A stretch of DNA of 63,879 bases, counting the filler. It is 7 parts of 7 records of this genome, joined end to end, with 100 filler letters (N's around TTAATTAATTAA, not from the genome) between each part and the next. Parts side by side here need not be neighbours in the genome. Positions count along the whole stretch, not along the records: positions 35,670 to 45,272 come from SRR31156797_33800; 6 more parts are not named here. One strand, written 5' to 3'. The notes under the pieces were generated by a model, which ran no database searches, was not told the DNA's origin, and saw nothing but the letters and a program-made list of their open reading frames with translations. Below, one piece after another: positions 1 through 63,879 of this stretch. A program made the translations under genes and the position numbers. How positions within the stretch are numbered: position 1 is the stretch's first letter; the number at the start of each line of letters is the position of its first letter.

Positions 1-439
1 CCAGAGAGCCGGCGCAGGTGAACAGCCCCAGGGTGAAGCGCTCCCCATAACCGGCCTTGATCATGGCCGGAATAAGGATTGAGCCGATGGCGGCCACCGT
101 GGCCAGGCTGGAGCCGGAGATGGCGGCAAAGAAGATGCATGCCATTACCCCGGTGACCGCCATGCCGCCGTTGATGTGTCCCACCACCGCCTGAATGGCG
201 TCTATGAGACGCCGGGCGGTTTTTCCCGCGGTCATGATATTGCCGGCCAGGATGAACAACGGAATGGCCATGAGCACGGTCGTGTCCACCGCACGGTACA
301 TGTGCTTGGCCATAACCAAAAGCGGCGCATGGGTCAGAAGACTCAGGGCCAGAAGCGCGGTGCTGCCGATTACCACGGCCAAAGGAACGCTCAGGGTGGC
401 CAGTGCAAAGAAACTGACGAGCACCAAGACGTCAATCAT
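1..439 (-). CDS. dctM: TRAP transporter large permease, partial (runs off window start)
   Basis: Translated by hand from ATG at 439: MIDVLVLVSFFALATLSVPLAVVIG...LMAIPLFILAGNIM...FFAAISGSSLATVAAIGSILIPAM. These are DctM signature motifs. Not in the ORF track. Confidence 0.93.
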   Translation of the reverse strand, partial: MIDVLVLVSFFALATLSVPLAVVIGSTALLALSLLTHAPLLVMAKHMYRAVDTTVLMAIPLFILAGNIMTAGKTARRLIDAIQAVVGHINGGMAVTGVMACIFFAAISGSSLATVAAIGSILIPAMIKAGYGERFTLGLFTCAGSL

Positions 440-960
440 GGCTCCCCTCCCACCTTGTCATCCCCATTGTTGACGGGCCATACGGATCGCTTGAGCCCTA
501 TGCCGAACAGGGCCGTATACCGCAAAAACATGATGGCCGCCGCCACCGGCATGATTCCGTAAGCCACATAGACCGGCATTTGCAGGGTGGCCGAGGTTTG
601 GCCCAATTGCATTAAACGCGAGGTGAGGTCCCAGGCGAGATAGGTGATGATGGCGGAGTAGGCCGCCCCGACCAGGTTCACAGCCATTTGTACCAATTCC
701 AGGCCCCTGGGCCCGACGATCTTCTCAATTAGTTCAATGCGGATGTGCCGTGCGTATTTCACTCCCAGGGCCGCTCCGAAGAAGGTGAGGTAGACCATCA
801 AGTAACGGTTCACCTCTTCAACCCAGGTGAGGCCGCTGTCAAAACCGTAACGCAGGACCACCTGCACAAAGGCCAGGCATGTCATGGTTAGGGTGGTTAA
901 GACCAGGGCACCTTCCTCAACCCAGCCGCATAAGGAAATTAAACGCCGCATAATACACAT
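436..960 (-). CDS. dctQ: TRAP transporter small permease
   Basis: About four TM segments, motifs QVVLRY, WVEEVNRYLMVY and HIRIE; lies between dctP and dctM. Start could be 951. Confidence 0.92.
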   Translation of the reverse strand: MCIMRRLISLCGWVEEGALVLTTLTMTCLAFVQVVLRYGFDSGLTWVEEVNRYLMVYLTFFGAALGVKYARHIRIELIEKIVGPRGLELVQMAVNLVGAAYSAIITYLAWDLTSRLMQLGQTSATLQMPVYVAYGIMPVAAAIMFLRYTALFGIGLKRSVWPVNNGDDKVGGEP

Positions 961-1012
961 TACCGGACAGGGACGGGCCGAGCAGCCGCGTCCCTCTCAA
1001 TTTAGAGAGTTC

Positions 1013-2044
1013 TTACTGCGCTTCCTGGATGGCCTTTTCCATATTGGCAATCATCTCGGTCATCCGCTTCCGGGTCTTTTCATCCTTGCCGTAAAGCGTG
1101 ATGATCTTGTCCTTAAGCGGGGCGACCACCGCGGCAAACTTTTCCCGCTGTTCTCCGCGCACTTTGACAATTTGCCCGCCTTTATCCGTGATCACTTTGG
1201 CGGCCAGGCCACGCAGGCGCAAATCGATTCGGCGGTTCGCCAGCTGGGCGTGCTCGGTTCCGTCTATGATGACCTTCTGAAGGTTCGGCGGCAGCTTTTC
1301 GAACCAGGCCTTGTTTGCGATAAATGGCATTGTTGTCAAGATAAATTCCATATCCGTGATATATTTGGTGACCTCATAAAATTTAGTGACGAACTGAATA
1401 ACCAAAGGGAGATCCTGCCCGTCCACCACCCCCTTCTGCAGGGCGCTGAACAGTTCGGGGAAGGGGAGCGGAACGGGATTGGCGCCAAATAGTTTGTACA
1501 TCTCGATGGAAATACGGCTCTCATGCACCCGAAATTTGAGCCCTTTAAAGTCCTCGGGTTTGGTTATGGGATGTTTGGTGTTGCCGAAATCCCGCGCTCC
1601 CACTTCCCCATAGAAGCCGGTGGCTACGAAACCGTAATCCTTGAAAGCCTCCCAGAGAGGTTTGACCGCCGGGCCGTCCAGCACCTGATAGGTTATCTCC
1701 CTGTCGGGAAAGAAGAACGGTATCTCCAGAACGTTAACTTCGGGTACGAAGTTCCCCAAAACCGATGTGGTGATGCAGGCCATCTCCAGGGTACCCAACT
1801 GCACGCCTTCAGCCAGGCCACGCTCGTCTCCCAGTTTGCCCGCACCATGGATGGACACCTTGAGCTTGCCACCGCTCATGGCTTCCACATAGGCCTTGAA
1901 CACCTTGAAAGACTGAAAAGTCGGCGCCTTGAGCGGGGCCACCGTGCCGATCTTGAATTCGATTACCTCGTCGGAGGCACCGGCCCCGGATCCCATGAAC
2001 AGCACCAACGAAAGGGCCAGAAGCCCCATTATAAATTTCCTCAT
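1013..2044 (-). CDS. dctP: TRAP transporter substrate-binding protein
   Basis: Signal peptide MRKFIMGLLALSL from ATG 2044; DctP motifs DFKGLKFRV and ELFSALQKGVVDG with the conserved carboxylate-binding Arg. Confidence 0.93.
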   Translation of the reverse strand: MRKFIMGLLALSLVLFMGSGAGASDEVIEFKIGTVAPLKAPTFQSFKVFKAYVEAMSGGKLKVSIHGAGKLGDERGLAEGVQLGTLEMACITTSVLGNFVPEVNVLEIPFFFPDREITYQVLDGPAVKPLWEAFKDYGFVATGFYGEVGARDFGNTKHPITKPEDFKGLKFRVHESRISIEMYKLFGANPVPLPFPELFSALQKGVVDGQDLPLVIQFVTKFYEVTKYITDMEFILTTMPFIANKAWFEKLPPNLQKVIIDGTEHAQLANRRIDLRLRGLAAKVITDKGGQIVKVRGEQREKFAAVVAPLKDKIITLYGKDEKTRKRMTEMIANMEKAIQEAQ

Positions 2045-2125
2045 TTTTCCCTCCTTTTTCCTCGAATTTTTTGGGTTAAAAAACGAATTCACATGGGAGG
2101 CGTATGCAGGCCTCTCCATGAATTG

Positions 2126-2899
2126 TTAGACGATTGAAGCGTTGGGGTGATGCCCCAAGGACCGGGAGATCTCTCCTGCGGTCCGTAGCAGATCCCGGGC
2201 CAGTTCCGGCTGAAGCTTCTCATCCAGCACCCTCTCGGGATGACCGGAAAGGCTAAGGGCGCCGATGACTCTCCCCCGACTGTCGAATAGCGGCGCCCCC
2301 AGGCAGGCAAAGCCGTAAACCGATTCCTCCCGATCCACTGCATATCCGCGCCGCCTGGTGGTCTCAAGTTCCTTCATCAGTTGCTGCGTATCAATGATGG
2401 TTGTTGCGGTAAAAGAAATCATCTGGGTCCCATTGATATAATCGGATAGCTCCTCCGGGAGGAGGTGGGCCAGTACGGCCCTTCCCAAACCGGAGGCATA
2501 GGCGTGTATCCTGGGGCCTATGGACCTTGAGAGCTCGATACGGTTCTGGGGATAGTAGGTGGCGGTAATGAGCATTGCTTCACCATCCCACAGGGCCAAC
2601 CTGGTGATCATGCGCCGATTGCGGGACAGGGCCTGTGCAGGGACATGGGCACTCAGGCTCAGGTCATAAGCCTGTGGCTGGATCATGCCCAACTGACAAA
2701 CCTTGAAGCCCAGACTGTATTTTTTGGTCTTCGGGTCTTTTTGAAGAAAGCCCGCCTCAGTCATGGTTGACATCAAATTATGGGCCGCGGCTTTCGTCAC
2801 GCCCAAAACCTGACTCACTTCAGTAACCCCCAGCTGGGTAATCTGCCGGGTAAAAAGCATGAGAATATGAAGGGCGCGTTCGACTGACTTGACTGGCAT
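2126..2899 (-). CDS. IclR family transcriptional regulator
   Basis: N-terminal HTH (KSVERALHIL); C-terminal GYAVDREESVYGFACLGAPLFD IclR effector domain. Confidence 0.95.
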   Translation of the reverse strand: MPVKSVERALHILMLFTRQITQLGVTEVSQVLGVTKAAAHNLMSTMTEAGFLQKDPKTKKYSLGFKVCQLGMIQPQAYDLSLSAHVPAQALSRNRRMITRLALWDGEAMLITATYYPQNRIELSRSIGPRIHAYASGLGRAVLAHLLPEELSDYINGTQMISFTATTIIDTQQLMKELETTRRRGYAVDREESVYGFACLGAPLFDSRGRVIGALSLSGHPERVLDEKLQPELARDLLRTAGEISRSLGHHPNASIV

Positions 2900-3144
2900 A
2901 ATTCCCCTTATTAATGTAACGGAGATTGTTGATAATATTTATTCGTTTATTATTAACAAACCCAAAATGTTTATGTCAAGTACTTTATCCATCAAGCGGT
3001 ATCGCTGGAAAAGACCAATCATCTTTCCGGAAAATATGTTACAAGCTATAGAAATGTATGAAGAAAAAAATAAATCCATTTTATGGTCCGGCATGATTGG
3101 TCTTTTTTTGCTTGCATAATAAAGTTTTGTTATGATAAATAACC

Positions 3145-3197
3145 GTTCACTTATAGTGAACAAAAATATTGACATCAGAATTTTTCAATTTTAAAAG
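3145..3197 (+). promoter_or_regulatory. Palindromic operator GTTCACT-TAT-AGTGAAC next to a TTGACA -35 box; probable IclR site
   Basis: Perfect 7-3-7 inverted repeat at 3145-3161 and TTGACA at 3169-3174, in the AT-rich region between iclR and the divergent catabolic operon. Confidence 0.6.
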
Positions 3198-3246
3198 AGG
3201 AAGCGACAATGCAACTCAATTTTAGTCGTTGCGGAGATGTTTGACC

Positions 3247-4383
3247 ATGACAACGGATTCTTTTAATAAGCTTAAGTCCGATGTTATGGATAAAAGTCTG
3301 TGTGCTCGCTGCGGCGCCTGTGCCGGGCTTTGTCCCCACTTCGGGTGGCATCAGGACAGAATTGCGCCCTTACATGACTGCTCAGAGCAATCGGGCGCCT
3401 GCGAGGAAGCCTGCCCACGCACCCCCTGCAATCCCGCCACCCTGGCCAGGGCCATGGCGCCGCCGGAAATCATTACCCCGGAAATGGGTCCGGTGCGCAA
3501 CTTATGGGTAACCCGGGCTTGCGATCCGGAGATCAGAAGCCGGGGCCAACATGGCGGTACGGTCACCGCTCTGGCCAACCTCGCCCTGGAGCAGGGGCTG
3601 GTGGATGCCTGGGTCATGGCCGGTCCGGACGGGTCGCTGGGCGGAGTTCCGACTCTATGCCGCACCAAGGCCCAGGTGGATGCCTGCGCCGGTACCAAGT
3701 TGACGTCGGTACCCATATTGGCGGGTTTTCTGGAGGCTGCCCATGGGGAATCAGGGAGATTGGGGGTGGTCGCCACCCCCTGCCAGTGCCTCGCTTTGGC
3801 CAAGATTAAGGCATCGGATCACCCGCGTTTGCAGCGGGCGGCTCAATGCCTGACGCTGGTAGTGGGGCTGTTCTGCGGTTGGACCTTCGACCGCCGTGAA
3901 CTCCGTCAAGCCCTTTCCGAAAAGCTGGACTTGCCTTCAATTACCGCCTTGGATATCCCCCCCAGCCACTACCAGACCCTTGAGACCACCACTCCTGAGG
4001 GGATGACGTCCGTGCCCCTGTCCCAAGTGAGTGGTGCCGTCCGGTCTGCCTGTGGTTACTGCTTTGATCTCACCGCCGAATTGGCCGACATTTCAGTGGG
4101 TTCTGCGCGCTTGCCCCTGGGTTGGCAAGAGGCCCGGCATTGGAATCAGACCGTGGTGCGCTCCCGGGCGGGGCAGGATCTGATGGATCGGGCTGAAACG
4201 GCGGGATTTCTTACCCTGCAAGAGCCCCCTGGGGGCGCCCTGGAAAAACTCAAAACGGCGGCGGCCAAAAAGAAACGGACGGCGCGTCGGAACTTGGCGG
4301 AACTTAGTGGAAACCCGGACGATTTGCTCTATTTGCCGACGGAGTTCGGCAAAATCGCGTCGTCCTTTAGATATGGAGCGTAA
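3247..4383 (+). CDS. Coenzyme F420 hydrogenase/dehydrogenase beta subunit (FrhB/FdhB)-like Fe-S flavoprotein
   Basis: N-terminal CARCGACAGLCP ferredoxin motif; GQHGGTVTAL, VATPCQ, GLFC and CGYCFDLTAELADISVG are FrhB-family motifs. Confidence 0.85.
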   Translation: MTTDSFNKLKSDVMDKSLCARCGACAGLCPHFGWHQDRIAPLHDCSEQSGACEEACPRTPCNPATLARAMAPPEIITPEMGPVRNLWVTRACDPEIRSRGQHGGTVTALANLALEQGLVDAWVMAGPDGSLGGVPTLCRTKAQVDACAGTKLTSVPILAGFLEAAHGESGRLGVVATPCQCLALAKIKASDHPRLQRAAQCLTLVVGLFCGWTFDRRELRQALSEKLDLPSITALDIPPSHYQTLETTTPEGMTSVPLSQVSGAVRSACGYCFDLTAELADISVGSARLPLGWQEARHWNQTVVRSRAGQDLMDRAETAGFLTLQEPPGGALEKLKTAAAKKKRTARRNLAELSGNPDDLLYLPTEFGKIASSFRYGA

Positions 4384-4385
4384 AA

Positions 4386-6302
4386 ATGGTGCATCCCATT
4401 ACACAGGAAAGCCCCGGCCTCGTCATGCTTCTCATGGGCAATGAGGCCATCGCCCGCGGTGTGATTGAGGCCGGGGTCAGCATTGCGGCGGCCTACCCGG
4501 GCAACCCGTCTTCCGATATCGTGGACACGCTGGCCAAGGCCGGTAACGACCTTGCCATGCACGTGGAGTGGTCGGTTAATGAGAAAGTGGCGTTGGAAGT
4601 GGCGGCGGCGGCGGCCATGACCGGGCTGCGGGGCGTTGCCGCCATGAAGCAGAATGGTCTCAATGTGGCTTGCGACTTTCTGTTGAACCTCAACCTTTCC
4701 GGCGTACGCGGAGGCTTAGTGGTGGTGGTGTGCGACGACCCCAGCGGTATCTCCTCCACCAACGAGCAAGATACCCGCTTTTTCGCACGTATGGCCGAGT
4801 TGCCCCTGCTTGAGCCTTCCAGCTTCCAGGAGGCCAAGGACATGACAAAGGAGGCCTTTGAACTTTCGGAGGCGCTGGCTTTACCGGTGCTCCTGCACAG
4901 TGTGACCCGCTTGTCTCACGCCAGGGGTAACGTGGCATTGGGTCCCTTGCCGGGCCCAAGCCCCAAGCCCGGCTTCGACCGTTCGCGGCCCTTCATCAAC
5001 GTGCCGGCGCCGGCCAATGCTCACCGACGGCTCAAGGAAAGGATCGAACGGTGCCGCGATATTTTCGAAGGCTCGCCGCGCAATTGGTATCAGGGTCCGG
5101 ATCGGCCCGAAGTGATTCTGATTACCACCGGGGCCGGGCTGTTCTACTGCCTGGAGGGCATTGACGTCCTGGGCCTGGATGAGCGGGTGGGTGTGCTCAA
5201 GGTGGCCACCACCTTCCCTCTCCCCACCCAATTTTTGCTGAAGTATCTTAAAAGGGCGCCGCGAGTGGTTTTCGTTGAGGATGGCGCCCCGTTCCTGGAG
5301 TCCAGCGTCAAGGAGCTGTACGCCGAGCGTGCCGCCCTGTTGCCCGCGCTGGAATTCTTCGGCAAGGCGGACGCCAGTCTGCCCCAGGTGGGAGAACTCA
5401 ATCCGGACGTGATGATGGGTTTGTTGGCCGGGCTTCTCGAAACGCCGTATCAGACAAGGCCCGACAGCTACGACCGGGGCGTCAGAAAAACGGTCGGTGA
5501 GCTGGTTCCGGACCGGGACATGGCTTTTTGCGCGGGGTGCCCCCATCGGGCCACTTACTGGGCCATTAAACAGGCGCTGGCCCTGGATGGCCGTGACGGT
5601 TTCGTCTGTGGGGACATCGGTTGTTACGGCATGGGCAGCGGCCCCGCCGGTTGGTCCCAGATGGACACCATGCAGGCCATGGGCTCGGGCGCCGGCGTAG
5701 CGGCGGGCATGGGCCAGTTGACGGGCATGGGTCTTGACCAGCCGGTTGTGGCCATTTGCGGAGATTCCACCTTTTATCATAGCGCCCTGCCGGCCTTGAT
5801 CAATGCTCGCCAGCACGGTTCCAACTTTTTGTTCATTGTGCTGGACAATGACGCCACCGCCATGACCGGCTTCCAGCCCCATGCCGGCTTGGGAATCACC
5901 GCCACCGGCCGGCCCGCCCCGCGTATGGCCATAGGGGCGTTATGCAGGGCCATGGGCTACCAAGTTGAAACGTGCGATCCCTACAATCTGAATGTTACCA
6001 CTCGCGCCATCATGGGGGGGTTGGAGCAGGAAGGAGCCAAGGTACTGATATTGAAACGTTCCTGCGCCCTGGTGGCGACCAAGCAAGGGGCGCCGGCCGG
6101 GCGGGTCACCCTGGATGCGGAGCTCTGTATCGGCGCGGACTGCGGCTGTAACCGCATGTGCACCTCGGCGTTCCGATGCCCGGGTCTTGCCTGGGATCCG
6201 GAGACGGGAAACGCCAGGATCGACGAGGCCATATGCACCGGTTGCGGTGTCTGTGTCCAGATATGCCCCACCGGGGCCCTGAAAGTGGAGGTTGCATCAT
6301 GA
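4386..6302 (+). CDS. iorA: Indolepyruvate:ferredoxin oxidoreductase alpha subunit
   Basis: MGNEAIARG, YPGNPSSDI, NEKVALE, FCAGCPHR, GDIGCY, TPP motif GDSTF...LDNDATAMTG, and C-terminal ferredoxin. Confidence 0.93.
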   Translation: MVHPITQESPGLVMLLMGNEAIARGVIEAGVSIAAAYPGNPSSDIVDTLAKAGNDLAMHVEWSVNEKVALEVAAAAAMTGLRGVAAMKQNGLNVACDFLLNLNLSGVRGGLVVVVCDDPSGISSTNEQDTRFFARMAELPLLEPSSFQEAKDMTKEAFELSEALALPVLLHSVTRLSHARGNVALGPLPGPSPKPGFDRSRPFINVPAPANAHRRLKERIERCRDIFEGSPRNWYQGPDRPEVILITTGAGLFYCLEGIDVLGLDERVGVLKVATTFPLPTQFLLKYLKRAPRVVFVEDGAPFLESSVKELYAERAALLPALEFFGKADASLPQVGELNPDVMMGLLAGLLETPYQTRPDSYDRGVRKTVGELVPDRDMAFCAGCPHRATYWAIKQALALDGRDGFVCGDIGCYGMGSGPAGWSQMDTMQAMGSGAGVAAGMGQLTGMGLDQPVVAICGDSTFYHSALPALINARQHGSNFLFIVLDNDATAMTGFQPHAGLGITATGRPAPRMAIGALCRAMGYQVETCDPYNLNVTTRAIMGGLEQEGAKVLILKRSCALVATKQGAPAGRVTLDAELCIGADCGCNRMCTSAFRCPGLAWDPETGNARIDEAICTGCGVCVQICPTGALKVEVAS

Positions 6303-6910
6303 TAGCCAACGATCCTATAAACGTTGTGATTTGCGGAGTGGGGGGGCAGGGAAACGTGCTGGCCTCCTTGATCCTGGGACGATATTTCGTGGACCGGGGC
6401 ATGAAGGTGACCATCGGCGAGACCTACGGCGTCTCCCAGCGGGGCGGCGCGGTCATGAGCCAGTTGCGTATCTCGAAAAGCCGTCAACCCGCCCCCCTGA
6501 TGCCTTCGGCCCAAGCCCATCTGGTGGTGGCCCTGGAGCCGGTGGAGGGTTTGCGCATGCTGGCGCAATTCGGCAATCCCCATGTGTCTCTGCTGACCAA
6601 CACCAGACCCTTGCTCCCCATGTCGGTGCTGGCCGGAGAGCGGGAATACCCCGGGGTCTCCTTGGTGATGGAGCGTATGCGCCGGTACAGTCAGGCCCTG
6701 TGGAGGGTGGACGCAACCGAGATCGCCCTGGGGCTGGGGGGAGCCATCCTGGCCAACATTGTCATGCTGGGGGCCCTGCAGGCCACCGGCTTGTTGCCCC
6801 TGGAGGAGGCGGGCATGCTCCGGGCCTTGGAGGCTTCATTACCGGCGCCACGGCTGGAGAAGAATCTACGGGCTTTTGCCCGGGGCCGCCGGGCCGTGGA
6901 GAGGTATTAA
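6299..6910 (+). CDS. iorB: Indolepyruvate:ferredoxin oxidoreductase beta subunit
   Basis: GVGGQGNVLAS, ETYGVSQRGGAV, ANIVMLGA; ATG at 6299 overlaps the iorA stop (ATGA). Confidence 0.93.
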   Translation: MIANDPINVVICGVGGQGNVLASLILGRYFVDRGMKVTIGETYGVSQRGGAVMSQLRISKSRQPAPLMPSAQAHLVVALEPVEGLRMLAQFGNPHVSLLTNTRPLLPMSVLAGEREYPGVSLVMERMRRYSQALWRVDATEIALGLGGAILANIVMLGALQATGLLPLEEAGMLRALEASLPAPRLEKNLRAFARGRRAVERY

Positions 6911-6913
6911 CCC

Positions 6914-8314
6914 ATGGCGACGACACCCAACACCATGGACGAGAAATTGTGGGTTGAACTGATCCATGTTGCCGGAGAGGAGAATGTCTCCCGCCGGCTG
7001 ATCGATCTGGTTTCCTATTCCTATGACGCGTCCGACCATTCCGGTCGGCCCCAGGCCGGGGTTTGGGCCACCGATACAGACCAGGTTTCAAGGGTTCTGG
7101 AGTGGGCCCAAAGACACCGTGTCCCGGTGATACCCCGGGGCGCGGGCACGAGCCTTTCGGGCATGAGTGTGCCCGCGGCCGGCGGCATTGTGCTGGACAT
7201 GTGCCGCATGAACCAAATCCTGGCACTCAGGGTTCCGGACCGCCTTGCGCTTCTCCAGCCGGGCGTGATCTATGCCGACCTGCAGAAGGCATTGGCGCCG
7301 CACGGCTTCTTTTTCCCGCCCGATCCAGCCAGCGGATCCGTATGCACCATCGGCGGTAACGTCGCCACCAATGCCGGCGGTATTCGGGGTGCCAAGTATG
7401 GCGTTACCCAGGACTATGTTCTGGGGCTGGAGGTGGTGCTGGCGGACGGCACCGTTATGCGTACCGGTTCAAAATGTATGAAAAGCGTCTCCGGCTATGA
7501 ACTTACCAAGCTGTTTGTGGGTTCCGAGGGCACCCTGGGCGTGGTGACCGAGATAACCCTGAAAATACAGCCCCTGCCCCGACACACGGTGACCGGGAGC
7601 ATCGCCTTTGAGCATCTGGCCGATGCCGGGCGCGCCGTAAGCCGGATTGTCCAGGCCGGTATGGTTCCCTCCGTCATGGAGATCGTGGATTCCGTATGCG
7701 TGGGGATCTTGCGGCGTCAGGACGAACTTGAGGTGCCCGATGTGGAGGCCCTGGTACTCCTGGAAACCGATGGCCAGACCGAAGAAGTGGCGGCGCAGGA
7801 GATAGAACGGGCACTTGACATGGCCACCGAGTGCGGGGGAACCCATCGGAAGATCGCCCGTTCCCGGGAGGAAGCCGCCAGGCTTTGGCAGGCCCGGCGC
7901 GCTTTGGGGGGCATTATCACACGGCTGAGACCCAATTTTGCGGTTGAGGATGTAACCGTACCCATATCCCGTGTTCCGGAACTGTTAACGGCGGTGCAAG
8001 ACATCTCCCGCCGCAACAATGTCGAGATCGCCACCATGGGACATGCGGGCGACGGCAACTTGCATCCCGCCTTTACCTTTGACAAATCCGATGCCGACGA
8101 AGCCCACCGGGTGGAAGTGGCCATCTCGGAGCTTTTCGAGGCGACCATTAAACTGGAGGGCACCTTAACCGGAGAACATGGCATCGGACTTTCAAAGGCC
8201 CGTTACCTGGCGTGGGAACACGATGCCACCTCCCTCAAGATGATGAAAGCCCTCAAACGGACCTTCGATCCCAACGGCATACTTAACCCTGGAAAAATGG
8301 CCTTGGACGATTAG
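6914..8314 (+). CDS. FAD-linked 2-hydroxyacid dehydrogenase/oxidase (GlcD/D-lactate dehydrogenase family)
   Basis: PRGAGTSLSG, PPDPAS, TIGGNVATNAGG, GSEGTLGVVT, GHAGDGNLH, GEHGIG and DPNGILNPGK motifs. Confidence 0.93.
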   Translation: MATTPNTMDEKLWVELIHVAGEENVSRRLIDLVSYSYDASDHSGRPQAGVWATDTDQVSRVLEWAQRHRVPVIPRGAGTSLSGMSVPAAGGIVLDMCRMNQILALRVPDRLALLQPGVIYADLQKALAPHGFFFPPDPASGSVCTIGGNVATNAGGIRGAKYGVTQDYVLGLEVVLADGTVMRTGSKCMKSVSGYELTKLFVGSEGTLGVVTEITLKIQPLPRHTVTGSIAFEHLADAGRAVSRIVQAGMVPSVMEIVDSVCVGILRRQDELEVPDVEALVLLETDGQTEEVAAQEIERALDMATECGGTHRKIARSREEAARLWQARRALGGIITRLRPNFAVEDVTVPISRVPELLTAVQDISRRNNVEIATMGHAGDGNLHPAFTFDKSDADEAHRVEVAISELFEATIKLEGTLTGEHGIGLSKARYLAWEHDATSLKMMKALKRTFDPNGILNPGKMALDD

Positions 8315-8503
8315 TCCGGAGGGCATATCATTTTCCGGATTAACCTCTGATGTGGTCGGAAATTTCTTCGAATATGCGCGGATGCGGGAGAAAGGGCGTG
8401 TGGATCATCGTCCCCTCGGCCGTTCCCTGATATGCTTTCTTGGTCGGCATGAGCCTGTTTAAGGGTGGCACGGGGAACGGTTGAGAAGAAGATTTGAAAT
8501 TTA

Positions 8504-9046
8504 TTATTTGCCGTCTTCCGCGAAGGCAAATCCGCGTTCAATGGCTTTTTGATTGGCTTCGAAAAATTTATCCTTCCCTTTCATGGCCGCCTGCATCCCC
8601 TTAATGGTCTCGTCCAGGGAGAGAAGGCCTGTTTTGGCACAAACCGCTCCGATCATGACCATGTTTCCGCCGCGGGCGTTGCCCACTTCCTTGGCCAGCT
8701 CCACAATGGGTACCTGTAGAAATTCCACATCCGTGCGGGATGGCGTGTTCGGAATCAGGGATGAATTCAGAAAGATGAGCCCACCCTCAATAATGGTCGG
8801 TTCGAATTTGTCCAGGGAAGGGCCGTTCATGGCAACCAGCACATCCGGGTTGGACGCTACGGGGGATGCAATTTTTTTGTCTGAAACGGTCACCGAGCAG
8901 TTGGCGGTGCCGCCGCGCATTTCAGCGCCGTAAGATGGAAAATAGGTGATATTGAGACCCTTATGCATTGCACCATGGGAGAGAACATACCCCATGAGCA
9001 AAACACCTTGGCCGCCAAAGCCTGCAAAAGTCGTCCGGGTAATCAT
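8504..9046 (-). CDS. 2-oxoacid:ferredoxin oxidoreductase gamma subunit (Vor/Kor type)
   Basis: AGFGGQGV, PSYGAEMRGGTANC, NMVMIGA. Confidence 0.92.
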   Translation of the reverse strand: MITRTTFAGFGGQGVLLMGYVLSHGAMHKGLNITYFPSYGAEMRGGTANCSVTVSDKKIASPVASNPDVLVAMNGPSLDKFEPTIIEGGLIFLNSSLIPNTPSRTDVEFLQVPIVELAKEVGNARGGNMVMIGAVCAKTGLLSLDETIKGMQAAMKGKDKFFEANQKAIERGFAFAEDGK

Positions 9047-9816
9047 TTTTTATCCTCATATCCGCTGTCATCTTTGATCACACCCAAGGGGTAGGTTTTC
9101 ACCATTTCCTTATTGACCCATTCCCAGGAAGCCTTAGGTGACATTTTCCAGTTGGTGGGGCATGGCGATAGCAGTTCAACCAGAGAGAACCCCTTGTCAT
9201 CCAACTGGCACTGGAATGATTTCTTGATGGCTTTCTTGGCCTTTCTGATCTGTTTGAGAGTTGTCAGCGCACACCGCTCCACATATACCACGCCGTTCGA
9301 TACGGCCAGCATCCGGGCGATGTCGATGGGATTGCCGTGACGCCGTTGATCCCTGCCCCCGGGTGTGGTGGTGGCGTTCTGCCCCAGTGTCGTGGTAGGG
9401 GCCATCTGCCCTCCGGTCATGCCGTAAATGGCGTTATTGATGAAAATGGTTGAAATCCGTTCCCCCCGGTTGCCGGCATGGATGGTCTCCGCAGTGCCTA
9501 TGGCCGCCAGGTCTCCGTCACCCTGGTAGGTCAATACCAGTTTGTCCGGGTGAACCCGTTTGATGCCCGTGGCCACGGCTAAAGCCCGGCCATGGGGGGC
9601 TTCGACCATGTCGAAATTGAAATAGTTGTAAGCTAAAACGGCACAACCCACGGGGGGAACCCCGATGGTCGATTCCCGAAGATTCATTTCGTCCAGAACT
9701 TCCGCCACCAGACGGTGCGCAATGGAATGGCCGCAACCGGGGCAATAATGGGTCGGGTTGTCTTTCAGGGATTCCGGAAAGCCAAAAATCTTTTTATATG
9801 CTACTTCAGCACTCAT
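9043..9816 (-). CDS. 2-oxoacid:ferredoxin oxidoreductase beta (TPP-binding) subunit
   Basis: YCPGCGH, HGRA, GDGDLAAIG, NNAIYGMTGGQMAPTT, SPCPT. Confidence 0.93.
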   Translation of the reverse strand: MSAEVAYKKIFGFPESLKDNPTHYCPGCGHSIAHRLVAEVLDEMNLRESTIGVPPVGCAVLAYNYFNFDMVEAPHGRALAVATGIKRVHPDKLVLTYQGDGDLAAIGTAETIHAGNRGERISTIFINNAIYGMTGGQMAPTTTLGQNATTTPGGRDQRRHGNPIDIARMLAVSNGVVYVERCALTTLKQIRKAKKAIKKSFQCQLDDKGFSLVELLSPCPTNWKMSPKASWEWVNKEMVKTYPLGVIKDDSGYEDKK

Positions 9817-10904
9817 ACGTCTATCCTCCTGCCTATTTTTCCGTCGCCGCGGGCAGCCGATCGCAGGAAATCGGCCACGTCCGCCGGGGTTGGGATGATG
9901 CCGCCGGGCACGCCGTAAAAATTAATTTCGGCCCTGTCGCCCACGGAAATTATCACATCTTCCACCATTTGACCCATGTTCAGCTCGAACACGGCTACTT
10001 TGGATGCTTTTGAAGCCAATTCCCGCAAGGCTGCCATGGGGTAGGGCCACAGGGTAATGGGTCGGAACAGGCCCACATTCAGGCCTTCGGCTTTCAATTC
10101 TTCAATGGCACTTTCGGCAATCCTGGCCGCCGAGCCGTAAGCCACGATGATCATGTCATCGTCGTCCTGGACTTTGGTTTCCCATCTCAATTCATTGGCG
10201 GTGATTTGGTCATATTTTTCCTGCAGGTGCAGGTTGTGTTTGTGGAGTTGGCCATCTTGAAGAAGCATGGAGAAAAGGGCCCGGGGGGGGCGGCCTTTGC
10301 ATCCATCAAGGATATAGTCCTTCTTGGGTAGATCTTCGAGCTCGATAAAATCGGGAAAGACCACGGGCTCCATGACCTGCCCCATCAAACCGTCCCCCAG
10401 CAATAAGACGGGGGTTCGATATTTGTCTGCAATGTCGAAGGCAACGGATGTCAGGTCGGCCAGTTCCTGACAGCCGGCGGGCGCCAGAACCGGGGTGCGG
10501 TAGTCGCCGTGGGCGCCGCCCCGGGTGGCCTGAAAATAATCCGCCGCGGACGGGGCGATGTTGCCCAGGCCCGGGCCGCCGCGCATCATATTAATGATAA
10601 CGGCCGGAAGTTCCTGGCCGGCCATATAACTGATGCCTTCCTGTTTCAGGGAAACCCCGGGCGAAGAAGAACTGGTCATGGTCCGGCCGCCCGCAACGGA
10701 GGCACCAAGGACCATATTGATGGAGGCGATTTCACTCTCCGCTTGTATAAAAGTACCCCCGACATCGAGCATCCTTGCGGAAAGGTACTCGGGCAACTCA
10801 TTCTGGGGCGTGATGGGGTAACCGAAGTAGTAGCGGCAACCGGCTCGGACAGCCGCTTCCCCAACGATGTGGGAACCATTCATTAACATTTTCTCACTGG
10901 GCAC
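9813..10904 (-). CDS. 2-oxoacid:ferredoxin oxidoreductase alpha subunit (branched-chain 2-oxoacid Vor-like)
   Basis: GYPITPQ, QAESEIAS, TSSSSPGVSLKQE, RGGPGLGNI. Probable GTG start at 10904 after GAGG. Confidence 0.92.
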   Translation of the reverse strand: MPSEKMLMNGSHIVGEAAVRAGCRYYFGYPITPQNELPEYLSARMLDVGGTFIQAESEIASINMVLGASVAGGRTMTSSSSPGVSLKQEGISYMAGQELPAVIINMMRGGPGLGNIAPSAADYFQATRGGAHGDYRTPVLAPAGCQELADLTSVAFDIADKYRTPVLLLGDGLMGQVMEPVVFPDFIELEDLPKKDYILDGCKGRPPRALFSMLLQDGQLHKHNLHLQEKYDQITANELRWETKVQDDDDMIIVAYGSAARIAESAIEELKAEGLNVGLFRPITLWPYPMAALRELASKASKVAVFELNMGQMVEDVIISVGDRAEINFYGVPGGIIPTPADVADFLRSAARGDGKIGRRIDV

Positions 10905-11151
10905 GATACACCTCAATCGCTACTTCAGGACAGACCGTGGCGCATTGTTTACACGCGATACATCCCTTTTCGCCTTCTGATACGTTTTCCTTTTCCTTGA
11001 ATCGAGCAGGCGAGTATCCTTTCTTATTGGGGGTCTCGTCCACTTCAATCATGTCACTCGGACAGGTTTCGATGCATATATGGCAACCTTTGCATCGTTC
11101 CCTGCTGATCGTTATTTTTCCTTTTTTCGTCTTTTTTTTCTTTTTTGTCAT
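10894..11151 (-). CDS. 2x[4Fe-4S] ferredoxin (delta subunit)
   Basis: CKGCHICIETCP and CIACKQCATVCP; first gene of the oxidoreductase operon. Confidence 0.92.
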   Translation of the reverse strand: MTKKKKKTKKGKITISRERCKGCHICIETCPSDMIEVDETPNKKGYSPARFKEKENVSEGEKGCIACKQCATVCPEVAIEVYRAQ

Positions 11152-11536
11152 AATCTAATGTCCATATTTTGAGGGCTGATTAAGCGTTTAAACGCAGTTA
11201 ACAGTTTAGGAGAAGCCAATGCCAAAAACCTCTGAAACGAAAATATCTATTTATATGGGGTCATTTTGTCAAGAAAAATCTATTTTTGCATGGAAGTTTT
11301 TCCGAAAAACCATGGGTGAAAGCGGTTTACCCTTGGTCTTAGGTGGAATATGAACCGGTAATTCCATGCCTGTGACGAAGCCGCCTGATCCATTTTTGGA
11401 ACAATGGTTTTTCCTTGACAAACCAGCGCTGCAATATGGTAAGTAGTTCGCTGAAATAGTTGGGCAGGATTCAATCTGGAATCTGTTTGAATTTTGCTCT
11501 TTCATTCACCTACACCATAAAAAAGCGGAACAAACA

Positions 11537-12658
11537 ATGCAACTAACTGAAAAACAGATAGATTATTGTATGGAATGCGGCGTATGCACTGGGAGTTGTC
11601 CGGTAAACAAAGTGCTTCCAACCTTTTCACCGCGGCAGATGATCAAAAAGGCGTTAAGGGATCCGGCCGGAGAGCCATATCTTGACCCCGGTCTCTGGGC
11701 GTGTCTGGGTTGTGCCCGGTGCAGTACAAGGTGTCCGGTTGAAATCGACTTTCCTGAATTTGTTCGGTTTCTCAGACAGAAGGCGCGGGACGCGGGAAAT
11801 CTTCCCCAGGAAAGCCACCATGGGATTATGCAGTGCGTTGCCGAGCTTCAATTGAGCGACCGAACCCAGAATCGCACCGCCTGGGCCGAAGGGGTGGGGG
11901 ATTTCGGGGAAACCGGGGATGTTTTTTATTTTGTGGGGTGCCTCCCTTATTTTGAAGTGGTTTTTGAGTACCTGGAATTGTCCCCGCTGGAGAGTGCGAG
12001 AAGCGTTTTGAAATTGCTGAACCGATTGGGTGTCACACCGGTGATCAGTAATGAAGAGCGGTGTTGCGGCCATGACGCGCTTATAAGCGGAAATGAAGCG
12101 ACATTTAAAAAACTGGCGGAACGGAACCTGGAAGTGATTGCAGCGTCAGGCGCCAAGACAGTCCTGTTCAGTTGCCCGGAAGGGTATGCCACCTTTAAAA
12201 ACCAATATTCAAAACATTTCGGAAGCCTCCCCTTTGAAGTGCTGCACATGACGGAGTTTCTGGCCCGTGAACTGCCCGCATCCGGGTTATCGTTTAAACC
12301 TTCCACAAACGGGGCCTTCACCTTTCACGATCCCTGTCGTCTGGGTAGGGGCGCCGGGATTTACGAGGCCCCGAGGGACCTGTTAAAAAGCATTCCGGAT
12401 GCAACCCTCACGGAAATGGGGCGCAACCGGGCCAACGCTCTCTGCTGCGGCACAAGCGCATGGATGGAGTGTGCCGGCTGCTCCAGGGCCATGCGGCTGG
12501 AACGGCTTCAGGAGGCGATGGATACGGGAAGCCGGACCATGGTCACGGCGTGTCCCAAATGCCAGATCCATTTCACCTGCGCCGGGCGTACGGCGGAGTT
12601 GGATCTCAATATCACGGACATTTATGCCTGTCTTTCGGAGCACCTCAGCGGTGAATGA
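11537..12658 (+). CDS. HdrD-like (Fe-S)-binding protein with two CCG domains
   Basis: [12 protein letters not shown] and [15 protein letters not shown] motifs RCCGH and [19 protein letters not shown]. Confidence 0.88.
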
Positions 12659-12699
12659 TGGGCTCTAAATTGCGGAAATGCGGATTGAGGAGTGGTTAT

Positions 12700-15375
12700 A
12701 TGAAATCAGAGAAAGACCAAAAAGTACAAGGTGCCGTGATGGTTGTGGGTGGTGGTATCGCCGGCATGCAATCGGCACTGGACCTGGCGGATGCAGGGTT
12801 TTATGTGCATCTGGTGGAAAAAACGCCGGCCATCGGCGGGGTAATGGCCCAGCTGGACAAGACGTTTCCCACCAATGATTGCGCCATGTGAATTATTTCT
12901 CCGAAACTGGTCGAGGTCGGCCGGCACACCAATATTGAACTTCATACCTGTTCAGAAGTTGATGAAGTGAATGGAGAAGAAGGAAACTTTGAAGTAACCC
13001 TCACCAAGACGCCGCGATATATTGATCCCGATGTGTGTACCGCCTGCGGGGATTGCGTTGAAGTATGCCCTGTTGGGAGACCCAGCGAATACGACATGGC
13101 GCTGGTGGATCGGAAAGCAACTTATAAGCCCTACGCCCAGGCCATTCCCGGTGGCTTTGCCATCGAGAAACTGGATCTGGCACCCTGCAGGGTGGCCTGC
13201 CCGGCCAACCTGAATGTACAGGGGTACGTCCAGATGGTAAAAGAAGGCAAATACCGGGAAGCCATTGAAATCATCATGCGGGATCTGCCCCTGCCGGGTG
13301 TGCTGGGCCGTGTATGCCCCCACCCCTGCGAAAAAAGCTGTAGACGTCTGGAAATGGATGAGCCCATTTCCATACGGGAATTGAAGCGTGTGGCGGCCGA
13401 CCGTACCAATCTTCAAGAAATTCCGGTTCCCGAAATGGTGGCAAAGGAGGAACGGGTCGCTGTTGTGGGCTCCGGACCCGCTGGCTTGACAGCGGCGTAC
13501 TTCCTGGCCCTTGAAGGGTATAAGGTGAGTGTTTACGAGGCCATGCCCGAACCGGGAGGTATGATGCGGTACGGCATTCCCGCACATCGCCTCCCCAGAA
13601 GGGTCCTGGACAATGAAATCGAGAATCTGAAGCGTTACGGCATTGAAATCCACACCGATACGGCCATCGGAAAAGACGTTACCCTGGAGGAACTCCAGGC
13701 CCATGGTGCCAAAGCCGTATTTTTGGGTCCCGGTGCATGGAAGGGCTTGAAACTGCGACTTGCGGGTGAGGAAACGGAAGGTGTTCGGGACGTGACCGGT
13801 TTTTTGACCGATGTGGAACTGGGTAAAATCACGGCGCTTCAAGGCAAGGCCGTTATTGTCGGGGGTGGCCATTCGGCCCTTGATGGTGCCCGGACCGCAT
13901 TGAGGCTCGGGGCCGATGAGGTCCATATTATTTACCGGCGTTCACGGACGGAGATGCTGGCGGAGCCGGAAGAGGTGGAGGAAGCCGAAAAGGAAGGCAT
14001 CAAAATCCATTTTCTGGTGGCGCCCATCGGAATTGCCGAAGAAAACGGCAAAGCAGCGGGTATTGAGTGCATCCGGACCCGCCTGACAGCCGCCGATACC
14101 ACCGGCAGACGGAAACCCATACCCATTGAGGGTTCTGAGTTTTTCATTGAAGCGGCCCACATCATTCCCGCCATTGGACAGGAACCGGATCTCAATTTTC
14201 TGGATGAAAGATTTAATGCGGAAGTGTCCAAATGGAACCTATTAAAAGTAAACAGCGAGACACTTCAAACCAGTATCCCCGGCGTTTTTGCCGGCGGCGA
14301 CGTCATCACGGGCCCTGCCACCGTCATTGAAGCGGTGGATGCCGGAAAGCGGGCGGCCCGGTACATGGTCAAATATCTCCAGGGTGAAGAACTTCCCACC
14401 GAGTGGCAGGATGAACCGCCCATCGGCACCAACTGGGTGGAGATCCCCGACGATGCGCCGACCCTGAACCGGATGCGGGTTCCCACACTGCCGGTGGAGG
14501 AGAGGCTTCCCGGCTTTAAAGAAGTGAGCCTCATGGTAGATGAAGAAACCTGTCGGTCCGAGGCGCAAAGATGCCTCAACTGTGGTGGATGCTGCGAATG
14601 CTACGAGTGCGTGAAAGCATGCAAGGCCCAGGCCGTGACCCTCAAAACCCATGAACAGCGGGTTGAACAGTTGAAGCTCGATGTGGGGGCGGTGATCCTG
14701 TCGCCCGGGTTTAAACCCTTTGATCCCAGCCAGTTCGATACCTATCACTACACCACTTTTCCCAATGTTGTGACCAGCATGGAGTTTGAGCGGATCCTGA
14801 GCGCCACGGGTCCTTCCATGGGTCATTTGCAGCGGCCAAGCGACAGTCAGGAACCTAAAAAGATTGCCTGGCTGCAGTGCGTAGGCTCCAGGGATATCAA
14901 TCGCTGCGATCATGCCTATTGCTCCTCCGTTTGCTGTATGTATGCGGTCAAGGAGGCTGTCATCGCCAAGGAACACTCGGCAGCCGATCTGGATGCGGCT
15001 ATCTTTTTCATGGACATGCGGACCTATGGAAAGGATTTTGAACGGTACTATGACCGTGCCAGGAATGAACAGGGCGTTCGATTTATAAGGTCCCGAATTC
15101 ATTCCGTTTCGGAAGACAGCGAAACCCAAAACCCCATCCTGGAGTATGTGGATGAAAAAGGGGCCCTCAAATCGGAGCAATTTGATCTGGTGGTCCTTTC
15201 CGTGGGTCTTGAAACCCAGGAATCGTTGGTGGAACTGGCCGAAAAACTGGAAGTTGAGCTGGATGCGGACAAATTCGTTGAAACCGGGGTCTTTCATCCG
15301 GTGGAGACGTCGCGACCCGGCGTTTATGTGTGCGGCGCTTTTCAGGAACCCAAGGATATCCCCATTTCCGTCATG
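12700..15375 (+). CDS. hdrA: Selenocysteine-containing HdrA-like (HdrL-type) flavoprotein with inserted pyridine-nucleotide oxidoreductase module; 3'-truncated at contig end
   Basis: ORFs 12655-12891 and 12967-15423 are in the same frame. Reading through TGA 12889-12891 gives [25 protein letters not shown], the conserved HdrA CxxC position. RBS GAGGAG precedes ATG 12700. Later HdrA motif [10 protein letters not shown] is present. Confidence 0.92.
12892..12930 (+). promoter_or_regulatory. Bacterial SECIS-like hairpin
   Basis: CTGGTCG-AGGT-CGGCCGG stem-loop (12907-12924, with G-U pairs) starting 15 nt after the in-frame UGA, with G in the apical loop. Confidence 0.75.
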
Positions 15376-15475
15376 NNNNNNNNNNNNNNNNNNNNNNNNN
15401 NNNNNNNNNNNNNNNNNNNTTAATTAATTAANNNNNNNNNNNNNNNNNNNNNNNNNNNNNNNNNNNNNNNNNNNN
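15376..15475. other. Artificial contig spacer (N-run plus TTAATTAATTAA all-frame stop linker)
   Basis: The same 100-bp N/linker block occurs six times. Confidence 0.99.
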
Positions 15476-15507
15476 GACTGTCAGATCAAGTATGAACCAC
15501 TACAAAT

Positions 15508-15543
15508 AAAGCCCCACAGAGTGTTCTCGCACTGTGGGGCTTT
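15508..15543 (-). terminator. Intrinsic terminator after MCP gene
   Basis: AAAGCCCCACAG-loop-CTGTGGGGCTTT hairpin 11 nt beyond the MCP stop. Confidence 0.75.
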
Positions 15544-15554
15544 ATAATCTTTAC

Positions 15555-17699
15555 CTATTCGTCCTTCAGGTCTTCAACAATGTTTTGCATTGCGGACACC
15601 TGCTCCGCAAGAGATTCAAGTGCCATTGCAAATTCCTGGGCACTGTTCGTTGTTTCTTGCGTTATTGTACTGATTTCTTCAACGGCTCTGTTAATTTCTT
15701 CGGACGTTGCTGACTGCTCTTCTGCCGCAGTGGCAATGCTTTGAATCTGTTCCGCACTATGCTGTGATTCTGAGACAATTTCATGCAGAACACTGCCAGA
15801 ACTTTCAGAGAAGTCGCTGGCTTCCCCTATGCGTTTAAATACAGTCTCCATAGCCCTAATATTCTCTTCGGCAACTCGTTGAATTGCGCCGATGGAATTA
15901 GATACTTCGCCAGTTGCAGACATGGTTTTTTCTGCAAGTTTACGCACTTCATCGGCAACCACAGCAAATCCACGTCCGGCCTCGCCTGCCCGGGCAGCTT
16001 CAATTGCCGCGTTCAGTGCAAGCAGGTTGGTCTGGTCGGCAATATCAGTGATCACGCCTATGATTGCTTCGGTTCCTTTAGCCTGACTGTCCAGCTCTTC
16101 CATATTTTCTTTGAGATTATTAACCTCAGAAACAGTGTTATCAAGTGCGTTTCTGGTTTTGCCTACAACAGTCGCGCCGCTTTCAGCCTTGCCTTGAGCG
16201 TTTGTGCTCGCAGAAGCGGCGTCTCCGGCATTACGGGCTATTTCAAGTACAGTTGCATTCATCTCCTCCATTGCTGTGGCTGTGGAGGAGATTCGGTCGC
16301 TTTGAACTTCAGTTCCCTGCAATAATTCATTGGATTGTGCAGACATTTGCTCAGAAGCAGAAACAACATGTTCCAGCACCTGCTCAACACGGTCAGCTGC
16401 ATGATGCAGTCCTTCGGTTCTGGCCCTGTCCGCTTTTTGCCGTGCTTTTTCAGCTTCGGCAGTAGCCTCTTTTGCTTTTTGAGACTCTTCCTCTGCTTTG
16501 CAGGTTTCATCTTCTGCTTTGAGAATTGTTTTTTTCAACTCTCCAACCATAGCCCGCAATGAATCAGCCATACGGCCAATTTCGTCTTTTTGGGAAATGG
16601 TCAATTTTGCATCAAGATCACCCTCGGCAACACTGGCAGTATATCCGGCAATTTTAAGGATCGGTTTGCTGATCATTCCGCCCAGCAAGAATAAAATGGC
16701 GAGGAGCACAAGAACGGCAACAGCGCTTACTATCATACTATTATGAGCAATAGCGTTGGCCTGAGCTTCAACTTTTTCCATAGGAATAACCAGAGCGAGA
16801 CTCCAAGGGAAATCAGTTTTACCCACTTTGATGGGTGCATAAGTCACATATTCCCGTTTTCCAGTTTCAGGAGAAACGCGGACATATGAATACTCTTGGC
16901 CTCTTTTTACCGCACGTAGGATGTCATGTCTGAGATTCTCACGCATTACATCGTTAAGATTCTTGGCTTGAAGTTCTTCATTTGGGTGGGCGACGATATT
17001 TCCTTTGTTGGTAACAAGAAAAGCGTAGCCTGTTTCAAAAGGTTTGATTTGAAGAACAGTTTCCTGCAAATCATTGAGATAGAAATCAACCCCTACACAC
17101 CCGATATTCCGGCCATTTTTTTTGATAGGATATCCCGTTGAACTGAGCCAGTATGTCTTGTCTCCGACTTTCCACGGGTACGGTTCCGTAAGAGTTTCAA
17201 CATTGCCAGCCATGGGAACTTTAAACCATGCAGCGTTTTCCATCCCTTTGCCACCGGTAAAGCGTTCGGCAATACCGCCGTTTTTGCGGTGATACCAGTT
17301 CAGATAAGTACCGTTATATTTATCCATGTACTCATCTTCACGGCCATCAAATTGGTTTGGAGGAAAGCCGCACCAGATAGCGGCAAGTCCGGGATGGAGC
17401 TTTAAGGTTTTCACTAATACAGAATCGAGGAATTCGCGGTCAGGGATAGGAGTATAGTTCGTACCCATCTCGAACATAGCAGCCAAGGTTCTTGTAGATG
17501 TCAGAGCCTTACTTAAAGTTTCGGAAATTTCATTGCCGTATCCTTTAGCAACCGCCTTTGCATTTGTAGTTGCCTGCTTAACAGCCAAGTCTCTGGCCTG
17601 GCTGGTCATTATCCATGTGCTGGCCATAAGTATGGCAACCACCACGCAGAAAGTCGGGATAATAATTTTAGTTTTTAAACTCCAATCTTTAAATTTCAT
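15555..17699 (-). CDS. Methyl-accepting chemotaxis protein (dCache, HAMP, MCP signal domain)
   Basis: Two TM segments, periplasmic Cache (TEPYPW..., AHP), HAMP DEIGRM, and [38 protein letters not shown]. Confidence 0.96.
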
Positions 17700-17767
17700 C
17701 GATGTTCCTTTTTATCTCTAGAATATTGTGAGCTTCGACTCATGTTCATAACGCAACTGAATATATA

Positions 17768-18793
17768 TTAAATTCCCTTTCCGAATCCGCAGGCCGGGTA
17801 GCGGCATTCATTGCAACCTTCGCAATATCCGCCGTGACCGAGTCCAATAATGTCCTCGCGGGTTACTTCTTTTCCGGCTAAAATACGGGGTACGATCAGA
17901 TCAAAAATGCTGGCCTTGTAGTACATGACGCAACCGGGAAGTCCTACGATGGGAATATCGCCCAGCTTGGCGTACATGAACATAGCGCCGGGAAAGGTGG
18001 GCGCGCCGTATGTGATTACTTCCGCGCCAGTGGCCCGGATGGATGCCGGGGTCTGGTCGTCGGGGTCCACGGACATACCTCCTGTAACGACGATGAAGTC
18101 CGCGCCTTGCGCGACGAAATCTTCGATGGCTTTGACCGTCATTACCTGTTCATCGGAAACAAGGGTTTGGCCTACGATGGAGCTGCCGTAACTCTCAAAT
18201 TTCTTCCTGACCACCGGGCCGAATTTATCTTTGATGCGTCCGTTGTAGACTTCACTTCCGGTGGTGACGATACCGACTTTGCAGTTTTTGAGTGGTCGGA
18301 CCTGAATGAGGGGGGCGGAATTTTTTAAAACCTGTTCCGCTTCCCTGATGGTATCTTCGTGCACAACCAGCGGAATGACCCGCGTCCCGGCAAGCCCGCG
18401 ACCCTGTTTGACCAACTGGTTGTTATGGATGGTTCCGAAGATGACATCCTGTACTGAATTGAGTTTGAAGAGGGTTTCAGTATCAAGGTCCAGCAGCCCG
18501 TCACAGGCGGCAGTGAAATTGACTTTACCTTCACTGGGGGAACTGAGTTCAATGCCCGGTCCAGAGGCTGCTTCGGCAATGCGGTTTGCAGCATCATCTT
18601 CATGGACATAGCCGTCTTCGGGGTCGAATACGTAAAGGTGTTCTTTGCCGATATCGAGCAGGTTCGGTACATCTTCCTCAGTAACAATATGTCCCCGGCG
18701 GAAGGCTGGGCCTTTATCTTCTCCCGGTACAATGCGGGTTATGTCGTGGCATAGAACTGTGCCGACTGCGTCTTGAACATGTATGGTTTTCAT
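17768..18793 (-). CDS. MoeA-like molybdopterin-binding protein
   Basis: AVGTVLCHDIT, TTGSEV, TGGMSVDPDD.TP, GLPGC and C-terminal CEGCNECRYPACGFG. Confidence 0.88.
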   Translation of the reverse strand: MKTIHVQDAVGTVLCHDITRIVPGEDKGPAFRRGHIVTEEDVPNLLDIGKEHLYVFDPEDGYVHEDDAANRIAEAASGPGIELSSPSEGKVNFTAACDGLLDLDTETLFKLNSVQDVIFGTIHNNQLVKQGRGLAGTRVIPLVVHEDTIREAEQVLKNSAPLIQVRPLKNCKVGIVTTGSEVYNGRIKDKFGPVVRKKFESYGSSIVGQTLVSDEQVMTVKAIEDFVAQGADFIVVTGGMSVDPDDQTPASIRATGAEVITYGAPTFPGAMFMYAKLGDIPIVGLPGCVMYYKASIFDLIVPRILAGKEVTREDIIGLGHGGYCEGCNECRYPACGFGKGI

Positions 18794-18808
18794 GGTTTTT
18801 TAACCTTT

Positions 18809-20371
18809 TTATGATTTGCAGCGTGTTTCAACCCAACCGGTGCGCTGGTATTCTTTTAAGAATGAGGCCACGCCGATGATGACAATGCCGAGTACGGGCA
18901 GACCTACCACGATGGATGCAGTCTGGAGTACTGAGAGAGGTCCGTCGATGAGCATAATTCCGGTGGGGACCATGCCCAGTGATATTGCCCAGAATAATCG
19001 GTTCCAGCGGGCTGGTTCTTCTTCCGGGGAGAGCATAGTGGTGGTTGTGGCGGCTAAGGCAAATGAAACCGCATCAAAGGTGGTAGCCATGGAAATTGCG
19101 GTAACCGTGGCGAAAACCAGCTTGTAGAGCGAGGCAAAGGGCAGGAAATCGGCAATTGCCATGATCACGGTGGCCCCTTTCATCTGGGTGACCATGTTTA
19201 CTGCATCAAGCTGTCCGGTCATTTGCAGGAACAGACCGAAGTTTCCGAAGATGAGATAGAAACAGCCACAGCCGAAAGAAGCGATAATGATCGGTCCAAG
19301 CACTACCTGACGCACGGTGCGTCCGCGCGAAATTTTGGCGATGAACAGACTCATGAACGGGGCATAGGCCACAAACCATGCGTAATAGAAAATAGTCCAA
19401 TCCTGAGTAAAGCATTTACCCCCCACAGGGTCCATCCATGTTGCCATGGTGATGAAGTTAGAGATCAGCAAGCCCATGGAAGAGATTGCCATATCGGTCA
19501 GGAATACAGTGGGACCGGCAATGAAGACGAAAAGCATCAGCCCCATGGCGATATAAACATTGAAATCTGAAAGTTTGCTAAGTCCTTTTTTCAGCCCCAG
19601 ACAGGAAGTTACCGAGAAGATAAGGGTTACCAGAACGAGAATTCCGAATTCCAGCAGGAAGGAATGTTCAATGCCTGTGACTGAAACAACACCGGCGGCA
19701 ACAATGGGAATGCCCAGTCCCAATGCGGTTGCGGAGCCGGCCACCAGTCCGGCCATGAATAGGATATCGATGACCTTGCCCTGCCAGCCGTGAACCTTTT
19801 CACCCAGCAGTCCTTTGCAGGCCTGCGAAATATTCAGGATGGGGACCTTTTTAACGTAGTAGCTGTAGCCGATGGGAATGGCGAGGATAGCGTAGATGGA
19901 CCAGCAGATGGGGCCCCAGTGGAACATGCCGTAGGCGGTGCCCCATTCAGCAGCCTTCCACGATCCGGCAGGTTCCCCGTGCATGGGATAAGCCATGTAG
20001 TAGGCCCAGTCGATGGAACCTCCGAACATGATCCCGGCGCCCACCCCGGCACAGAAGAGCATGCCGATCCATGAGAAAGTGGAGTATTCAATTTTATCAC
20101 CCAGTCGTTTTGAACTCAGAGGGCCGAAGGCGAACCAGAGGATGAGCGAGAAAGCTCCCAATGCGGCGAGCATGTACAGCCAGCCCATTTCAACGGTAAT
20201 GAATTTGAAAAGAGTGTTGATGACTCGCTCTCCCTCTGCGGGGTAAAGCATGAGTGGAATGCAGGTGGCGAGGATGAGTGAAAAGGCTCCGTAAAAACAG
20301 ATTTTGCACACTCCGTTTCTGCCTGTGGGGCAGGGTGCGATGAGATCTTCGGCCTTGTTTTGATGATCCAT
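18809..20371 (-). CDS. BCCT family transporter
   Basis: About 12 TM; EYSTFSWIGMLFCAGVGAGIMF, FHWG, GLSKLSDFN, WTIFYYAWFVAYAPFMSLFIAKISRGRT. Start ATG 20371. Confidence 0.94.
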   Translation of the reverse strand: MDHQNKAEDLIAPCPTGRNGVCKICFYGAFSLILATCIPLMLYPAEGERVINTLFKFITVEMGWLYMLAALGAFSLILWFAFGPLSSKRLGDKIEYSTFSWIGMLFCAGVGAGIMFGGSIDWAYYMAYPMHGEPAGSWKAAEWGTAYGMFHWGPICWSIYAILAIPIGYSYYVKKVPILNISQACKGLLGEKVHGWQGKVIDILFMAGLVAGSATALGLGIPIVAAGVVSVTGIEHSFLLEFGILVLVTLIFSVTSCLGLKKGLSKLSDFNVYIAMGLMLFVFIAGPTVFLTDMAISSMGLLISNFITMATWMDPVGGKCFTQDWTIFYYAWFVAYAPFMSLFIAKISRGRTVRQVVLGPIIIASFGCGCFYLIFGNFGLFLQMTGQLDAVNMVTQMKGATVIMAIADFLPFASLYKLVFATVTAISMATTFDAVSFALAATTTTMLSPEEEPARWNRLFWAISLGMVPTGIMLIDGPLSVLQTASIVVGLPVLGIVIIGVASFLKEYQRTGWVETRCKS

Positions 20372-20396
20372 AGATACTTCCTCTCTTTCAGAACAA

Positions 20397-21212
20397 TTAT
20401 GAAAATGCGAGTTGCATTTCCCGTTCAAGTGGTGTTGCCGGGAAGGTTTGTTGAAGCGTGAAAAGTTCTCTGTTTCTGGTGCTTCCGGCAAACCATTTAA
20501 TATCCGCCCAATGTGTTCCTGCTATAATCCGTGCAAATTCAGTCACCAGCTCCAAGCCTCCGGGACTGTCGGTTTTGTTAAGAAAAACCGCTTTTGGGCA
20601 TCCGGCAGAAACTCCTTTGAATATTCCCATATTGGACTCAGCAAGTTTGATCAGGTGGCGCGGTCTGATCATATCCCCGGTCATTGCTTCGCAGATGGTG
20701 CTGAATATTTTACTGCGGTGTACACAGGCTTCACTTAAGGTTCGGTAAACCGCATCAATACCCATAACCCCGATGCACAGGTCTGTTTCATGCGGGATTA
20801 CAGGTTCGTGTTCAGCCGGAGCTTTCAGCGGTTTACGGGCTGCTCCGTCTCCTTCAACTAGAATGACATCAGCGATCCCGGAGTTGTGCAGTGCGGATAC
20901 GGTTTCCGGGCTAAGTCCCAGCAGCTTTCCGGATTCAGGGTCATAGTCGCGGGCTACGGTAATCCCTGAAACAGCAGCAAAGGCGGTACGGACCCGATTG
21001 AGAAAGTCGGGTCCGTCCGCCTGCAAAATAACATGCCCCTGATCGGGAGGGAGGATCTTCGTTGTCGTCGTGGCTATAACTTTTTTCCCCTCTGTTTTGA
21101 AAAAGGATGCCAGCCAGTTAGACAGCGAAGTTTTTCCTCCCGCTCCGGTGAGGGTGATCAGCCTCTGCTCAGGCTGTATGAGTTCGTTAAGACGGCTGCT
21201 ACCTAAACCCAT
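20397..21212 (-). CDS. yqeC: Selenium cofactor biosynthesis protein YqeC
   Basis: LTGAGGKTS, TTTTKI, VEGDGAARKPLKAPAEHEPVIP. Confidence 0.9.
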   Translation of the reverse strand: MGLGSSRLNELIQPEQRLITLTGAGGKTSLSNWLASFFKTEGKKVIATTTTKILPPDQGHVILQADGPDFLNRVRTAFAAVSGITVARDYDPESGKLLGLSPETVSALHNSGIADVILVEGDGAARKPLKAPAEHEPVIPHETDLCIGVMGIDAVYRTLSEACVHRSKIFSTICEAMTGDMIRPRHLIKLAESNMGIFKGVSAGCPKAVFLNKTDSPGGLELVTEFARIIAGTHWADIKWFAGSTRNRELFTLQQTFPATPLEREMQLAFS

Positions 21213-22026
21213 GGTTAGTCCTTGAAAAGATATGAGCGCAGACCGCTTCGAGCACACCGCCGCCAATGGACAGGGCTTTGTCAGAAACTTCTCCGCAATA
21301 AGTCTTGGTGGCCCTTGGGTCGATGTCGCCGAGTTTGGTGCGTTTGCGTACCGGAGTTCCATTGCGCAATAGACCTCGGATAACACCGGAAATTTTTGCA
21401 ATCACCGGGGTTCCGTTAACATCTCCTAAAGTTTCGCCTTTCGAAATTTCATCACCGATGTCAAATTCGGTATTGAAAATCCCGCCATGATCGGCCCAGT
21501 AGACCCGTTCAACCGTGAAACCTTTGACGCTGCCCGGAATTCCGGTATTCGGTTCGGCGCTGCCTTCGGAGATTACCCGGCTCAGGTGATGTCCGCGTTT
21601 AGTCTCGATGACCTTGTGTACATCCTCTCCGGCGGTGAAGCCCGGTCCCAATCCGATGACCAGCGGGGCCATGTGAATTTCAGTACCGAGGTTTTTCTTG
21701 GCGATGATGGCGTCGATGAGGATTTCAGGTTTGATTTCAACCAGTTTGAGCAGACAGGGATCGCATAGAATTGCAATCGCATCCTTGTCCCATGCGGCAT
21801 CAGCTTCTTCCATGTTTTCAGTGAAGACAGCGGAAACTCCTTCCACCTGCACTTCGCCGTGATAAACGGCCTCGGAAAATGCAACCGTGCGCCGGACAGC
21901 CAGCGGATGACCGGTTTCGAGCATGATGATGCGGCGTAGTCCTGCACGGTAGAGGCGCATGGCAATACCCGTGGCAAGGTCACCCGCTCCACGGATGGCG
22001 ATTATGGGTGATAAGTAATTACCCAT
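21199..22026 (-). CDS. yqeB: Selenium-dependent molybdenum cofactor biosynthesis protein YqeB
   Basis: IRGAGDLATG, VRRTVAFSEA, GLGPGF, ETKRGH, PNTGIPG, GDIDPR, SDKALSIGGGVLEA. Confidence 0.93.
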   Translation of the reverse strand: MGNYLSPIIAIRGAGDLATGIAMRLYRAGLRRIIMLETGHPLAVRRTVAFSEAVYHGEVQVEGVSAVFTENMEEADAAWDKDAIAILCDPCLLKLVEIKPEILIDAIIAKKNLGTEIHMAPLVIGLGPGFTAGEDVHKVIETKRGHHLSRVISEGSAEPNTGIPGSVKGFTVERVYWADHGGIFNTEFDIGDEISKGETLGDVNGTPVIAKISGVIRGLLRNGTPVRKRTKLGDIDPRATKTYCGEVSDKALSIGGGVLEAVCAHIFSRTNHGFR

Positions 22027-22027
22027 T

Positions 22028-22657
22028 TTACGCACTCCGCTTTTCGTAGCGATCCAGCAATTGCCGGTATTCCAGTTCGGTATCAACATCAATGAACGGC
22101 CCGACCTCGTGGATACGCACCAGACGCAGGGCCAATCCGGGAGCTGCCAGCAGCGGGCGTGCTCCGGTATCGCCTTCCAGCTCCAGAGCACGGTCGAACC
22201 AGTCGGAGGGAATAGTTATGGGATTTCCGCGCATTCCTTCCTGAATGGGCGCGACCCAGCATTGCGGTTCCTGCGAAAATGCCCAGACCAGTCTGTCGAT
22301 GGTTTCCGGCTCAATGAGCGGTTGGTCACCGAGAAAGAACATGGCCCCCTGCACGCGGTCTTTGACGTTGCGTAGGCCCGCTTTGAAGGATTCTGCCTGA
22401 CCTTTATCGCGCTCGAGACTGCTGACCACTTCGCATCCTTCAAGATCAAGGATGGAGTGGAGCTCGGATTCTTCGGGCAGCACAACAGTTACGTTGTTGA
22501 GCTGTGAAGCTCGTGCCGCATCAATGACGTGTTGGACCATGGGTTTGCCCCGAAAGGGCAGGGACAATTTGTCCCTGCCCATGCGGGTGGCTTTTCCGGC
22601 TGCGAGGATGATGCCGGAAGTAATTGCTATTTCCTGTTTGAAGCTATGATCTGCCAT
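22028..22657 (-). CDS. mocA: Molybdenum cofactor cytidylyltransferase (MocA/YgfJ family)
   Basis: ILAAGKATRMGRDKL, LGDQP, GNP, GDTGAR, DVDT. Confidence 0.88.
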   Translation of the reverse strand: MADHSFKQEIAITSGIILAAGKATRMGRDKLSLPFRGKPMVQHVIDAARASQLNNVTVVLPEESELHSILDLEGCEVVSSLERDKGQAESFKAGLRNVKDRVQGAMFFLGDQPLIEPETIDRLVWAFSQEPQCWVAPIQEGMRGNPITIPSDWFDRALELEGDTGARPLLAAPGLALRLVRIHEVGPFIDVDTELEYRQLLDRYEKRSA

Positions 22658-22676
22658 AGGGCTAACCTTCCTGCGC

Positions 22677-23660
22677 TTACTTGGCGCACTCCATAAGCGT
22701 GTCGGCTACAATGGTTTTGGACATCTGGACCTTGTGGATGTTCTGGAAGAGCGGTTTTGCTTCCGCTACAGCCAGTTCTCCGGCATTTGCTGCCAATCCT
22801 TCGGAAAGGGGCTTGCCGATAAGAGCTTCCTCGGAAGTCTCGCAGCGGCGGGGATTGTTATGGACCCCGTTCAGGCAGATGCGGGCTGCGCAGATCTTGC
22901 CGTCAGTGATGGTGATGGAAGCGGCACAGTTTACAATGGCGAAGTCAATGGACTTGCGATAGGCGATCTTCATGAATGCGCTGGTAGAGCCTGCCTGCGG
23001 GCGGGGTACGAATATTTCAGTGACGATTTCATCGCGGTCCAGCACGGTGGAGCCTGCTCCGTTTTCAGCGGAGAAGAATTCGTCAATGGGGATTTCGCGC
23101 TTGGTGGTCTTAATGGTCGCATCAAGGGCAACAAAGGCCGGGGCAGTATCGCTGGGGTTTACAGCGATACATTTTTTCACCGCGCCGAAGATGGAGTGGA
23201 AACGGTGGTCACCGGGGACGGCGAGGCAGCGTTTTCCGCCTTTGCGCACGCAGTCGATGCGGCCGCCGATTTTGTCCGGGTAGCGATAGTACCAGCAGCG
23301 GTTTTCCTGACAGATATTCCCGGCAACGGTGCCCATATTGCGCAGCAAGGGGGATGCTGTGCGGCGGGCAGCTTCAGCAAGTCCGGGCCATGTCTCTTTT
23401 ACGGGCGAGGATTCGGAAAGTTCGGTGAGAGTCACCAGTGCGCCGATGTGCAGCCCGTCTTCCTTGACTTTTATCTCATTCAGTCCGGGGATGGTTTTCA
23501 GGTTGATGACCGCTTTGGGATATTCCATCCAAAGGTTGTCTTTGAGGCAGCCCATGAGGTCACTGCCGCCTGCGATTACGTAGGAGGAGTCTTTGTGTTC
23601 CTGCAAAAGTGATACGGCTTCCTCAATGCTGGAAGCATCAAAGTGATTGAAACGTCTCAT
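22677..23660 (-). CDS. Xanthine dehydrogenase family FAD subunit with [4Fe-4S] insertion (PaoB/HcrB type)
   Basis: IAGGSDL, ASPLLRNMGTVAGNI, Cys insert RCWYYR...DCVRKGGKRC...KCIAV, PSDTAPA. Confidence 0.92.
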   Translation of the reverse strand: MRRFNHFDASSIEEAVSLLQEHKDSSYVIAGGSDLMGCLKDNLWMEYPKAVINLKTIPGLNEIKVKEDGLHIGALVTLTELSESSPVKETWPGLAEAARRTASPLLRNMGTVAGNICQENRCWYYRYPDKIGGRIDCVRKGGKRCLAVPGDHRFHSIFGAVKKCIAVNPSDTAPAFVALDATIKTTKREIPIDEFFSAENGAGSTVLDRDEIVTEIFVPRPQAGSTSAFMKIAYRKSIDFAIVNCAASITITDGKICAARICLNGVHNNPRRCETSEEALIGKPLSEGLAANAGELAVAEAKPLFQNIHKVQMSKTIVADTLMECAK

Positions 23661-26029
23661 TATTTTTTCCTCCTTTTGGGCTGGATTTTGCCGAGGCCCT
23701 CAAGGATTTTATCGGGTGTGAACGGGGTTTCGATAATTCTTACGCCGATTGCGTTGAAAATGGCGTTGGAGAACGCAGCCAGAGAGGGGCAGGCCGCACC
23801 TTCTCCGCAGGCGGTGGCTCCGAAGGGGTGGGTTGGATCTCCGGGTTTCTCAATGACGATAGGTTCGACGTCGCATTCCATGGCAGTACTGTGGCGGTAG
23901 TCCACCCAGTTGGGGGTCATCAGCCAGCCGTTGCGTTTATCCACGATGCAGTCGTTACCGAGGATCGCGTTTTCCACTCCGTGTCTGGAGGTGGAAAGCT
24001 GCCCCGCAACGATTTTCGGGTTCAGGGCTTTACCTACGTTCTGGGCCATGATGACCTTGACGTTGGAGATCATCCCGGTTTCGGTGTCCACATCGAGGGA
24101 AATGAACTGCGCGCCTTTTTCCTTGGGGATGTAAACCTGATCTTCCTTGCCGTCCTTGAGTCCATTGGGGTGCGGGGAGTTGTTGACGTAGTATCCGGTT
24201 ACTTCGTGGATACCGCCGTAATGACCGCGTGCTCCGAATGCTTCGGCAAAGGTCAATCCTTTTTCCGGTTCGGCTGTGACAAAGATGCCTTTTTCATTCA
24301 TGGAAAGGGCCTGAGTAGGAACGCCGAGCTGGGCAGCGGCAAGGTCGAGGACCTGACGTTTGGCATCAAGAGCGGCTTCATAGGTGGCCCAGCCTTGAAT
24401 CCATGTCCCGCAGCTGTTGGCAACTAGGGTGGCAAAAGGTGTAGAATCGGTGTCGTGGCAGACAATGCCGATTTTTTTGTAGGGAAGTCCCAGCACATCG
24501 GCGACAATCTGGCATTGGACAGTATGCTGTCCCTGTCCGATATCGGCAATGGCGCAGACCAGCGCAGCTGAACCGTCGGGGTAGATTTTGACCATGGCCT
24601 CACTTGAGTTGCCCGGTCCGGGACGTCCTGCGCCCATGGCAAAAATGGCTACACCCATGCCGCTACGGATACGGCCTTCTTTTTTGCTGGGATGCTGCCA
24701 TTTGTTTTTCCAGTCGAGAAACTTGGCTCCTTCGTCAAGGCAGTCGCGGATGCCGGAAGAAGATATGTAGCAGGATTTATAAACCAGTGGGTCCCATCCG
24801 GAGTCGATATCTCCGGTGCGCATGCAGTTTTTCTTGCGGATTTCAACCGGGTCCATGCCCATCTGATCTGCGGCAATATCCATGGTGGTTTCCACGGCAA
24901 AAACACCTTCGGGTGCGCCGTAGCCCTGCCAGCCTGCAGCCGGGAAGCGGTTGGTATTTACGTAGCGGATTTTACCGCGCAAGTGCTCGCAGTTATGGGA
25001 ATACAAAACCGCGCCCGTGGCCAGCATGGCGTTCTTAGCCGGGTATTTATCGCCGCCTGCGCCTGTCTCCTGCCAGTGGGCAATTTCCATGGTGGTCAGG
25101 GTACCGTCTTCTTTGAAGCCGATTTTTACATCGCCGATGCTGCCGCGAGACCAGCCGGAAACCATTTCTTCTTCGCGGGAATAAGGGCAGTGTACGGGTT
25201 TTTTAAGATCAAGGCAGGCCAGCCCGGCGATTACCAGATAGTGGGATGCGATGTTGCGGTCCAGCGGGAATGCGTTTTTGCCACCGAAGCTTGATCCGGT
25301 GAACGGGGAAACATAGTTGAGCATGTTGGCACTGATGCCCAGAGCCTGCGCAAGGCAGAGCTTTTCATCATGCAGTCCTTGTGAATGGGTGTAGATGTGC
25401 AGCTTGGTGCCGTCGAAATTGGCGGAGCAACCGCGTGGCTCCATGGCTGGACCTTTGCAATAGGCGTATTTGAGGCCCTTCTGCTCAATAACAACGTCCG
25501 CTTCGTTAAAGCCTTTATCGATATTTCCAAAACCGTTGTATTCCGCCGGGGTTTTGGTCTTGAACAATCGAGTCTCAGGATCACGGTCGCTGAGGATGGC
25601 ATGGAAAGCCCAGTCCTGACAGTTGTCTACGCCGTCAAAAACCTGCGGGGAACCTTCTTTGATGCCGTCTTCGATACTCAGTACCGGCTTTTTCTTTTCG
25701 TATTCCACCTCGATGAGTTCCATGGCCTCAAGGGCGATGGTTTCATCCTCGGCAACCACAGCGGCAACTAAGTCACCTACGTAGTAAAGGCTTTTGCGGA
25801 AAGCCTTGGGATAGTTCTCGTGGGTCATAATCAGATGCACGCCTTGTACCTTTTCAGCCGCGCTCGTATCGATGGATACGATGTCGGCAGCAGGATAAGG
25901 GGAACGCAGAATGCGGATCTGGAGCATGCCCGGAAAGATGAAGTCTGCGTAATATTTAGCTGAACCGGTTACGCGGGCCGGACCGTCTTTCTGGCGGACG
26001 GAGGTTCCGATGGAATTGGTTTTGATCAT
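23660..26029 (-). CDS. Xanthine dehydrogenase family molybdopterin-binding subunit
   Basis: RVTGSAKYYAD, ILRSPYP.A, MEPRG, FGGK, DIGQG, DTD, GE near the C-terminus, PFTPDKI. ATG 26029 is coupled to the upstream stop (TAATG). Confidence 0.93.
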   Translation of the reverse strand: MIKTNSIGTSVRQKDGPARVTGSAKYYADFIFPGMLQIRILRSPYPAADIVSIDTSAAEKVQGVHLIMTHENYPKAFRKSLYYVGDLVAAVVAEDETIALEAMELIEVEYEKKKPVLSIEDGIKEGSPQVFDGVDNCQDWAFHAILSDRDPETRLFKTKTPAEYNGFGNIDKGFNEADVVIEQKGLKYAYCKGPAMEPRGCSANFDGTKLHIYTHSQGLHDEKLCLAQALGISANMLNYVSPFTGSSFGGKNAFPLDRNIASHYLVIAGLACLDLKKPVHCPYSREEEMVSGWSRGSIGDVKIGFKEDGTLTTMEIAHWQETGAGGDKYPAKNAMLATGAVLYSHNCEHLRGKIRYVNTNRFPAAGWQGYGAPEGVFAVETTMDIAADQMGMDPVEIRKKNCMRTGDIDSGWDPLVYKSCYISSSGIRDCLDEGAKFLDWKNKWQHPSKKEGRIRSGMGVAIFAMGAGRPGPGNSSEAMVKIYPDGSAALVCAIADIGQGQHTVQCQIVADVLGLPYKKIGIVCHDTDSTPFATLVANSCGTWIQGWATYEAALDAKRQVLDLAAAQLGVPTQALSMNEKGIFVTAEPEKGLTFAEAFGARGHYGGIHEVTGYYVNNSPHPNGLKDGKEDQVYIPKEKGAQFISLDVDTETGMISNVKVIMAQNVGKALNPKIVAGQLSTSRHGVENAILGNDCIVDKRNGWLMTPNWVDYRHSTAMECDVEPIVIEKPGDPTHPFGATACGEGAACPSLAAFSNAIFNAIGVRIIETPFTPDKILEGLGKIQPKRRKK

Positions 26030-26254
26030 TAGCACTGCTCCTTGGCCATTTTCTTTGCCGCACTGCGCACGGCATTGATGATGTGCTCGTAGTTGCTGCA
26101 AATACAGATGTTACCGCTGATGGCTTCCTTGATTTCATCATCGCTGGGATGTGCGTTTTTCAGCAGCAGAGCCTTGGTGGACATGATCATGCCCGGGGAG
26201 CAGAATCCGCACTGAGATCCGTACTCTTCAAGCCATGCTTCCTGAATGGGATGC
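26029..26254 (-). CDS. Xanthine dehydrogenase family (2Fe-2S) subunit, 5'-truncated
   Basis: Hand translation: HPIQEAWLEEYGSQCGFCSPGMIM...EAISGNICICSNY...AKEQC*. Confidence 0.92.
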
Positions 26255-26354
26255 NNNNNNNNNNNNNNNNNNNNNNNNNNNNNNNNNNNNNNNNNNNNTT
26301 AATTAATTAANNNNNNNNNNNNNNNNNNNNNNNNNNNNNNNNNNNNNNNNNNNN
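26255..26354. other. Artificial contig spacer
   Basis: N-run plus TTAATTAATTAA. Confidence 0.99.
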
Positions 26355-26386
26355 CCGGAAAATTGCTCTGAAAGCCTTGATTTCGG

Positions 26387-26444
26387 TTGACAAACCCGGG
26401 AGTATTTGATTGAGTGAACATGTACACTGAGATTACACGTTCAC
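26387..26444 (+). promoter_or_regulatory. TTGACA box and inverted repeat; probable TetR autoregulatory operator
   Basis: TTGACA at 26387; GTGAACATGTA-N9-TACACGTTCAC (10/11 match) at 26414-26444, just upstream of the tetR ATG. Confidence 0.55.
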
Positions 26445-26455
26445 AACTGGTGGCT

Positions 26456-27070
26456 ATGACAGAAAAACCAAGAAAAACCCACAGGCAGATGCAAAAAGAG
26501 GATACCAGAAGGATCATTTTGGATTCAGCCTATCACCTGTTTGCCGAAAAAGGGTATGCCAAGACAACGATGCGCTCCCTGGCAAAACATGCAGGCGTGG
26601 GCCTGGGCACAATCTCTAAACATTTTCCCGATAAACCGTCGTTGCTTGCTGCCGCATTTCAGGAGGATTTAGGTCAAATCGTTCAGGATGCCCTGGTTTC
26701 CCTTCCTGGGAAGGGGTTAATAAACCAGCTGCTTCATATCGTTGAAAACATATATACCTTTTATGCGGCACAACCCAATGTCTCCCGTGCGCTGATCAAA
26801 GAGAGTTTATTTCTGGACGGTGCCTATGGAAAGGCTCTTGATGCCCAGGTGTATGAATTGCTGGGAAAAATTCACGGTTTAATTGAAACGGCCATGGCAG
26901 ATGGCGAGATTGACCCTGAGATCAAGATTGAAGCCGGAGCCCAGGCCTTCTGGTCTTTTTATTTTATGGTTCTTATTGTGGGGCTTAAAGAACCGGTCTT
27001 CGATAAAGACAGGCAATTGAAGATGTTGAAAAATCTTCTGGTACAACATTTTTACGGGCGGGGAGGATAG
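26456..27070 (+). CDS. TetR/AcrR family regulator
   Basis: TRRIILDSAYHLFAEKGYAKTTMRSLAKHAGVGLGTISKHFPDK HTH. Confidence 0.93.
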   Translation: MTEKPRKTHRQMQKEDTRRIILDSAYHLFAEKGYAKTTMRSLAKHAGVGLGTISKHFPDKPSLLAAAFQEDLGQIVQDALVSLPGKGLINQLLHIVENIYTFYAAQPNVSRALIKESLFLDGAYGKALDAQVYELLGKIHGLIETAMADGEIDPEIKIEAGAQAFWSFYFMVLIVGLKEPVFDKDRQLKMLKNLLVQHFYGRGG

Positions 27071-27163
27071 GCGTTGAAACCCTTTACCGTGTAAAGGATT
27101 TTGTTTAGAATTCCTGTTTCAGCCGGCCGTATTTCTTTCCAGGTAAAAGGACTGAGGCATTCG

Positions 27164-28396
27164 ATGAACCATTTATCCATCAAAAGCGTATTCATACTCA
27201 TCACCCTCCTGGTTGTATCCGGGTGCACAACAATAAAAGCCGTATCCGTGATGAACAGGGGCCGGCTTACATCGGATCAGATACAAGAGAGTGTCATTCC
27301 GTTTGACCTCAGAGGGGGGCATGTCATTGTCCTGCCGGTGAGAATCAACAATTCGGAGATGGTTTACGATTTTATGCTGGATACCGGGGCATTGACCGTT
27401 GTCAGCCGGAAAGTCGCCGAGGAGTTGGACCTGCCTTCAGGCGTCGAAGTGATGGCACACGACACAGCCGGAGGCTCAAAGCCCATGCAGCTGATCAATC
27501 TTGATGCCCTTGAGCTGGGTGAGATGGAAATTGCCGAATGCCCTGCCGGAATTATTGATCTGTCCGGATTCGGCGGACAGCTCAAAAATCGGGACATGAA
27601 GGTGGACGGGCTTATAGGCTCCAATTTTTTACGGTATTTCAAAGTCACCATCGACTATGGAAAACGGCAGTTGATCCTCTCGAATCATACCGGGTCCGAA
27701 CCGGTTGCCCATGGTAGTTATCGATTTTCGTTTTCATCGGAAATGCAAAGGGGCTACGCCCCGACAATTGAATGCCTGGTGGAAGACAAGATCCGGTGTC
27801 CCGGGATCATTGACACGGGAGCCCCCTTTGTGGCCACCCTGCCGTCTTCGCTTGTTGAGAAAACAAAGGCATATTCCACGGGCCGGGTGGTAAAGGCAAA
27901 GGGCAATGTGTGGGGCGGGGCATTCAAGGCCTCTGAGAACAATGCCCTTTTGAGGGTCTCCGCACTGCAGATGGGGGAATTGCGGCTTCATGATCTTCCG
28001 ATGCTCTCTTTACCCCATCGACAGATGCTTATCGGGAAAAAATTTCTGGAAAAATTCCGTGTTACACTGAATTACCCGGCCCGGGAGATGACCCTGTCAC
28101 CCTGCGGAGAAATAAAGTTCAACTCAAACATCTATTCCTTCGGGGCCGTTGTCCGAAAAGACGATGCCGGCAGAACTATTGTAGCCGGTTTCTGGGAAGG
28201 ATCCTCTGCAGACAGATCCGGTATTTGCATTGGCGATGAACTGGTGACGGTTGACGGGAAAAATGTCCGGGACCTGTCACCGCTGGAAATTGAAACACTT
28301 TACCATGATGACAGGGTACAGGAGATAGAGGTGGTGTACAAAAACCGTTCGGGTTTTCACAAAATCAAGGTCAGAAAGGAGATGCTTTTACCCTAG
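27164..28396 (+). CDS. Lipoprotein aspartyl protease (two retropepsin-like lobes) with C-terminal PDZ domain
   Basis: Lipobox VVSGC; LDTGA and IDTGA; GLIGSNFL; PDZ SADRSGICIGDELVTVDG. Confidence 0.85.
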   Translation: MNHLSIKSVFILITLLVVSGCTTIKAVSVMNRGRLTSDQIQESVIPFDLRGGHVIVLPVRINNSEMVYDFMLDTGALTVVSRKVAEELDLPSGVEVMAHDTAGGSKPMQLINLDALELGEMEIAECPAGIIDLSGFGGQLKNRDMKVDGLIGSNFLRYFKVTIDYGKRQLILSNHTGSEPVAHGSYRFSFSSEMQRGYAPTIECLVEDKIRCPGIIDTGAPFVATLPSSLVEKTKAYSTGRVVKAKGNVWGGAFKASENNALLRVSALQMGELRLHDLPMLSLPHRQMLIGKKFLEKFRVTLNYPAREMTLSPCGEIKFNSNIYSFGAVVRKDDAGRTIVAGFWEGSSADRSGICIGDELVTVDGKNVRDLSPLEIETLYHDDRVQEIEVVYKNRSGFHKIKVRKEMLLP

Positions 28397-28491
28397 GATA
28401 TAATGTCTTTTTTGGGTGTCCTCAAACAAATTATTTGATTTTTTCAAAGACAGGCCGGGAATTCTCGTATCCGGCAAAAGGGTGAGTCCAA

Positions 28492-29859
28492 ATGAAAACA
28501 ACAGATCGAATTCCGTTCCGGTTTTCAGACGGGATAAATTATTTTGCATCAGCTGCCTATGTCCCTGAAATCCATTTGATCCTGGATTTTGATGCCAAAC
28601 TAGAGGCGGATAGACTGCAAAGGGCGCTGGGGCTGCTTGTCGACGCCGAGCCGGTTCTGGGATGCCGGTTTGTCGAAAATTTCTGGAAAGCCTTCTGGGA
28701 ACCCATTCCCGAAGATGAACTGGACAGGGCAAGCCTTCTGGAAAGAAAATCCGGCTCCCTGTCGGAACAGGAGGCGGCATTAAACACTTTTTTTGGGGAA
28801 GCCATCGACAGTTCATCGGGCCCTCAATTCAAGGCCATGCTCTTTTCCCGGCAGGGCGGGGAGAGTCTGGTCCTCAAGATCAGCCATCTTGTCTGTGATG
28901 CCGGCGGATTCAAAGAACTGCTCTACCGGCTATCCTCAATATACAGCAGATTGGAATCTGATCCGGATTTCAGGCCGGAGGTTAGAAACGGTTCCCGCAG
29001 TCTGGGTCAAGTGTACCGGAATTTCAGCCCCTTTGTCAGGCTCGGTATTTTCCAAAGAGGACTCAAGGAGCTTTTCCGGGCCGCGAAACCGTCACAATCC
29101 CAACAATATCCGGCCGTGAAAGAGAGGCAGGGGCCGGTTCATTTCAAATTTAAGCATTTTTCCCGTGAACGGTCCGCCCGGGTTATGGCATATGGGCGGC
29201 AACATGATGCCACAGTGAACGATGTGGTTGTTACGGCGGTGTTTAGAGCCATTGCCAGGCAGGCCGGCTGGGAGGTGAATAAAGCCGGGGCCATGCGAAT
29301 TAATGGAACCGTGGACCTCAGGCGGTATCTTCCGTCCGGAAAGGCAGATGCCCTGTGTATGCTGTCCGGGGTTTATTCGGTGGTTATGGAAGATGCTGTT
29401 GATGAGTGTTTCGAAGATACCCTGGTTAAAATTCGATTGAAGATCGGCGAGCAAAAGGAAAATTATTTCGGCCTGGGTATCATGCTGGTGCTCTATTGCA
29501 TGCTGTCCCCTTATCCCTTTTTCATGAAAAAACGGGCGTTAAAAAAACAATGGCGTGAAAATCTGGATAAGGGCAGGGTCCCGCCCGGCATGACTAATTT
29601 AGGCCGTATTGACCATAAAAAAACGGGGTTTGACGGGGCCGCTGTCCAAGCGGTCCATATGGCGGCCCCGGCCTGCTGCCCGCCCTGGTTTTCCTGCGGC
29701 CTGTCTGAATTTTCAGGCAGGCTGACCTTAAGCACCGGGTTTTATCCGTCGTCCATTCCCGCCGGGCAAATTAAATATTTTTTTACACTTGTTGATGAAG
29801 AACTTCCCGGTAATTGCACCGGTCGGTCTTATCCGGCCGAAAACGAGGTGATGAAATGA
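28492..29859 (+). CDS. Stand-alone condensation-fold (CoA-dependent acyltransferase) protein
   Basis: ISHLVCDAGG (HxxxD(G) motif), ATVNDVVVTA, VDLRRYL, TNLG. Confidence 0.75.
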   Translation: MKTTDRIPFRFSDGINYFASAAYVPEIHLILDFDAKLEADRLQRALGLLVDAEPVLGCRFVENFWKAFWEPIPEDELDRASLLERKSGSLSEQEAALNTFFGEAIDSSSGPQFKAMLFSRQGGESLVLKISHLVCDAGGFKELLYRLSSIYSRLESDPDFRPEVRNGSRSLGQVYRNFSPFVRLGIFQRGLKELFRAAKPSQSQQYPAVKERQGPVHFKFKHFSRERSARVMAYGRQHDATVNDVVVTAVFRAIARQAGWEVNKAGAMRINGTVDLRRYLPSGKADALCMLSGVYSVVMEDAVDECFEDTLVKIRLKIGEQKENYFGLGIMLVLYCMLSPYPFFMKKRALKKQWRENLDKGRVPPGMTNLGRIDHKKTGFDGAAVQAVHMAAPACCPPWFSCGLSEFSGRLTLSTGFYPSSIPAGQIKYFFTLVDEELPGNCTGRSYPAENEVMK

Positions 29860-31289
29860 GAAAAGATGCATATCAAGGCCATACCCTTTTGATTAAAAAT
29901 GCCAGAATAATTGACGGCCTGGGGTCCGTTCAAAATGAGCTTCAGGGTATTTACATTGAAAATGGTAAAATCATTGAGCTAGGTCAGAATCTGCCTGCCG
30001 ACGGGGTTCCTGTCCTTGATGCCGCAGGGGCAACGGTAATGCCCGGCCTTATCGATGCCCATGTCCATCTGCAAAGCGTCCCCGGATCTGTTTTCCGCAA
30101 AGACAGCCATGAAACCCTTCAAAAATACCGGTATCATCAATTGCGGGCGTATCTTGCCTGCGGAATAACCACGGTATTGGATAATGCCATTTCAGCCCCG
30201 ATGTTACGGGAGTTTCAGGACTATCTGGCTTCCGGCGGGGCCGGCCCCCGTTTATATGCCCTGGCGCCGGCTTTTTACCCGCCTAACGGCTATCTGGATC
30301 ATGATATGCTGACCTCCTATTGGGGGCCGCAATGGCGGCCCGCCGCCACAAAAGAAGATATTGAGGCCTTGTTTTCCGAATACGAAGGCATCGATCACAT
30401 CGTCGGTGTAAAAACAATGCTTGAAACCGGTTTCGGCAGGTCGAACATCTGGCCCCTGCATACCCCAAAGATTCGCAGGATCATCGTTGATGAGGCCGCC
30501 AGAAGAAACCTGCCCGTTTATATCCACGCCTACAAGGAAAAGGAACAGGCAGTCGGATTGGAGATGGGGGTTCATAATTTTGTCCATTCCGGATTTATAT
30601 TTAAACAGCCCAAAAAGGATTTTCTGGACCGGATGAAACGCCAGGGCACTTATTTAACCACCACATTATCATGTACCTTTGATCAGATGCTGGTCAACTT
30701 TGATCTTAAAAGGCTGGATGACGGGTTTTTAAAATTAAGGGTGCCCGATGAATTATTAGAAACCGCGGCAAATCTTGAGGCCTGGAAAGACTACTACACC
30801 AGGTTTTTCAAAAATTCCGCTCCCAAATGGATGCCATCCTTTATTTTAAAGGCGATTCCCAGATTAATGAACATTGAAAAAATGATCCGGTCCTGCCTGA
30901 AAAGCGCCTCGGATGCTGTTTTAACAATGTACAAATCCGGGATTCCCATAGTGGTGGGGACGGATGCCTCAAGCTGGCCGGTATTTCTCAATTTTTTCCA
31001 CGGCCCCAGTACCATTCGGGAAATCGAACTTTTGGGCAGCCTCGGGATTCCCCCCATGGACGTGATTTCATCAGCCACCAGAATCCCTTCGGAAATGATG
31101 GGGCTTGAAAAGCGCATCGGCACTGTTGAGCCGGGAAAACGGGCTGATCTCATCGTCGTCCGGGAGGATCCCCTTGAAAATTTGTCAGCGTTGAAGTCCA
31201 TCCTGTGGACCATCAAGGACGGCGAGGCCCGCAGGCCTGAAGAATGGATGGCCGCCCCGTCAAGCCGGCCCCAAATGCCCGAAGCTTGA
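29856..31289 (+). CDS. Metal-dependent amidohydrolase
   Basis: MPGLIDAHVH, IHA, VH, GTD, GTVEPGKRADLIVV. Confidence 0.9.
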   Translation: MRKDAYQGHTLLIKNARIIDGLGSVQNELQGIYIENGKIIELGQNLPADGVPVLDAAGATVMPGLIDAHVHLQSVPGSVFRKDSHETLQKYRYHQLRAYLACGITTVLDNAISAPMLREFQDYLASGGAGPRLYALAPAFYPPNGYLDHDMLTSYWGPQWRPAATKEDIEALFSEYEGIDHIVGVKTMLETGFGRSNIWPLHTPKIRRIIVDEAARRNLPVYIHAYKEKEQAVGLEMGVHNFVHSGFIFKQPKKDFLDRMKRQGTYLTTTLSCTFDQMLVNFDLKRLDDGFLKLRVPDELLETAANLEAWKDYYTRFFKNSAPKWMPSFILKAIPRLMNIEKMIRSCLKSASDAVLTMYKSGIPIVVGTDASSWPVFLNFFHGPSTIREIELLGSLGIPPMDVISSATRIPSEMMGLEKRIGTVEPGKRADLIVVREDPLENLSALKSILWTIKDGEARRPEEWMAAPSSRPQMPEA

Positions 31290-31348
31290 TTTTCGGCATT
31301 TGAATAAACATGGGGTTCAAATGGCAAAAACATAAGCCGGAGGTGTAA

Positions 31349-32356
31349 ATGCGTATCAGGGCCTTGATAAATTTCATCCTGAAAAATCCCATACCATTAA
31401 TGGTCCGCATGAACAGGACCACCACAGAATTTTACCGTGCAGGCTTTCTGTCCACCGCCGTTTCCGAAGGCATATTTGATGTGCTGGCCAAGGGGCCGGC
31501 CGGCACCGCAGATATATGGATTGCAATGGGTGCCAACGCCGATCCGGAGGCGCTCGAGGCCTGGCTTGATCTGGGGGTGGCCCTGGGGGAACTGGCCAAG
31601 AGCGGCGGGAATTACAGAATAAAAAGTTCTTTTGCAAAGGCCTTGTTAAAGCCGGAAAATGATACATGGAAGGCCTTTTTACAGGCCCGTGTTGAAATTT
31701 TCCACCCCTATATCATCAATACCCCGGCCTATTTAAAAGAAAATAAAAAATTTGATTTCAGCCGGTCATACGGTGAATTGTTTGCCCGGTCTTCAAGAAC
31801 GGTGGAACCGATTTTAACCGATGTGGTCGACAGGATAATTCCCCCGGACGGTTCATGCCGGTTATTGGAAGCCGGTTGCGGCTCCGGTGTCTACATAAAG
31901 CGTGCCTGTGATCGCAATCCGGATATCACGGTGGTGGGGGTGGATTTGCAGCGGGAGGTCATTGAGTTTGCACGGAAAAATGCCCTCAAGTGGAAAATAT
32001 CAGACCGAACCGCCTTTGAGCAGATTGATATCCGGGATTACAATTCTCAACCAGGGTTTGACATTATCACTTTTTTTAATCTTATCTATTATTTTCCCAT
32101 GGGGGAACGGGTTGATCTGCTTCACCATACCGGCTCCCTGTTAACCAATGGCGGCACCTTGGTATTGACCACATTATGCCAAAGCAATGATCCGTCCATT
32201 CAGTTAATGAACCTCTGGGCATCCATGACACAAGGGTGCGGCGGACTGCCTCGCCCTGACCAGATGGCGGATCAGCTCAGGCAAGCGGGATTCAATGCCG
32301 TGGATTTTGAAAAGCTGATCCCCGGCTTTTATTTGTTCAGCGCCCGGAAAAACTAG
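31349..32356 (+). CDS. Class I SAM-dependent methyltransferase with N-terminal winged-helix/dimerisation domain
   Basis: LEAGCGSG, GVD, DIRD, LIYYF. Confidence 0.88.
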   Translation: MRIRALINFILKNPIPLMVRMNRTTTEFYRAGFLSTAVSEGIFDVLAKGPAGTADIWIAMGANADPEALEAWLDLGVALGELAKSGGNYRIKSSFAKALLKPENDTWKAFLQARVEIFHPYIINTPAYLKENKKFDFSRSYGELFARSSRTVEPILTDVVDRIIPPDGSCRLLEAGCGSGVYIKRACDRNPDITVVGVDLQREVIEFARKNALKWKISDRTAFEQIDIRDYNSQPGFDIITFFNLIYYFPMGERVDLLHHTGSLLTNGGTLVLTTLCQSNDPSIQLMNLWASMTQGCGGLPRPDQMADQLRQAGFNAVDFEKLIPGFYLFSARKN

Positions 32357-32381
32357 GGGCAATAATTGGGGTAAAAGACCG

Positions 32382-33320
32382 ATGCCGGGTAAATATCGAA
32401 GAATGACACCAAAAAAACACCGGATAAAAGAATATGCTCCCGATCCGGGATTAAGCGCGTATATTCACTGTTATTGGACCTTGAACGGGTCTGATCATTA
32501 TCGTTTGGATGAACTCTGTCCCAGGGGGCCGGAGCCGTGTTTGGAGCTGGTTTTCAATCTGTCCGATCCGGTGAACTGCAGGGTTGAGGATTCCCCGCCC
32601 ATGAGGTTCATTGGGGATTTTATTCTGGGGTCCCTGGCCAGGCAGGTTCAAATCGAACCCACTGGCAGTCTCCGCCTGTTTGGGGTCAGATTTACGCCCG
32701 GGGGCCTTTATCCCTTTTTGTCAATGCCCCCCGTGGACCTGTCGGATATTTGTGTTGAGATGGAAGAGGTATGGGATCTTGATCAATTGGGGGTCTCACA
32801 ATTGATTCACGCAGCGACCCCAGCGGCTGAAAGCCTTATCCGGACTTTTGAAGGATTTTTTTCACGCCGGATGGATGATTTTAGAACAAAACACGGCCTG
32901 GTGATGGAAAAGGCCGTGGCCATTATTCGCTCCCGCAGGGGCCGGATTCCCGTGGAAACCCTGGCAGGGCAATTGGGGATAAGCCACCGCCACCTGGGAC
33001 GAAAATTCACAGAGCTTATGGGGATTCCCCCCAAGCAGCTTTGCCGGATATTCCGGATTAAACATGTTCTGGGCCGCTTGAAGGCAACCGGCTGTGATTC
33101 CGCCTCCCTTGCCATAGGGAGCGGATATTTTGACCAGGCACATTTTATTCGTGATTTTAAATATTTTACAGATAAAAGTCCTTTGAAATATTCGGCCGGC
33201 TGGTGTTCCGCAGACCAAGGGCTGATAATTCATCCTTTAAGGTCTGAATTTTACAATACATCCGGATCAAACCTTTCTAATCTGAAAACGGATATGAGAA
33301 ATGAGATCAGGGAGGCGTGA
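32382..33320 (+). CDS. AraC family regulator (DUF6597-type N-terminus)
   Basis: P..LSAYIHCYW, GVRFTPGG, HLGRKF...GIPPK, GYFDQAHFIRDFK. Confidence 0.9.
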   Translation: MPGKYRRMTPKKHRIKEYAPDPGLSAYIHCYWTLNGSDHYRLDELCPRGPEPCLELVFNLSDPVNCRVEDSPPMRFIGDFILGSLARQVQIEPTGSLRLFGVRFTPGGLYPFLSMPPVDLSDICVEMEEVWDLDQLGVSQLIHAATPAAESLIRTFEGFFSRRMDDFRTKHGLVMEKAVAIIRSRRGRIPVETLAGQLGISHRHLGRKFTELMGIPPKQLCRIFRIKHVLGRLKATGCDSASLAIGSGYFDQAHFIRDFKYFTDKSPLKYSAGWCSADQGLIIHPLRSEFYNTSGSNLSNLKTDMRNEIREA

Positions 33321-33823
33321 TGATTCAGGATCTGAACAGGCAATTAAAAGCAGGGGTAGAAAAATTGAATCCGGTTCATAACACCTGTTCCCAGGTCAGC
33401 TTTGCTGTCCTGAACGAACAGTTTAACTTAAAAGGGGATGAGGTAATTCCGGCCTTAATGCTGTTTGCAGGGGGAATTGCAGGCAATGGGGAAACATGCG
33501 GGGCTGTGACCGGATCTTTACTTGCAATGGGATTTTATTTCCAGCCCCTGAATCAAATTGGGTCTTCCGGCCGATACGGAGGGGTGTTTTTCAATAGATT
33601 TACAGCCGAATTCGGGTCAACCCGATGCAAAAAGATCGTCAGGCATCAATATGGCCGGTCTTATGATTTCAATAATCCGGAAGAGAAAAAAGAGTTTGCC
33701 GAGGTATCGGAAAAAAGCGGCAGATGCCTGGATGTGGTCAAAACGGCGGTCATTATAGCCGGTGATATCATGTCAGAAAATTTACAGACAACCGGGGCAC
33801 ATCATGAGATCTCAAAACCCTAG
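33317..33823 (+). CDS. C-GCAxxG-C-C family redox protein
   Basis: TCSQ, GGIAGNGETCGAVTG, FGSTRC, RCLDVV. Confidence 0.85.
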   Translation: MMIQDLNRQLKAGVEKLNPVHNTCSQVSFAVLNEQFNLKGDEVIPALMLFAGGIAGNGETCGAVTGSLLAMGFYFQPLNQIGSSGRYGGVFFNRFTAEFGSTRCKKIVRHQYGRSYDFNNPEEKKEFAEVSEKSGRCLDVVKTAVIIAGDIMSENLQTTGAHHEISKP

Positions 33824-35462
33824 GCTATGCCCGGTATATTATATTTTTGCTGTTTTCAGCTTTGTACTTGTTTTTTCACTTGCCGCTTCGGCAGGGTCCC
33901 CACCGGACGCCTGGCAGAGCAGTCCTCCGGAAGACCAGGGCATGCAATCCCCTATGCTTGCCGATATGATGGCCTGTATTCATAAAAGCAAATACCAGAT
34001 TGACAGCATCACAATCGTCCGGAACGGGCAGATTGTTCTGGACGCCTGTTTTTGGCCCTATATGAAAAACCAACCCCATGATATTGCTTCGTGCACCAAA
34101 AGCATTACCTCGGCATTGATGGGAATCGCCATCGATAAGGGCTTTATTTCAAATATTGACCGGCCTGTCCTGGATTTTTTTAAAGATAAAACCATTGGGA
34201 ATATGACCGGCCCCAAACAATCAATGACCATTGAAAATCTGTTGACCATGGCCTCGGGGCTGGAATGCAGGGATACCTATCGGCATCAGTTCCAGGGATT
34301 ATATGAAATGAAGAACAGCAATGACTGGGTCCAATATGTCCTTGATCTGCCCATGTCAGGCCCTCCCGGGGAAAAATTCGAATACTGCAGCGGGGCATCG
34401 CTTCTTCTTTCGGCGATTATCCGTAATGCAGCAAAAATGAGTACCCTGGACTTTGCAAAAAAATATTTATTTACCCCCCTTGGTATTGTTGATGTGGATT
34501 GGGCGGTCACTCCCAATGGCCATCACACCGGATATGGCGACATGTCGCTGACCCCCCATGACATGGCCAAAATCGGCTGGCTGTATCTGAATAAGGGGAA
34601 ATCGGGCAGCAGGCAGATAATATCGTCTGCCTGGGTAGAAACCTCCACCCGGGGGCATTTCAAAGCTGACCTGTTTGATCATTACGGATATCAGTGGTGG
34701 GGGGATTCTGCCGGCTGGTGGTTCAATTCCGTTGGGTATTATATGGCCGTTGGGTATGAGGGCCAGCGCATATTCATTGTTCCGGAAAAAAAACTGGTGG
34801 CCGTATTCACAGGCAGACTCCAGGGCCGGGATAATTTTATCCCCGATACGCTGCTTGACTCCTATATTCTCCCTGCAGCTTCATCAATAGCCCCTCTACC
34901 CCCAGACAAAAAAGGAGCAGTTCGCCTGGATGAGCTGGTAAACAAGGCAGCCGAACCATTTGACCGTATATGGACATCCAAAGAGGAGGGAATGGCTAAA
35001 GACGGCAAATTCATCCGGACGGCATCACCGGCCTTTCAATTCGAGTATCCGCCAGGCAGTCATAAAGCCCGAACAGACGCACCCGGTCAGATAATGAGGA
35101 TGAAAGGCCCCGGACACATGGCCGTTCGCGCCTCCATAATCGAGGTGCCCAAGGGCATCCCCATCCGGGCGTTCGGGCCGGAATTCTATCTTCAAAACCT
35201 TAAAAAGCATGGGTCGTCCTTTGAAATTGCCTCAAACAGGGAAATCATCCTTAATTGCGGTACAAGGGCATATCGAACCGAGATTAACTGGATCTGGAAT
35301 AAAAATGTATCCATGAGAACCCTCCTTGTTTCAGCCTACAAGGAGGGGAAAGCCGTTTTCTTGAATACGGTCTCATGGAACAACTCCCGCCAAAAATGTG
35401 ACCCCATCATCCAAAGCTTAACCTTTGGACAGGGCAAATCCGGAACCCGGCCGGAAAAATAG
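33804..35462 (+). CDS. Exported serine hydrolase (beta-lactamase class C/6-aminohexanoate-dimer hydrolase family) with extra C-terminal domain
   Basis: Signal peptide; SCTK (SxxK), LLTMASG, FEYCS, YGYQWW, GYEGQ. Confidence 0.88.
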   Translation: MRSQNPRLCPVYYIFAVFSFVLVFSLAASAGSPPDAWQSSPPEDQGMQSPMLADMMACIHKSKYQIDSITIVRNGQIVLDACFWPYMKNQPHDIASCTKSITSALMGIAIDKGFISNIDRPVLDFFKDKTIGNMTGPKQSMTIENLLTMASGLECRDTYRHQFQGLYEMKNSNDWVQYVLDLPMSGPPGEKFEYCSGASLLLSAIIRNAAKMSTLDFAKKYLFTPLGIVDVDWAVTPNGHHTGYGDMSLTPHDMAKIGWLYLNKGKSGSRQIISSAWVETSTRGHFKADLFDHYGYQWWGDSAGWWFNSVGYYMAVGYEGQRIFIVPEKKLVAVFTGRLQGRDNFIPDTLLDSYILPAASSIAPLPPDKKGAVRLDELVNKAAEPFDRIWTSKEEGMAKDGKFIRTASPAFQFEYPPGSHKARTDAPGQIMRMKGPGHMAVRASIIEVPKGIPIRAFGPEFYLQNLKKHGSSFEIASNREIILNCGTRAYRTEINWIWNKNVSMRTLLVSAYKEGKAVFLNTVSWNNSRQKCDPIIQSLTFGQGKSGTRPEK

Positions 35463-35569
35463 AAGGCCCTGGTGAAAAGGCCTGAACCATCCGGTCCTGA
35501 TAAGGGCCGGGGATTCACCGGCCCTGCCGGCCCCGGAATCTTAAAAATTCTGTTTTAAAACCGCCCTAA

Positions 35570-35669
35570 NNNNNNNNNNNNNNNNNNNNNNNNNNNNNNN
35601 NNNNNNNNNNNNNTTAATTAATTAANNNNNNNNNNNNNNNNNNNNNNNNNNNNNNNNNNNNNNNNNNNN
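35570..35669. other. Artificial contig spacer
   Basis: N-run plus TTAATTAATTAA. Confidence 0.99.
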
Positions 35670-35930
35670 GATATTGAGGCATTAGCCGGACAATGCAGGT
35701 TCAGCAACTGTACGCACACCTGCGAGCCTGGATGTCGGGTGCTTGAAGCGATAGCTACAGGAGAAGTATCCTCCAGACGTTTGACCAGCTATATCAAGCT
35801 GAACAATGAACTTGACTACACCCGTGAGCGTCAAAACAAAAGCGCCGACAGAGTGGAAAAAGAACGGTGGCAGCATGTTTCAAAAAAAGTGAAAAATTTG
35901 AAAAACAGGAAAAAACAACAATGGAAATAA
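35670..35930 (+). CDS. rsgA: Ribosome small subunit-dependent GTPase A, C-terminal fragment
   Basis: DIEALAGQCRFSNCTHTCEPGCRV zinc-finger motif. Confidence 0.88.
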   Translation, partial: DIEALAGQCRFSNCTHTCEPGCRVLEAIATGEVSSRRLTSYIKLNNELDYTRERQNKSADRVEKERWQHVSKKVKNLKNRKKQQWK

Positions 35931-36478
35931 TGTTTGCAAAATCAACACATACGCAAGAACTGCAGCATCTCCACCAGCAGGCTTTTGATGTAGCTAACAG
36001 TAAGGAGAAGGGGGTGGTTATTGGTGAGCTTGTAAAAAATTTGCTGGCAGATCCAACAGCCAAACCGTGCCACTCATTGATCGCTGTTGAGCAGGACACC
36101 GTGGTAGGACATTTGTTGTTTACCAGGGTACATATTGAAGGCGCTGAAAGCAATATCGCAGCTCACATCCTTGCACCTCTAGCCGTGCATCCTGATTTTC
36201 AGGCGAAGGGTCTTGGTGGAAAATTGATTATGACCGGTCTGGATGCGCTCCGAAAATCAAAAATACAACTCGTTTTTGTGCTGGGACATCCCGACTATTA
36301 CCCGCGCTACGGCTTTACTCCGGCTGGCGTTTGCGGATTTGAAGCTCCCTACCCAATTCCAGCGGAACATGCATCAGCCTGGATGGTACAGGAACTGGCG
36401 TCCGGTATTATCGGCACCATAAAAGGAAAAATCCGATGCGCCGAAACATTGCACCAGCCTGAACATTGGCGGGAATAA
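35921..36478 (+). CDS. GNAT family N-acetyltransferase (YhbS-like)
   Basis: LAPLAVHPDFQAKGLGGKLI, VLGHPDYYPRYGF. Confidence 0.92.
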   Translation: MEIMFAKSTHTQELQHLHQQAFDVANSKEKGVVIGELVKNLLADPTAKPCHSLIAVEQDTVVGHLLFTRVHIEGAESNIAAHILAPLAVHPDFQAKGLGGKLIMTGLDALRKSKIQLVFVLGHPDYYPRYGFTPAGVCGFEAPYPIPAEHASAWMVQELASGIIGTIKGKIRCAETLHQPEHWRE

Positions 36479-36485
36479 GGGCGTG

Positions 36486-36522
36486 GGCAAACTGCTCAGG
36501 GATTATACCTGAGTAGTTTGCC
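36486..36522 (+). terminator. Hairpin after GNAT gene
   Basis: GGCAAACTGCTCAGG-loop-CCTGAGTAGTTTGCC; no clear U tract. Confidence 0.55.
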
Positions 36523-36535
36523 GTAAAGGATAGAA

Positions 36536-37404
36536 GTAAGCGAGTCACAAAGCCCATCTGCCATATCGCGTGCTAATATGTTTCGTTGAGTCTTTTTAAC
36601 AAAGGAGGCTCAAGTGGAAACACGTACTATCAAGGGTAATATCTCAAAGCAGAATTATTGGGGCAATCATATTTCTTGTTGGAAGAAAAGTGGTCTTACT
36701 CAACGTCAATATGCTTGAGACAAGGGATAGCTATTTCTACATTTTCATATTGGATAAGCAAATTTGGTAAGGGGGCACCAAAGCCAGGTCCAACACGCTT
36801 CTATCAATTGACAGTTAAGGGCGCTTCTGCATCGCCTGCTCAACAAGGCTCCCATACAGGCCGTCTATCTGTTTGCAACGACAAATTCAAAATTGATTTG
36901 GAAGAGGAGTTCTCGAAAGCTGCTCTGAAAAGACTTGTCGCCACCTTGGAGACGATTTGATGCTGAGTATACAAAATAACATCAGAGTCTACATTGCTGT
37001 CGCATAACCGATATGCGTAAATCAATAAACGGTTTGTCGCTCTTGGTTCAGGACGAGTTTGAACTCGATCTCTTCTCCGGAAGCCTCTTCGCTTTCTGTA
37101 ACCGTAGGCAAGAACGCAGGACTGGCTTTTTGCTGGAAACCCCAAAGGGGCTCAGGCGAGTGCTATGATTTACTCCCTTCTTGAATCGGCAAAAGCAAAT
37201 AAGCTTGAACCTTACAATTACCTCCGCGACCTCTTTGAAAATATTCCAGCTGCAGAGACAGAAGAAGATTACAGGAAACTGCTATCGAGCAGCCTCTCTG
37301 TACCAGACTTGAAACCGTCTCCGGAATAAGCAGTGTCTAATTTTAGAGCATTATAGACTCTGCGATTTTGCTTTTGTGTCTGGGGTGGTTCCTGAATCGC
37401 TTAC
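36536..37404 (+). mobile_element. Internally deleted IS66-family element (tnpA, tnpB 5' part, tnpC 3' end; both terminal IRs)
   Basis: Left end GTAAGCGAGTCACAAAGCCC; right end reverse complement GTAAGCGATTCAGGAACCAC. TnpA-like STFSYW; TnpB-like TDMRKSINGL...DLFSGSLFAFCNR; TnpC tail WLFAGNPKGAQASAMIYSLLESAKANKLEPYNYL. Confidence 0.9.
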
Positions 37405-37471
37405 GTCAAGATTCGTCTTCGTACCTCATAAGGAAAAGTATCGTAAAGGGAGTTAACTTTATTTTTCAGCA

Positions 37472-40060
37472 TTACTCCCGTACATCTTTTGCGGGGTTAA
37501 GAAAATCTCTACTCACCTTATCTTGAAAAATTGATACCCGATCAAGCACATTTCTGAGATTCTCTTGCTCTACTTGAGTTAATTCATCTAGTACCAGAAA
37601 GTCATTTACTTTTCTTAGATCGGTGTATTCAATTATCTGGTTCATAAATCGTAAGTTCCAGATATGATCAAATAAATAGGCCATCTCCCGGTAATCTCGT
37701 CGGGAGATATCTCCCCACTGTGTTAATCTCTTCAATCTGGCAACTGTATTAGCTTCTCTAATGTCGTATTTCAGAGCATAGATTCTACAAAAAATTTCCA
37801 TGGGTCTCAGGCATTCTTTCAAATTAACTGAACGCGCTCCATCCTTGACCTCTGTCTTTATCTTACCCATCTTGTTTGTTGGCTGGGTATATGACAGGCA
37901 GTGATGGGCATAGTTGATAAAGAACTGTTCATGTATTCTGCTGGTTTCAAACACATGCTGTTGCAACTCATCAACCAGTTCTGCCATACCATAGGTTGAA
38001 CGAAGGTCGAAAAAAACGTTGGCCTCTAGAATTTTGTCAGGACTGGAGTTGATAATCCAGTTGCTGAAATTTTCCTTCCACTCACCCACAGACAAACACC
38101 ACTGAGGGTTGGTTGCCATGATAAGGCCTTCACAATACGAGTAGCCGGCTTGGTCTAGTCTCTTGCAGACTCGTTCAGCTAAGTGCAGAAAATATCGACG
38201 AACCGTTTCAAGCTCATCCTCCTCACAACTTTCAAAGACCAGGGCATTATCCTGATCAGAGAAAAGAGTCATATCGTGACGAGCGTTTGAACCCATTGAA
38301 ATGAAAGAAAAATGTACAGGCGGTGCACCAATCTCGGCAATAGTAAGGGTAATAAATTTATGTATTGCTGCATCATACGCAGCACCAATCACCCGACGCA
38401 AATTATCAGGCCGAGAGCCGGCATCAATCATAGTTCGGATTACATCCGGCAGCCGATCAAGGGCCTCGACAACGCCCCCCGAGGCTTCACTCTCTTCAAT
38501 AAGATCAACGATCTCACTGTTTATCCCACTATAATGAGTGATCTCCTTTTCAAAGCGGAAAGCACTGCCATACACTTTTCTGGTAATGGGTCGAAATGAG
38601 ACAACATATCCCTTTTTTTTCGAAAGAAATATTTTTGAAATAGAGAGTATGATATCAATTTCCTGTCCACTTTTGGTTTGTAGCTGTGCTTCAAATTCTC
38701 CTGATTCAGTCTCGCCATCGAAGAGGTTTGTACAATGCTGCCGGACAGGTGCGTTGATCGTGTTTTGCGGAAAAATCGTTCTCCAGATAGAATGATCGTG
38801 GAGTTCTTTGTCGCTATACCCTACCATACGTTTTAGTCGTATGTTTGAGTAGATAATAGCCCCCTCGGCTACAAGGAGATACCCCTCGTTGGACGTTTCG
38901 ACCAATGCACGATATCTGTCTTTCGCCTCATGAAGAAGGATTTCCGCCTTTTTCTTTCTCGCCTCTGTCTTATGGCTCTGGTAGATGATATAACTCATGA
39001 CCAGAATGAGCCCGAAGGTAATCGACAGGAAGGTGATATAGAGATTACGCTTAAGTCTGGCAATTTCCTCCGTCACATCATTTACATAAACACCTGTACC
39101 GACAAGCCAGTTCCATTTAGGCACTCCCCGTACATATGAGAGTTTAGGCACTGAGGTGGCACTGTCATCCTTCCATTGCCACTGGTACTCGAGGTAGCCC
39201 TCAGCGTTGTTTTTTACCAACTCGACAAACTCTACAAACAGTTTCTTGCCGCTCTTGTTTTCAGTATCAGTATAGTTGCTTAAATCCGCACCAATCAGCT
39301 CCCCTCGATACGGGTGCATTATCAGGGTCGGGGTCATATCGGTTATGAAAAAATAATCTTTGTTTTTGGCTCCATAACGCATGGAGCCAATTTCTTTGAT
39401 CGCACGACCCTGTGCCTCTTGTACGGATATAAGCCCCTTATCGCTATCGGCAATATACTGTTCGGCAATGGAAACTGCTGAGGCAGTAAGCTCTTTGATC
39501 ATCCTCTTTTTCTGATTCATCATGGAGGACTCAATCTCCGGAACTACGACAAGGATAATTGAGGTAATAAAGAGGATAATTGAAACGACTGTAGGGATAA
39601 CAATTCGTGCCCCGAAACTGCTTATAAAATGATCAGGTCGCCTGTATTCATCATACTCCTTGACCCCTTTGAAGTACTCAGACAGTTCTTGTGGGTCCAG
39701 GATTGTATTCCAGTCATCCTGGTGTAAGGAATCATGATACTTTTCTGTAAACATGCCATTCATAAAATCCTTTCTTGACGGTATGTATCCGTTATAGTCA
39801 TCCCTAACGTGAGTCTCAAAAATTTTGTTAATATCGCTCTTCGAATACCTTTCCCCAAATTCCTGATATGCCTCGTTTAAGGCTTCCTGGCAGTGGCGAA
39901 ATTTACGGTGATCATATGGGTTAGAACTCAGTGTTCTACCGGTGCGTATATAGTGATCGAGTCCGTCATGTTCAAAAAAACCATCCAGCCATTTATGGAT
40001 ATCTGTGCCACGAATTCCGTAGAGTTTCTCTGTGCGGTCTGCATGATCTGATATTTTCAT
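37472..40060 (-). CDS. Membrane signalling protein: His-rich DUF6915-like domain, TM, sCache_2, TM, PAS, DUF294 nucleotidyltransferase and DUF294_C
   Basis: N-terminal H...IHKWLD...HRKFRH...HVRDDY.G.IPS; Cache MRYG..DYFF..MHP..YQW..KLSY..WNWLVGTGVY; PAS YRALVE; NT motif MGSNARHDMTLFSDQDN; GLIMATNPQWC; FFDLR. Confidence 0.85.
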   Translation of the reverse strand: MKISDHADRTEKLYGIRGTDIHKWLDGFFEHDGLDHYIRTGRTLSSNPYDHRKFRHCQEALNEAYQEFGERYSKSDINKIFETHVRDDYNGYIPSRKDFMNGMFTEKYHDSLHQDDWNTILDPQELSEYFKGVKEYDEYRRPDHFISSFGARIVIPTVVSIILFITSIILVVVPEIESSMMNQKKRMIKELTASAVSIAEQYIADSDKGLISVQEAQGRAIKEIGSMRYGAKNKDYFFITDMTPTLIMHPYRGELIGADLSNYTDTENKSGKKLFVEFVELVKNNAEGYLEYQWQWKDDSATSVPKLSYVRGVPKWNWLVGTGVYVNDVTEEIARLKRNLYITFLSITFGLILVMSYIIYQSHKTEARKKKAEILLHEAKDRYRALVETSNEGYLLVAEGAIIYSNIRLKRMVGYSDKELHDHSIWRTIFPQNTINAPVRQHCTNLFDGETESGEFEAQLQTKSGQEIDIILSISKIFLSKKKGYVVSFRPITRKVYGSAFRFEKEITHYSGINSEIVDLIEESEASGGVVEALDRLPDVIRTMIDAGSRPDNLRRVIGAAYDAAIHKFITLTIAEIGAPPVHFSFISMGSNARHDMTLFSDQDNALVFESCEEDELETVRRYFLHLAERVCKRLDQAGYSYCEGLIMATNPQWCLSVGEWKENFSNWIINSSPDKILEANVFFDLRSTYGMAELVDELQQHVFETSRIHEQFFINYAHHCLSYTQPTNKMGKIKTEVKDGARSVNLKECLRPMEIFCRIYALKYDIREANTVARLKRLTQWGDISRRDYREMAYLFDHIWNLRFMNQIIEYTDLRKVNDFLVLDELTQVEQENLRNVLDRVSIFQDKVSRDFLNPAKDVRE

Positions 40061-40208
40061 ATAGTATCAAAGGAGTTGTAGCAGCTTGCTAAGTGTCTGT
40101 ACAGATTTTAGGATGGACACTGCATAGAGTGTAAGGGGAACTACTTACACGGGTATTAACCTATTAATTTTATGAGCCATAAGCTGTAACTGCCAGCGCT
40201 AAAACAAT

Positions 40209-40242
40209 AAAGCCGAAATACCTTTTTTTACGGTATTTCGGC
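40209..40242 (-). terminator. Intrinsic terminator after DUF3360 gene
   Basis: GCCGAAATACC-loop-GGTATTTCGGC followed on the minus strand by TTTATTGTTTT. Confidence 0.7.
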
Positions 40243-40315
40243 GTATTGTACAACCTGGATGTAGTCTTGGATCTTTTGCCTACAGTTAAGGTGCCAGTGA
40301 AAAGTTACGGCAGCA

Positions 40316-41776
40316 TTATGGAGTAATAAGAGCAGGAATGCCTGGTAACTGACCAACTACAGCCAGCGAACCAACACAGACTATGAAGGCAAGGCCGGGG
40401 ATTAACAGTTTATCCTTAAATGAAAGCTTTTTTGTTCGGTCATGATCACCAATCAAGCCAAGGTTGTCAAGAAGCATGGTGGTAGCCCAACCAAACACCG
40501 GATTGACGATGGCACAGGCGAAGATGCAAATCCCCGCACTGAGAGAATCTTTGTACTCCTTTACCATCTGCATGCCGGCTTCAAGAAGTGGCAGGAAAAC
40601 ACCTACGATAAGTGCCACTCGAAGGACAGGTTCCCACATGGCCAGATCCATTGGATAACCGATAACCGCTGTTGAAACACAGAGAAGACCAGTGAGCAGT
40701 GCGCCACCAGGAATAGGTCGTTTAGCAATCGCAGCGGGGATCATATACGTCCCCCATGAGGAAGCGAGGTTGCCGCCACCAAGAAATGACCCTATACCTT
40801 GGCGGATAGATGCCACAGTCATTGTATCATCAACATCCATTAAGACGCCTTTTGCGTCTTTTGGATAGTTGAGTTCTTGAAAGACACGGTGACCAAGGAA
40901 GTCAGGAGACCACATGGCAACAGCTAATAGGGCAAAAGGCGTTACAGCTATGAATTGGCTGAGATTGGGCCAGCCAAGCTTCCAGCCTGTGGTTTCACCC
41001 CACCAGTACAATGGGCTCATGTGAGGAAGACCAGGTGTTGTGGAAAACTGGAAATCAGCGCCAAGCAAAAAGGCCACAACACCAGCCACAATGGAGCAGA
41101 GAGGGATGGCAACCCAGCGAAGTCGCACCTTAGCAAGGTAGGCATAGATAAGCAGGGTTACGCTAATCACTGCAAATGAAATGTACCCTTGATCGGTTGA
41201 AGTAGACCAGTTTTCAAGCTTGTTAATTTGACTGATAAGCCCGACCGCGCCAAGATAAATGAGCAACCCTCCGCGAACGCCTATGCCGGTAAGTGTCATC
41301 AGTTTTGAACCACCTTTGGTGTAGGCCAGCACAAGACCAAATGCTGTCACCATGAGACCAAGAGCTAAGGGATGGCCACCTGCTGCCGCTATAAGTGGGA
41401 TGAGTGGAATCATCGGCCCATGGGTACCGGCCAGGTTGGCATTTGGGGTAAGGACGGCGGAAAAAAGGATAACAAAAACAGCTCCTGCAATAAGCAGTTC
41501 CCAGCGGACATTTTCTGCAACAAAGGCATCGTCTAAACCATACTGGGTTGCAAAAACAGCAACCATGGCGGTAACCATCACAACCTTACCAATTGTAGCT
41601 GCAAGCGCTGGAACCCAGTCTTCAATTTCAATGTTGTAATCGCGTATGGGAAGGTTTAAGCCCCAACGCTTAAAATTCATAATTTTGAGCTCATGATCGA
41701 GGTAATCAGATCTGCTCTCAAATTCAGCTGCCTTCTTGCGCAATTGTTGATAAAACTTTTTTGAATCTTTAGCCAT
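40316..41776 (-). CDS. DUF3360 family multi-pass membrane protein (putative transporter)
   Basis: YLDHELKIM..KRWGLNLP.RDY.IE.EDWVPALAATIGKVVMV, ANLAGTHGP, WSPDFLGHRVFQ, SSWGTY; 12 or more TM. Family recognised from memory. Confidence 0.82.
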   Translation of the reverse strand: MAKDSKKFYQQLRKKAAEFESRSDYLDHELKIMNFKRWGLNLPIRDYNIEIEDWVPALAATIGKVVMVTAMVAVFATQYGLDDAFVAENVRWELLIAGAVFVILFSAVLTPNANLAGTHGPMIPLIPLIAAAGGHPLALGLMVTAFGLVLAYTKGGSKLMTLTGIGVRGGLLIYLGAVGLISQINKLENWSTSTDQGYISFAVISVTLLIYAYLAKVRLRWVAIPLCSIVAGVVAFLLGADFQFSTTPGLPHMSPLYWWGETTGWKLGWPNLSQFIAVTPFALLAVAMWSPDFLGHRVFQELNYPKDAKGVLMDVDDTMTVASIRQGIGSFLGGGNLASSWGTYMIPAAIAKRPIPGGALLTGLLCVSTAVIGYPMDLAMWEPVLRVALIVGVFLPLLEAGMQMVKEYKDSLSAGICIFACAIVNPVFGWATTMLLDNLGLIGDHDRTKKLSFKDKLLIPGLAFIVCVGSLAVVGQLPGIPALITP

Positions 41777-42130
41777 CTAGAATTTTACTCCATGTTGGTA
41801 AGTTTATGAAAGACGGGTCATTCGGATGCATCGAAGGTGTTGGCCATGCTGTGAAAATCTTTGCGGTGTCTTGAATGTAGCTGCTTGCACGGATTGTAAC
41901 GTACTGTCCTCAGGTGCTTCAGGGTCTATCTTCCTGATTTTCGAGTAGGAAGCGTTGAATTAAATGCTTTGGTAATAATGACTTGAAATCTGTTACTCTT
42001 TTTTACCGCTAAGGATGCGAGCAGCAATGGTGCTCGTTACCAAAATGTGCTGATTAGGATCAAATATTATCTGGCTGCCTGCAAGTGCTGACTCCTTGTT
42101 AATCGCCGGAAGTATTTATTGTTAGGGGGA

Positions 42131-42400
42131 ATCTGGGTAGAAGCACTGGCAGCCCAGCGCTCCCCCACAGATCCAGACGTGAAGATTTCCCTCATCCGGT
42201 TCCTTGGAATCCCCAGGCCAGCGTCTGAGAATTACCGGGCAGGTCTAACTCCACCCGGCGCATAACTCAGCTGCCCAGCTGATCAGGTTTGATGCAGTAT
42301 CCTCGGATGAGGTAGCGGGAACTTCTTACAAATCATAAGCTCGTAGTTGTTCCAAGTTATTACGCCCGCCACTACGTCTGCTCAATCAATACCTGAACCT
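42131..42400 (-). mobile_element. Group II intron 3' remnant (maturase C-terminus plus ribozyme domains V and VI)
   Basis: Minus strand encodes LSRRS.../GVITWNNYELMICKKFPLPHPRILHQT* (stop 42283). DV GAACCGGAT-GAGGGAAATCTTC-AC-GTCTGGATC at about 42170-42202. DVI GGGGGAGCGCTGG-GCTG-CCAGTGCTTCT(A)CCC, ending AGAT at 42131. Confidence 0.88.
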
Positions 42401-42827
42401 TGGCCCTCTAGCATAAGCATAACCTCACCCGTTTTTGTGATTCACATATCTTTTGCTTTATTTACATTTTGAACTGCAAAAAAGGTTATTAAACCGAATA
42501 GAATGAATACTAACAGGATGAGACGGAGCATTCGAATTTTTATACTAAGTTTTCCAAGTATTTTTAAGCCACTAGGTTAGCCGCATGGCTCTTGGTGTCT
42601 GCATATACAAGTACGCTCACCACTATCCGTTCTAAAGCATAACTGCTGATTCGAGTAGGCTAGTGCGACACGCGTGCCAGAATGTTAGAAAAGCGGCAAG
42701 TGTATTTATATCAAAATGTTATAGGATTACTTTGAAGATGCGGGCTAAGATATGGCTTGGGCAAATTCTGGAATACAAGACAGAGAGAGCCCAATATTCT
42801 GGATTTCTGGATTGGGTGTATATCTGA

Positions 42828-43059
42828 TTGGCATCTCTGAAACAGACTCACCCCAAATACACATGGCGAGAGTGGTCGATTGTCCCCGCCTACCAGCAAG
42901 CCATGCAGGGTGACTACACATTAGTTAAAGAGTTGCAAGAAGTACTTGGCTGTCCATATGGTGAGCAATCACAAAAAGTCGAAAATAAATACTATCGTCT
43001 AAAAACTAAGTCCTTTTTTTAATAGAGGTGGCGTGTCGCGCTATAGCTGTTCATCTTGA
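42828..43059 (+). pseudogene. selO: SelO/YdiU protein adenylyltransferase C-terminal remnant, frameshifted
   Basis: KQTHPKYTWREW...AYQQAMQGDYTLVKELQEVL..PY, frameshift in a T-run at about 43014-43020, then NRGGVSRYSCSS*, the family's terminal CSS. Confidence 0.82.
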
Positions 43060-43108
43060 CTTTGAATAAAATTTGAAAAATAGGAATGAGGTTTGCTCAG
43101 CTGGGCAC

Positions 43109-43164
43109 GGCTAACAAGTCAATGTTGCCGGACTCGCTAACGTGCCTGATCCGCCACGTTAATG
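43109..43164 (+). other. Degenerate attC-like site
   Basis: GGCTAAC-AAGTCAATG...CTGAT-CCGCCAC-GTTAATG, 56 bp, imperfect pairing. Confidence 0.3.
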
Positions 43165-43491
43165 TTGCAATATCGAAGATCAGAACATCTTACCAGTGGC
43201 TCCATTTTACCTTATTATTGAGAATATAGGGTAATGGTCGCAAACGTGTAACCTAAACCGGATTCATGTTGTGAATCAAAACAGCGCTATTTAATTATCT
43301 CCAACCAGTAGGGATCAGGAGTATAGATTTTTTAGAAAAATTTCTGAACTTAAATTTTGAGCCTCAAATCATGATCTATAGACATGGACTCTCGTCTTGA
43401 TCAAACTTCAATATAGCTATGTTGACTTTGGTAAATAAATGGGTTGGGTGTCTCATTTTTTCTCTCTGTTTTCTAAGGTATAGCTCTCACC

Positions 43492-43821
43492 TCACAGAGA
43501 AATGTTATGCGTTTGATTAGTTGTTAGCCGAATTTGACTTCTATACATTTCTTGGTCACTTCTTAACACAACTATTTCATATGACCCTGCAGTTAGCCCG
43601 CTGATATAGTATCTCCCATCATCTCCTGTAAGCGAACGAGCTACACTCACTCCTCTATTGACCACTTCAACCCATAATGAAGAAGCAGGTCTGTTAGTTG
43701 ATCTCATAACAACCGTGCCAGTGAGATAAAGGGTTGATTGGGCCTTTGGCAGCGGCATATTATACGCAATAAAGCCGATGGATATGATAAGAAATAACCC
43801 TAATGATTTTGATATGTTCAT
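43492..43821 (-). CDS. Small exported carboxypeptidase-regulatory-like (transthyretin-fold) domain protein
   Basis: Signal peptide; LTGTVV...TGDDGRYYISGLTAGSYEI. Confidence 0.75.
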   Translation of the reverse strand: MNISKSLGLFLIISIGFIAYNMPLPKAQSTLYLTGTVVMRSTNRPASSLWVEVVNRGVSVARSLTGDDGRYYISGLTAGSYEIVVLRSDQEMYRSQIRLTTNQTHNISL

Positions 43822-43846
43822 TTGTATTATCCTCAGAGATTTTTAC

Positions 43847-44263
43847 CTACAAATCTTTACACCTTTCGTAGCTCAACAATGATTTTACGACCTCTACCTC
43901 TCCTGAGGACTCGTCTTTTGATATTAACACTCTTGATGCTTTACCCGATGTGATATTTCGAACGATGACCCAATACGATGTGTCCGGTATTTGCTGGAAA
44001 GTGAATCTGCCTTTGTCATCCGTAGTTGCCATGCGCTCACTTCCTGATGCGCGGATCAAGTAAACTTCTGCATTTTGCAGGGGATCATTTTCCCCTGAAG
44101 TAATTTTTCCGTTTATTGTACATTTTTCTGGCTGAAGCTGTGTAGCGTTATCTTTCCTGTCAAGATAAGGAACTATACCAATGAAAGCCACAACGATTGC
44201 AGTGGCAGCTGAAATGAGCGCAGTAATTATTACCACTTTAGGGGATGTACCATTTATTCCCAT
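43847..44263 (-). CDS. Membrane-anchored carboxypeptidase-regulatory-like domain protein
   Basis: N-terminal TM; INGKITS...PLQNAEVYL...TTDDKGRFTFQQIP; ATG 44263 after GGAG. Confidence 0.75.
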   Translation of the reverse strand: MGINGTSPKVVIITALISAATAIVVAFIGIVPYLDRKDNATQLQPEKCTINGKITSGENDPLQNAEVYLIRASGSERMATTDDKGRFTFQQIPDTSYWVIVRNITSGKASRVLISKDESSGEVEVVKSLLSYERCKDL

Positions 44264-44684
44264 ATGATTTACTCCATTTCTTTTGAGGAATCCGAAAATC
44301 AAACGGTTAGAGCAGAACTCTATCACCTAAAACAGACTAGTGAATCAGGTTATGAGATATCACCTTTTGCTAGTATTCCGAACCACCATACTTCCACTTG
44401 GTCAAGACTGATAGGAGGTATCATTACTTCGTTAACGTAGAATTCACAGCCTAGCTTCAGCAAGGCCGGCAGATTGGTTACTTTTGTTAATTCATTTTTT
44501 AATTACACACTACTGTTAGCTTACGAGATTATTATCTATTAAGAAAAAATGACAAAATACCATTGTTATCTTGTATTCAGGATTCTTTCCCCCTACACTT
44601 AATAACGATTATGTAAGTTGTATGTGATCTTATATTGACAAGGTATCAAATCTCTATATTTTCCATCCAAGCGGAGGAAGCGTA

Positions 44685-44996
44685 TTGTTCGGAAGATTGA
44701 AATCAGAAGATAACAAGCTCATGATAGAGGCTGCTGATAGCTTACAACCTCTGATCCAGTCCTGTTACAGGTGGCACGAGACCAAGCAAGCCATGATTAG
44801 TAACAATATCTGCAGCTCTAAAGATGTTCAAAGGATAGAGTGTGGTATCTCTCAATTCGTTGCGATTGAATATATCTCAGAGCTCAAGATTCACGGGAAA
44901 CAAATGAGCCGTAAGAGACTCATAGAGACCATAAATCGAGTCACTGCGGCAGCAGTTAAAGGGCTATCCATCAACCTGCCAATTGTCCATCAATAA
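44685..44996 (+). CDS. Hypothetical protein or fragment
   Basis: GGAGG upstream of a TTG start; no family recognised. Confidence 0.3.
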   Translation: MFGRLKSEDNKLMIEAADSLQPLIQSCYRWHETKQAMISNNICSSKDVQRIECGISQFVAIEYISELKIHGKQMSRKRLIETINRVTAAAVKGLSINLPIVHQ

Positions 44997-45272
44997 TAGG
45001 TGTAGCAGCCCGCAGGGATAAACCCCCGGCCCCACATCTATTGTATCGTGATTTCAATAACTCGCACCTAAAGTAATTTTTGTTTTAAAGGAGCGGTGGA
45101 TGACTAAAAAGAACGGTATCTATATCCCTTATCCAATTATGGGGTTCAAAAGGAAAAATGACAGGAACTTGCTAATAGCTTGGAACATGTTGCAAGATTC
45201 GTTACGTTCGATGTGGCAATGTTAAGTTTCAATCTCAGTTACTTGTTTTGCTTCAGTTGGAAACGGAAAAAT

Positions 45273-45372
45273 NNNNNNNNNNNNNNNNNNNNNNNNNNNN
45301 NNNNNNNNNNNNNNNNTTAATTAATTAANNNNNNNNNNNNNNNNNNNNNNNNNNNNNNNNNNNNNNNNNNNN
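45273..45372. other. Artificial contig spacer
   Basis: N-run plus TTAATTAATTAA. Confidence 0.99.
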
Positions 45373-45998
45373 TTAAGCATATGCTAACACGCTTGTTTTA
45401 GGGCTAAAGGTTACGTCTTCATCGCTTTTATTCTTCGAAGCGGTTGCTATTGCCGTTACCATGCATATGGAGAAGATTGACAGCATTCCGTGTACCGGCA
45501 TCTGTAATTCGATGTTTCCCAGAAGTTTGTAACAATACGCTAAAAGGATTGGTAGCAATTGGGGATAAGGCGCTTGGGTGTAATGGTAATCAATTGGGAC
45601 ATTATTAAATTGTTGAATTGCCCACATGTTCCAACTGTATATTTCGTCATTGGAACAAAAAGACTGGACCCCCATCTCTACAACAAAGGGTACCATTATT
45701 AATAAAGAGAATAGAAAAATATAAATCGATTTTTTCGGCCATGATAATTGATTCGTTTTTAAAAATGAAATTATTCTAATTGCCGAAATGACAATAAACG
45801 TTGCGGAAATGGTAACAACCGATACATGGGAAAAAAGACCGAAATATTGGAGCACCTTGGTGATGAAGGTGATAATTAAGTACTGACAATGGGAATTGTA
45901 ATTACCAATCCGGGTGATGAAATGAGCCTTGGAAACAGGGACAATGCAGGGACCGAATAGACACAAATGAATAAGGCTGAGTAATAGAATAGATACAT
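45373..45998 (-). pseudogene. Multi-TM membrane protein, apparently frameshifted and truncated (possible GT-C-like N-terminus)
   Basis: ATG 45998 gives hydrophobic MYLFYYSALFICVYSVPALSLFP...IVST*. Hydrophobic sequence continues in another frame with NDEIYSWNMWA and YPQLLP. Confidence 0.4.
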
Positions 45999-46257
45999 TT
46001 TTTTATAATTCCTACATTCTTAAAAAGATGATTGAACCATTTATTCAAGACTTTGTCGAATACCACAACACGAAGGGGTATGAAAGGAAAATATCATTGT
46101 GCTAAACAAGTTTCAAATAGGCTGATATTTTTCTGATCGCTCCATGAGCGACCGCTGTCCAGCCTGTTAAAAATCAGGCGGAGAATTGCGGTTTTTTGCA
46201 ACAAATTGTTATTTTAATGATTTTATGATATCTATGCCCGGTTGATTTTAAGAGTTT

Positions 46258-47784
46258 ATGAAAAAGGAGTACAGTTTGGTTTCACGTTTTTTTGAAAGTG
46301 TAGTATCCGCGGGCAACACGTTCCTATGGTCATATCTGCTTATTTTCCTGCTTATTGCTGTCGGGATCTATTTTACGGTCAGAACGAATTTTGTTCAATT
46401 CAGGTTCCTGGGCGAAATGCTCAGGCTGTTGGGGGAAGGGGCCAAAACAACGGTCTCCAGGGAAGGGAACGGAAAGGTCTCGTCATTCCAGGCCTTCTGC
46501 ATCAGCACCGCCTCACGGGTGGGAACCGGAAACCTGGCAGGCGTTGCCATTGCCATCTCCGTGGGCGGCCCGGGCGCCGTTTTCTGGATGTGGATGCTGG
46601 CCCTGGTGGGTGCGGCTTCGGGATTTGTGGAAAGCACCCTGGCCCAGATCTATAAAGTGAAGAACAAGGACGGGTACAGGGGCGGACCCGCCTACTACAT
46701 GGAAAAAGCCCTGGGCATGCGGGGCATGGGCATCCTTTTTTCCATTCTGATTACCATCAGCTTCGGCCTTGTTTTCAACTCCGTTCAGGCAAACACCATC
46801 ACCCTTGCGGTGGAGCAGGCCTTCGGCGTCAGCCGGCCGGTTTTCGGGGTGCTTTTGGCGGCATTCGCCGGGTTCATCATCTTCGGCGGCGTCAAGAGGG
46901 TGGCCAAGACCTCTGAAATCATCGTACCTGTAATGGCCGTGGCCTATCTGCTGGTGGCCCTGTTTATCGTCGTGAAAAACATCTCCCATGTGCCCGCTGT
47001 ATTCTCCCTTATCATCGAGAACGCTTTCGGATTGAAACAGGCCGTTGGCGGCGGGATGGGCGTGGCCCTGATGCAGGGGATCAAGCGGGGCCTCTTCTCC
47101 AATGAGGCCGGCATGGGCAGCGCCCCCAATGCCGCGGCAACCGCCGACGTGAGCCATCCCGTCAAGCAGGGCTTTATCCAGACCCTGGGCGTGTTTACCG
47201 ATACGATCCTCATCTGCAGCGCCACCGCATTTATCGTGCTGCTTTCCGGTGCCTGGGGCACCGAAGGGCTGACGGGAATCCAGTTGACCCAGGCCGCATT
47301 GAGCGCCCAGGTGGGCGGTTGGGGAAACAACTTTGTTGCCTTGTGCATCCTGTTTTTTGCCTTCAGCTCCATTATCGGCAACTACTATTACGGCGAATCC
47401 AATATCGAGTTCATCCATCCCGGCAGAAAATGGGTGTTCCTCTACCGGGCGTCGGTGGTGGGCATGGTCCTCATGGGCTCGGTGGCCAAGGTGCAGATCG
47501 TATGGGACATGGCCGACCTCTTCATGGGCGCCATGGCCCTGATCAACCTGATCGCCATTACACTGCTTGGGAAAATCGCCTTTGCCGCATTGAAAGATTA
47601 TGCAAGGCAGAAAAAAGAGGGGAAAGATCCCGTCTTCACCGCCGGCAGCATCAAAGGACTGAAAAATGTCGAGTGCTGGGGCGGTAACGGGGAAACGGAC
47701 CGGGCGGTTCCCGGAACCGCCACCGTTTCATTCAAGGACCCGGTTCGGGTGCCCGTAAGCGATCCGGGCACCCTGCACGGATAA
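46258..47784 (+). CDS. Alanine/glycine:cation symporter (AGCS, AlsT-like)
   Basis: RVGTGNLAGVA, GGPGAVFWMW, GGPAYY, RGLFSNEAGMGSAP, DTILICSAT. Confidence 0.96.
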   Translation: MKKEYSLVSRFFESVVSAGNTFLWSYLLIFLLIAVGIYFTVRTNFVQFRFLGEMLRLLGEGAKTTVSREGNGKVSSFQAFCISTASRVGTGNLAGVAIAISVGGPGAVFWMWMLALVGAASGFVESTLAQIYKVKNKDGYRGGPAYYMEKALGMRGMGILFSILITISFGLVFNSVQANTITLAVEQAFGVSRPVFGVLLAAFAGFIIFGGVKRVAKTSEIIVPVMAVAYLLVALFIVVKNISHVPAVFSLIIENAFGLKQAVGGGMGVALMQGIKRGLFSNEAGMGSAPNAAATADVSHPVKQGFIQTLGVFTDTILICSATAFIVLLSGAWGTEGLTGIQLTQAALSAQVGGWGNNFVALCILFFAFSSIIGNYYYGESNIEFIHPGRKWVFLYRASVVGMVLMGSVAKVQIVWDMADLFMGAMALINLIAITLLGKIAFAALKDYARQKKEGKDPVFTAGSIKGLKNVECWGGNGETDRAVPGTATVSFKDPVRVPVSDPGTLHG

Positions 47785-47805
47785 ACAGCCGGGCCTTAAT
47801 TTGAA

Positions 47806-47832
47806 GGGAATCCGCAACAAAGACGGATTCCC
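47806..47832. terminator. Hairpin between convergent AGCS and MATE genes
   Basis: GGGAATCCG-N9-CGGATTCCC. Confidence 0.55.
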
Positions 47833-47848
47833 ATGGCCCCCGGGCAAA

Positions 47849-49177
47849 TCAACAGGGAAGGGCGCTGCCATACACCGGCAGCGCCTTTTTTTTGTTTTGG
47901 GACAGCACCTTGATGAACAGGGCGGAATTGAGACATGCCATGGCCGACAAACCCATGGCCATGCCCATCCACAGGCCGGCAGCGCCCATGCCTTGTACAT
48001 AAGCCAGGAAGCAGCCCGCCGGAAACCCCACGGTCCAGATGCCCAGGAAGCCGTAAACCATGGGCTTGAACGTGACCTCAATGCCCCGGAGGCAGCCCTG
48101 GAGGGTTACCTGGATGCAATCCGGAATCTGGTAGATGGCCCCGAAAAACAGCAGGGTTACCCCATATTCGATCACCTCGGGATCCCCCGTGGCAATGGAT
48201 ATGATCCTTTCCGGAATCAGAAGGAACAGGATCCCCATGGCCGATGCGGACAAAAGCCCCAGGGATACCGTGGCAAGGGCACAGGAGCCGATCTTCCTGA
48301 AATCCCTGTTCCCGAAGGCGCTGCCGATTTTGACCGAGGAGGCGCTGGCAAGTGCGTAGGGAACCATGTACGTAAGCGAGGTGATGTTGATCAGGATGTT
48401 GTTTGCCGCGGAAACCACCACCGACATTTTGCCCGCAAGGACGGTGACAAGGGAAAAAATGAGGCCCACCAGCAGGCCGTTCAGGCCGATGGGAATGCCT
48501 TTCCTGTATAACTGGCCCATGATGTCAAAGGAGACCCGATACTTGAACTTGAGGGTTTGGGCGGTATGGATATACAGAAGGATTGCCATCAGGGTTCTCG
48601 ACAATACGGTCGCAAGGGCGGCTCCGGCGATGCCAAGTTCCAGTGTAAACATGAAGAACACATTGGCCGCAAGGTTGAACAGGTTGAAAAAGACGATCAG
48701 GCCGTTGGCGAACATGGTCTTTTCACGGGCCTGGAGATTCTCCTTCAGCACCAGGAATACCATGACCGGGATGATGGAGGCCGCGGTTATCATGAGATAT
48801 TCGAATACCAGTTTGCCGATTCGGTCCTCAAATCCCATGTGGTTCACACAGAACCCGGCGACAAATATCAACCCCGCAAGCACGGTTCCGGTGATAAGCG
48901 CAAGGAGCAGGCTGGTGCCCGGCATTGCCCCCACATCCTCCTTCGCCGCAAGCATCCGGGCTTTTAAGGGGCTTATGGCAAAGGTGATCCCGGTGCCGAT
49001 CAAAAGGAACGGGGAAAAGATGGCCGTGGCGATGCCAAGGGCGGAGAGCACCTCGGTGGAGTAGTGGCCGGCAACGATGATGTCCCCGATGCCGAAAAGC
49101 ATCTGGCCCAGCTGACCTGCGATGATGGGGATCGAGAAGAGAAACACTTCCCTTAAAGAACGAAAATAAAGTGACAT
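47849..49177 (-). CDS. MATE family efflux transporter
   Basis: SIPIIAGQLGQMLFGIGDIIVAGH, LGIAGAALAT, QIPDCIQ, GAAGLWMG; about 12 TM. Confidence 0.93.
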   Translation of the reverse strand: MSLYFRSLREVFLFSIPIIAGQLGQMLFGIGDIIVAGHYSTEVLSALGIATAIFSPFLLIGTGITFAISPLKARMLAAKEDVGAMPGTSLLLALITGTVLAGLIFVAGFCVNHMGFEDRIGKLVFEYLMITAASIIPVMVFLVLKENLQAREKTMFANGLIVFFNLFNLAANVFFMFTLELGIAGAALATVLSRTLMAILLYIHTAQTLKFKYRVSFDIMGQLYRKGIPIGLNGLLVGLIFSLVTVLAGKMSVVVSAANNILINITSLTYMVPYALASASSVKIGSAFGNRDFRKIGSCALATVSLGLLSASAMGILFLLIPERIISIATGDPEVIEYGVTLLFFGAIYQIPDCIQVTLQGCLRGIEVTFKPMVYGFLGIWTVGFPAGCFLAYVQGMGAAGLWMGMAMGLSAMACLNSALFIKVLSQNKKKALPVYGSALPC

Positions 49178-49179
49178 TT

Positions 49180-49336
49180 CAATGCTCCTTCAAAAAAGTT
49201 TATCAAACGATAAAACCATCAGGAGCATGGGTGTTTTTTTCGAGGTCTCCCGATAATTTCATTATCAGGATTCCTTCGAGAAAACGGTGTCATAACTCTA
49301 AAAGAGGAGGAAGAAATCCAAAAGTAACCTCTTTTA
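49180..49336 (-). promoter_or_regulatory. Structured 5' leader of MATE gene with SD-sequestering stem
   Basis: Three consecutive hairpins; leader ATGCTCCT (49221-49228) is complementary to the SD region AGGAGCAT (49182-49189). Confidence 0.5.
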
Positions 49337-49413
49337 ACAACAAACCGCTTCTATTTTTTTGAAGAAGGGTTAAATACGTTGGTTTGACCCTTTTGTCAAT
49401 ATAAATATCCGGA

Positions 49414-50379
49414 TCATGGTTCACGGCGGAATTCAGCGGCTGCAAATGCGCACCGCTGTGAAACCGGTTCCGGTGCCGACGCCGCACTCTCTCTGATCCG
49501 TTCTTCCACCCGGTCAATCCGGGACTGAAGCCCCGTTCCGCTGGCGATTTGTATGGCCAGTCCCGGCCTGGCGTTCAATTCCAGTATCAGGGGGCCCTTG
49601 ACCGCGTCCAGCACGATATCCACACCCAGGTACCCGAGGCCGGTGATGTCGTGGCACCGGGCGGCAAGTTCCGTAAACCGGTGCCATTCCGGAACGTCAA
49701 AGCCGGAAAGGTCCTTTCCCGTGTCCGGATGGCGGGGCACCGGTCTTCCGAACTGGATCGCCCGGAGATATTTGCCCGAGGCAATGTCGATGCCCACCCC
49801 CACCGCCCCCTGGTGGAGGTTGGCCTTGCCGTCGGAGGCGCTGGTGGAAAGGCGGCTCATGGCAAGAATGGGATACCCTTTGTAAACGATGATCCGTATA
49901 TCCGGAACCCCCTGGTAGGTGTAGTCGTTGAAATGATCGGAAAATCGGACCATCTCTTCGATCATGACCACGTCGTTGTTTCCCCCCAGGCTGAAAAGCC
50001 CGCTCAGGGTATTGGAGGCGTGGCGCCGGATATCGTTGGCGGAGAGGAGGGACCCGCTTGATTTGACAAACCCCTTTTCCGATTTCTCCCGGATGACGAG
50101 GATCCCTTTACCGCCGCTTCCCTTGGCCGGTTTCAGCACAAAGGCGCCCTGGCGGGAGAGAAAGGACGCAAGCTCCTTGACATGGGCCTGGCTTCGCACC
50201 ACCCCCAGCAGTGCCGGTGTTGCAATGCCGGCTTTTTCAAGGAGCTCCTTGGTTTTCAGTTTGTTGTCCACAAGGGGATAGAGCCTGCGGGGGTTGTTTT
50301 GTGCGATCAGCACCACGTTCCGCCGGTTCATACCCACGATGCCGGCCTTTCGAAGCCGGGAAGGCGTGGTGAAAAACAT
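49414..50379 (-). CDS. Alpha-L-glutamate ligase-like ATP-grasp protein
   Basis: GMNRRN, NPRRLYPLVDNKLKTK, KPAKGSGGKGI, ANLHQGAVGVGID, LELNARPGLAIQIA. Confidence 0.92.
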   Translation of the reverse strand: MFFTTPSRLRKAGIVGMNRRNVVLIAQNNPRRLYPLVDNKLKTKELLEKAGIATPALLGVVRSQAHVKELASFLSRQGAFVLKPAKGSGGKGILVIREKSEKGFVKSSGSLLSANDIRRHASNTLSGLFSLGGNNDVVMIEEMVRFSDHFNDYTYQGVPDIRIIVYKGYPILAMSRLSTSASDGKANLHQGAVGVGIDIASGKYLRAIQFGRPVPRHPDTGKDLSGFDVPEWHRFTELAARCHDITGLGYLGVDIVLDAVKGPLILELNARPGLAIQIASGTGLQSRIDRVEERIRESAASAPEPVSQRCAFAAAEFRREP

Positions 50380-50382
50380 GGG

Positions 50383-51685
50383 TTACTCCTTTACCAGGGG
50401 TTCAAAACGGCGAAGCTCCGAGAGCCGGTACCCCGAATAGCTCCCGATCAGGATGATGACCGCAAGGAGCACCAGCAGCAGCTCGGGAAAGGAGTAGGTA
50501 AGATGTCCCACATACCGGTTCTGCATGATCATGCAGATGATCGCTGCGGAGAAAAGGGTGCCCCCGCCCTGGATGAAGACATCCCTGGGCCCTTCTTCCT
50601 CCCAGAGGATGGACATGCGCTCGATGGTCCAGGAGATGATGATCATGGGAAAAAAGGTGACCTGCAGGCCCTGGCGATATCCGGTTTTGATGCTGATGAC
50701 GCTGATGGCCACGTAGATGATGATGACAAACACAAGCACCGCCGAAATGCGGGGGACCAGCAGCAGGTTCAGGTGGCTCAGGTAGGACCGGAGCACCAGC
50801 CCCAGGCTTACCACCAGCACAAACAGGGCAAGGCCGGGCAGAAGCTTTGTATGCAGGAATACGATGGCCATGAGAATCGGCATAAAGGTGCCGGTGGTGG
50901 AGATGCCCACCAGGTTCCGGAGAACCACGATGACAAAGGCCCCGATGGGAATCAGCAACAGCAGTTTGAAGGTGTTCTGGGCCGAAACCGGGAGGCTGTA
51001 TATGGAAAAGTCCACCAGCATGGCTTTTTCCCGTTTTGCGTGGGCAATGACGGCTTTTTCCGTGGGCACCGTTCCCGACAGAATGGAAAAGGTGACTTCA
51101 CCGCCCGATCCGCCGGTTATTTCAAGGAGGGACTCGTCGCTCTGCTGCCAAATGAGAAAGCTGTCCATCTCTTCGACTTTGGCGCTTCTGGGGTTGATGA
51201 GCACCCGGTCGTTTCCGTCCCGGATTTCAATATACCCTTCCAGTTTTTTACGGTACCTGTCCGAGTCGAGGGAAAGGCCTTTTACGACTTCCGCCCGGAT
51301 GCCTGAGAGGCGGAGGAGATCCCGGGCAAGATATATTGGGCCCCCATGGCTTCCGGCGTTTGCCATGAGAATGGCCGCTTTTTCATTGCCAGGGGCATTC
51401 AGTTTGGTCAGGAGGGAGAGGGCTGCCCGGGTGGGGGTGATCACATCGGGTTTTGCGGTATCCAGAAGGCTTGTTGCGGCAATTTTCAATGCGTCGTCAA
51501 ACATGGGTATTTGCATATCGGACGCGGGCGGCGTCCCGGGGGCGCCCTTTCTTTTTCCCCGGTAGGCCTTGGAGCGATAATAGATTTCCTGCATGCCCTC
51601 CGCATGGGCCGATTCCCAGATGTGGCGTCTGTCCTTCACCTTGCTGGTATAGCCGGGGGCGATATTGTTTGCCGCCACCGTGGAA
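50383..51685 (-). CDS. Inactive transglutaminase with 7TM domain, 5'-truncated
   Basis: FSIYSLP, LLLIPIGA..V..RNLVGISTTGTFMP, LLLVPRIS, FFPMIIISWTIERMSILWEE, YSGYRLSELRRF; usual neighbour of the ATP-grasp gene. Confidence 0.88.
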
Positions 51686-51785
51686 NNNNNNNNNNNNNNN
51701 NNNNNNNNNNNNNNNNNNNNNNNNNNNNNTTAATTAATTAANNNNNNNNNNNNNNNNNNNNNNNNNNNNNNNNNNNNNNNNNNNN
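51686..51785. other. Artificial contig spacer
   Basis: N-run plus TTAATTAATTAA. Confidence 0.99.
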
Positions 51786-51793
51786 AATCGACC

Positions 51794-52735
51794 ATGCGCG
51801 TATGCGTTACCGGGGGAGCGGGTTTTCTTGGAAGTCATCTGTGCGATCGCCTGATCCGGGATGGCCACGATGTGATCTGCCTGGATAACCTCTTCACAGG
51901 CGATAAAAAGAATATTGAGCATCTGTTCGGGAATCCCCGGTTTGAATTCATGCGGCATGATGTGGTCGAACCCATCCTGCTGGAGGTCGACTGGATCTTC
52001 AATCTTGCATGTCCCGCCTCGCCGATTCACTATCAATACAATCCGGTCAAGACGGTGAAAACCTCGGTCATGGGCGCGCTCAATATGCTCGGAATGGCCA
52101 AGCGTGTGAAAGCCCGAATCCTGCAGGCTTCCACAAGCGAAATCTACGGCGACCCGGCCGAGCATCCCCAGAAGGAATCCTACTGGGGCAACGTGAACAC
52201 GATCGGCGTACGAAGTTGCTACGACGAAGGAAAGCGCGTAGCCGAAACGTTGATGATGGACTACTACCGTCAGAACAACGTCGATATCCGCATCATCCGA
52301 ATCTTCAATACCTATGGCCCAAGGATGGCCGTCGGAGATGGTCGTGTCGTGTCAAACTTCGTTGTCCAGGGATTGCGAAGCGAACCGCTTACGGTCTACG
52401 GCGAAGGAGACCAGACACGCTGTTTCTGCTATGTCGATGATCAGATCGAAGGCATGGTTCGCCTGATGGAGTACGAAGGGGATGATGCTCACGAACCGGT
52501 GAACGTAGGCAATTCCCAGGAAGTGTCCATGCTGGGGCTGATCGAAGCGCTCGCGGAAGTACTCGGCAAGGATCTGGAAATCACGAAAAAACCGCTTCCG
52601 AAGGATGATCCTGTTCGTCGCCGTCCGGATACGACCCGGGCGAAGGAACGTCTCGGCTGGCAACCGGAAGTCAATCTGCAGGAAGGACTCGCCCGAACGG
52701 TTGCCTTCTTCCGCTCGATTCTCGATGAAGAATAG
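51794..52735 (+). CDS. UDP-glucuronate decarboxylase (UDP-xylose synthase)
   Basis: [54 protein letters not shown]. Confidence 0.95.
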
Positions 52736-52754
52736 AGCGACCAGGCATCTTATC

Positions 52755-52793
52755 AAAAAAAAGTGGCCGGCGACTCTGCAGTCGACCGGCCAG
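52755..52793 (-). terminator. Intrinsic terminator
   Basis: TGGCCGG...CCGGCCA stem preceded by an A8 run on the plus strand (U tract on minus). Confidence 0.6.
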
Positions 52794-52839
52794 GTTCACT
52801 GAAAGAGGGGGTTGTTGTTTCGGCATTCCCCTTTTTGAT

Positions 52840-53013
52840 TTAGCGATTCGGGTACATCGAGTTCTGCAGCATCGAGTTGAACATGCTCGTCGCGGCTGCA
52901 GAGAGTGCACTGCGGGTTCCGTCCGTAACTCCCTTACCGCATCCCGTGCTCACCATCAGGACAGCTACTGCAATTGAACACATCACTACGCGTCTGATCC
53001 ATCGAGTTGTCAT
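52840..53013 (-). CDS. Small (57 aa) putative lipoprotein
   Basis: MTTRWIRRVVMCSIAVAVLMVSTGCGKGVTDG...YPNR*; SD AAGGGAG; signal peptide ending in a lipobox-like STGC. Below the ORF-track size cutoff. Confidence 0.65.
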   Translation of the reverse strand: MTTRWIRRVVMCSIAVAVLMVSTGCGKGVTDGTRSALSAAATSMFNSMLQNSMYPNR

Positions 53014-53108
53014 GATTATTTACTCCCTTAAGTCAATCTCTGACCGGTTATCGGTCGGCTCATGCATGGGTTATCGGATGCCGGGAGGGGAGGGTTGATT
53101 TCCAAATG

Positions 53109-53146
53109 AAAAAAACCTGGCAGAAGAAACGTCTGCCAGGTTTTTG
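53109..53146. terminator. Bidirectional intrinsic terminator
   Basis: AAAAACCTGGCAGA-loop-TCTGCCAGGTTTTT. Confidence 0.75.
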
Positions 53147-53181
53147 TTAAGTTGTTATTTGACAGCTGATTATGCAAAAAA

Positions 53182-54285
53182 TCAGATGTTGGCGCCGCCA
53201 AAGAAAACATTCCCGTATTTCTCTGCCATTGCTTCCCGGGCGAAAACCAGTGGCAGCAGGAACGCCAGGTCGGATTCGGGTTTCCGGAGATAATCCGCCA
53301 TTTCCAGACGCCATTTGTTGTCGAAGGTCATTAGAGCGTCCTGACTCTCTGCTGAGTTCAAGGCTTCCATCGTGACGTCAGCCGCGAGTGTTGCGGACCA
53401 GAGCCCCGGAACGATCCCCGCGTTGGATAGCAGGGTCACAAAGCCGCCGGCTTCACCGATCAGCAGCGTGTGTTTGCCTACATGGGAATCCATATCCAGG
53501 GCAAGTGCCGGCGGGGGGCAGTAAATGGCGTTGGGAATGCAATTCGCCAGTTCCGTTGGAATCATAGTCTTCGAGATCAGCTCTGAGCAGAATCGTTTCA
53601 GTAAGGCGGTTGCCTGGGTTTCGTTACCGGGTACACGAAGTTGCAGTCCCCACTGGTCTTTCCCATAGAAGAACAGCCCGAAGCCTTCTTCGCTGCCAAG
53701 GCCGAGTACGGCGTTGATCGTGGTCTCATCTCCGGCCGGAGCGGGCAGGTCCGCATACATGTATACCGCCGAAAGCTTTCCGAGTGTTACTGGTCGTGCA
53801 ACACCCAGTCCTTCAGCAAGCGGACTCTGTCTCCCGGATGCGATCAGAAGAGTTCTTCCCAGAAGGACGTTGCCCTGTCTGGATTCGAGGCGTATATGAT
53901 CATCCTTATCGATGACGCTTGAGATGTCGCACTGATCGTGGAGTTTCGCTCCTGCCTGGAGAGCGGCTTCGACCATCTTTGCATCAAACTCGGAACGATT
54001 GATGACGTATCCCCAGCCTTCGTCTTTACTGGCATTCACGTCACGTGCGAGTTCGCTGTCAATGAAACGGATGTTCGTGAACGGTTTACCCAGCAGGGTA
54101 GCGTGATCGACGTTCAGTTCTTCGAGTATCTCGGCGGTTTTCAGGCCTACCCAGCCGATCCCTTCTGCGGGGCGGGGGAGTGTGCCTTTGTCGATCAAGG
54201 CAACGGATACCCCGTTTCGTGCCAGGCGAATTGCCGCAGCAGCACCCACTGCTCCGGCTCCAATGATCATTACGTCATAATCCAT
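53182..54285 (-). CDS. FAD-dependent oxidoreductase, geranylgeranyl reductase/FixC-like
   Basis: YDVMIIGAGAVG, INRSEFD...A..AGA, LLIGEAGGFV...GI. Confidence 0.8.
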   Translation of the reverse strand: MDYDVMIIGAGAVGAAAAIRLARNGVSVALIDKGTLPRPAEGIGWVGLKTAEILEELNVDHATLLGKPFTNIRFIDSELARDVNASKDEGWGYVINRSEFDAKMVEAALQAGAKLHDQCDISSVIDKDDHIRLESRQGNVLLGRTLLIASGRQSPLAEGLGVARPVTLGKLSAVYMYADLPAPAGDETTINAVLGLGSEEGFGLFFYGKDQWGLQLRVPGNETQATALLKRFCSELISKTMIPTELANCIPNAIYCPPPALALDMDSHVGKHTLLIGEAGGFVTLLSNAGIVPGLWSATLAADVTMEALNSAESQDALMTFDNKWRLEMADYLRKPESDLAFLLPLVFAREAMAEKYGNVFFGGANI

Positions 54286-54329
54286 TCTTGCATCTCGATG
54301 TCTGCTGATCCCGGTTTCCTATGGTTTTG

Positions 54330-55010
54330 TTATGGAACAAACTTGTATCCAATGCTATGCACGGTCAGGATGTGCTTGGGATTCTTGGCGTCCTCTTCCA
54401 CTTTTCTCCGGATCGAGACAATGTGGTTGTCCACGGTACGGTTCGTCGGATACGCGCCGAGTCCCCAGATCTTGTCGAGCATGAGATTTCGTTCGACCGG
54501 TTGCTCTGCATTCTCGATGAGCATCTTGAGAATCTGAATCTCGAAGTGGCCGAGGTTGAAGGTTTCGCCGCCACGCTTGGCGATGCCCTGGACGAGATCC
54601 AGTTCTGCATTGCCGATCGTGAAAATCTTAGCGTCGGTGGGTTTGACACCTGCATGACGCAGGGCGACTTTGATTCGTGCAAGCAACTCATGCACGCCGA
54701 AGGGCTTGGTCATGTAGTCATCCGCACCGGCTTCGAGTCCGCGAACGACATCAACTTCCTGGCTCTTGGCAGTCAGCATAATGACCGGGACGGTATTGCC
54801 CGATTCGCGGAGTTTTCGGCAGACCTCGATGCCGTCCATTTTCGGCATCATGATGTCCAGCAGGATCAGGTCGGGGCGTTCCTGGATCGCCTTGTCGAGT
54901 CCTTCTTCACCGTCACCGGCTTCGATGACTTCATACTCCTCGAACTGGAGATTGTCCCGCAGGCCCATCCGCATATCGGGTTCGTCTTCGACAATCAGAA
55001 TTCGTGCCAT
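54330..55010 (-). CDS. OmpR-family response regulator
   Basis: ILIVEDE, LLDIMMP, DDYMTKPF, RTVDNHI..IRRK. Confidence 0.96.
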   Translation of the reverse strand: MARILIVEDEPDMRMGLRDNLQFEEYEVIEAGDGEEGLDKAIQERPDLILLDIMMPKMDGIEVCRKLRESGNTVPVIMLTAKSQEVDVVRGLEAGADDYMTKPFGVHELLARIKVALRHAGVKPTDAKIFTIGNAELDLVQGIAKRGGETFNLGHFEIQILKMLIENAEQPVERNLMLDKIWGLGAYPTNRTVDNHIVSIRRKVEEDAKNPKHILTVHSIGYKFVP

Positions 55011-55014
55011 CGCA

Positions 55015-56613
55015 TTAACCGTCCTTTCTATTCGTTGCGTGGTCGCCAGCAGGTAAGAATACCCGAAAAGTACTGCCTTTGACCAGTCGTGATTCTACCT
55101 CAATTACTCCGCAGTGGGCATCGATGATCTGCTTGCAGAGGGAAAGTCCCAGCCCGGCTCCCCGTTTTTTGCGTACCTGCTCCTGGGAAGCCCGGAAAAA
55201 GCCATCAAAGAGGTGTGCCCGGTCTTCCGGTCGGATGCCGATTCCCCGGTCGTGAACGGCGACCGTAACGCCGTGGTGATCACGACGGGTTTCGGGGCTC
55301 ACTTCGATAATCATGCTTTTTTCGTCATCGCTGTATTTCACAGCATTGCTGATCAGGTTGAGGATAACCTGCCCGATCGCGTCGCTGTCTCCCTCGATGG
55401 TGGGGAGATGTTCCTCGATGATGCATTTGTGCTCGAATCCCTGGCGGTCAAGATCGTGCCGGTACGCTTCGTAGGTGTGCAGTGCCACCTGGCCGACATC
55501 AACCGGATCCCGTCGGAAATCCTTTCGACCCGCATCAATACGGGAGAAGTCCAGGATGTTGTTGATCATGTGAGTCAGACGCGTACTCTCACGCGTGATG
55601 ATCTCGTAGTATTCCTGGGCTTTTTCCGGCGTACGGACGCGTCCCTGCATCAGGGTTTCGCCGAACATGCGGATCAGGGCCAGGGGGGTTTTTAACTCAT
55701 GGGACACGTCCGCAACGAAGTTGGATTTCAGCCGGGACAGGTTCAGTTCGCGCTGAACGGCCCGGTTGGTTGCGAAGATTGCAATCAACAATGTCAACAG
55801 CACGAACAGGTTGATCGCCATGTAGAGAATCGTCTGGCGCATCCCGTCGGCCTGCTGGCGGATCACAAAGTCCCGCGACGGTCGAACCGACCAGAAGGGG
55901 AACAGGGGATTCAGCGTTTCGGACCAGAGTGCTTTGACCTGTTCGATGGTCGGGTCTCCGACCTCCTCCATGTGAACCAGTGTGAGTTTGCCTTCTCCCA
56001 GCAGTTCCGGACGGATGATTTTCTTGAGCATTGCATCCAGATCGAATACACCGGCGACCGTGGTTGTGTAAATGTCTTCCGCTTTGACCGGGAGGATTCG
56101 CCATGCCGTCAGAATGTTCTCTCCGGCAATGTTGTCCTGGATAAAGCCGATTGGTTCTCCGAATGTTGTGTCATTGGCCGACGCTTCGAGAGACGGAAGC
56201 CGAAGACTGAACATGCTGCGAAGAGATTCCATTCCCTGCGTAGCCGGTGCCGTGGTCAGCGGGCGGGGCGCGAACAGAATCTTCCGGCTGGGCTTGTGAT
56301 AAATCTCGGATTCTTTCTCGGACAGGATATGGATTTCCTTGATCCATTCTGGCCAGATGAGAGATTCCGGATCATCAGTCGTTCCCGCTTTTTCGAGGAA
56401 ATCAGCGGTGTTTCTCGTAATCCGAGCTTCCAGCTCCCTGATTTTCTGGGCTGTATCCGGTCGGAGATGGGCGATTCGCCCCGTTGCCAGGAAGTGAGAC
56501 TGCCGCAGCGACTGCATCATGCCCATCAGTGCCATCATGATGACGAGCACAACGACACCGCGGACGACCGTCCGCGAGAACCTGGGACGTCTTCCCTGGG
56601 GGTCGGTGGGCAT
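55015..56613 (-). CDS. Membrane sensor histidine kinase
   Basis: Two TM; H-box DVSHELKTPL, NLISNAVKYS, DRGIGI, GAGLGL. Confidence 0.95.
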   Translation of the reverse strand: MPTDPQGRRPRFSRTVVRGVVVLVIMMALMGMMQSLRQSHFLATGRIAHLRPDTAQKIRELEARITRNTADFLEKAGTTDDPESLIWPEWIKEIHILSEKESEIYHKPSRKILFAPRPLTTAPATQGMESLRSMFSLRLPSLEASANDTTFGEPIGFIQDNIAGENILTAWRILPVKAEDIYTTTVAGVFDLDAMLKKIIRPELLGEGKLTLVHMEEVGDPTIEQVKALWSETLNPLFPFWSVRPSRDFVIRQQADGMRQTILYMAINLFVLLTLLIAIFATNRAVQRELNLSRLKSNFVADVSHELKTPLALIRMFGETLMQGRVRTPEKAQEYYEIITRESTRLTHMINNILDFSRIDAGRKDFRRDPVDVGQVALHTYEAYRHDLDRQGFEHKCIIEEHLPTIEGDSDAIGQVILNLISNAVKYSDDEKSMIIEVSPETRRDHHGVTVAVHDRGIGIRPEDRAHLFDGFFRASQEQVRKKRGAGLGLSLCKQIIDAHCGVIEVESRLVKGSTFRVFLPAGDHATNRKDG

Positions 56614-56667
56614 GAATCAACAGTCTCCTGGCGGATACCCGCCTGGCAATGATTGGTGCATTGCCGA

Positions 56668-57411
56668 TTACACGACCAGACGCAGGAACTTCCGCTTCCC
56701 ACGCTGGATGATCTGATCGGACTTGATTTCGATGATCGCCTGCGGATCTTCCAGGGCTTCGCCTTCCAGACGCACGCCGCGTTCGGCGACGAGCCGACGG
56801 GCTTCACCGTTAGATTTCGCGAATCCACAATCCCGGATGAGATCCACGACCAGGACCCGTCCATCGGTCAGGATGTCTGCCGATACCGTGTGCTCCGGAA
56901 TGTCATCCGGAAGTCCGCCCTTGTTCGCGCCATGAATCCGGAAGAACTCCTGCTCCGCGGAACTGGCCGCATCGGCGTCATGGAACTGCGTGATGATATC
57001 CTTCGCCAGCATGATTTTCGCATCACGCGGATTGCCATTCGCCGGGTCGGTAATTTCCTTGACCTTTTTCATGGGAACGGAGGTCAGCAGCTCGAAGTAG
57101 TTCGCCATCACGTCGTCCGGAATACTCATGATTTTCCCGAACATGTCCGAAGGCGAGTCGGTTACACCGACATAGTTGCCCATGGACTTACTCATTTTCT
57201 CTTTCCCGTCGAGCCCGACAAGGATCGGCATGACCAGAACGATCTGCGGAGCCTGTTTGGCATTTCTCTGGAAGTCGCGACCGAGCAGATTATTGAACGT
57301 CTGGTCCGTTCCGCCGAGTTCGACGTCAGAGCGGATCTCGACAGAATCCTGAGCCTGCATCATGGGGTAGAACAGTTCATGCACGTAGACTTCCAGCCCG
57401 GCTTTCATTCG
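56668..57411 (-). CDS. tyrS: Tyrosyl-tRNA synthetase, 5'-truncated
   Basis: YPMMQAQDS, GGTDQTFN, KMSKS, S4 domain ending GKRKF. Confidence 0.96.
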   Translation of the reverse strand, partial: RMKAGLEVYVHELFYPMMQAQDSVEIRSDVELGGTDQTFNNLLGRDFQRNAKQAPQIVLVMPILVGLDGKEKMSKSMGNYVGVTDSPSDMFGKIMSIPDDVMANYFELLTSVPMKKVKEITDPANGNPRDAKIMLAKDIITQFHDADAASSAEQEFFRIHGANKGGLPDDIPEHTVSADILTDGRVLVVDLIRDCGFAKSNGEARRLVAERGVRLEGEALEDPQAIIEIKSDQIIQRGKRKFLRLVV

Positions 57412-57511
57412 NNNNNNNNNNNNNNNNNNNNNNNNNNNNNNNNNNNNNNNNNNNNTTAATTAATTAANNNNNNNNNNNNNNNNNNNNNNNNNNNNNNNNN
57501 NNNNNNNNNNN
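57412..57511. other. Artificial contig spacer
   Basis: N-run plus TTAATTAATTAA. Confidence 0.99.
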
Positions 57512-57867
57512 TCTACATTATTAGTTCCTAAAAAACCTTTTGCAAACTTATTTGCTATATAGTAGTCTTCGGTAAGAAGCTGACCTGATAGATACAATCC
57601 TATTTTGTCTTTAGAAGTCTCTTTGATCTTTTTTGCAATAACATTAATCGCTTCTTCCCAAGTAGTTACTTCTAGATCATTATTAATATTTTCTCTTATA
57701 TGTGGTCTTAAAAGTCTTGTTGGAGTTTGAATACTTATAAGCTCACTGACCCCTTTAGAACATACTTTTCCCTCATTAGTAGGATAAGTAACATCTCCTA
57801 AAAGATTCTTCTCATCGTATTCTAATCCACACCCAACACCACAATATCCGCATACTGACTTTATCAT
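57512..57867 (-). CDS. nasA: Assimilatory nitrate reductase catalytic subunit, N-terminal fragment
   Basis: CGYCGVGCG...GKVCSKG; SGQLLTEDYYIANKFAKGFLGTNNV; no Tat signal. Confidence 0.88.
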
Positions 57868-58032
57868 TATTATTAATACTCCAAAATAAATATACCCGTA
57901 GTATACACTAATTTTTATGTAATTTTAAGAATAATATGTATAATAAATATACAATTAAATAGTTTTTTTCTATTTAATTTATTGTATACTTCTCACATCA
58001 AAACAAAATTAATGTAAATTTAAGGAGTTAAA

Positions 58033-59415
58033 ATGTTAAAAAGTGTTCTTAAGATAGGACTTGGAGTATCTGTTGTTGCTGCTACGTTGATGGCAGCTCC
58101 TGAAAAAACAAAGTTAAAGATCGGATTTATTGCTTTAACTGACTGTGCACCATTAGTAATTGCAAAAGAGAAAGGTTTCTTTAAAGAAGAAGGTTTAGAT
58201 GTACATGTTGCAAAAGAAGGTGGTGGATGGCCAGGGATTCAGCAAAAAGTGATTAGTGGAGAGTATGACTTTTCTCACGCACTTGCTGGTATGCCAATTG
58301 CTGCTACTTTAGGGATCAATGGAGATGCTCACTTACAAGCACTTTTATCACTTGATTTTAATGGAAATGCTATCACTTATGGAAATAAGATCATTAAACA
58401 GATGCAAAAACACGGACTTGATAAAACTGCAAGACCAGTAAGCGCTGATAGTTTAAAAAAATATATTGATGAAAAACATAAAACTGAAGGTGGAGATTAT
58501 GCACCACTTAACTTTGGTATGGTTCACCCAGTTTCTACTCACAACTATGAACTTAGATATTGGATGGCAGGATCAGGAATAAAACCTGATGAAGATTGTA
58601 CAATCAAACCATTCCCACCTCCAACAATGCCACAAAACTTAATTGCTGGTAATATTGAAGGATACTGTGTAGGTGAGCCTTGGAACTCAAGAATTGTACT
58701 TAAAGGAAAAGGTAGTGCACTTGTAACAAACTATGATATTTGGAATAATAATCCAGAAAAAGTACTTCAAGCAAGAGCTGATTTTGTAGAAAAATATCCA
58801 GAAACTACAAAAGCAGTTATGAGAGCAGTTATTAAAGCTCAAATGTGGTTAGATGCATCATGGGAAAATAGAGAAGAAGCTATTAAATATCTTGCTCAAA
58901 ACAACTATGTAAAAGCTCCTAAAAAAGTTTTACAAAAATCTATGTCCGGAACATTCCTTTATAATAAAGGGGTAGATTCTTCAAACCCAATGTTTAACGT
59001 CTTTGCTAACTACTATGCATCATATCCATATTACTCTCATGGTATGTGGTTTATTACTCAAATGTATAGATGGGGACAACTTGACAAACCAGTTGATATG
59101 AAAGCGACTATTGAGAAAGTTTATAGACCTGATCTATTTGCACAAGTAGCTAAAGAGGTTGGATATACACTACCACCAAGTCCATGGAAAAAAGATGGAG
59201 TTGATGAGTATAATAAATTCATCGATGGGAAAGTTTGGGATCCTAATAAAGCAGTTGAATATATCTATGATACATTTAAAGTAACAAATCCAAAAGTATC
59301 TAAAGAGGAACTTGCTAAAGCAAACCAATGGACAGTTGAAACAAAACAACCAAAATATGTATGTCCATATGGGCCTGCTGGATGTGCTGATCCGAAGTAT
59401 ATTACTACAAAATAA
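58033..59415 (+). CDS. nrtA: Nitrate ABC transporter substrate-binding protein (NrtA/CmpA family)
   Basis: Signal peptide; GFIALTDCAPL, HNYELRYW, GYCVGEPWN, PEKV. Confidence 0.93.
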   Translation: MLKSVLKIGLGVSVVAATLMAAPEKTKLKIGFIALTDCAPLVIAKEKGFFKEEGLDVHVAKEGGGWPGIQQKVISGEYDFSHALAGMPIAATLGINGDAHLQALLSLDFNGNAITYGNKIIKQMQKHGLDKTARPVSADSLKKYIDEKHKTEGGDYAPLNFGMVHPVSTHNYELRYWMAGSGIKPDEDCTIKPFPPPTMPQNLIAGNIEGYCVGEPWNSRIVLKGKGSALVTNYDIWNNNPEKVLQARADFVEKYPETTKAVMRAVIKAQMWLDASWENREEAIKYLAQNNYVKAPKKVLQKSMSGTFLYNKGVDSSNPMFNVFANYYASYPYYSHGMWFITQMYRWGQLDKPVDMKATIEKVYRPDLFAQVAKEVGYTLPPSPWKKDGVDEYNKFIDGKVWDPNKAVEYIYDTFKVTNPKVSKEELAKANQWTVETKQPKYVCPYGPAGCADPKYITTK

Positions 59416-59436
59416 TCGTTTAACAAGTTGTTATCA

Positions 59437-59470
59437 AAAACCAAAAGTGGGAAAACCACTCTTTGGTTTT
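59437..59470 (+). other. Intercistronic stem-loop after nrtA (mRNA stabiliser or partial terminator)
   Basis: AAAACCAAAAGTGG-GAAAA-CCACTCTTTGGTTTT. Confidence 0.55.
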
Positions 59471-59524
59471 AGCTGTGCGTATAAATATACGTAGATATAA
59501 AACCAAAATATTCGAAGGAAAAAA

Positions 59525-60340
59525 ATGAATAAAGAACTTTTAAAAAAGATACTATTACCATTAATAGTACTATTTGTTATGATCCAAGCATGGGCTGGAT
59601 TATCACAATTAGTTGATGGATTTCCAAGTCCAACAGATACGTATGTAGCTGCCTTTGGTGGTGAAACAGAAGATGGAGATGAATATAAAGGGGTATTTGC
59701 TGATCCATTTTATATCGAAAATCAAGATGATAAAGGGATCTTTTGGCAGATCTTAGAATCACTTAAAAGAGTTTTTGGAGGATTTGCATTAGCGATCATC
59801 GTTGGGGTTCCTCTTGGACTTGCAATTGGTATGTCTAAAAATGCGCAATATGCCTTTGATCCATTTATCCAAATATTAAAGCCTGTATCGCCATTAGCAT
59901 GGCTTCCACTTTTACTCTTTGTATTTAAAGATATCAATATGACAGCGATATCTACAATTTTTATTACGTCTATTTGGCCTATTATTATAAATACTGCCCT
60001 TGGTGTAAGAAGTGTAAGTAGTGATTATATGAATGTTGCAAAAGTTCTTCAATTTACACCAATGGAAAAAATTACAAAGATTATTTTACCTGTTGCTGTT
60101 CCATATATCTTTACAGGGATGAGATTATCTCTTGGGATTGCATGGCTTGTTATTGTTGCAGCGGAGATGTTAACTGGTGGTATTGGTGTAGGATTCTGGA
60201 TCTGGGATGAATATAATAACCTTGCTTATCCAAATATTGTACTTGGAATTATTACTGTTGGTATCGTTGGATTTATCCTTGATCTTATGATGGGAAAAAT
60301 TGCAGATTATTTTGATTATAGAAACAAAGGGAGATCATAA
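59525..60340 (+). CDS. nrtB: Nitrate ABC transporter permease
   Basis: DPF...DKGIFWQ..SLKRV, PVSPLAWLP, WPIIINTALGV, WLVIVAAEML. Confidence 0.93.
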   Translation: MNKELLKKILLPLIVLFVMIQAWAGLSQLVDGFPSPTDTYVAAFGGETEDGDEYKGVFADPFYIENQDDKGIFWQILESLKRVFGGFALAIIVGVPLGLAIGMSKNAQYAFDPFIQILKPVSPLAWLPLLLFVFKDINMTAISTIFITSIWPIIINTALGVRSVSSDYMNVAKVLQFTPMEKITKIILPVAVPYIFTGMRLSLGIAWLVIVAAEMLTGGIGVGFWIWDEYNNLAYPNIVLGIITVGIVGFILDLMMGKIADYFDYRNKGRS

Positions 60341-61137
60341 TGGGTAACACTGATTTTTTAAAACTAGAAGGGATTGAAAAAAGATTTCCAATCCCAGGAA
60401 AAGATGACTATATAGCTGTAACAAATGTTGATCTTGATATCAAAAAAAATGAGATCATCTCTATTATTGGACATAGTGGATGTGGTAAATCAACACTTTT
60501 AAATATGATTTCTGGATTAGATATGCAAACAGATGGATATATCTTTTTAGAAAATAAAGAGATCAAAGGACCAGGACCTGAACGTGCAGTAGTTTTTCAA
60601 AACCACTCACTTCTTCCTTGGCTTACAGTGTATCAAAATATTGAGATGGCTGTAAAAAAAGTGATGCCTGAACTTAGTAAAAAAGAACTAGATGAAAGAG
60701 TGATGAAGTTTGTAGAGATGGTTAATCTAGATCATGCAAAAGATAAACTTCCAGATGAAATCTCAGGTGGTATGAAACAACGTGTAGGAATCGCAAGAGC
60801 CTTATCAATCAAACCAAAAGTTCTTTTAATGGATGAACCATTTGGAGCACTAGATTCTTTAACACGTGCAAATCTTCAAGAGCACCTTATGAGAATCCAA
60901 CAAAAGGTACAAAATACAGTTATTATCATTACACATGATGTAGATGAAGCAGTACTTTTAAGTGATAGAGTTATTATGATGACAAATGGGCCTGAAGCTA
61001 CAATTGGTGAGATTTTAGAAGTAAATCTTGATCGACCAAGAGATAGAGTTGCACTTCAAAAAGATCCTGAATATATTCGATGTAGAGAAGCGATTTTAAG
61101 TTTCTTATATGAAAAGTTTGCGAAAGATGATGAATAG
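60340..61137 (+). CDS. Nitrate ABC transporter ATP-binding protein (NrtC/D)
   Basis: GHSGCGKST, VFQNHSLLPWL, ISGGMKQR, MDEPFGALD, MMTNGPEA. Confidence 0.95.
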   Translation: MGNTDFLKLEGIEKRFPIPGKDDYIAVTNVDLDIKKNEIISIIGHSGCGKSTLLNMISGLDMQTDGYIFLENKEIKGPGPERAVVFQNHSLLPWLTVYQNIEMAVKKVMPELSKKELDERVMKFVEMVNLDHAKDKLPDEISGGMKQRVGIARALSIKPKVLLMDEPFGALDSLTRANLQEHLMRIQQKVQNTVIIITHDVDEAVLLSDRVIMMTNGPEATIGEILEVNLDRPRDRVALQKDPEYIRCREAILSFLYEKFAKDDE

Positions 61138-61327
61138 TAAGCATTTGCTCTCTATTCATCTCTAATTCTTATCTATTATTTCCTACCTATAATTTCTCTT
61201 CTCAATCTATTCAAAAATATTTCTATAGGTGACATCTTCCCCACTTATAAAAAATTGTTTTTTTATTTTACTAAATTCTTACTTTTTTATGCTAAAATCA
61301 CATAGAAAATGCAAGAGGAAGTTAGCC

Positions 61328-62458
61328 TTGAAAACACAAAGTATAAAGTTTCAAAATGGGAAATGGGAATTTGACAATATAAATAATTTAGATCTTAGTC
61401 GTGTACAGCTAGTCATGGTATTTGGTACTACACAATCTTTTGAAGATAATGACCATTATGAACTTCTTCATAAATACTATCCTAATGCTGATATTGTTGG
61501 ATGTTCTACTGCTGGAGTTGTGCAAGAGGGAATGGTATCAGAAGAGAATACAGTGGCAACTGCTATTGAATTTTTCGATTCATATATTAAAGTTACATAT
61601 GCAGAAGCAACAAACGATACTCTTTTTGAAAATGTCAAAGAACAACTTTTGGCATTTCCAAAAGAAAAATTACGTCATATGATGATACTTGCCGATGGTT
61701 TATTACACAATGGGGATATAATCACCCAAGCACTTAATGAAAAAGAAAATACTTTTTCCATTACAGGAGGTATGGCAGCAGATGGTATAAGATTTGACCA
61801 CACGCTTCTTTTTGCAAATGGAAAAGTCAAAAGTGGTATATTTGTGATGATTGGTTTTTATGGAGAATCATTACATGTTCAAACAGCTTGTAAAGCAGGA
61901 TGGGATGAATTTGGAGCAGAATGGGTAGTCACTAAATCTGAAGGAAATATTGTCCATGAGATCAATAATAAACCCGCTATAGAGCTCTACAAAAGATACT
62001 TAGGAGAATATATAAACCAACTACCTGCAAGTGGTCTTTTATTTCCTCTTATTATAAAAAACAATGAAACAGACTCAGAGGTCTTACGTGTCTTAATGTC
62101 TGTTTTTGATGATGGTTCTTTACTCTATGCTGGAAGTATTCCTCAAGGTAGTATTGTAAAGTTATGTAAAACCAATGCTGACAATCTCATAAAAGGTGCC
62201 GCAGATGCGGCCTCAATGATCAAAAAATATAATAAGAAAGAATCTCTTTGTGTCGTTATCAGCTGTATGGCAAGAAAAAATGTAATGAAACAACTTACTG
62301 ACTCTGAACTAGAAGAGGTAGAAGAGCATTTAGGAGAAGATACCAATCTTTGTGGTTTCTATTCTTACGGTGAACTCTCTCCTCAAGGTAACGGAACCTC
62401 TTCACAATGCCGTTTACATAATCAAACTATGACCCTTACTTCTATTTACGAAGATTAA
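61328..62458 (+). CDS. FIST (NosP-like) signal transduction protein
   Basis: GCSTAG, DGL, GGMAAD, GW..FG, SCMAR, GFYSYGE, HNQTMT. TTG start at 61328 after GAGGA. Confidence 0.9.
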   Translation: MKTQSIKFQNGKWEFDNINNLDLSRVQLVMVFGTTQSFEDNDHYELLHKYYPNADIVGCSTAGVVQEGMVSEENTVATAIEFFDSYIKVTYAEATNDTLFENVKEQLLAFPKEKLRHMMILADGLLHNGDIITQALNEKENTFSITGGMAADGIRFDHTLLFANGKVKSGIFVMIGFYGESLHVQTACKAGWDEFGAEWVVTKSEGNIVHEINNKPAIELYKRYLGEYINQLPASGLLFPLIIKNNETDSEVLRVLMSVFDDGSLLYAGSIPQGSIVKLCKTNADNLIKGAADAASMIKKYNKKESLCVVISCMARKNVMKQLTDSELEEVEEHLGEDTNLCGFYSYGELSPQGNGTSSQCRLHNQTMTLTSIYED

Positions 62459-62463
62459 TCAAA

Positions 62464-63879
62464 ATGCATAGACTTCTAAAACTTCAACTTAAAAAGATAT
62501 ATGGAAAAAACTTTGATGTTGAGCTTTTTGATGAAAAGATGCTGGATTTTATTGAATTAATAGAAACTGCCTATAATGATTTTGAACATATACAAAAAGT
62601 AACTGAACATACTTTAGAAGTAAGTGCTCTTGATCTTTCTGAAATGAACCGTGAAACAATGAAAGATCGAAACTTGCTCAAATGTGTGACAGAATCGATT
62701 CCTGATCTTATTTTCTATAAAGATCTAGACCGTTCTTATATTGGATGTAATGTGGAGTTTGAAAAATATTCTGGAAAACCTCTTGATCAAATTTTATATA
62801 AAAAAGATGAAGATATTTTTGATGAAGAGTATGTAGAGATAATGAAAAAAATTGACTATGAAGCACTTCATAGTAAAATGATCTCTAAAAAAGAAGTAAG
62901 AACAAAAAAGGAAAACGGTGAAGCAATAATTCGTCAATTTCTTATTTCGCCTCTACTCGATGATAGTGATAAAGTGATCGGTTTAGTAGGAATTGCCAGA
63001 GATATTACAAAAGAGCATCTCACACAAAAAGAACTAGAAGATCATGTACAAAAACGTACCATCGAACTTAAAAAAGCACAAGAGCAAGCGGAAAATGCAA
63101 ATAAAGCAAAATCTGAGTTTCTTGCAAATATGTCCCATGAAATTAGAACACCTTTAAATGCAATCCTAGGATTTATTGATCTTTTAAAAGAGGAAAATGA
63201 TAGAGAAAAATCTCTACAATATATCAATACAATAGATAGATCAAGTCAATCGCTTTTTCAAATCATTGAGGATATTTTGGATTTTAGTAAAATAGAAAGC
63301 GGTAAACTTGAAATTGAAAATATATCCTTTAATCCATTCGATGAATTTTCTATCATTACAGATCTTTTTGGAGGAAAATGCTCAAACAAAGGGATACAAC
63401 TACATATAAAAATAGATAAAAACCTCCCTGAATCTATCCAGTCTGATCCACTAAGAATCAAACAAGTTATTTCAAATCTAATGAGTAATGCTGTTAAATT
63501 TACACAAACAGGACACAATATCTTTATCGATATTAGCTATAAAAACAATTTTCTCAAAGTATCCGTAAAAGATGAAGGCAAAGGGATATCAGAGGATAAG
63601 TTAGATCATATTTTTGATCCTTTTAACCAAGAGGATAATGCAACTACCAGAAAATATGGAGGAACGGGACTCGGACTAACAATCAGCAAAAACCTTATTT
63701 CACTTCTTGGAGGAGAACTGAAAGTAAAAAGTAAACTTGGGATCGGTAGTGAATTTTACTTTTCTATTCCAACTGAAATAGGAGGAAATATACCACAAAA
63801 GGGACAAAGTAAACATACTATAGATCTTTTAAATAAAAAGCTTTTACTTGTTGAAGATAATAAAGCAAATCAAATGTTT
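62464..63879 (+). CDS. PAS-domain hybrid histidine kinase, 3'-truncated
   Basis: Hand translation: MHRLLKLQLKK...PDLIFYKD...FLANMSHEIRTPLN...NAVKFT...GGTGLGL...LLVEDNKANQM (receiver start). Not in the ORF track because it runs off the window. Confidence 0.93.
   Translation, partial: MHRLLKLQLKKIYGKNFDVELFDEKMLDFIELIETAYNDFEHIQKVTEHTLEVSALDLSEMNRETMKDRNLLKCVTESIPDLIFYKDLDRSYIGCNVEFEKYSGKPLDQILYKKDEDIFDEEYVEIMKKIDYEALHSKMISKKEVRTKKENGEAIIRQFLISPLLDDSDKVIGLVGIARDITKEHLTQKELEDHVQKRTIELKKAQEQAENANKAKSEFLANMSHEIRTPLNAILGFIDLLKEENDREKSLQYINTIDRSSQSLFQIIEDILDFSKIESGKLEIENISFNPFDEFSIITDLFGGKCSNKGIQLHIKIDKNLPESIQSDPLRIKQVISNLMSNAVKFTQTGHNIFIDISYKNNFLKVSVKDEGKGISEDKLDHIFDPFNQEDNATTRKYGGTGLGLTISKNLISLLGGELKVKSKLGIGSEFYFSIPTEIGGNIPQKGQSKHTIDLLNKKLLLVEDNKANQMF

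Follow-up and report, generated by a model that had tools for sequence, protein, structure and literature searches.

The gene P0001 (37472–40060, minus strand) in the window, i.e. the whole stretch of 63,879 nucleotides of DNA analysed, encodes an 862-aa transmembrane receptor composed, in this order, of a DUF6915-like domain, TM, sCache_2, TM, PAS, DUF294 and DUF294_C. The best explanation for its architecture, the conservation of its sensor pocket and catalytic motif, its fold relationships and its gene linkage is a GlnE-like nucleotidyltransferase that is gated by a carboxylate, may carry its own eraser and controls carboxylate transport; about even chances are given to this reading. Its predictions comprise the ligand class, nucleotide transfer to a protein, the target and, for DUF6915, an eraser role.

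Domain organization and family

The receptor ORF is devoid of internal stops, and its start codon is considered right because the homologs align from Met1. A preliminary description had proposed that sensor and output reside in one protein, and a single intact 862-aa ORF indeed carries both. The order given there (TM1, sCache_2, TM2, PAS, DUF294, DUF294_C) holds; the conserved domain preceding TM1 (residues 1–150) went unmentioned. That a kinase, cyclase or MCP output is absent, as also claimed, agrees with the Pfam search, which returned no HisKA, HATPase, GGDEF, cyclase or MCPsignal match at E ≤ 1, and with NCBIfam, where no domain of this kind was matched; NCBIfam matches to MctS, CtpM and others cover Cache or PAS parts only and stay far below their cut-offs. 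Neither cNMP_binding nor CBS domains were detected in the receptor (Pfam, E ≤ 1). Their place is taken by DUF6915-TM-sCache_2-TM-PAS, followed by the tandem of DUF294 and DUF294_C with the GS...DxD motif as in COG2905 proteins.

Exactly two hydrophobic segments (residues 145–181 and 339–362) were revealed by a hydropathy scan. TM1 (I153–P174, residues 153–174; 39539–39604, minus strand) lies within the first and TM2 (residues 340–362; 38975–39043, minus strand) within the second. In the AF2 model of the receptor, a long helix (residues 148–207) continues from TM1 into the Cache domain. Basic residues are located before TM1 and after TM2 (stretch HKTEARKKK in the latter case), and from the hydrophobic segments and these flanking residues we infer that the sCache_2 domain is extracytoplasmic between the two TM helices. 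The putatively cytoplasmic PAS domain (residues 382–493; 38582–38917, minus strand) was recognized by PAS_9 (residues 392–493, E 5e-9) and TIGR00229 (E 2e-14), and PAS and LOV structures match the receptor model at Z 11–12.5 (VIA-align structural search).

The receptor is a member of a large database family and not a one-off fusion, with at least 753 matches at E ≤ 1e-3 among 8000 candidates scored. The family spans several phyla and bears only the database name "DUF294 domain-containing". Overall identity among the 57 aligned homologs ranges from 47 to 76 %. A literature search found no published characterisation of the sCache_2+PAS+DUF294 receptor architecture, in line with the earlier claim of an uncharacterised receptor-nucleotidyltransferase mode.

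Nucleotidyltransferase module

The output consists of a pol-beta-type nucleotidyltransferase domain, DUF294 (residues 536–674; 38039–38455, minus strand; Pfam E 5e-44), and the helical "substrate-binding" domain DUF294_C (residues 712–853; 37502–37927, minus strand; Pfam E 8e-29). The catalytic motif G590-S591-x10-D602-Q603-D604 (38249–38293, minus strand), contained in the stretch MGSNARHDMTLFSDQDN (receptor residues 589–605), is kept in all 57 homologs. The pol-beta motif GS-x10-DQD had been described as intact, which the alignment bears out for G590, S591, D602 and D604 (57/57 each). Equally invariant are D685 of the DUF294 module (57/57) and, in the same 57-homolog alignment, K748, R759 and R775 of DUF294_C.

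The modelled DUF294+DUF294_C unit superposes on the N-terminal domain of GlnE (1v4a) with Z 27.2 over 346 aligned residues (VIA-align), on DrrA (6yx5_B) with Z 25.6 over 310 residues and on the adenylylation domain of GlnE (3k7d) with Z 25.5. Among the best 50 matches, the top structural matches are all protein AMPylases and score well above the next unrelated ones; a CCA-adding enzyme, poly(A) polymerase or CD-NTase does not occur among these 50. Foldseek returned the AMPylases at E 4e-9 to 2e-7, with DrrA at E 4e-9. The module is a putative GlnE-like enzyme that would move an NMP, with a protein side chain as the most likely acceptor. Biochemical data on any DUF294 protein were not found in the literature, which counts against the best explanation.

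N-terminal domain and partner enzymes of relatives

Residues 1–140 (39641–40060, minus strand) form a His/Asp-rich helical domain, predicted to be cytoplasmic, that resembles DUF6915 (Pfam PF21866, 26.0 bits against a Pfam cut-off of 27); a precomputed PF21866 match exists for 6 of the 120 homologs listed. Twelve of its residues (H6, H22, D26, H51, R52, H56, C57, E59, H84, D87, D88 and H109) are invariant in all 57 homologs. Searches with a profile of this domain retrieve stand-alone proteins of 106–120 aa (E-values down to 6e-36). Copies were also found in phages, across which the stand-alone form is widely distributed; in PHROGs the domain matches phrog_8143 alone, to which no function is assigned there. 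The nearest ESM Atlas clusters are DUF6915 (score 0.83, to be taken as a lead only), and comparison of the DUF6915 profile with PDB sequences gave chance-level matches only (best E 0.22, SAP30). The VIA-align search with the full-length model was filled by Cache, PAS and nucleotidyltransferase matches and barely probed residues 1–150. Where receptor paralogs lack an N-terminal domain, no neighbouring gene for a stand-alone DUF6915 protein was detected in the loci examined.

As neither a solved structure nor an annotation exists among the relatives of DUF6915, an eraser role is suggested solely by its position and its conserved His/Asp residues. Relatives have a fused PHP domain or an encoded RNase T-like exonuclease in its place. 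In the three Spirochaetia relatives scanned (L030, L031, L034), a PHP phosphoesterase is located exactly at the DUF6915 position, and genes for AP_endonuc_2 or Lactamase_B_3 (metallo-beta-lactamase fold) are found downstream in relatives. In one Vibrio genome, all three genes for soluble cNMP-CBS-DUF294 proteins are followed by an RNase_T gene. A tblastn search with the three Vibrio RNase_T partners, covering the window (63.9 kb) and 118 Cache-type or DUF3360 loci, yielded no homolog at E ≤ 1e-3.

For the soluble DUF294 relatives, the literature reports membership in the CrbS/R (MxtR/ErdR) acetate/short-chain-acid regulon (PMC5715377, PMC9927547, bioRxiv 10.64898/2026.09.07.749794) and co-regulation with acs and actP (PMC5715377). 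The DUF294 proteins, located in acetate/short-chain-acid regulons of Pseudomonas and Vibrio, have long been predicted to be signalling nucleotidyltransferases, according to a classification cited in PMC5715377; a preprint of September 2026 still reports no known substrate for them (bioRxiv 10.64898/2026.09.07.749794). For Pseudomonas, PP_0353 is described as RNase T-like, and deletions of PP_0354 and PP_0353 as having weak phenotypes or none, which counts against the best explanation (PMC9927547, bioRxiv 10.64898/2026.09.07.749794). In two species, Price et al. observed cofitness between a "COG2905" gene and the lactate/D-alanine symporter next to it; they speculated on expression of the symporter and not on its modification (bioRxiv 10.1101/072470).

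The last-mentioned proposal and the RNase T-like PP_0353 would fit a different output, in which DUF294 makes or extends a nucleotide-based molecule (second messenger, short oligonucleotide or RNA 3' tail), the product is removed by DUF6915 as a nuclease or phosphodiesterase, and carboxylate sensing controls transporter expression. The partners in the relatives (RNase_T, PHP, AP_endonuc_2, metallo-beta-lactamase fold) belong to nuclease/phosphodiesterase classes, for which nucleic acids are frequent substrates, so that a nucleotide or RNA substrate fits as well as a protein-NMP bond; this counts against the best explanation. Both tailing enzymes and cyclic-nucleotide synthases are known from the pol-beta superfamily. 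This output is nevertheless regarded as rather improbable: the best structural matches over 310–346 residues are the protein AMPylases GlnE and DrrA, with none of the three other enzyme types named above in the best 50, a nucleic-acid-binding domain was not detected in the receptor (Pfam), and no evident receptor for a nucleotide messenger is present in the loci. That DUF294 is a template-independent nucleotide polymerase producing a nucleotide/oligonucleotide signal or RNA tail upon carboxylate binding, with DUF6915 as a new metal-dependent nuclease/phosphodiesterase eraser, appears unlikely; if true, both together would constitute a new receptor-gated nucleotide signalling system over carboxylate transporters in many phyla.

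Cache sensor and its proposed ligand

The periplasmic sCache_2 domain (residues 175–338; 39047–39538, minus strand) was identified by PF17200 (residues 180–335, E 9e-33); dCache_2 also matches (residues 175–350, Pfam). Its pocket, of the C2/C3-carboxylate type, is made up of Y236, F238, H249, F275, Y292, W294 and K306. By sequence it matches the PDB entries 4k08 (E 4e-26) and 5g4y (E 5e-23), and the modelled domain fits 4k08 with TM 0.94, rmsd 1.0 and Z 23.1. Of these, 4k08 is acetate-bound Adeh_3718 and 5g4y, like 5g4z, the propionate-binding PscD. Seven residues of PscD contact the ligand (Y90, W92, H103, F126, Y143, W145 and K156), all of them reported as identical among the C2/C3-carboxylate binders PscD, Adeh_3718 and McpP (PMC5062169).

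Of the seven contacts, six recur unchanged in the receptor (Y236, H249, F275, Y292, W294, K306), and every one of them is kept in all 57 homologs. Four of these had already been singled out via the motifs DYFF, MHP, EYQW and PKLSY; they correspond to Y236, H249, Y292 and K306 and align with Tyr90, His103, Tyr143 and Lys156 of PscD. The seventh contact, Trp92 of PscD, is represented by F238; among the homologs, this position is Trp in 30 and Phe in 27. Phe in place of the Trp of PscD at residue 238 counts against the best explanation.

From these residues the ligand class is inferred to be a small monocarboxylate. That the Cache ligand is a small molecule other than a short-chain carboxylate, or that the input that matters arrives through the PAS domain, is considered unlikely. 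The split between Phe and Trp at residue 238 would be compatible with such a ligand, and TlpB, likewise of the sCache_2 type, binds urea despite a conserved Tyr (PMC5062169); against it stand the six contacts shared with PscD, Adeh_3718 and McpP as well as the ActP-like and SatP-like genes in the genomic context.

Genomic context and candidate target

The gene next to the receptor gene (40316–41776, minus strand) codes for a 486-aa DUF3360 protein (Pfam PF11840, E 7e-256), a putative anion transporter that the preliminary description did not mention. In the 38 genome loci, DUF3360 and the receptor gene are neighbours 30 times, the other eight comprising one contig too short to judge, five distant variants and two Cache-only matches; among DUF6915-type homologs with enough flank, it is adjacent in all 30 genome loci. 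The two genes are co-directional in the window and divergent elsewhere, and strict adjacency links the receptor gene to a single clade of DUF3360. Among 151 Vibrionaceae genomes sampled, the receptor is present in 8, each time with adjacent DUF3360 (8/8), compared with 107 genomes that contain DUF3360. Of 80 metagenome DUF3360 loci, 15 are receptor-linked and 22 clearly unlinked; 40 are too short to judge and 3 have matches too short to class. Since most DUF3360 genes lack a receptor neighbour, the transporter functions independently of it; this counts against the best explanation.

The AF2 model of DUF3360 (pLDDT 74, pTM 0.77) was matched by Foldseek to the NAT transporter 7tak (E 6e-8, TM 0.60/0.64) and to UraA, SLC26Dg, AE1 and prestin (E 6e-5 to 2e-4). 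In this predicted structure, DUF3360 has the UraA/SLC26/SLC4 7+7 elevator anion-transporter fold over the whole membrane domain. Sequence comparison with the PDB yielded no match at E ≤ 10 and that with NCBIfam a single chance-level one (UsfY, E 2); no paper on DUF3360 was found. Other DUF3360 genes adjoin genes of the SatP/YaaH family in four loci, and distant Cache-type relatives of the receptor adjoin DUF485 and SSF (YjcH/ActP-like) genes. The linkage of DUF294 to acetate permease genes, pointed out in the preliminary description and documented in the literature for the soluble forms, thus recurs here in these distant Cache-type relatives.

A hairpin with a U-rich tail (40200–40249, minus strand; stem of 11 bp + 6 bp) is located between the DUF3360 stop and the receptor start. 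Its folding energy is −21.7 kcal/mol (z −6.5), and none of 200 shuffles folds as well; by sequence it is likely an intrinsic terminator. A consensus terminator scan missed it. This terminator-like hairpin, separating the DUF3360 and receptor genes, counts against the best explanation.

As a motif for CrbR control, [G/T]AC-N4-GTC, the ACTU-box core known from publications, was sought and found in none of 30 DUF3360-receptor intergenic regions and in neither of the two window regions tested. Control of the receptor locus by CrbR is unsupported, the core being absent from all regions scanned. Near the receptor and DUF3360 genes, the only Rfam match is a fragment of a group II intron within the window; four related loci gave none at E ≤ 1.

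A metabolic target has to be weighed against the transporter. The nucleotidyltransferase could act on an enzyme of acetate use, e.g., acetyl-CoA synthetase, as GlnE does on glutamine synthetase, the linkage to DUF3360 then reflecting a shared substrate only. Next to the GlnE-like fold, this would agree with the operon of one soluble paralog, which adjoins the acetyl-CoA synthetase gene in the Vibrio genome, and with the reported acs and actP co-regulation of soluble relatives. The proposal appears quite doubtful, however, as neither acs nor another acetate-metabolism gene is conserved beside the Cache-type genes, where the transporter is the sole conserved neighbour. Highly improbable is a DUF294 domain that transfers nothing physiologically and, as a nucleotide-binding regulatory domain, modulates the transporter by contact alone (co-sensor or scaffold): sensor-transporter complexes are known in other systems and the adjacency to one DUF3360 clade is strict, whereas G590, S591, D602, D604 and D685 are each retained in 57 of 57 homologs across phyla at 47–76 % identity, residues of a kind that pseudo-enzymes usually lose.

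Proposed mechanism and implications

In the reading preferred here, a carboxylate-gated, GlnE-like nucleotidyltransferase, the periplasmic sCache_2 domain would take up a small monocarboxylate of the acetate/propionate/glycolate/pyruvate class. The signal would pass via TM2 and PAS to the GlnE/DrrA-like module (DUF294+DUF294_C), which would then transfer the NMP, most probably to a protein side chain. DUF6915, on the same cytoplasmic side, may be the counter-acting or controlling partner ("eraser"). The output would be control of carboxylate transport, with the adjacent DUF3360 as prime candidate target, either in its activity or in its abundance. The preliminary description had likewise proposed that an extracellular carboxylate governs nucleotidylation of a target protein, a proposal that is partly supported.

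The membrane form of DUF294 lends itself to experiments in three respects. Its ligand is predictable and inexpensive, being an acid of the acetate class, and could be used to activate the enzyme in vitro; a single conserved neighbour, from a transporter family for which no literature was found, is available as candidate target; and a candidate eraser domain is fused to it. Once demonstrated, the transferred group and its acceptor would represent a new output class for bacterial transmembrane receptors, and the same demonstration would provide functions for DUF294, DUF3360 and DUF6915.

Comparison with known systems

Among the closest known systems are GlnE and GlnD, signal-controlled writers with the opposing activity in the same polypeptide. 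They share the fold of nucleotidyltransferase plus helical domain with the receptor, sequence identity to GlnE being only 12 %. The spacing G590-x11-D602-x-D604, read from the receptor sequence, is the G-x11-D-x-D spacing of GlnE and GlnD. GlnE and GlnD are, however, soluble and sense glutamine/PII, whereas the receptor is membrane-bound and equipped with a Cache sensor; their erasers are a second nucleotidyltransferase domain (GlnE) and an HD domain (GlnD), neither of which is DUF6915. The AMPylation domain of DrrA/SidM from Legionella likewise has the fold in common (sequence identity 11–13 %) and belongs to a secreted effector acting on a host Rab GTPase, without sensor domains.

On the input side, the chemoreceptors PscD (P. 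syringae), Adeh_3718 and McpP share the sensor fold and the TM-Cache-TM topology with the receptor. Their output is a HAMP and an MCP signalling domain directed to chemotaxis, in contrast to PAS and a nucleotidyltransferase in the receptor.

The COG2905 proteins (cNMP_binding-CBS-CBS-DUF294-DUF294_C), e.g., Pflu5625 of P. fluorescens and the PP_0354/PP_0353 system of P. putida/alloputida, have the same DUF294+DUF294_C output and, like the receptor, are tied to uptake and use of short-chain carboxylates. They differ in input (cytoplasmic cNMP/CBS domains versus PAS and an extracytoplasmic sCache_2 domain flanked by two TM helices), in the partner (an adjacent RNase T-like exonuclease versus a fused DUF6915 without RNase_T) and in gene neighbours (actP/acs versus DUF3360). 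CrbS/MxtR (SLC5-STAC-histidine kinase) is, akin to the role proposed for the receptor, a membrane sensor for acetate and short-chain acids, and governs actP/acs-type genes; it uses a transporter-like domain for sensing and phosphotransfer to CrbR for signalling, whereas the receptor possesses no kinase domain and would signal by nucleotidyl transfer.

Architecture and distribution of the receptor

The receptor gene (window 37472-40060, minus strand) forms a single, uninterrupted ORF of 862 codons. Its product comprises, according to Pfam, the domains sCache_2 (residues 180-335, E 9e-33), PAS_9 (residues 392-493), DUF294 (residues 536-674, E 5e-44) and DUF294_C (residues 712-853, E 8e-29), and a hydropathy scan revealed two hydrophobic segments at residues 145-181 and 339-362. 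Pfam at E<=1 gave no domain of the histidine-kinase, MCP, GGDEF/EAL or cyclase kind, and NCBIfam matches to the monocarboxylate sensor kinase MctS and the chemoreceptor CtpM span the Cache part only. The preliminary description had reported this gene with its domains, a first transmembrane segment (TM1, residues 153-174, within the first hydrophobic segment), a pol-beta motif and no classical output; it is therefore confirmed by the intact ORF, the Pfam domains, the two hydrophobic segments and the position of the motif (residues 589-605).

A search of 5.8 billion cluster representatives yielded 753 proteins at E<=1e-3 among 8000 candidates scored. All of the 120 matches listed (845-1016 aa, 42-77% identity) carry sCache_2, DUF294 and DUF294_C, and none has a functional name; sources among them are Vibrio, Aliivibrio, Agarivorans, Corallincola and Fibrobacterales as well as Cloacimonadota, Kiritimatiellaceae, Verrucomicrobiaceae, Phycisphaerae and Desulfobacter. 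The window is thus not alone in having this architecture, which belongs to a family already established in the databases, though an unstudied one. The receptor is real and intact, and among the uncharacterised DUF294 signalling nucleotidyltransferases it represents a membrane-receptor variant.

Sensor domain and carboxylate links

By sequence, the Cache domain matches Adeh_3718 (4k08, E 4e-26) and PscD (5g4y/5g4z, E 5e-23), and its fold agrees closely with 4k08 (TM 0.94, Z 23.1). In PscD, the carboxylate is hydrogen-bonded by Tyr90, His103, Tyr143 and Lys156, with Trp92, Trp145 and Phe126 forming the pocket walls, and all seven residues are identical among the C2/C3-carboxylate binders PscD, McpP and Adeh_3718 (Brewster et al., PMC5062169). 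The HMMER alignment places Y236, H249, Y292 and K306 of the receptor at the four hydrogen-bonding positions and F238, W294 and F275 at the three wall positions. Six of these seven residues are identical to PscD and invariant in 57/57 aligned full-length homologs; position 238, Phe here, is divided among the 57 between Trp (30) and Phe (27). From this sequence correspondence, small monocarboxylates would be the best-supported ligand class.

Genes resembling carboxylate transporters recur in several loci. An SSF-family symporter adjoins the receptor gene or one of its distant variants in Fibrobacterales (loci L001, L005) and Spirochaetia (L030, L031, L033, L034), paired in five of these six loci with a DUF485 protein as in the YjcH/ActP arrangement, and four other DUF3360 loci have a GPR1/FUN34/YaaH (SatP-type) gene next door. 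The soluble cNMP-CBS-DUF294 proteins are assigned to the CrbS/R (MxtR/ErdR) regulon together with acs and actP (PMC5715377, PMC9927547, bioRxiv 10.64898/2026.09.07.749794). Price et al. report cofitness of a gene with its neighbouring lactate/D-alanine symporter in two species, the entries concerned being Sama_1525 and Psest_0349, and speculate that it is needed for symporter expression, its label 'COG2905 (RNase T domain protein)' fitting either gene of the DUF294-RNase T pair (bioRxiv 10.1101/072470).

N-terminal domain and hydrolytic partners

Residues 1-150, ahead of TM1 and not mentioned in the preliminary description, form a conserved domain with helical secondary structure in the AF2 model, scoring 26.0 bits on Pfam DUF6915 (cut-off 27). 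Twelve of its residues (H6, H22, D26, H51, R52, H56, C57, E59, H84, D87, D88 and H109) are kept in 57/57 full-length homologs. A profile of this domain built from 21 sequences and searched against 1.84 billion representatives retrieved 86 proteins at E<=1e-3, 29 of them at E<=1e-30, with long proteins of the receptor type (835-1077 aa) as well as stand-alone ones (106-120 aa) among them; when the domain of the window is aligned with 17 of the short proteins, H6, H22, D26, R52, H56, H84 and D88 are invariant. A PDB sequence search found no related solved structure, a literature search no paper mentioning DUF6915, and the ESM Atlas lead scores only 0.83. Stand-alone DUF6915-like genes are also common on phage contigs (83 confirmed, 80 kept, loci L126-L205); their products retain the pattern H...HxxxD...HR...H...H...D and belong to the PHROGs family phrog_8143 of unassigned function.

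The three Spirochaetia relatives scanned (L030, L031, L034) have the order PHP-TM-sCache_2-TM-PAS-CBS-DUF294-DUF294_C, with a PHP phosphoesterase at the exact position of the DUF6915-like domain in the window receptor. Further hydrolytic partners are AP_endonuc_2 downstream in L030 and a metallo-beta-lactamase-fold gene downstream in L031 and, by BLAST clustering, in L034. The Phycisphaerae relative lacks an N-terminal domain and has an AP_endonuc_2 neighbour. In one receptor-bearing Vibrio genome, an RNase_T-family gene comes directly after each of the three soluble DUF294 genes, one of which also adjoins acetyl-CoA synthetase; no RNase_T homolog was found in the window or in the 118 receptor/DUF3360 loci. 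Because DUF6915 stands where relatives have a hydrolytic partner and holds an invariant His/Asp/Glu set, we propose it, by position, as a candidate metal-dependent eraser. The partners seen with relatives belong to enzyme classes that typically act on nucleic acids, which also keeps alive an alternative, rather improbable in our estimation, in which the DUF294 module yields a nucleotide or RNA product instead of a modified protein.

The DUF3360 neighbour

The DUF3360 gene (40316-41776, minus strand; Pfam E 7e-256) is located upstream of the receptor gene. Searching with the receptor retrieved 38 genome loci, and in 30 of them its gene has a DUF3360 gene (75-83% identical) as immediate neighbour, the other eight being one 5-kb contig with too little flank, five distant variants and two Cache-only matches. 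The two genes are divergent in those 30 loci and co-directional in the window, where a strong hairpin with a U-rich tail (dG -21.7, z -6.5) lies between them; the receptor gene of the window probably has its own promoter. Among 151 Vibrionaceae genomes sampled, DUF3360 occurs in 107 and the receptor in eight (E<=1e-150), all eight having a DUF3360 match 364-371 bp away on the same contig. The 80 metagenome DUF3360 loci divide into 15 with a receptor gene no more than 3.5 kb away, 22 with at least 3.5 kb on both sides but no receptor gene, 40 too short to judge and three whose matches are too short to class. The linkage does not run in the other direction, the DUF3360 family living mostly without the receptor. 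In a quick FastTree phylogeny of 108 DUF3360 sequences, 41 of the 46 receptor-linked copies fall into one supported set of 53 rows which takes in those of the window, of Fibrobacterales and of Vibrio; five linked copies lie elsewhere, and the tree requires at least five changes between the linked and unlinked states.

Conservation of DUF3360 is extreme (72-82% identity across phyla), and its N-terminal segment of 50 residues includes a Tyr, at position 9, that is invariant. Searches revealed no paper on the family, no PDB sequence relative and, in NCBIfam, no match beyond one chance-level row (UsfY, E 2). The AF2 model (pLDDT 74, pTM 0.77) matches the folds of the NAT transporter 7tak (E 6e-8), UraA, SLC26 proteins and AE1/AE2, which point to a putative elevator-type anion transporter; the ESM Atlas, which offers no more than a lead, places it near xanthine/uracil permease-like, BenE and MOT1 clusters.

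Other gene arrangements were also observed. Four metagenome loci (L094, L097, L099, L103) have up to three Cache-DUF294 genes around one DUF3360 gene, one being of the DUF6915 type and the others 830-aa sCache_2-PAS-CBS-DUF294-DUF294_C paralogs without the N-terminal domain, and a universal stress protein (Usp) gene sits between transporter and receptor. In seven loci (L060, L085, L086, L113, L114, L116, L118), a gene for a 173-aa ACT-domain (ACT_6) protein directly adjoins a receptor-less DUF3360 gene; this protein is a possible alternative means of regulating the transporter.

Genomic surroundings and leader element

Between 36 and 46 kb of the window, GC is 0.37-0.46 versus roughly 0.46-0.55 in the flanking bins. 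This low GC and the 82-83% identity of the DUF3360 protein to Vibrio copies suggest that the transporter-receptor pair was acquired by horizontal transfer. A group II intron domain V/VI match fits this (RF00029; 42131-42204, minus strand; 41.1 bits at a gathering score of 40, E 2e-5); some 350 nt separate it from the DUF3360 gene downstream, and with no ORF of at least 95 aa in the surrounding 1.7 kb it appears to be an intron without an ORF or what remains of one. The same low-GC stretch holds two small tandem genes (43492-44326, minus strand) for CarboxypepD_reg-like (transthyretin-like) domains with N-terminal hydrophobic segments.

In Vibrio-clade loci, the DUF3360 start codon is preceded at some 50 nt by an element of about 106 nt that is conserved and structured (L002:6681-6785, minus strand; equivalent stretches in 22 other loci, e.g., L041:5848-5952, plus strand), the remainder of the approximately 365-bp intergenic region being variable. 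Its near-invariant core (GGUAGCGUCUGGGAUGUCG) is accompanied by a hairpin bearing compensatory changes (four of nine pairs changed on both sides) and by a GNRA-closed mini-hairpin, and the element has no Rfam match at E<=1. When 66 sources were searched with a covariance model, 19 contained the element, in every case in the Vibrio clade and immediately ahead of DUF3360, including copies that lost the receptor gene; it was not found in the window, Fibrobacterales or L039. The element is a candidate cis-regulatory leader or riboswitch.

Nucleotidyltransferase module and proposed mode of action

All 57 homologs (47-76% identity) retain G590, S591, D602 and D604 as well as D685, a third acidic residue, and the G-x11-D-x-D spacing agrees with the signature of GlnE/DrrA AMPylases. 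Alignment of the AF2 model (mean pLDDT 77.7) to 48,161 PDB representatives gave the GlnE N-terminal domain (1v4a; Z 27.2, 346 residues, rmsd 4.1) as best match, followed by DrrA (6yx5_B, Z 25.6) and the GlnE adenylylation domain (3k7d, Z 25.5), and Foldseek concurs (E 4e-9 to 2e-7). Argued from the modelled fold, the module would modify a protein by nucleotidylylation.

For the whole reading, to which we give about an even chance, a periplasmic carboxylate would bind the Cache domain, PAS would relay the signal, the thereby gated GlnE/DrrA-like module would nucleotidylylate a protein, and DUF6915 would oppose or gate the module, the outcome being control of the adjacent transporter. Its weak points are the frequent occurrence of DUF3360 without the receptor, the mild phenotypes described for mutants of soluble DUF294 relatives (PMC9927547, bioRxiv 10.64898/2026.09.07.749794) and the intergenic hairpin in the window. 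A September 2026 preprint still calls the function of the soluble DUF294 proteins unknown (bioRxiv 10.64898/2026.09.07.749794), and interest in the receptor arises from its turning this old open question on DUF294 enzymes into a testable one.

Compared with known systems, the sensor shares six of seven pocket residues with the sCache_2 binders PscD, McpP and Adeh_3718 and differs from them at the Trp92 position, and the three top fold matches of the receptor are all protein AMPylases.

Follow-up and report, generated by a model that had tools for sequence, protein, structure and literature searches.

In GlnD, the HD domain is the uridylyl-removing part of the protein. The receptor described here resembles GlnD in having a Pol-beta-type nucleotidyltransferase, a helical domain of the KNTase_C clan and a His/Asp-rich domain, proposed here to reverse the transfer, within one polypeptide; the helical domain, DUF294_C, is given as a member of the Pfam KNTase_C clan in PMC3710099. 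The removing domain of GlnD is a true HD domain that follows the nucleotidyltransferase, whereas the N-terminal domain (N-domain) of the receptor in our window (the whole stretch of DNA analysed, 63,879 nucleotides) shows neither an HD motif nor a match to an HD profile, and fold searches gave no convincing match. Unlike in GlnD, it is also N-terminal, with two putative membrane passes and the Cache and PAS domains lying between it and the nucleotidyltransferase.

Soluble cNMP-CBS-DUF294 proteins are known together with an RNase_T-like gene, as described for PP_0354/PP_0353 in P. putida (PMC9927547). This pair and Pflu5625 of P. fluorescens are reported to belong to the CrbS/R (MxtR/ErdR) regulon (PMC5715377, PMC9927547, 10.64898/2026.09.07.749794). 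The likeness to PP_0354/PP_0353, as portrayed in these sources, lies in a DUF294 plus DUF294_C output beside carboxylate transporters (DUF485/ActP-type SSF) and in a small phosphoesterase-type partner gene. By the same accounts, proteins of the PP_0354 type are soluble, use cNMP and CBS domains as sensors and have a DEDDh exonuclease as partner, whereas the window receptor combines a membrane-bound Cache-PAS sensor with a DUF6915 domain and has no DEDDh gene beside it. The 2026 preprint calls the function of the soluble DUF294/exonuclease pair still open (10.64898/2026.09.07.749794).

Stand-alone DUF6915 proteins (PF21866, PHROG 8143), which occur in phages and bacteria (e.g., Paradiddles), are likewise helical and ≈100 residues long, and they share the H, HxWxD, HRxxRH and HxxxD residues with the window's N-domain. 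Unlike these proteins, the window copy is fused ahead of a membrane receptor, reaches only a family-threshold score and carries an extra conserved tail, DDYxGYxPxxxDF...KYH. Our literature searches found no paper on DUF6915 or PF21866.

Domain Organization of the Receptor and Its Neighborhood

The receptor gene (37472..40060) encodes 862 aa according to its ORF, translation and Pfam architecture and lies on the minus strand, as do all features given below. Its Pfam domains and membrane segments follow the order DUF6915-like domain, TM1, sCache_2, TM2, PAS, DUF294 nucleotidyltransferase and DUF294_C, and 33 homologs have the same domain architecture. The N-terminal DUF6915-like domain, rich in His, Asp and Arg, covers aa 1–110 (39731..40060) as judged from PF21866, phrog_8143 and conservation. 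A putative TM1 at about aa 151–176 (39533..39610) was read by eye from the translation, and this stretch stays hydrophobic across the homologs in alignment A1. It is followed by an extracytoplasmic sCache_2/dCache_2 sensor identified with Pfam (PF17200, E 9.4e-33; PF08269, E 1.3e-33) at about aa 180–335, or 175–350 at its widest (39056..39523), and by a putative, hydrophobic TM2 at about aa 340–362 (38975..39043), also read by eye from the translation. The N-domain thus sits ahead of the hydrophobic stretch, as had been claimed from the sequence alone, and ahead of the Cache domain, and the domain layout, read by eye, places it putatively in the cytoplasm.

The cytoplasmic PAS domain spans aa 382–493 (38582..38917; Pfam PAS_9/PAS; NCBIfam TIGR00229, 54 bits). 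The output consists of the DUF294 Pol-beta-type nucleotidyltransferase at aa 536–674 (38039..38455; PF03445, E 4.9e-44) and DUF294_C, its helical substrate-binding domain, at aa 712–853 (37502..37927; PF10335, E 7.6e-29). The nucleotidyltransferase motif G590-S591 plus D602-x-D604 is intact and all four residues are invariant in alignment A1. With both domains and the G-S...D-x-D motif present, the protein is a DUF294 nucleotidyltransferase of the COG2905 type.

Upstream of the receptor, in the same direction, lies the gene of a DUF3360 membrane protein of 486 aa (40316..41776; PF11840, 850 bits), which is presumed to be a transporter and adjoins the receptor gene in 31 of 80 genome loci. A terminator-like hairpin with an 11-bp stem and a U-rich tail after it is found between the two genes (40212..40242). 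Strand folding gave −24.4 kcal/mol (z −5.5), with none of 200 shuffles as good; the consensus terminator scan did not list this hairpin, which has a 9-nt loop.

Kinship With DUF6915 and Conserved Residues

A spaced set of His and Asp motifs had been noted at 39740–40060 in the sequence-only reading. All of the quoted motifs are present, within residues 1–107: H6, IHKWLD (21–26), HRKFRH (51–56) and HVRDDYNGYIPSRKDF (84–99). Counted from the translation, His makes up 8 of the first 110 residues.

The same reading had assigned the pattern to DUF6915, and a Pfam search together with PHROG and the ESM Atlas agrees with it. Residues 1–150 alone scored 31.3 bits with PF21866 (E 2.3e-7), above the cutoff of 27, and in the full-length protein the match scored 26.0 bits, just below the cutoff, so that the Pfam assignment is borderline. 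PHROG 8143 matched the N-domain with E 1.1e-4, and DUF6915 clusters accounted for 29 of the 30 feature hits in the ESM Atlas, mostly viral (score 0.95). The best fold hit in BFVD was a DUF6915 protein from Streptomyces phage Paradiddles, a weak match (E 0.12, prob 0.93; TM 0.40/0.47, rmsd 13.8). By sequence kinship the N-domain is a divergent member of the mostly phage-borne DUF6915 family. No match to the N-domain was found in the plasmid collection, and a profile search against PDB sequences returned only chance matches, to ribosomal protein L29. A profile made from alignment A3 hit a single genome among 351 sampled in the G004 phylum and 2 among 401 sampled in the G001 phylum, the center genome being among the hits in both cases.

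In 14 full-length homologs, 26 positions of the N-domain are invariant. H6, H22, D26, R52, H56, H84 and D88 are also invariant in a set of 21 sequences that takes in distant stand-alone proteins of 85–180 aa and has a mean column identity of 22%. Given the 26 invariant positions and seven residues kept at this level of identity, the pattern goes beyond chance. The conserved set as a whole comprises H6, H22, W24, D26, H51, R52, R55, H56, H84 and D88 plus the tail YxGYxPxxxDF...YH. H51 is not universal and is replaced by N in P0059. We infer that the invariant His and Asp residues and the two adjacent Arg residues would fit a metal plus phosphate site.

An AF2 model of the N-domain is all-alpha with a mean pLDDT of 83. 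The small size of the domain (only ∼110 residues) and its all-helical make-up were counted against a role as an eraser. The earlier suggestion of an HD-like domain found no support in Pfam, in profile-profile comparison or in fold searches. No HD Pfam hit was obtained at E ≤ 1, comparison of alignment A2 with 11 aligned HD sequences in hhalign reached a probability of 2.2%, and conservation falls on the pairs H22-x3-D26 and H84-x3-D88, not on an HD doublet. The N-domain likewise matched no other phosphoesterase Pfam profile and gave no convincing fold match, and no similarity to a known hydrolase was found.

Recurrence of the Fusion

The N-domain, Cache, PAS and DUF294 domains occur in this order in 74 of 80 genome loci spread over many phyla. 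Five of the remaining six loci are cut by contig ends and one (L077) is aberrant. Of the 51 metagenome loci, 30 contain complete fused genes and 9 more contain cut ones. The fusion is thus not a chimera of a single assembly, a concern raised when the sequence was first read. All of the ten long representatives with an N-domain are Cache-PAS-(CBS)-DUF294 proteins, whole or truncated, and neither these nor the genome and metagenome loci showed the N-domain joined to a kinase, GGDEF or MCP output. Since the locus searches used the narrower alignments A4 and A8, whose patterns favor the fused family, stand-alone forms are under-sampled.

The fused receptor is the sole DUF294 gene in four of the five whole genomes checked. 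Among 151 Desulfobacterota genomes sampled, 57 gave receptor-like DUF294 hits, and the best 120 of 2322 homologs of a DUF6915-less paralog are plain Cache-PAS-CBS-DUF294 proteins only.

Split Form and Partner Genes

One metagenome locus (L090) has the two parts as separate genes. Its Cache-PAS-CBS-DUF294 receptor lacks the N-domain (3463–6000) and has TAG as its stop codon, directly after which comes the ATG of a stand-alone homolog of 111 aa (6001–6336). This small protein is 47% identical to the window's N-domain and matches PF21866 with 25.2 bits. Both genes lie within a DUF485-SSF operon.

We compared the same slot in seven DUF6915-less Cache-DUF294 receptors from five Desulfobacterota genomes. 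Three of them (L168, L169, and L170) have a downstream, start/stop-overlapping Metallophos gene (PF00149, calcineurin-like) coding for 244–260 aa. These three resemble the fused family in receptor type and transporter neighborhood, and their Metallophos partner directly after the receptor occupies the slot of the stand-alone DUF6915 gene in L090. The partners have a recognized phosphoesterase fold and are longer than the DUF6915 domain, which has 110 aa and is an N-terminal fusion in the window. The other four of the seven receptors, as well as two Desulfobacter paralogs flanking a fused gene, have no recognizable phosphoesterase neighbor, and a partner is therefore not obligatory.

L071 encodes a soluble DUF294 protein paired with an RNase_T gene. 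Of the 133 loci searched, 131 of which have a DUF6915-like match, only 2 contain a DEDDh partner-like gene. Among 180 neighbor ORFs, no RNase_T, PHP or Metallophos family was found in the 25 most frequent families listed, so that no more than 2 of the 93 upstream ORFs and 1 of the 87 downstream ORFs could still be such genes. This tally omits 20 redundant Vibrio loci, loci without flanking ORFs, and eight loci in which the crude caller found no host ORF (L014, L033, L039, L051, L055, L073, L077, and L078).

In the two phages looked at, the DUF6915-like genes have tRNA, Ro-like and RNA-ligase genes around them, and their surroundings contain no nucleotidyltransferase gene. Genome G092 has a weak stand-alone hit that likewise does not adjoin a DUF294 gene.

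Possible Functions of the N-Terminal Domain

Because all long proteins with the N-domain are DUF294 receptors, and because its stand-alone form takes the gene slot in which relatives have a phosphoesterase, it may undo the reaction of the nucleotidyltransferase. We tentatively propose that it could well be a metal-dependent phosphodiesterase dedicated to the DUF294 nucleotidyltransferase as its partner. The small all-alpha module would present a constellation of His, Asp and Arg residues (H6, H22-x3-D26, H51-R52-x2-R55-H56, and H84-x3-D88) and would hydrolyze the DUF294 product, which might be an NMP adduct on a protein or a nucleotide. Its role would then parallel that of the RNase_T-type exonucleases or calcineurin-like metallophosphoesterases of other DUF294 proteins. 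Metal binding, clustering of the residues in 3D, hydrolytic activity and the substrate are what we infer for the domain. The built-in "eraser" suggested from the sequence alone gains support from context (exclusivity, split operon and Metallophos slot); no match to a hydrolase profile and no convincing fold match accompanied it. A predicted complex of the nucleotidyltransferase part (aa 500–862), the N-domain (aa 1–135) and two Zn scored 0.00 without controls and speaks neither for nor against binding.

The genomic context fits an eraser, a substrate or a regulatory subunit alike. That the N-domain is restricted to DUF294 receptors and occurs in a split operon agrees equally well with an acceptor, adaptor or regulatory subunit, in which the N-domain would be the nucleotidylylated target (e.g., at a conserved Tyr or His) or would dock the target. 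GlnD and GlnE modify Tyr residues of small partner proteins, and five Tyr residues of the N-domain (Y49, Y72, Y89, Y92, and Y108) do not vary within the fused family; a domain without a hydrolase-like fold would also suit this role. Yet the invariants of the wider family are His, Asp and Arg rather than Tyr, the equivalent slot in relatives holds bona fide phosphoesterases, and there are phage and stand-alone members with no DUF294 gene nearby. We therefore regard such a role as somewhat unlikely.

The H...HxxxD...H...HxxxD pattern of the N-domain, which we take to resemble the H/HxxxE duplication of hemerythrin-type di-iron sites, could also point to a second, cytoplasmic input, i.e., a His/carboxylate site that senses metal, iron, O2 or redox state and tunes the nucleotidyltransferase. 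Hemerythrin-like sensor domains occur on chemoreceptors and cyclases, multi-input sensors are common, many hosts of the fused receptor are anaerobes or facultative organisms, and C57 is invariant in the fused family. This Cys is, however, not kept in stand-alone forms, and in hhalign the probability of a match between A2 and nine aligned hemerythrin sequences was 0.2%, while hemerythrin was absent from the fold hits shown. Generic sensor domains are promiscuous, whereas the N-domain is found with one output only, and a separate sensor-domain gene after the receptor, as in L090, would be unusual, which makes an input function improbable. A structural or dimerization cap that stabilizes the cytoplasmic face of the receptor dimer with no chemistry of its own would suit a small, helical domain with no known catalytic fold, but is very improbable, as neither seven invariant His, Asp and Arg residues across fused, stand-alone and phage-like forms at 22% mean column identity nor survival as a separate, translationally coupled gene (L090) would be expected of it.

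If the phosphodiesterase reading is extended to the whole family, DUF6915 might be a previously unrecognized, minimal all-alpha metal-dependent phosphodiesterase fold that erases DUF294-made NMP adducts or nucleotide products in receptors. Stand-alone copies on phages and plasmids would apply this chemistry to nucleotide tags, signals or RNA ends of the host. We consider this wider proposal possible and on the doubtful side.

Implications for DUF294 and DUF6915

DUF294 nucleotidyltransferases are widespread and found in short-chain-carboxylate regulons, and the 2026 preprint still calls their chemistry and targets unknown (10.64898/2026.09.07.749794). The fusion and the split form tie the unstudied, largely phage-borne DUF6915 family to DUF294. 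The receptor also offers a compact system for the bench, since a domain of 110 residues with seven candidate ligands shares one polypeptide with its cognate transferase. If the N-domain does act as an eraser, it would define a new phosphoesterase fold, provide a writer/eraser logic for DUF294 systems and give a hint at the role of DUF6915 in phages.

Domain layout and identity of the N-terminal domain

The receptor gene (37472–40060, minus strand; ORF and translation) encodes 862 aa. Pfam places a weak DUF6915 match at aa 47–107, followed by sCache_2/dCache_2 (aa 175–350), PAS (aa 382–493), DUF294 (aa 536–674, E 4.9e-44) and DUF294_C (aa 712–853). Two hydrophobic stretches, at about aa 151–176 and 340–362, flank the Cache domain and therefore the N-terminal domain (about aa 1–110) and the PAS-DUF294 part should both be cytoplasmic, stretches and topology being judged by eye. 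The Pol-beta-type catalytic site is intact, with G590, S591, D602 and D604 all invariant.

All His/Asp motifs quoted in the sequence-only reading are present in the receptor: H6, IHKWLD (21–26), HRKFRH (51–56) and HVRDDYNGYIPSRKDF (84–99). The DUF6915 profile PF21866 scores 31.3 bits against aa 1–150 alone (Pfam cutoff 27) and 26.0 bits against the full-length protein, and the match is therefore borderline. The N-terminal domain also matches phrog_8143 (E 1.1e-4), 29 of its 30 ESM Atlas feature neighbours are DUF6915 clusters (58–95% viral), and its best BFVD match is a Streptomyces phage DUF6915 protein, albeit a weak one (E 0.12, TM 0.40/0.47). These four lines agree. The kinship to DUF6915 put forward in the sequence-only reading is upheld, as is the description of the family as mostly stand-alone and often phage-borne. 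A literature search on DUF6915, PF21866, DUF6878, phrog_8143 and DUF3360 found no paper.

Alignment of 14 orthologues gave 26 invariant positions in the domain. When distant stand-alone forms were included (21 sequences, mean column identity 22%), H6, H22, D26, R52, H56, H84 and D88 were still invariant and G15, W24, H51 and F68 nearly so, H51 being replaced by Asn in one stand-alone protein. The AlphaFold2 model built on these 21 sequences is all-helical and confident (mean pLDDT 83, >90 over most of residues 1–30 and 51–100). The Pfam scan of the receptor matched neither an HD nor a hemerythrin profile, and hhalign against HD and hemerythrin alignments assembled from genome matches gave probabilities of 2.2% and 0.2%, respectively. 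The HD-like fold that had been suggested is thus unsupported.

Distribution of the fusion

The fusion of this domain to a Cache-PAS-DUF294 receptor is genuine and conserved. With aa 1–150 as query, a word-indexed search returned 33 proteins of 854–1016 aa with the same architecture, from sources including Vibrio maritimus, Desulfobacter, Cloacimonetes and Spirochaetales. Scanning 1.84 billion representatives in full gave only 52 clusters at E ≤ 1e-3, long proteins mixed with stand-alone ones of about 106–122 aa; each of the ten long representatives scanned was a Cache-PAS-(CBS)-DUF294 protein or a truncated piece of one. Species-representative genomes contain at least 80 loci, in Vibrio, Fibrobacterales, Planctomycetota, Kiritimatiellae/Verrucomicrobiota, Spirochaetales, Cloacimonadota, Desulfobacter, Delongbacteria and others. 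Local tblastn placed the N-terminal, Cache, PAS and nucleotidyltransferase domains in this order at 74 of the 80 genome loci listed; of the other six, five are truncated at a contig end and L077 is aberrant. The metagenome scan gave 51 loci: 30 complete fused genes, 9 fused genes interrupted by a contig end, 7 cut before the Cache domain, 2 with broken frames, 1 short partial match and 2 stand-alone ORFs (L081 and L090). The family is nonetheless rare (profile present in 1/351 and 2/401 sampled genomes in two phyla, centre genomes counted among the matches), and the fused receptor is the sole DUF294 gene in four of five whole genomes checked.

L077 (2003–2811) has the N-terminal domain in two pieces followed by PAS, without a Cache or nucleotidyltransferase domain, and the receptor lies in shifted frames in the metagenome loci L093 (6001–8543) and L127. 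Sequencing errors or decay of the gene could account for all three.

Gene neighbourhood

The 180 ORFs lying no more than two genes from the receptor (46–49 loci) belong most often to SSF (13), DUF3360 (10), further DUF294 paralogues (7) and DUF485 (5); RNase_T, PHP and Metallophos are absent from the neighbour families listed. The DUF3360 gene (40316–41776, minus strand, in the window) is upstream of and co-directional with the receptor gene in the window, Desulfobacter and one Desulfobacterales MAG (L059, L064, L066, L068 and L071). The remaining 26 of the 31 loci with this gene have it divergent from the receptor, 24 of them from Vibrio and related gammaproteobacteria and two from Fibrobacterales (within L001–L031, L079 and L080). 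A strong hairpin between the two window genes (40212–40242, minus strand; −24.4 kcal/mol, z −5.5) is followed by a U-rich tail, and the genes may therefore be transcribed separately.

Further along, a group II intron match (Rfam RF00029, domain V/VI; 42131–42204, minus strand; 41.1 bits, gathering score 40) sits in a 1.7-kb gap (41777–43491) with no ORF ≥120 aa, so it may represent an ORF-less intron or remnant. Two neighbouring small proteins (109 and 159 aa; 43492–44326, minus strand) each have a CarboxypepD_reg-like domain.

Desulfobacter (L059, L064, L068, L071; G001:C1 4838000–4859000) has three clustered Cache-PAS-DUF294 receptors, only one with DUF6915, together with a DUF3360 gene, a sigma-54 activator and a soluble (cNMP-)CBS-DUF294 gene. 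Only in L071 was the latter seen to adjoin, and face, an RNase_T gene. A search with this RNase_T protein over 133 loci, of which 131 have a DUF6915-like match, found relatives in only two, L054 and its own locus L071. The L071 pair parallels the published PP_0354/PP_0353 operon, the function of which is still open (PMC9927547 and 10.64898/2026.09.07.749794); Pflu5625 is a further soluble DUF294 relative (PMC5715377). Several loci with a 928-aa receptor form have soluble cNMP-CBS-DUF294 and SSF genes just upstream of the fused receptor (L125: 3183–5123 and 306–2087, both minus strand), with no RNase_T gene seen in the stretch covered.

Split genes and possible function

The metagenome locus L090 encodes, in order, DUF485, an SSF symporter, a Cache-PAS-CBS-DUF294 receptor that lacks the N-terminal domain (3463–6000) and a stand-alone homologue of that domain (6001–6336; 111 aa, 47% identity to the window domain, conserved residues kept), the ATG of which immediately follows the receptor TAG. 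The association with DUF294 receptors thus has a second gene architecture. Seven DUF6915-less Cache-DUF294 receptors from five Desulfobacterota genomes were examined; in three (L168–L170) a calcineurin-like metallophosphoesterase gene follows with start/stop overlap, and L168 and L169 also have an SSF transporter gene nearby. Coupling to a metallophosphoesterase is thus frequent among these receptors but not universal.

Because the N-terminal domain goes with a single output enzyme, persists as a separate coupled gene, occupies the phosphoesterase slot of relatives and retains the His/Asp set with its two adjacent arginines, we tentatively propose that it is a dedicated metal-dependent phosphodiesterase that would act on the DUF294 product; metal binding, catalysis and substrate are all inferred. 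Several observations speak against such an eraser. A partner gene is not obligatory for DUF294 receptors, since no recognisable one was found at four of the seven DUF6915-less receptors (L164–L167), nor a recognisable phosphoesterase partner at the two paralogues on either side of the fused gene in Desulfobacter. A weak stand-alone match in genome G092 has no DUF294 gene beside it. Finally, no nucleotidyltransferase is annotated near the DUF6915-like genes of Streptomyces phage Tomas (L182, 85932–86324), amid tRNA genes and a Ro-like RNA-binding protein gene, and Bacillus phage Chewbecca (L183, 77197–77610), adjoining RNA ligase and DNA ligase genes; these surroundings hint at RNA or nucleotide end chemistry.

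The genomic context fits an eraser, a substrate or a regulatory subunit alike and cannot tell them apart. That the domain is a substrate or adaptor of the nucleotidyltransferase seems to us rather unlikely, and we doubt, slightly more strongly, that it is a cytoplasmic metal or redox sensor. A purely structural cap is improbable. The sequence-only interpretation is thus partly supported: the DUF6915 kinship stands, the HD-like fold is unsupported, and the eraser role is plausible on context but unproven. The fused receptor would then be a variant of the DUF294-phosphoesterase pairing, itself known but unexplained.
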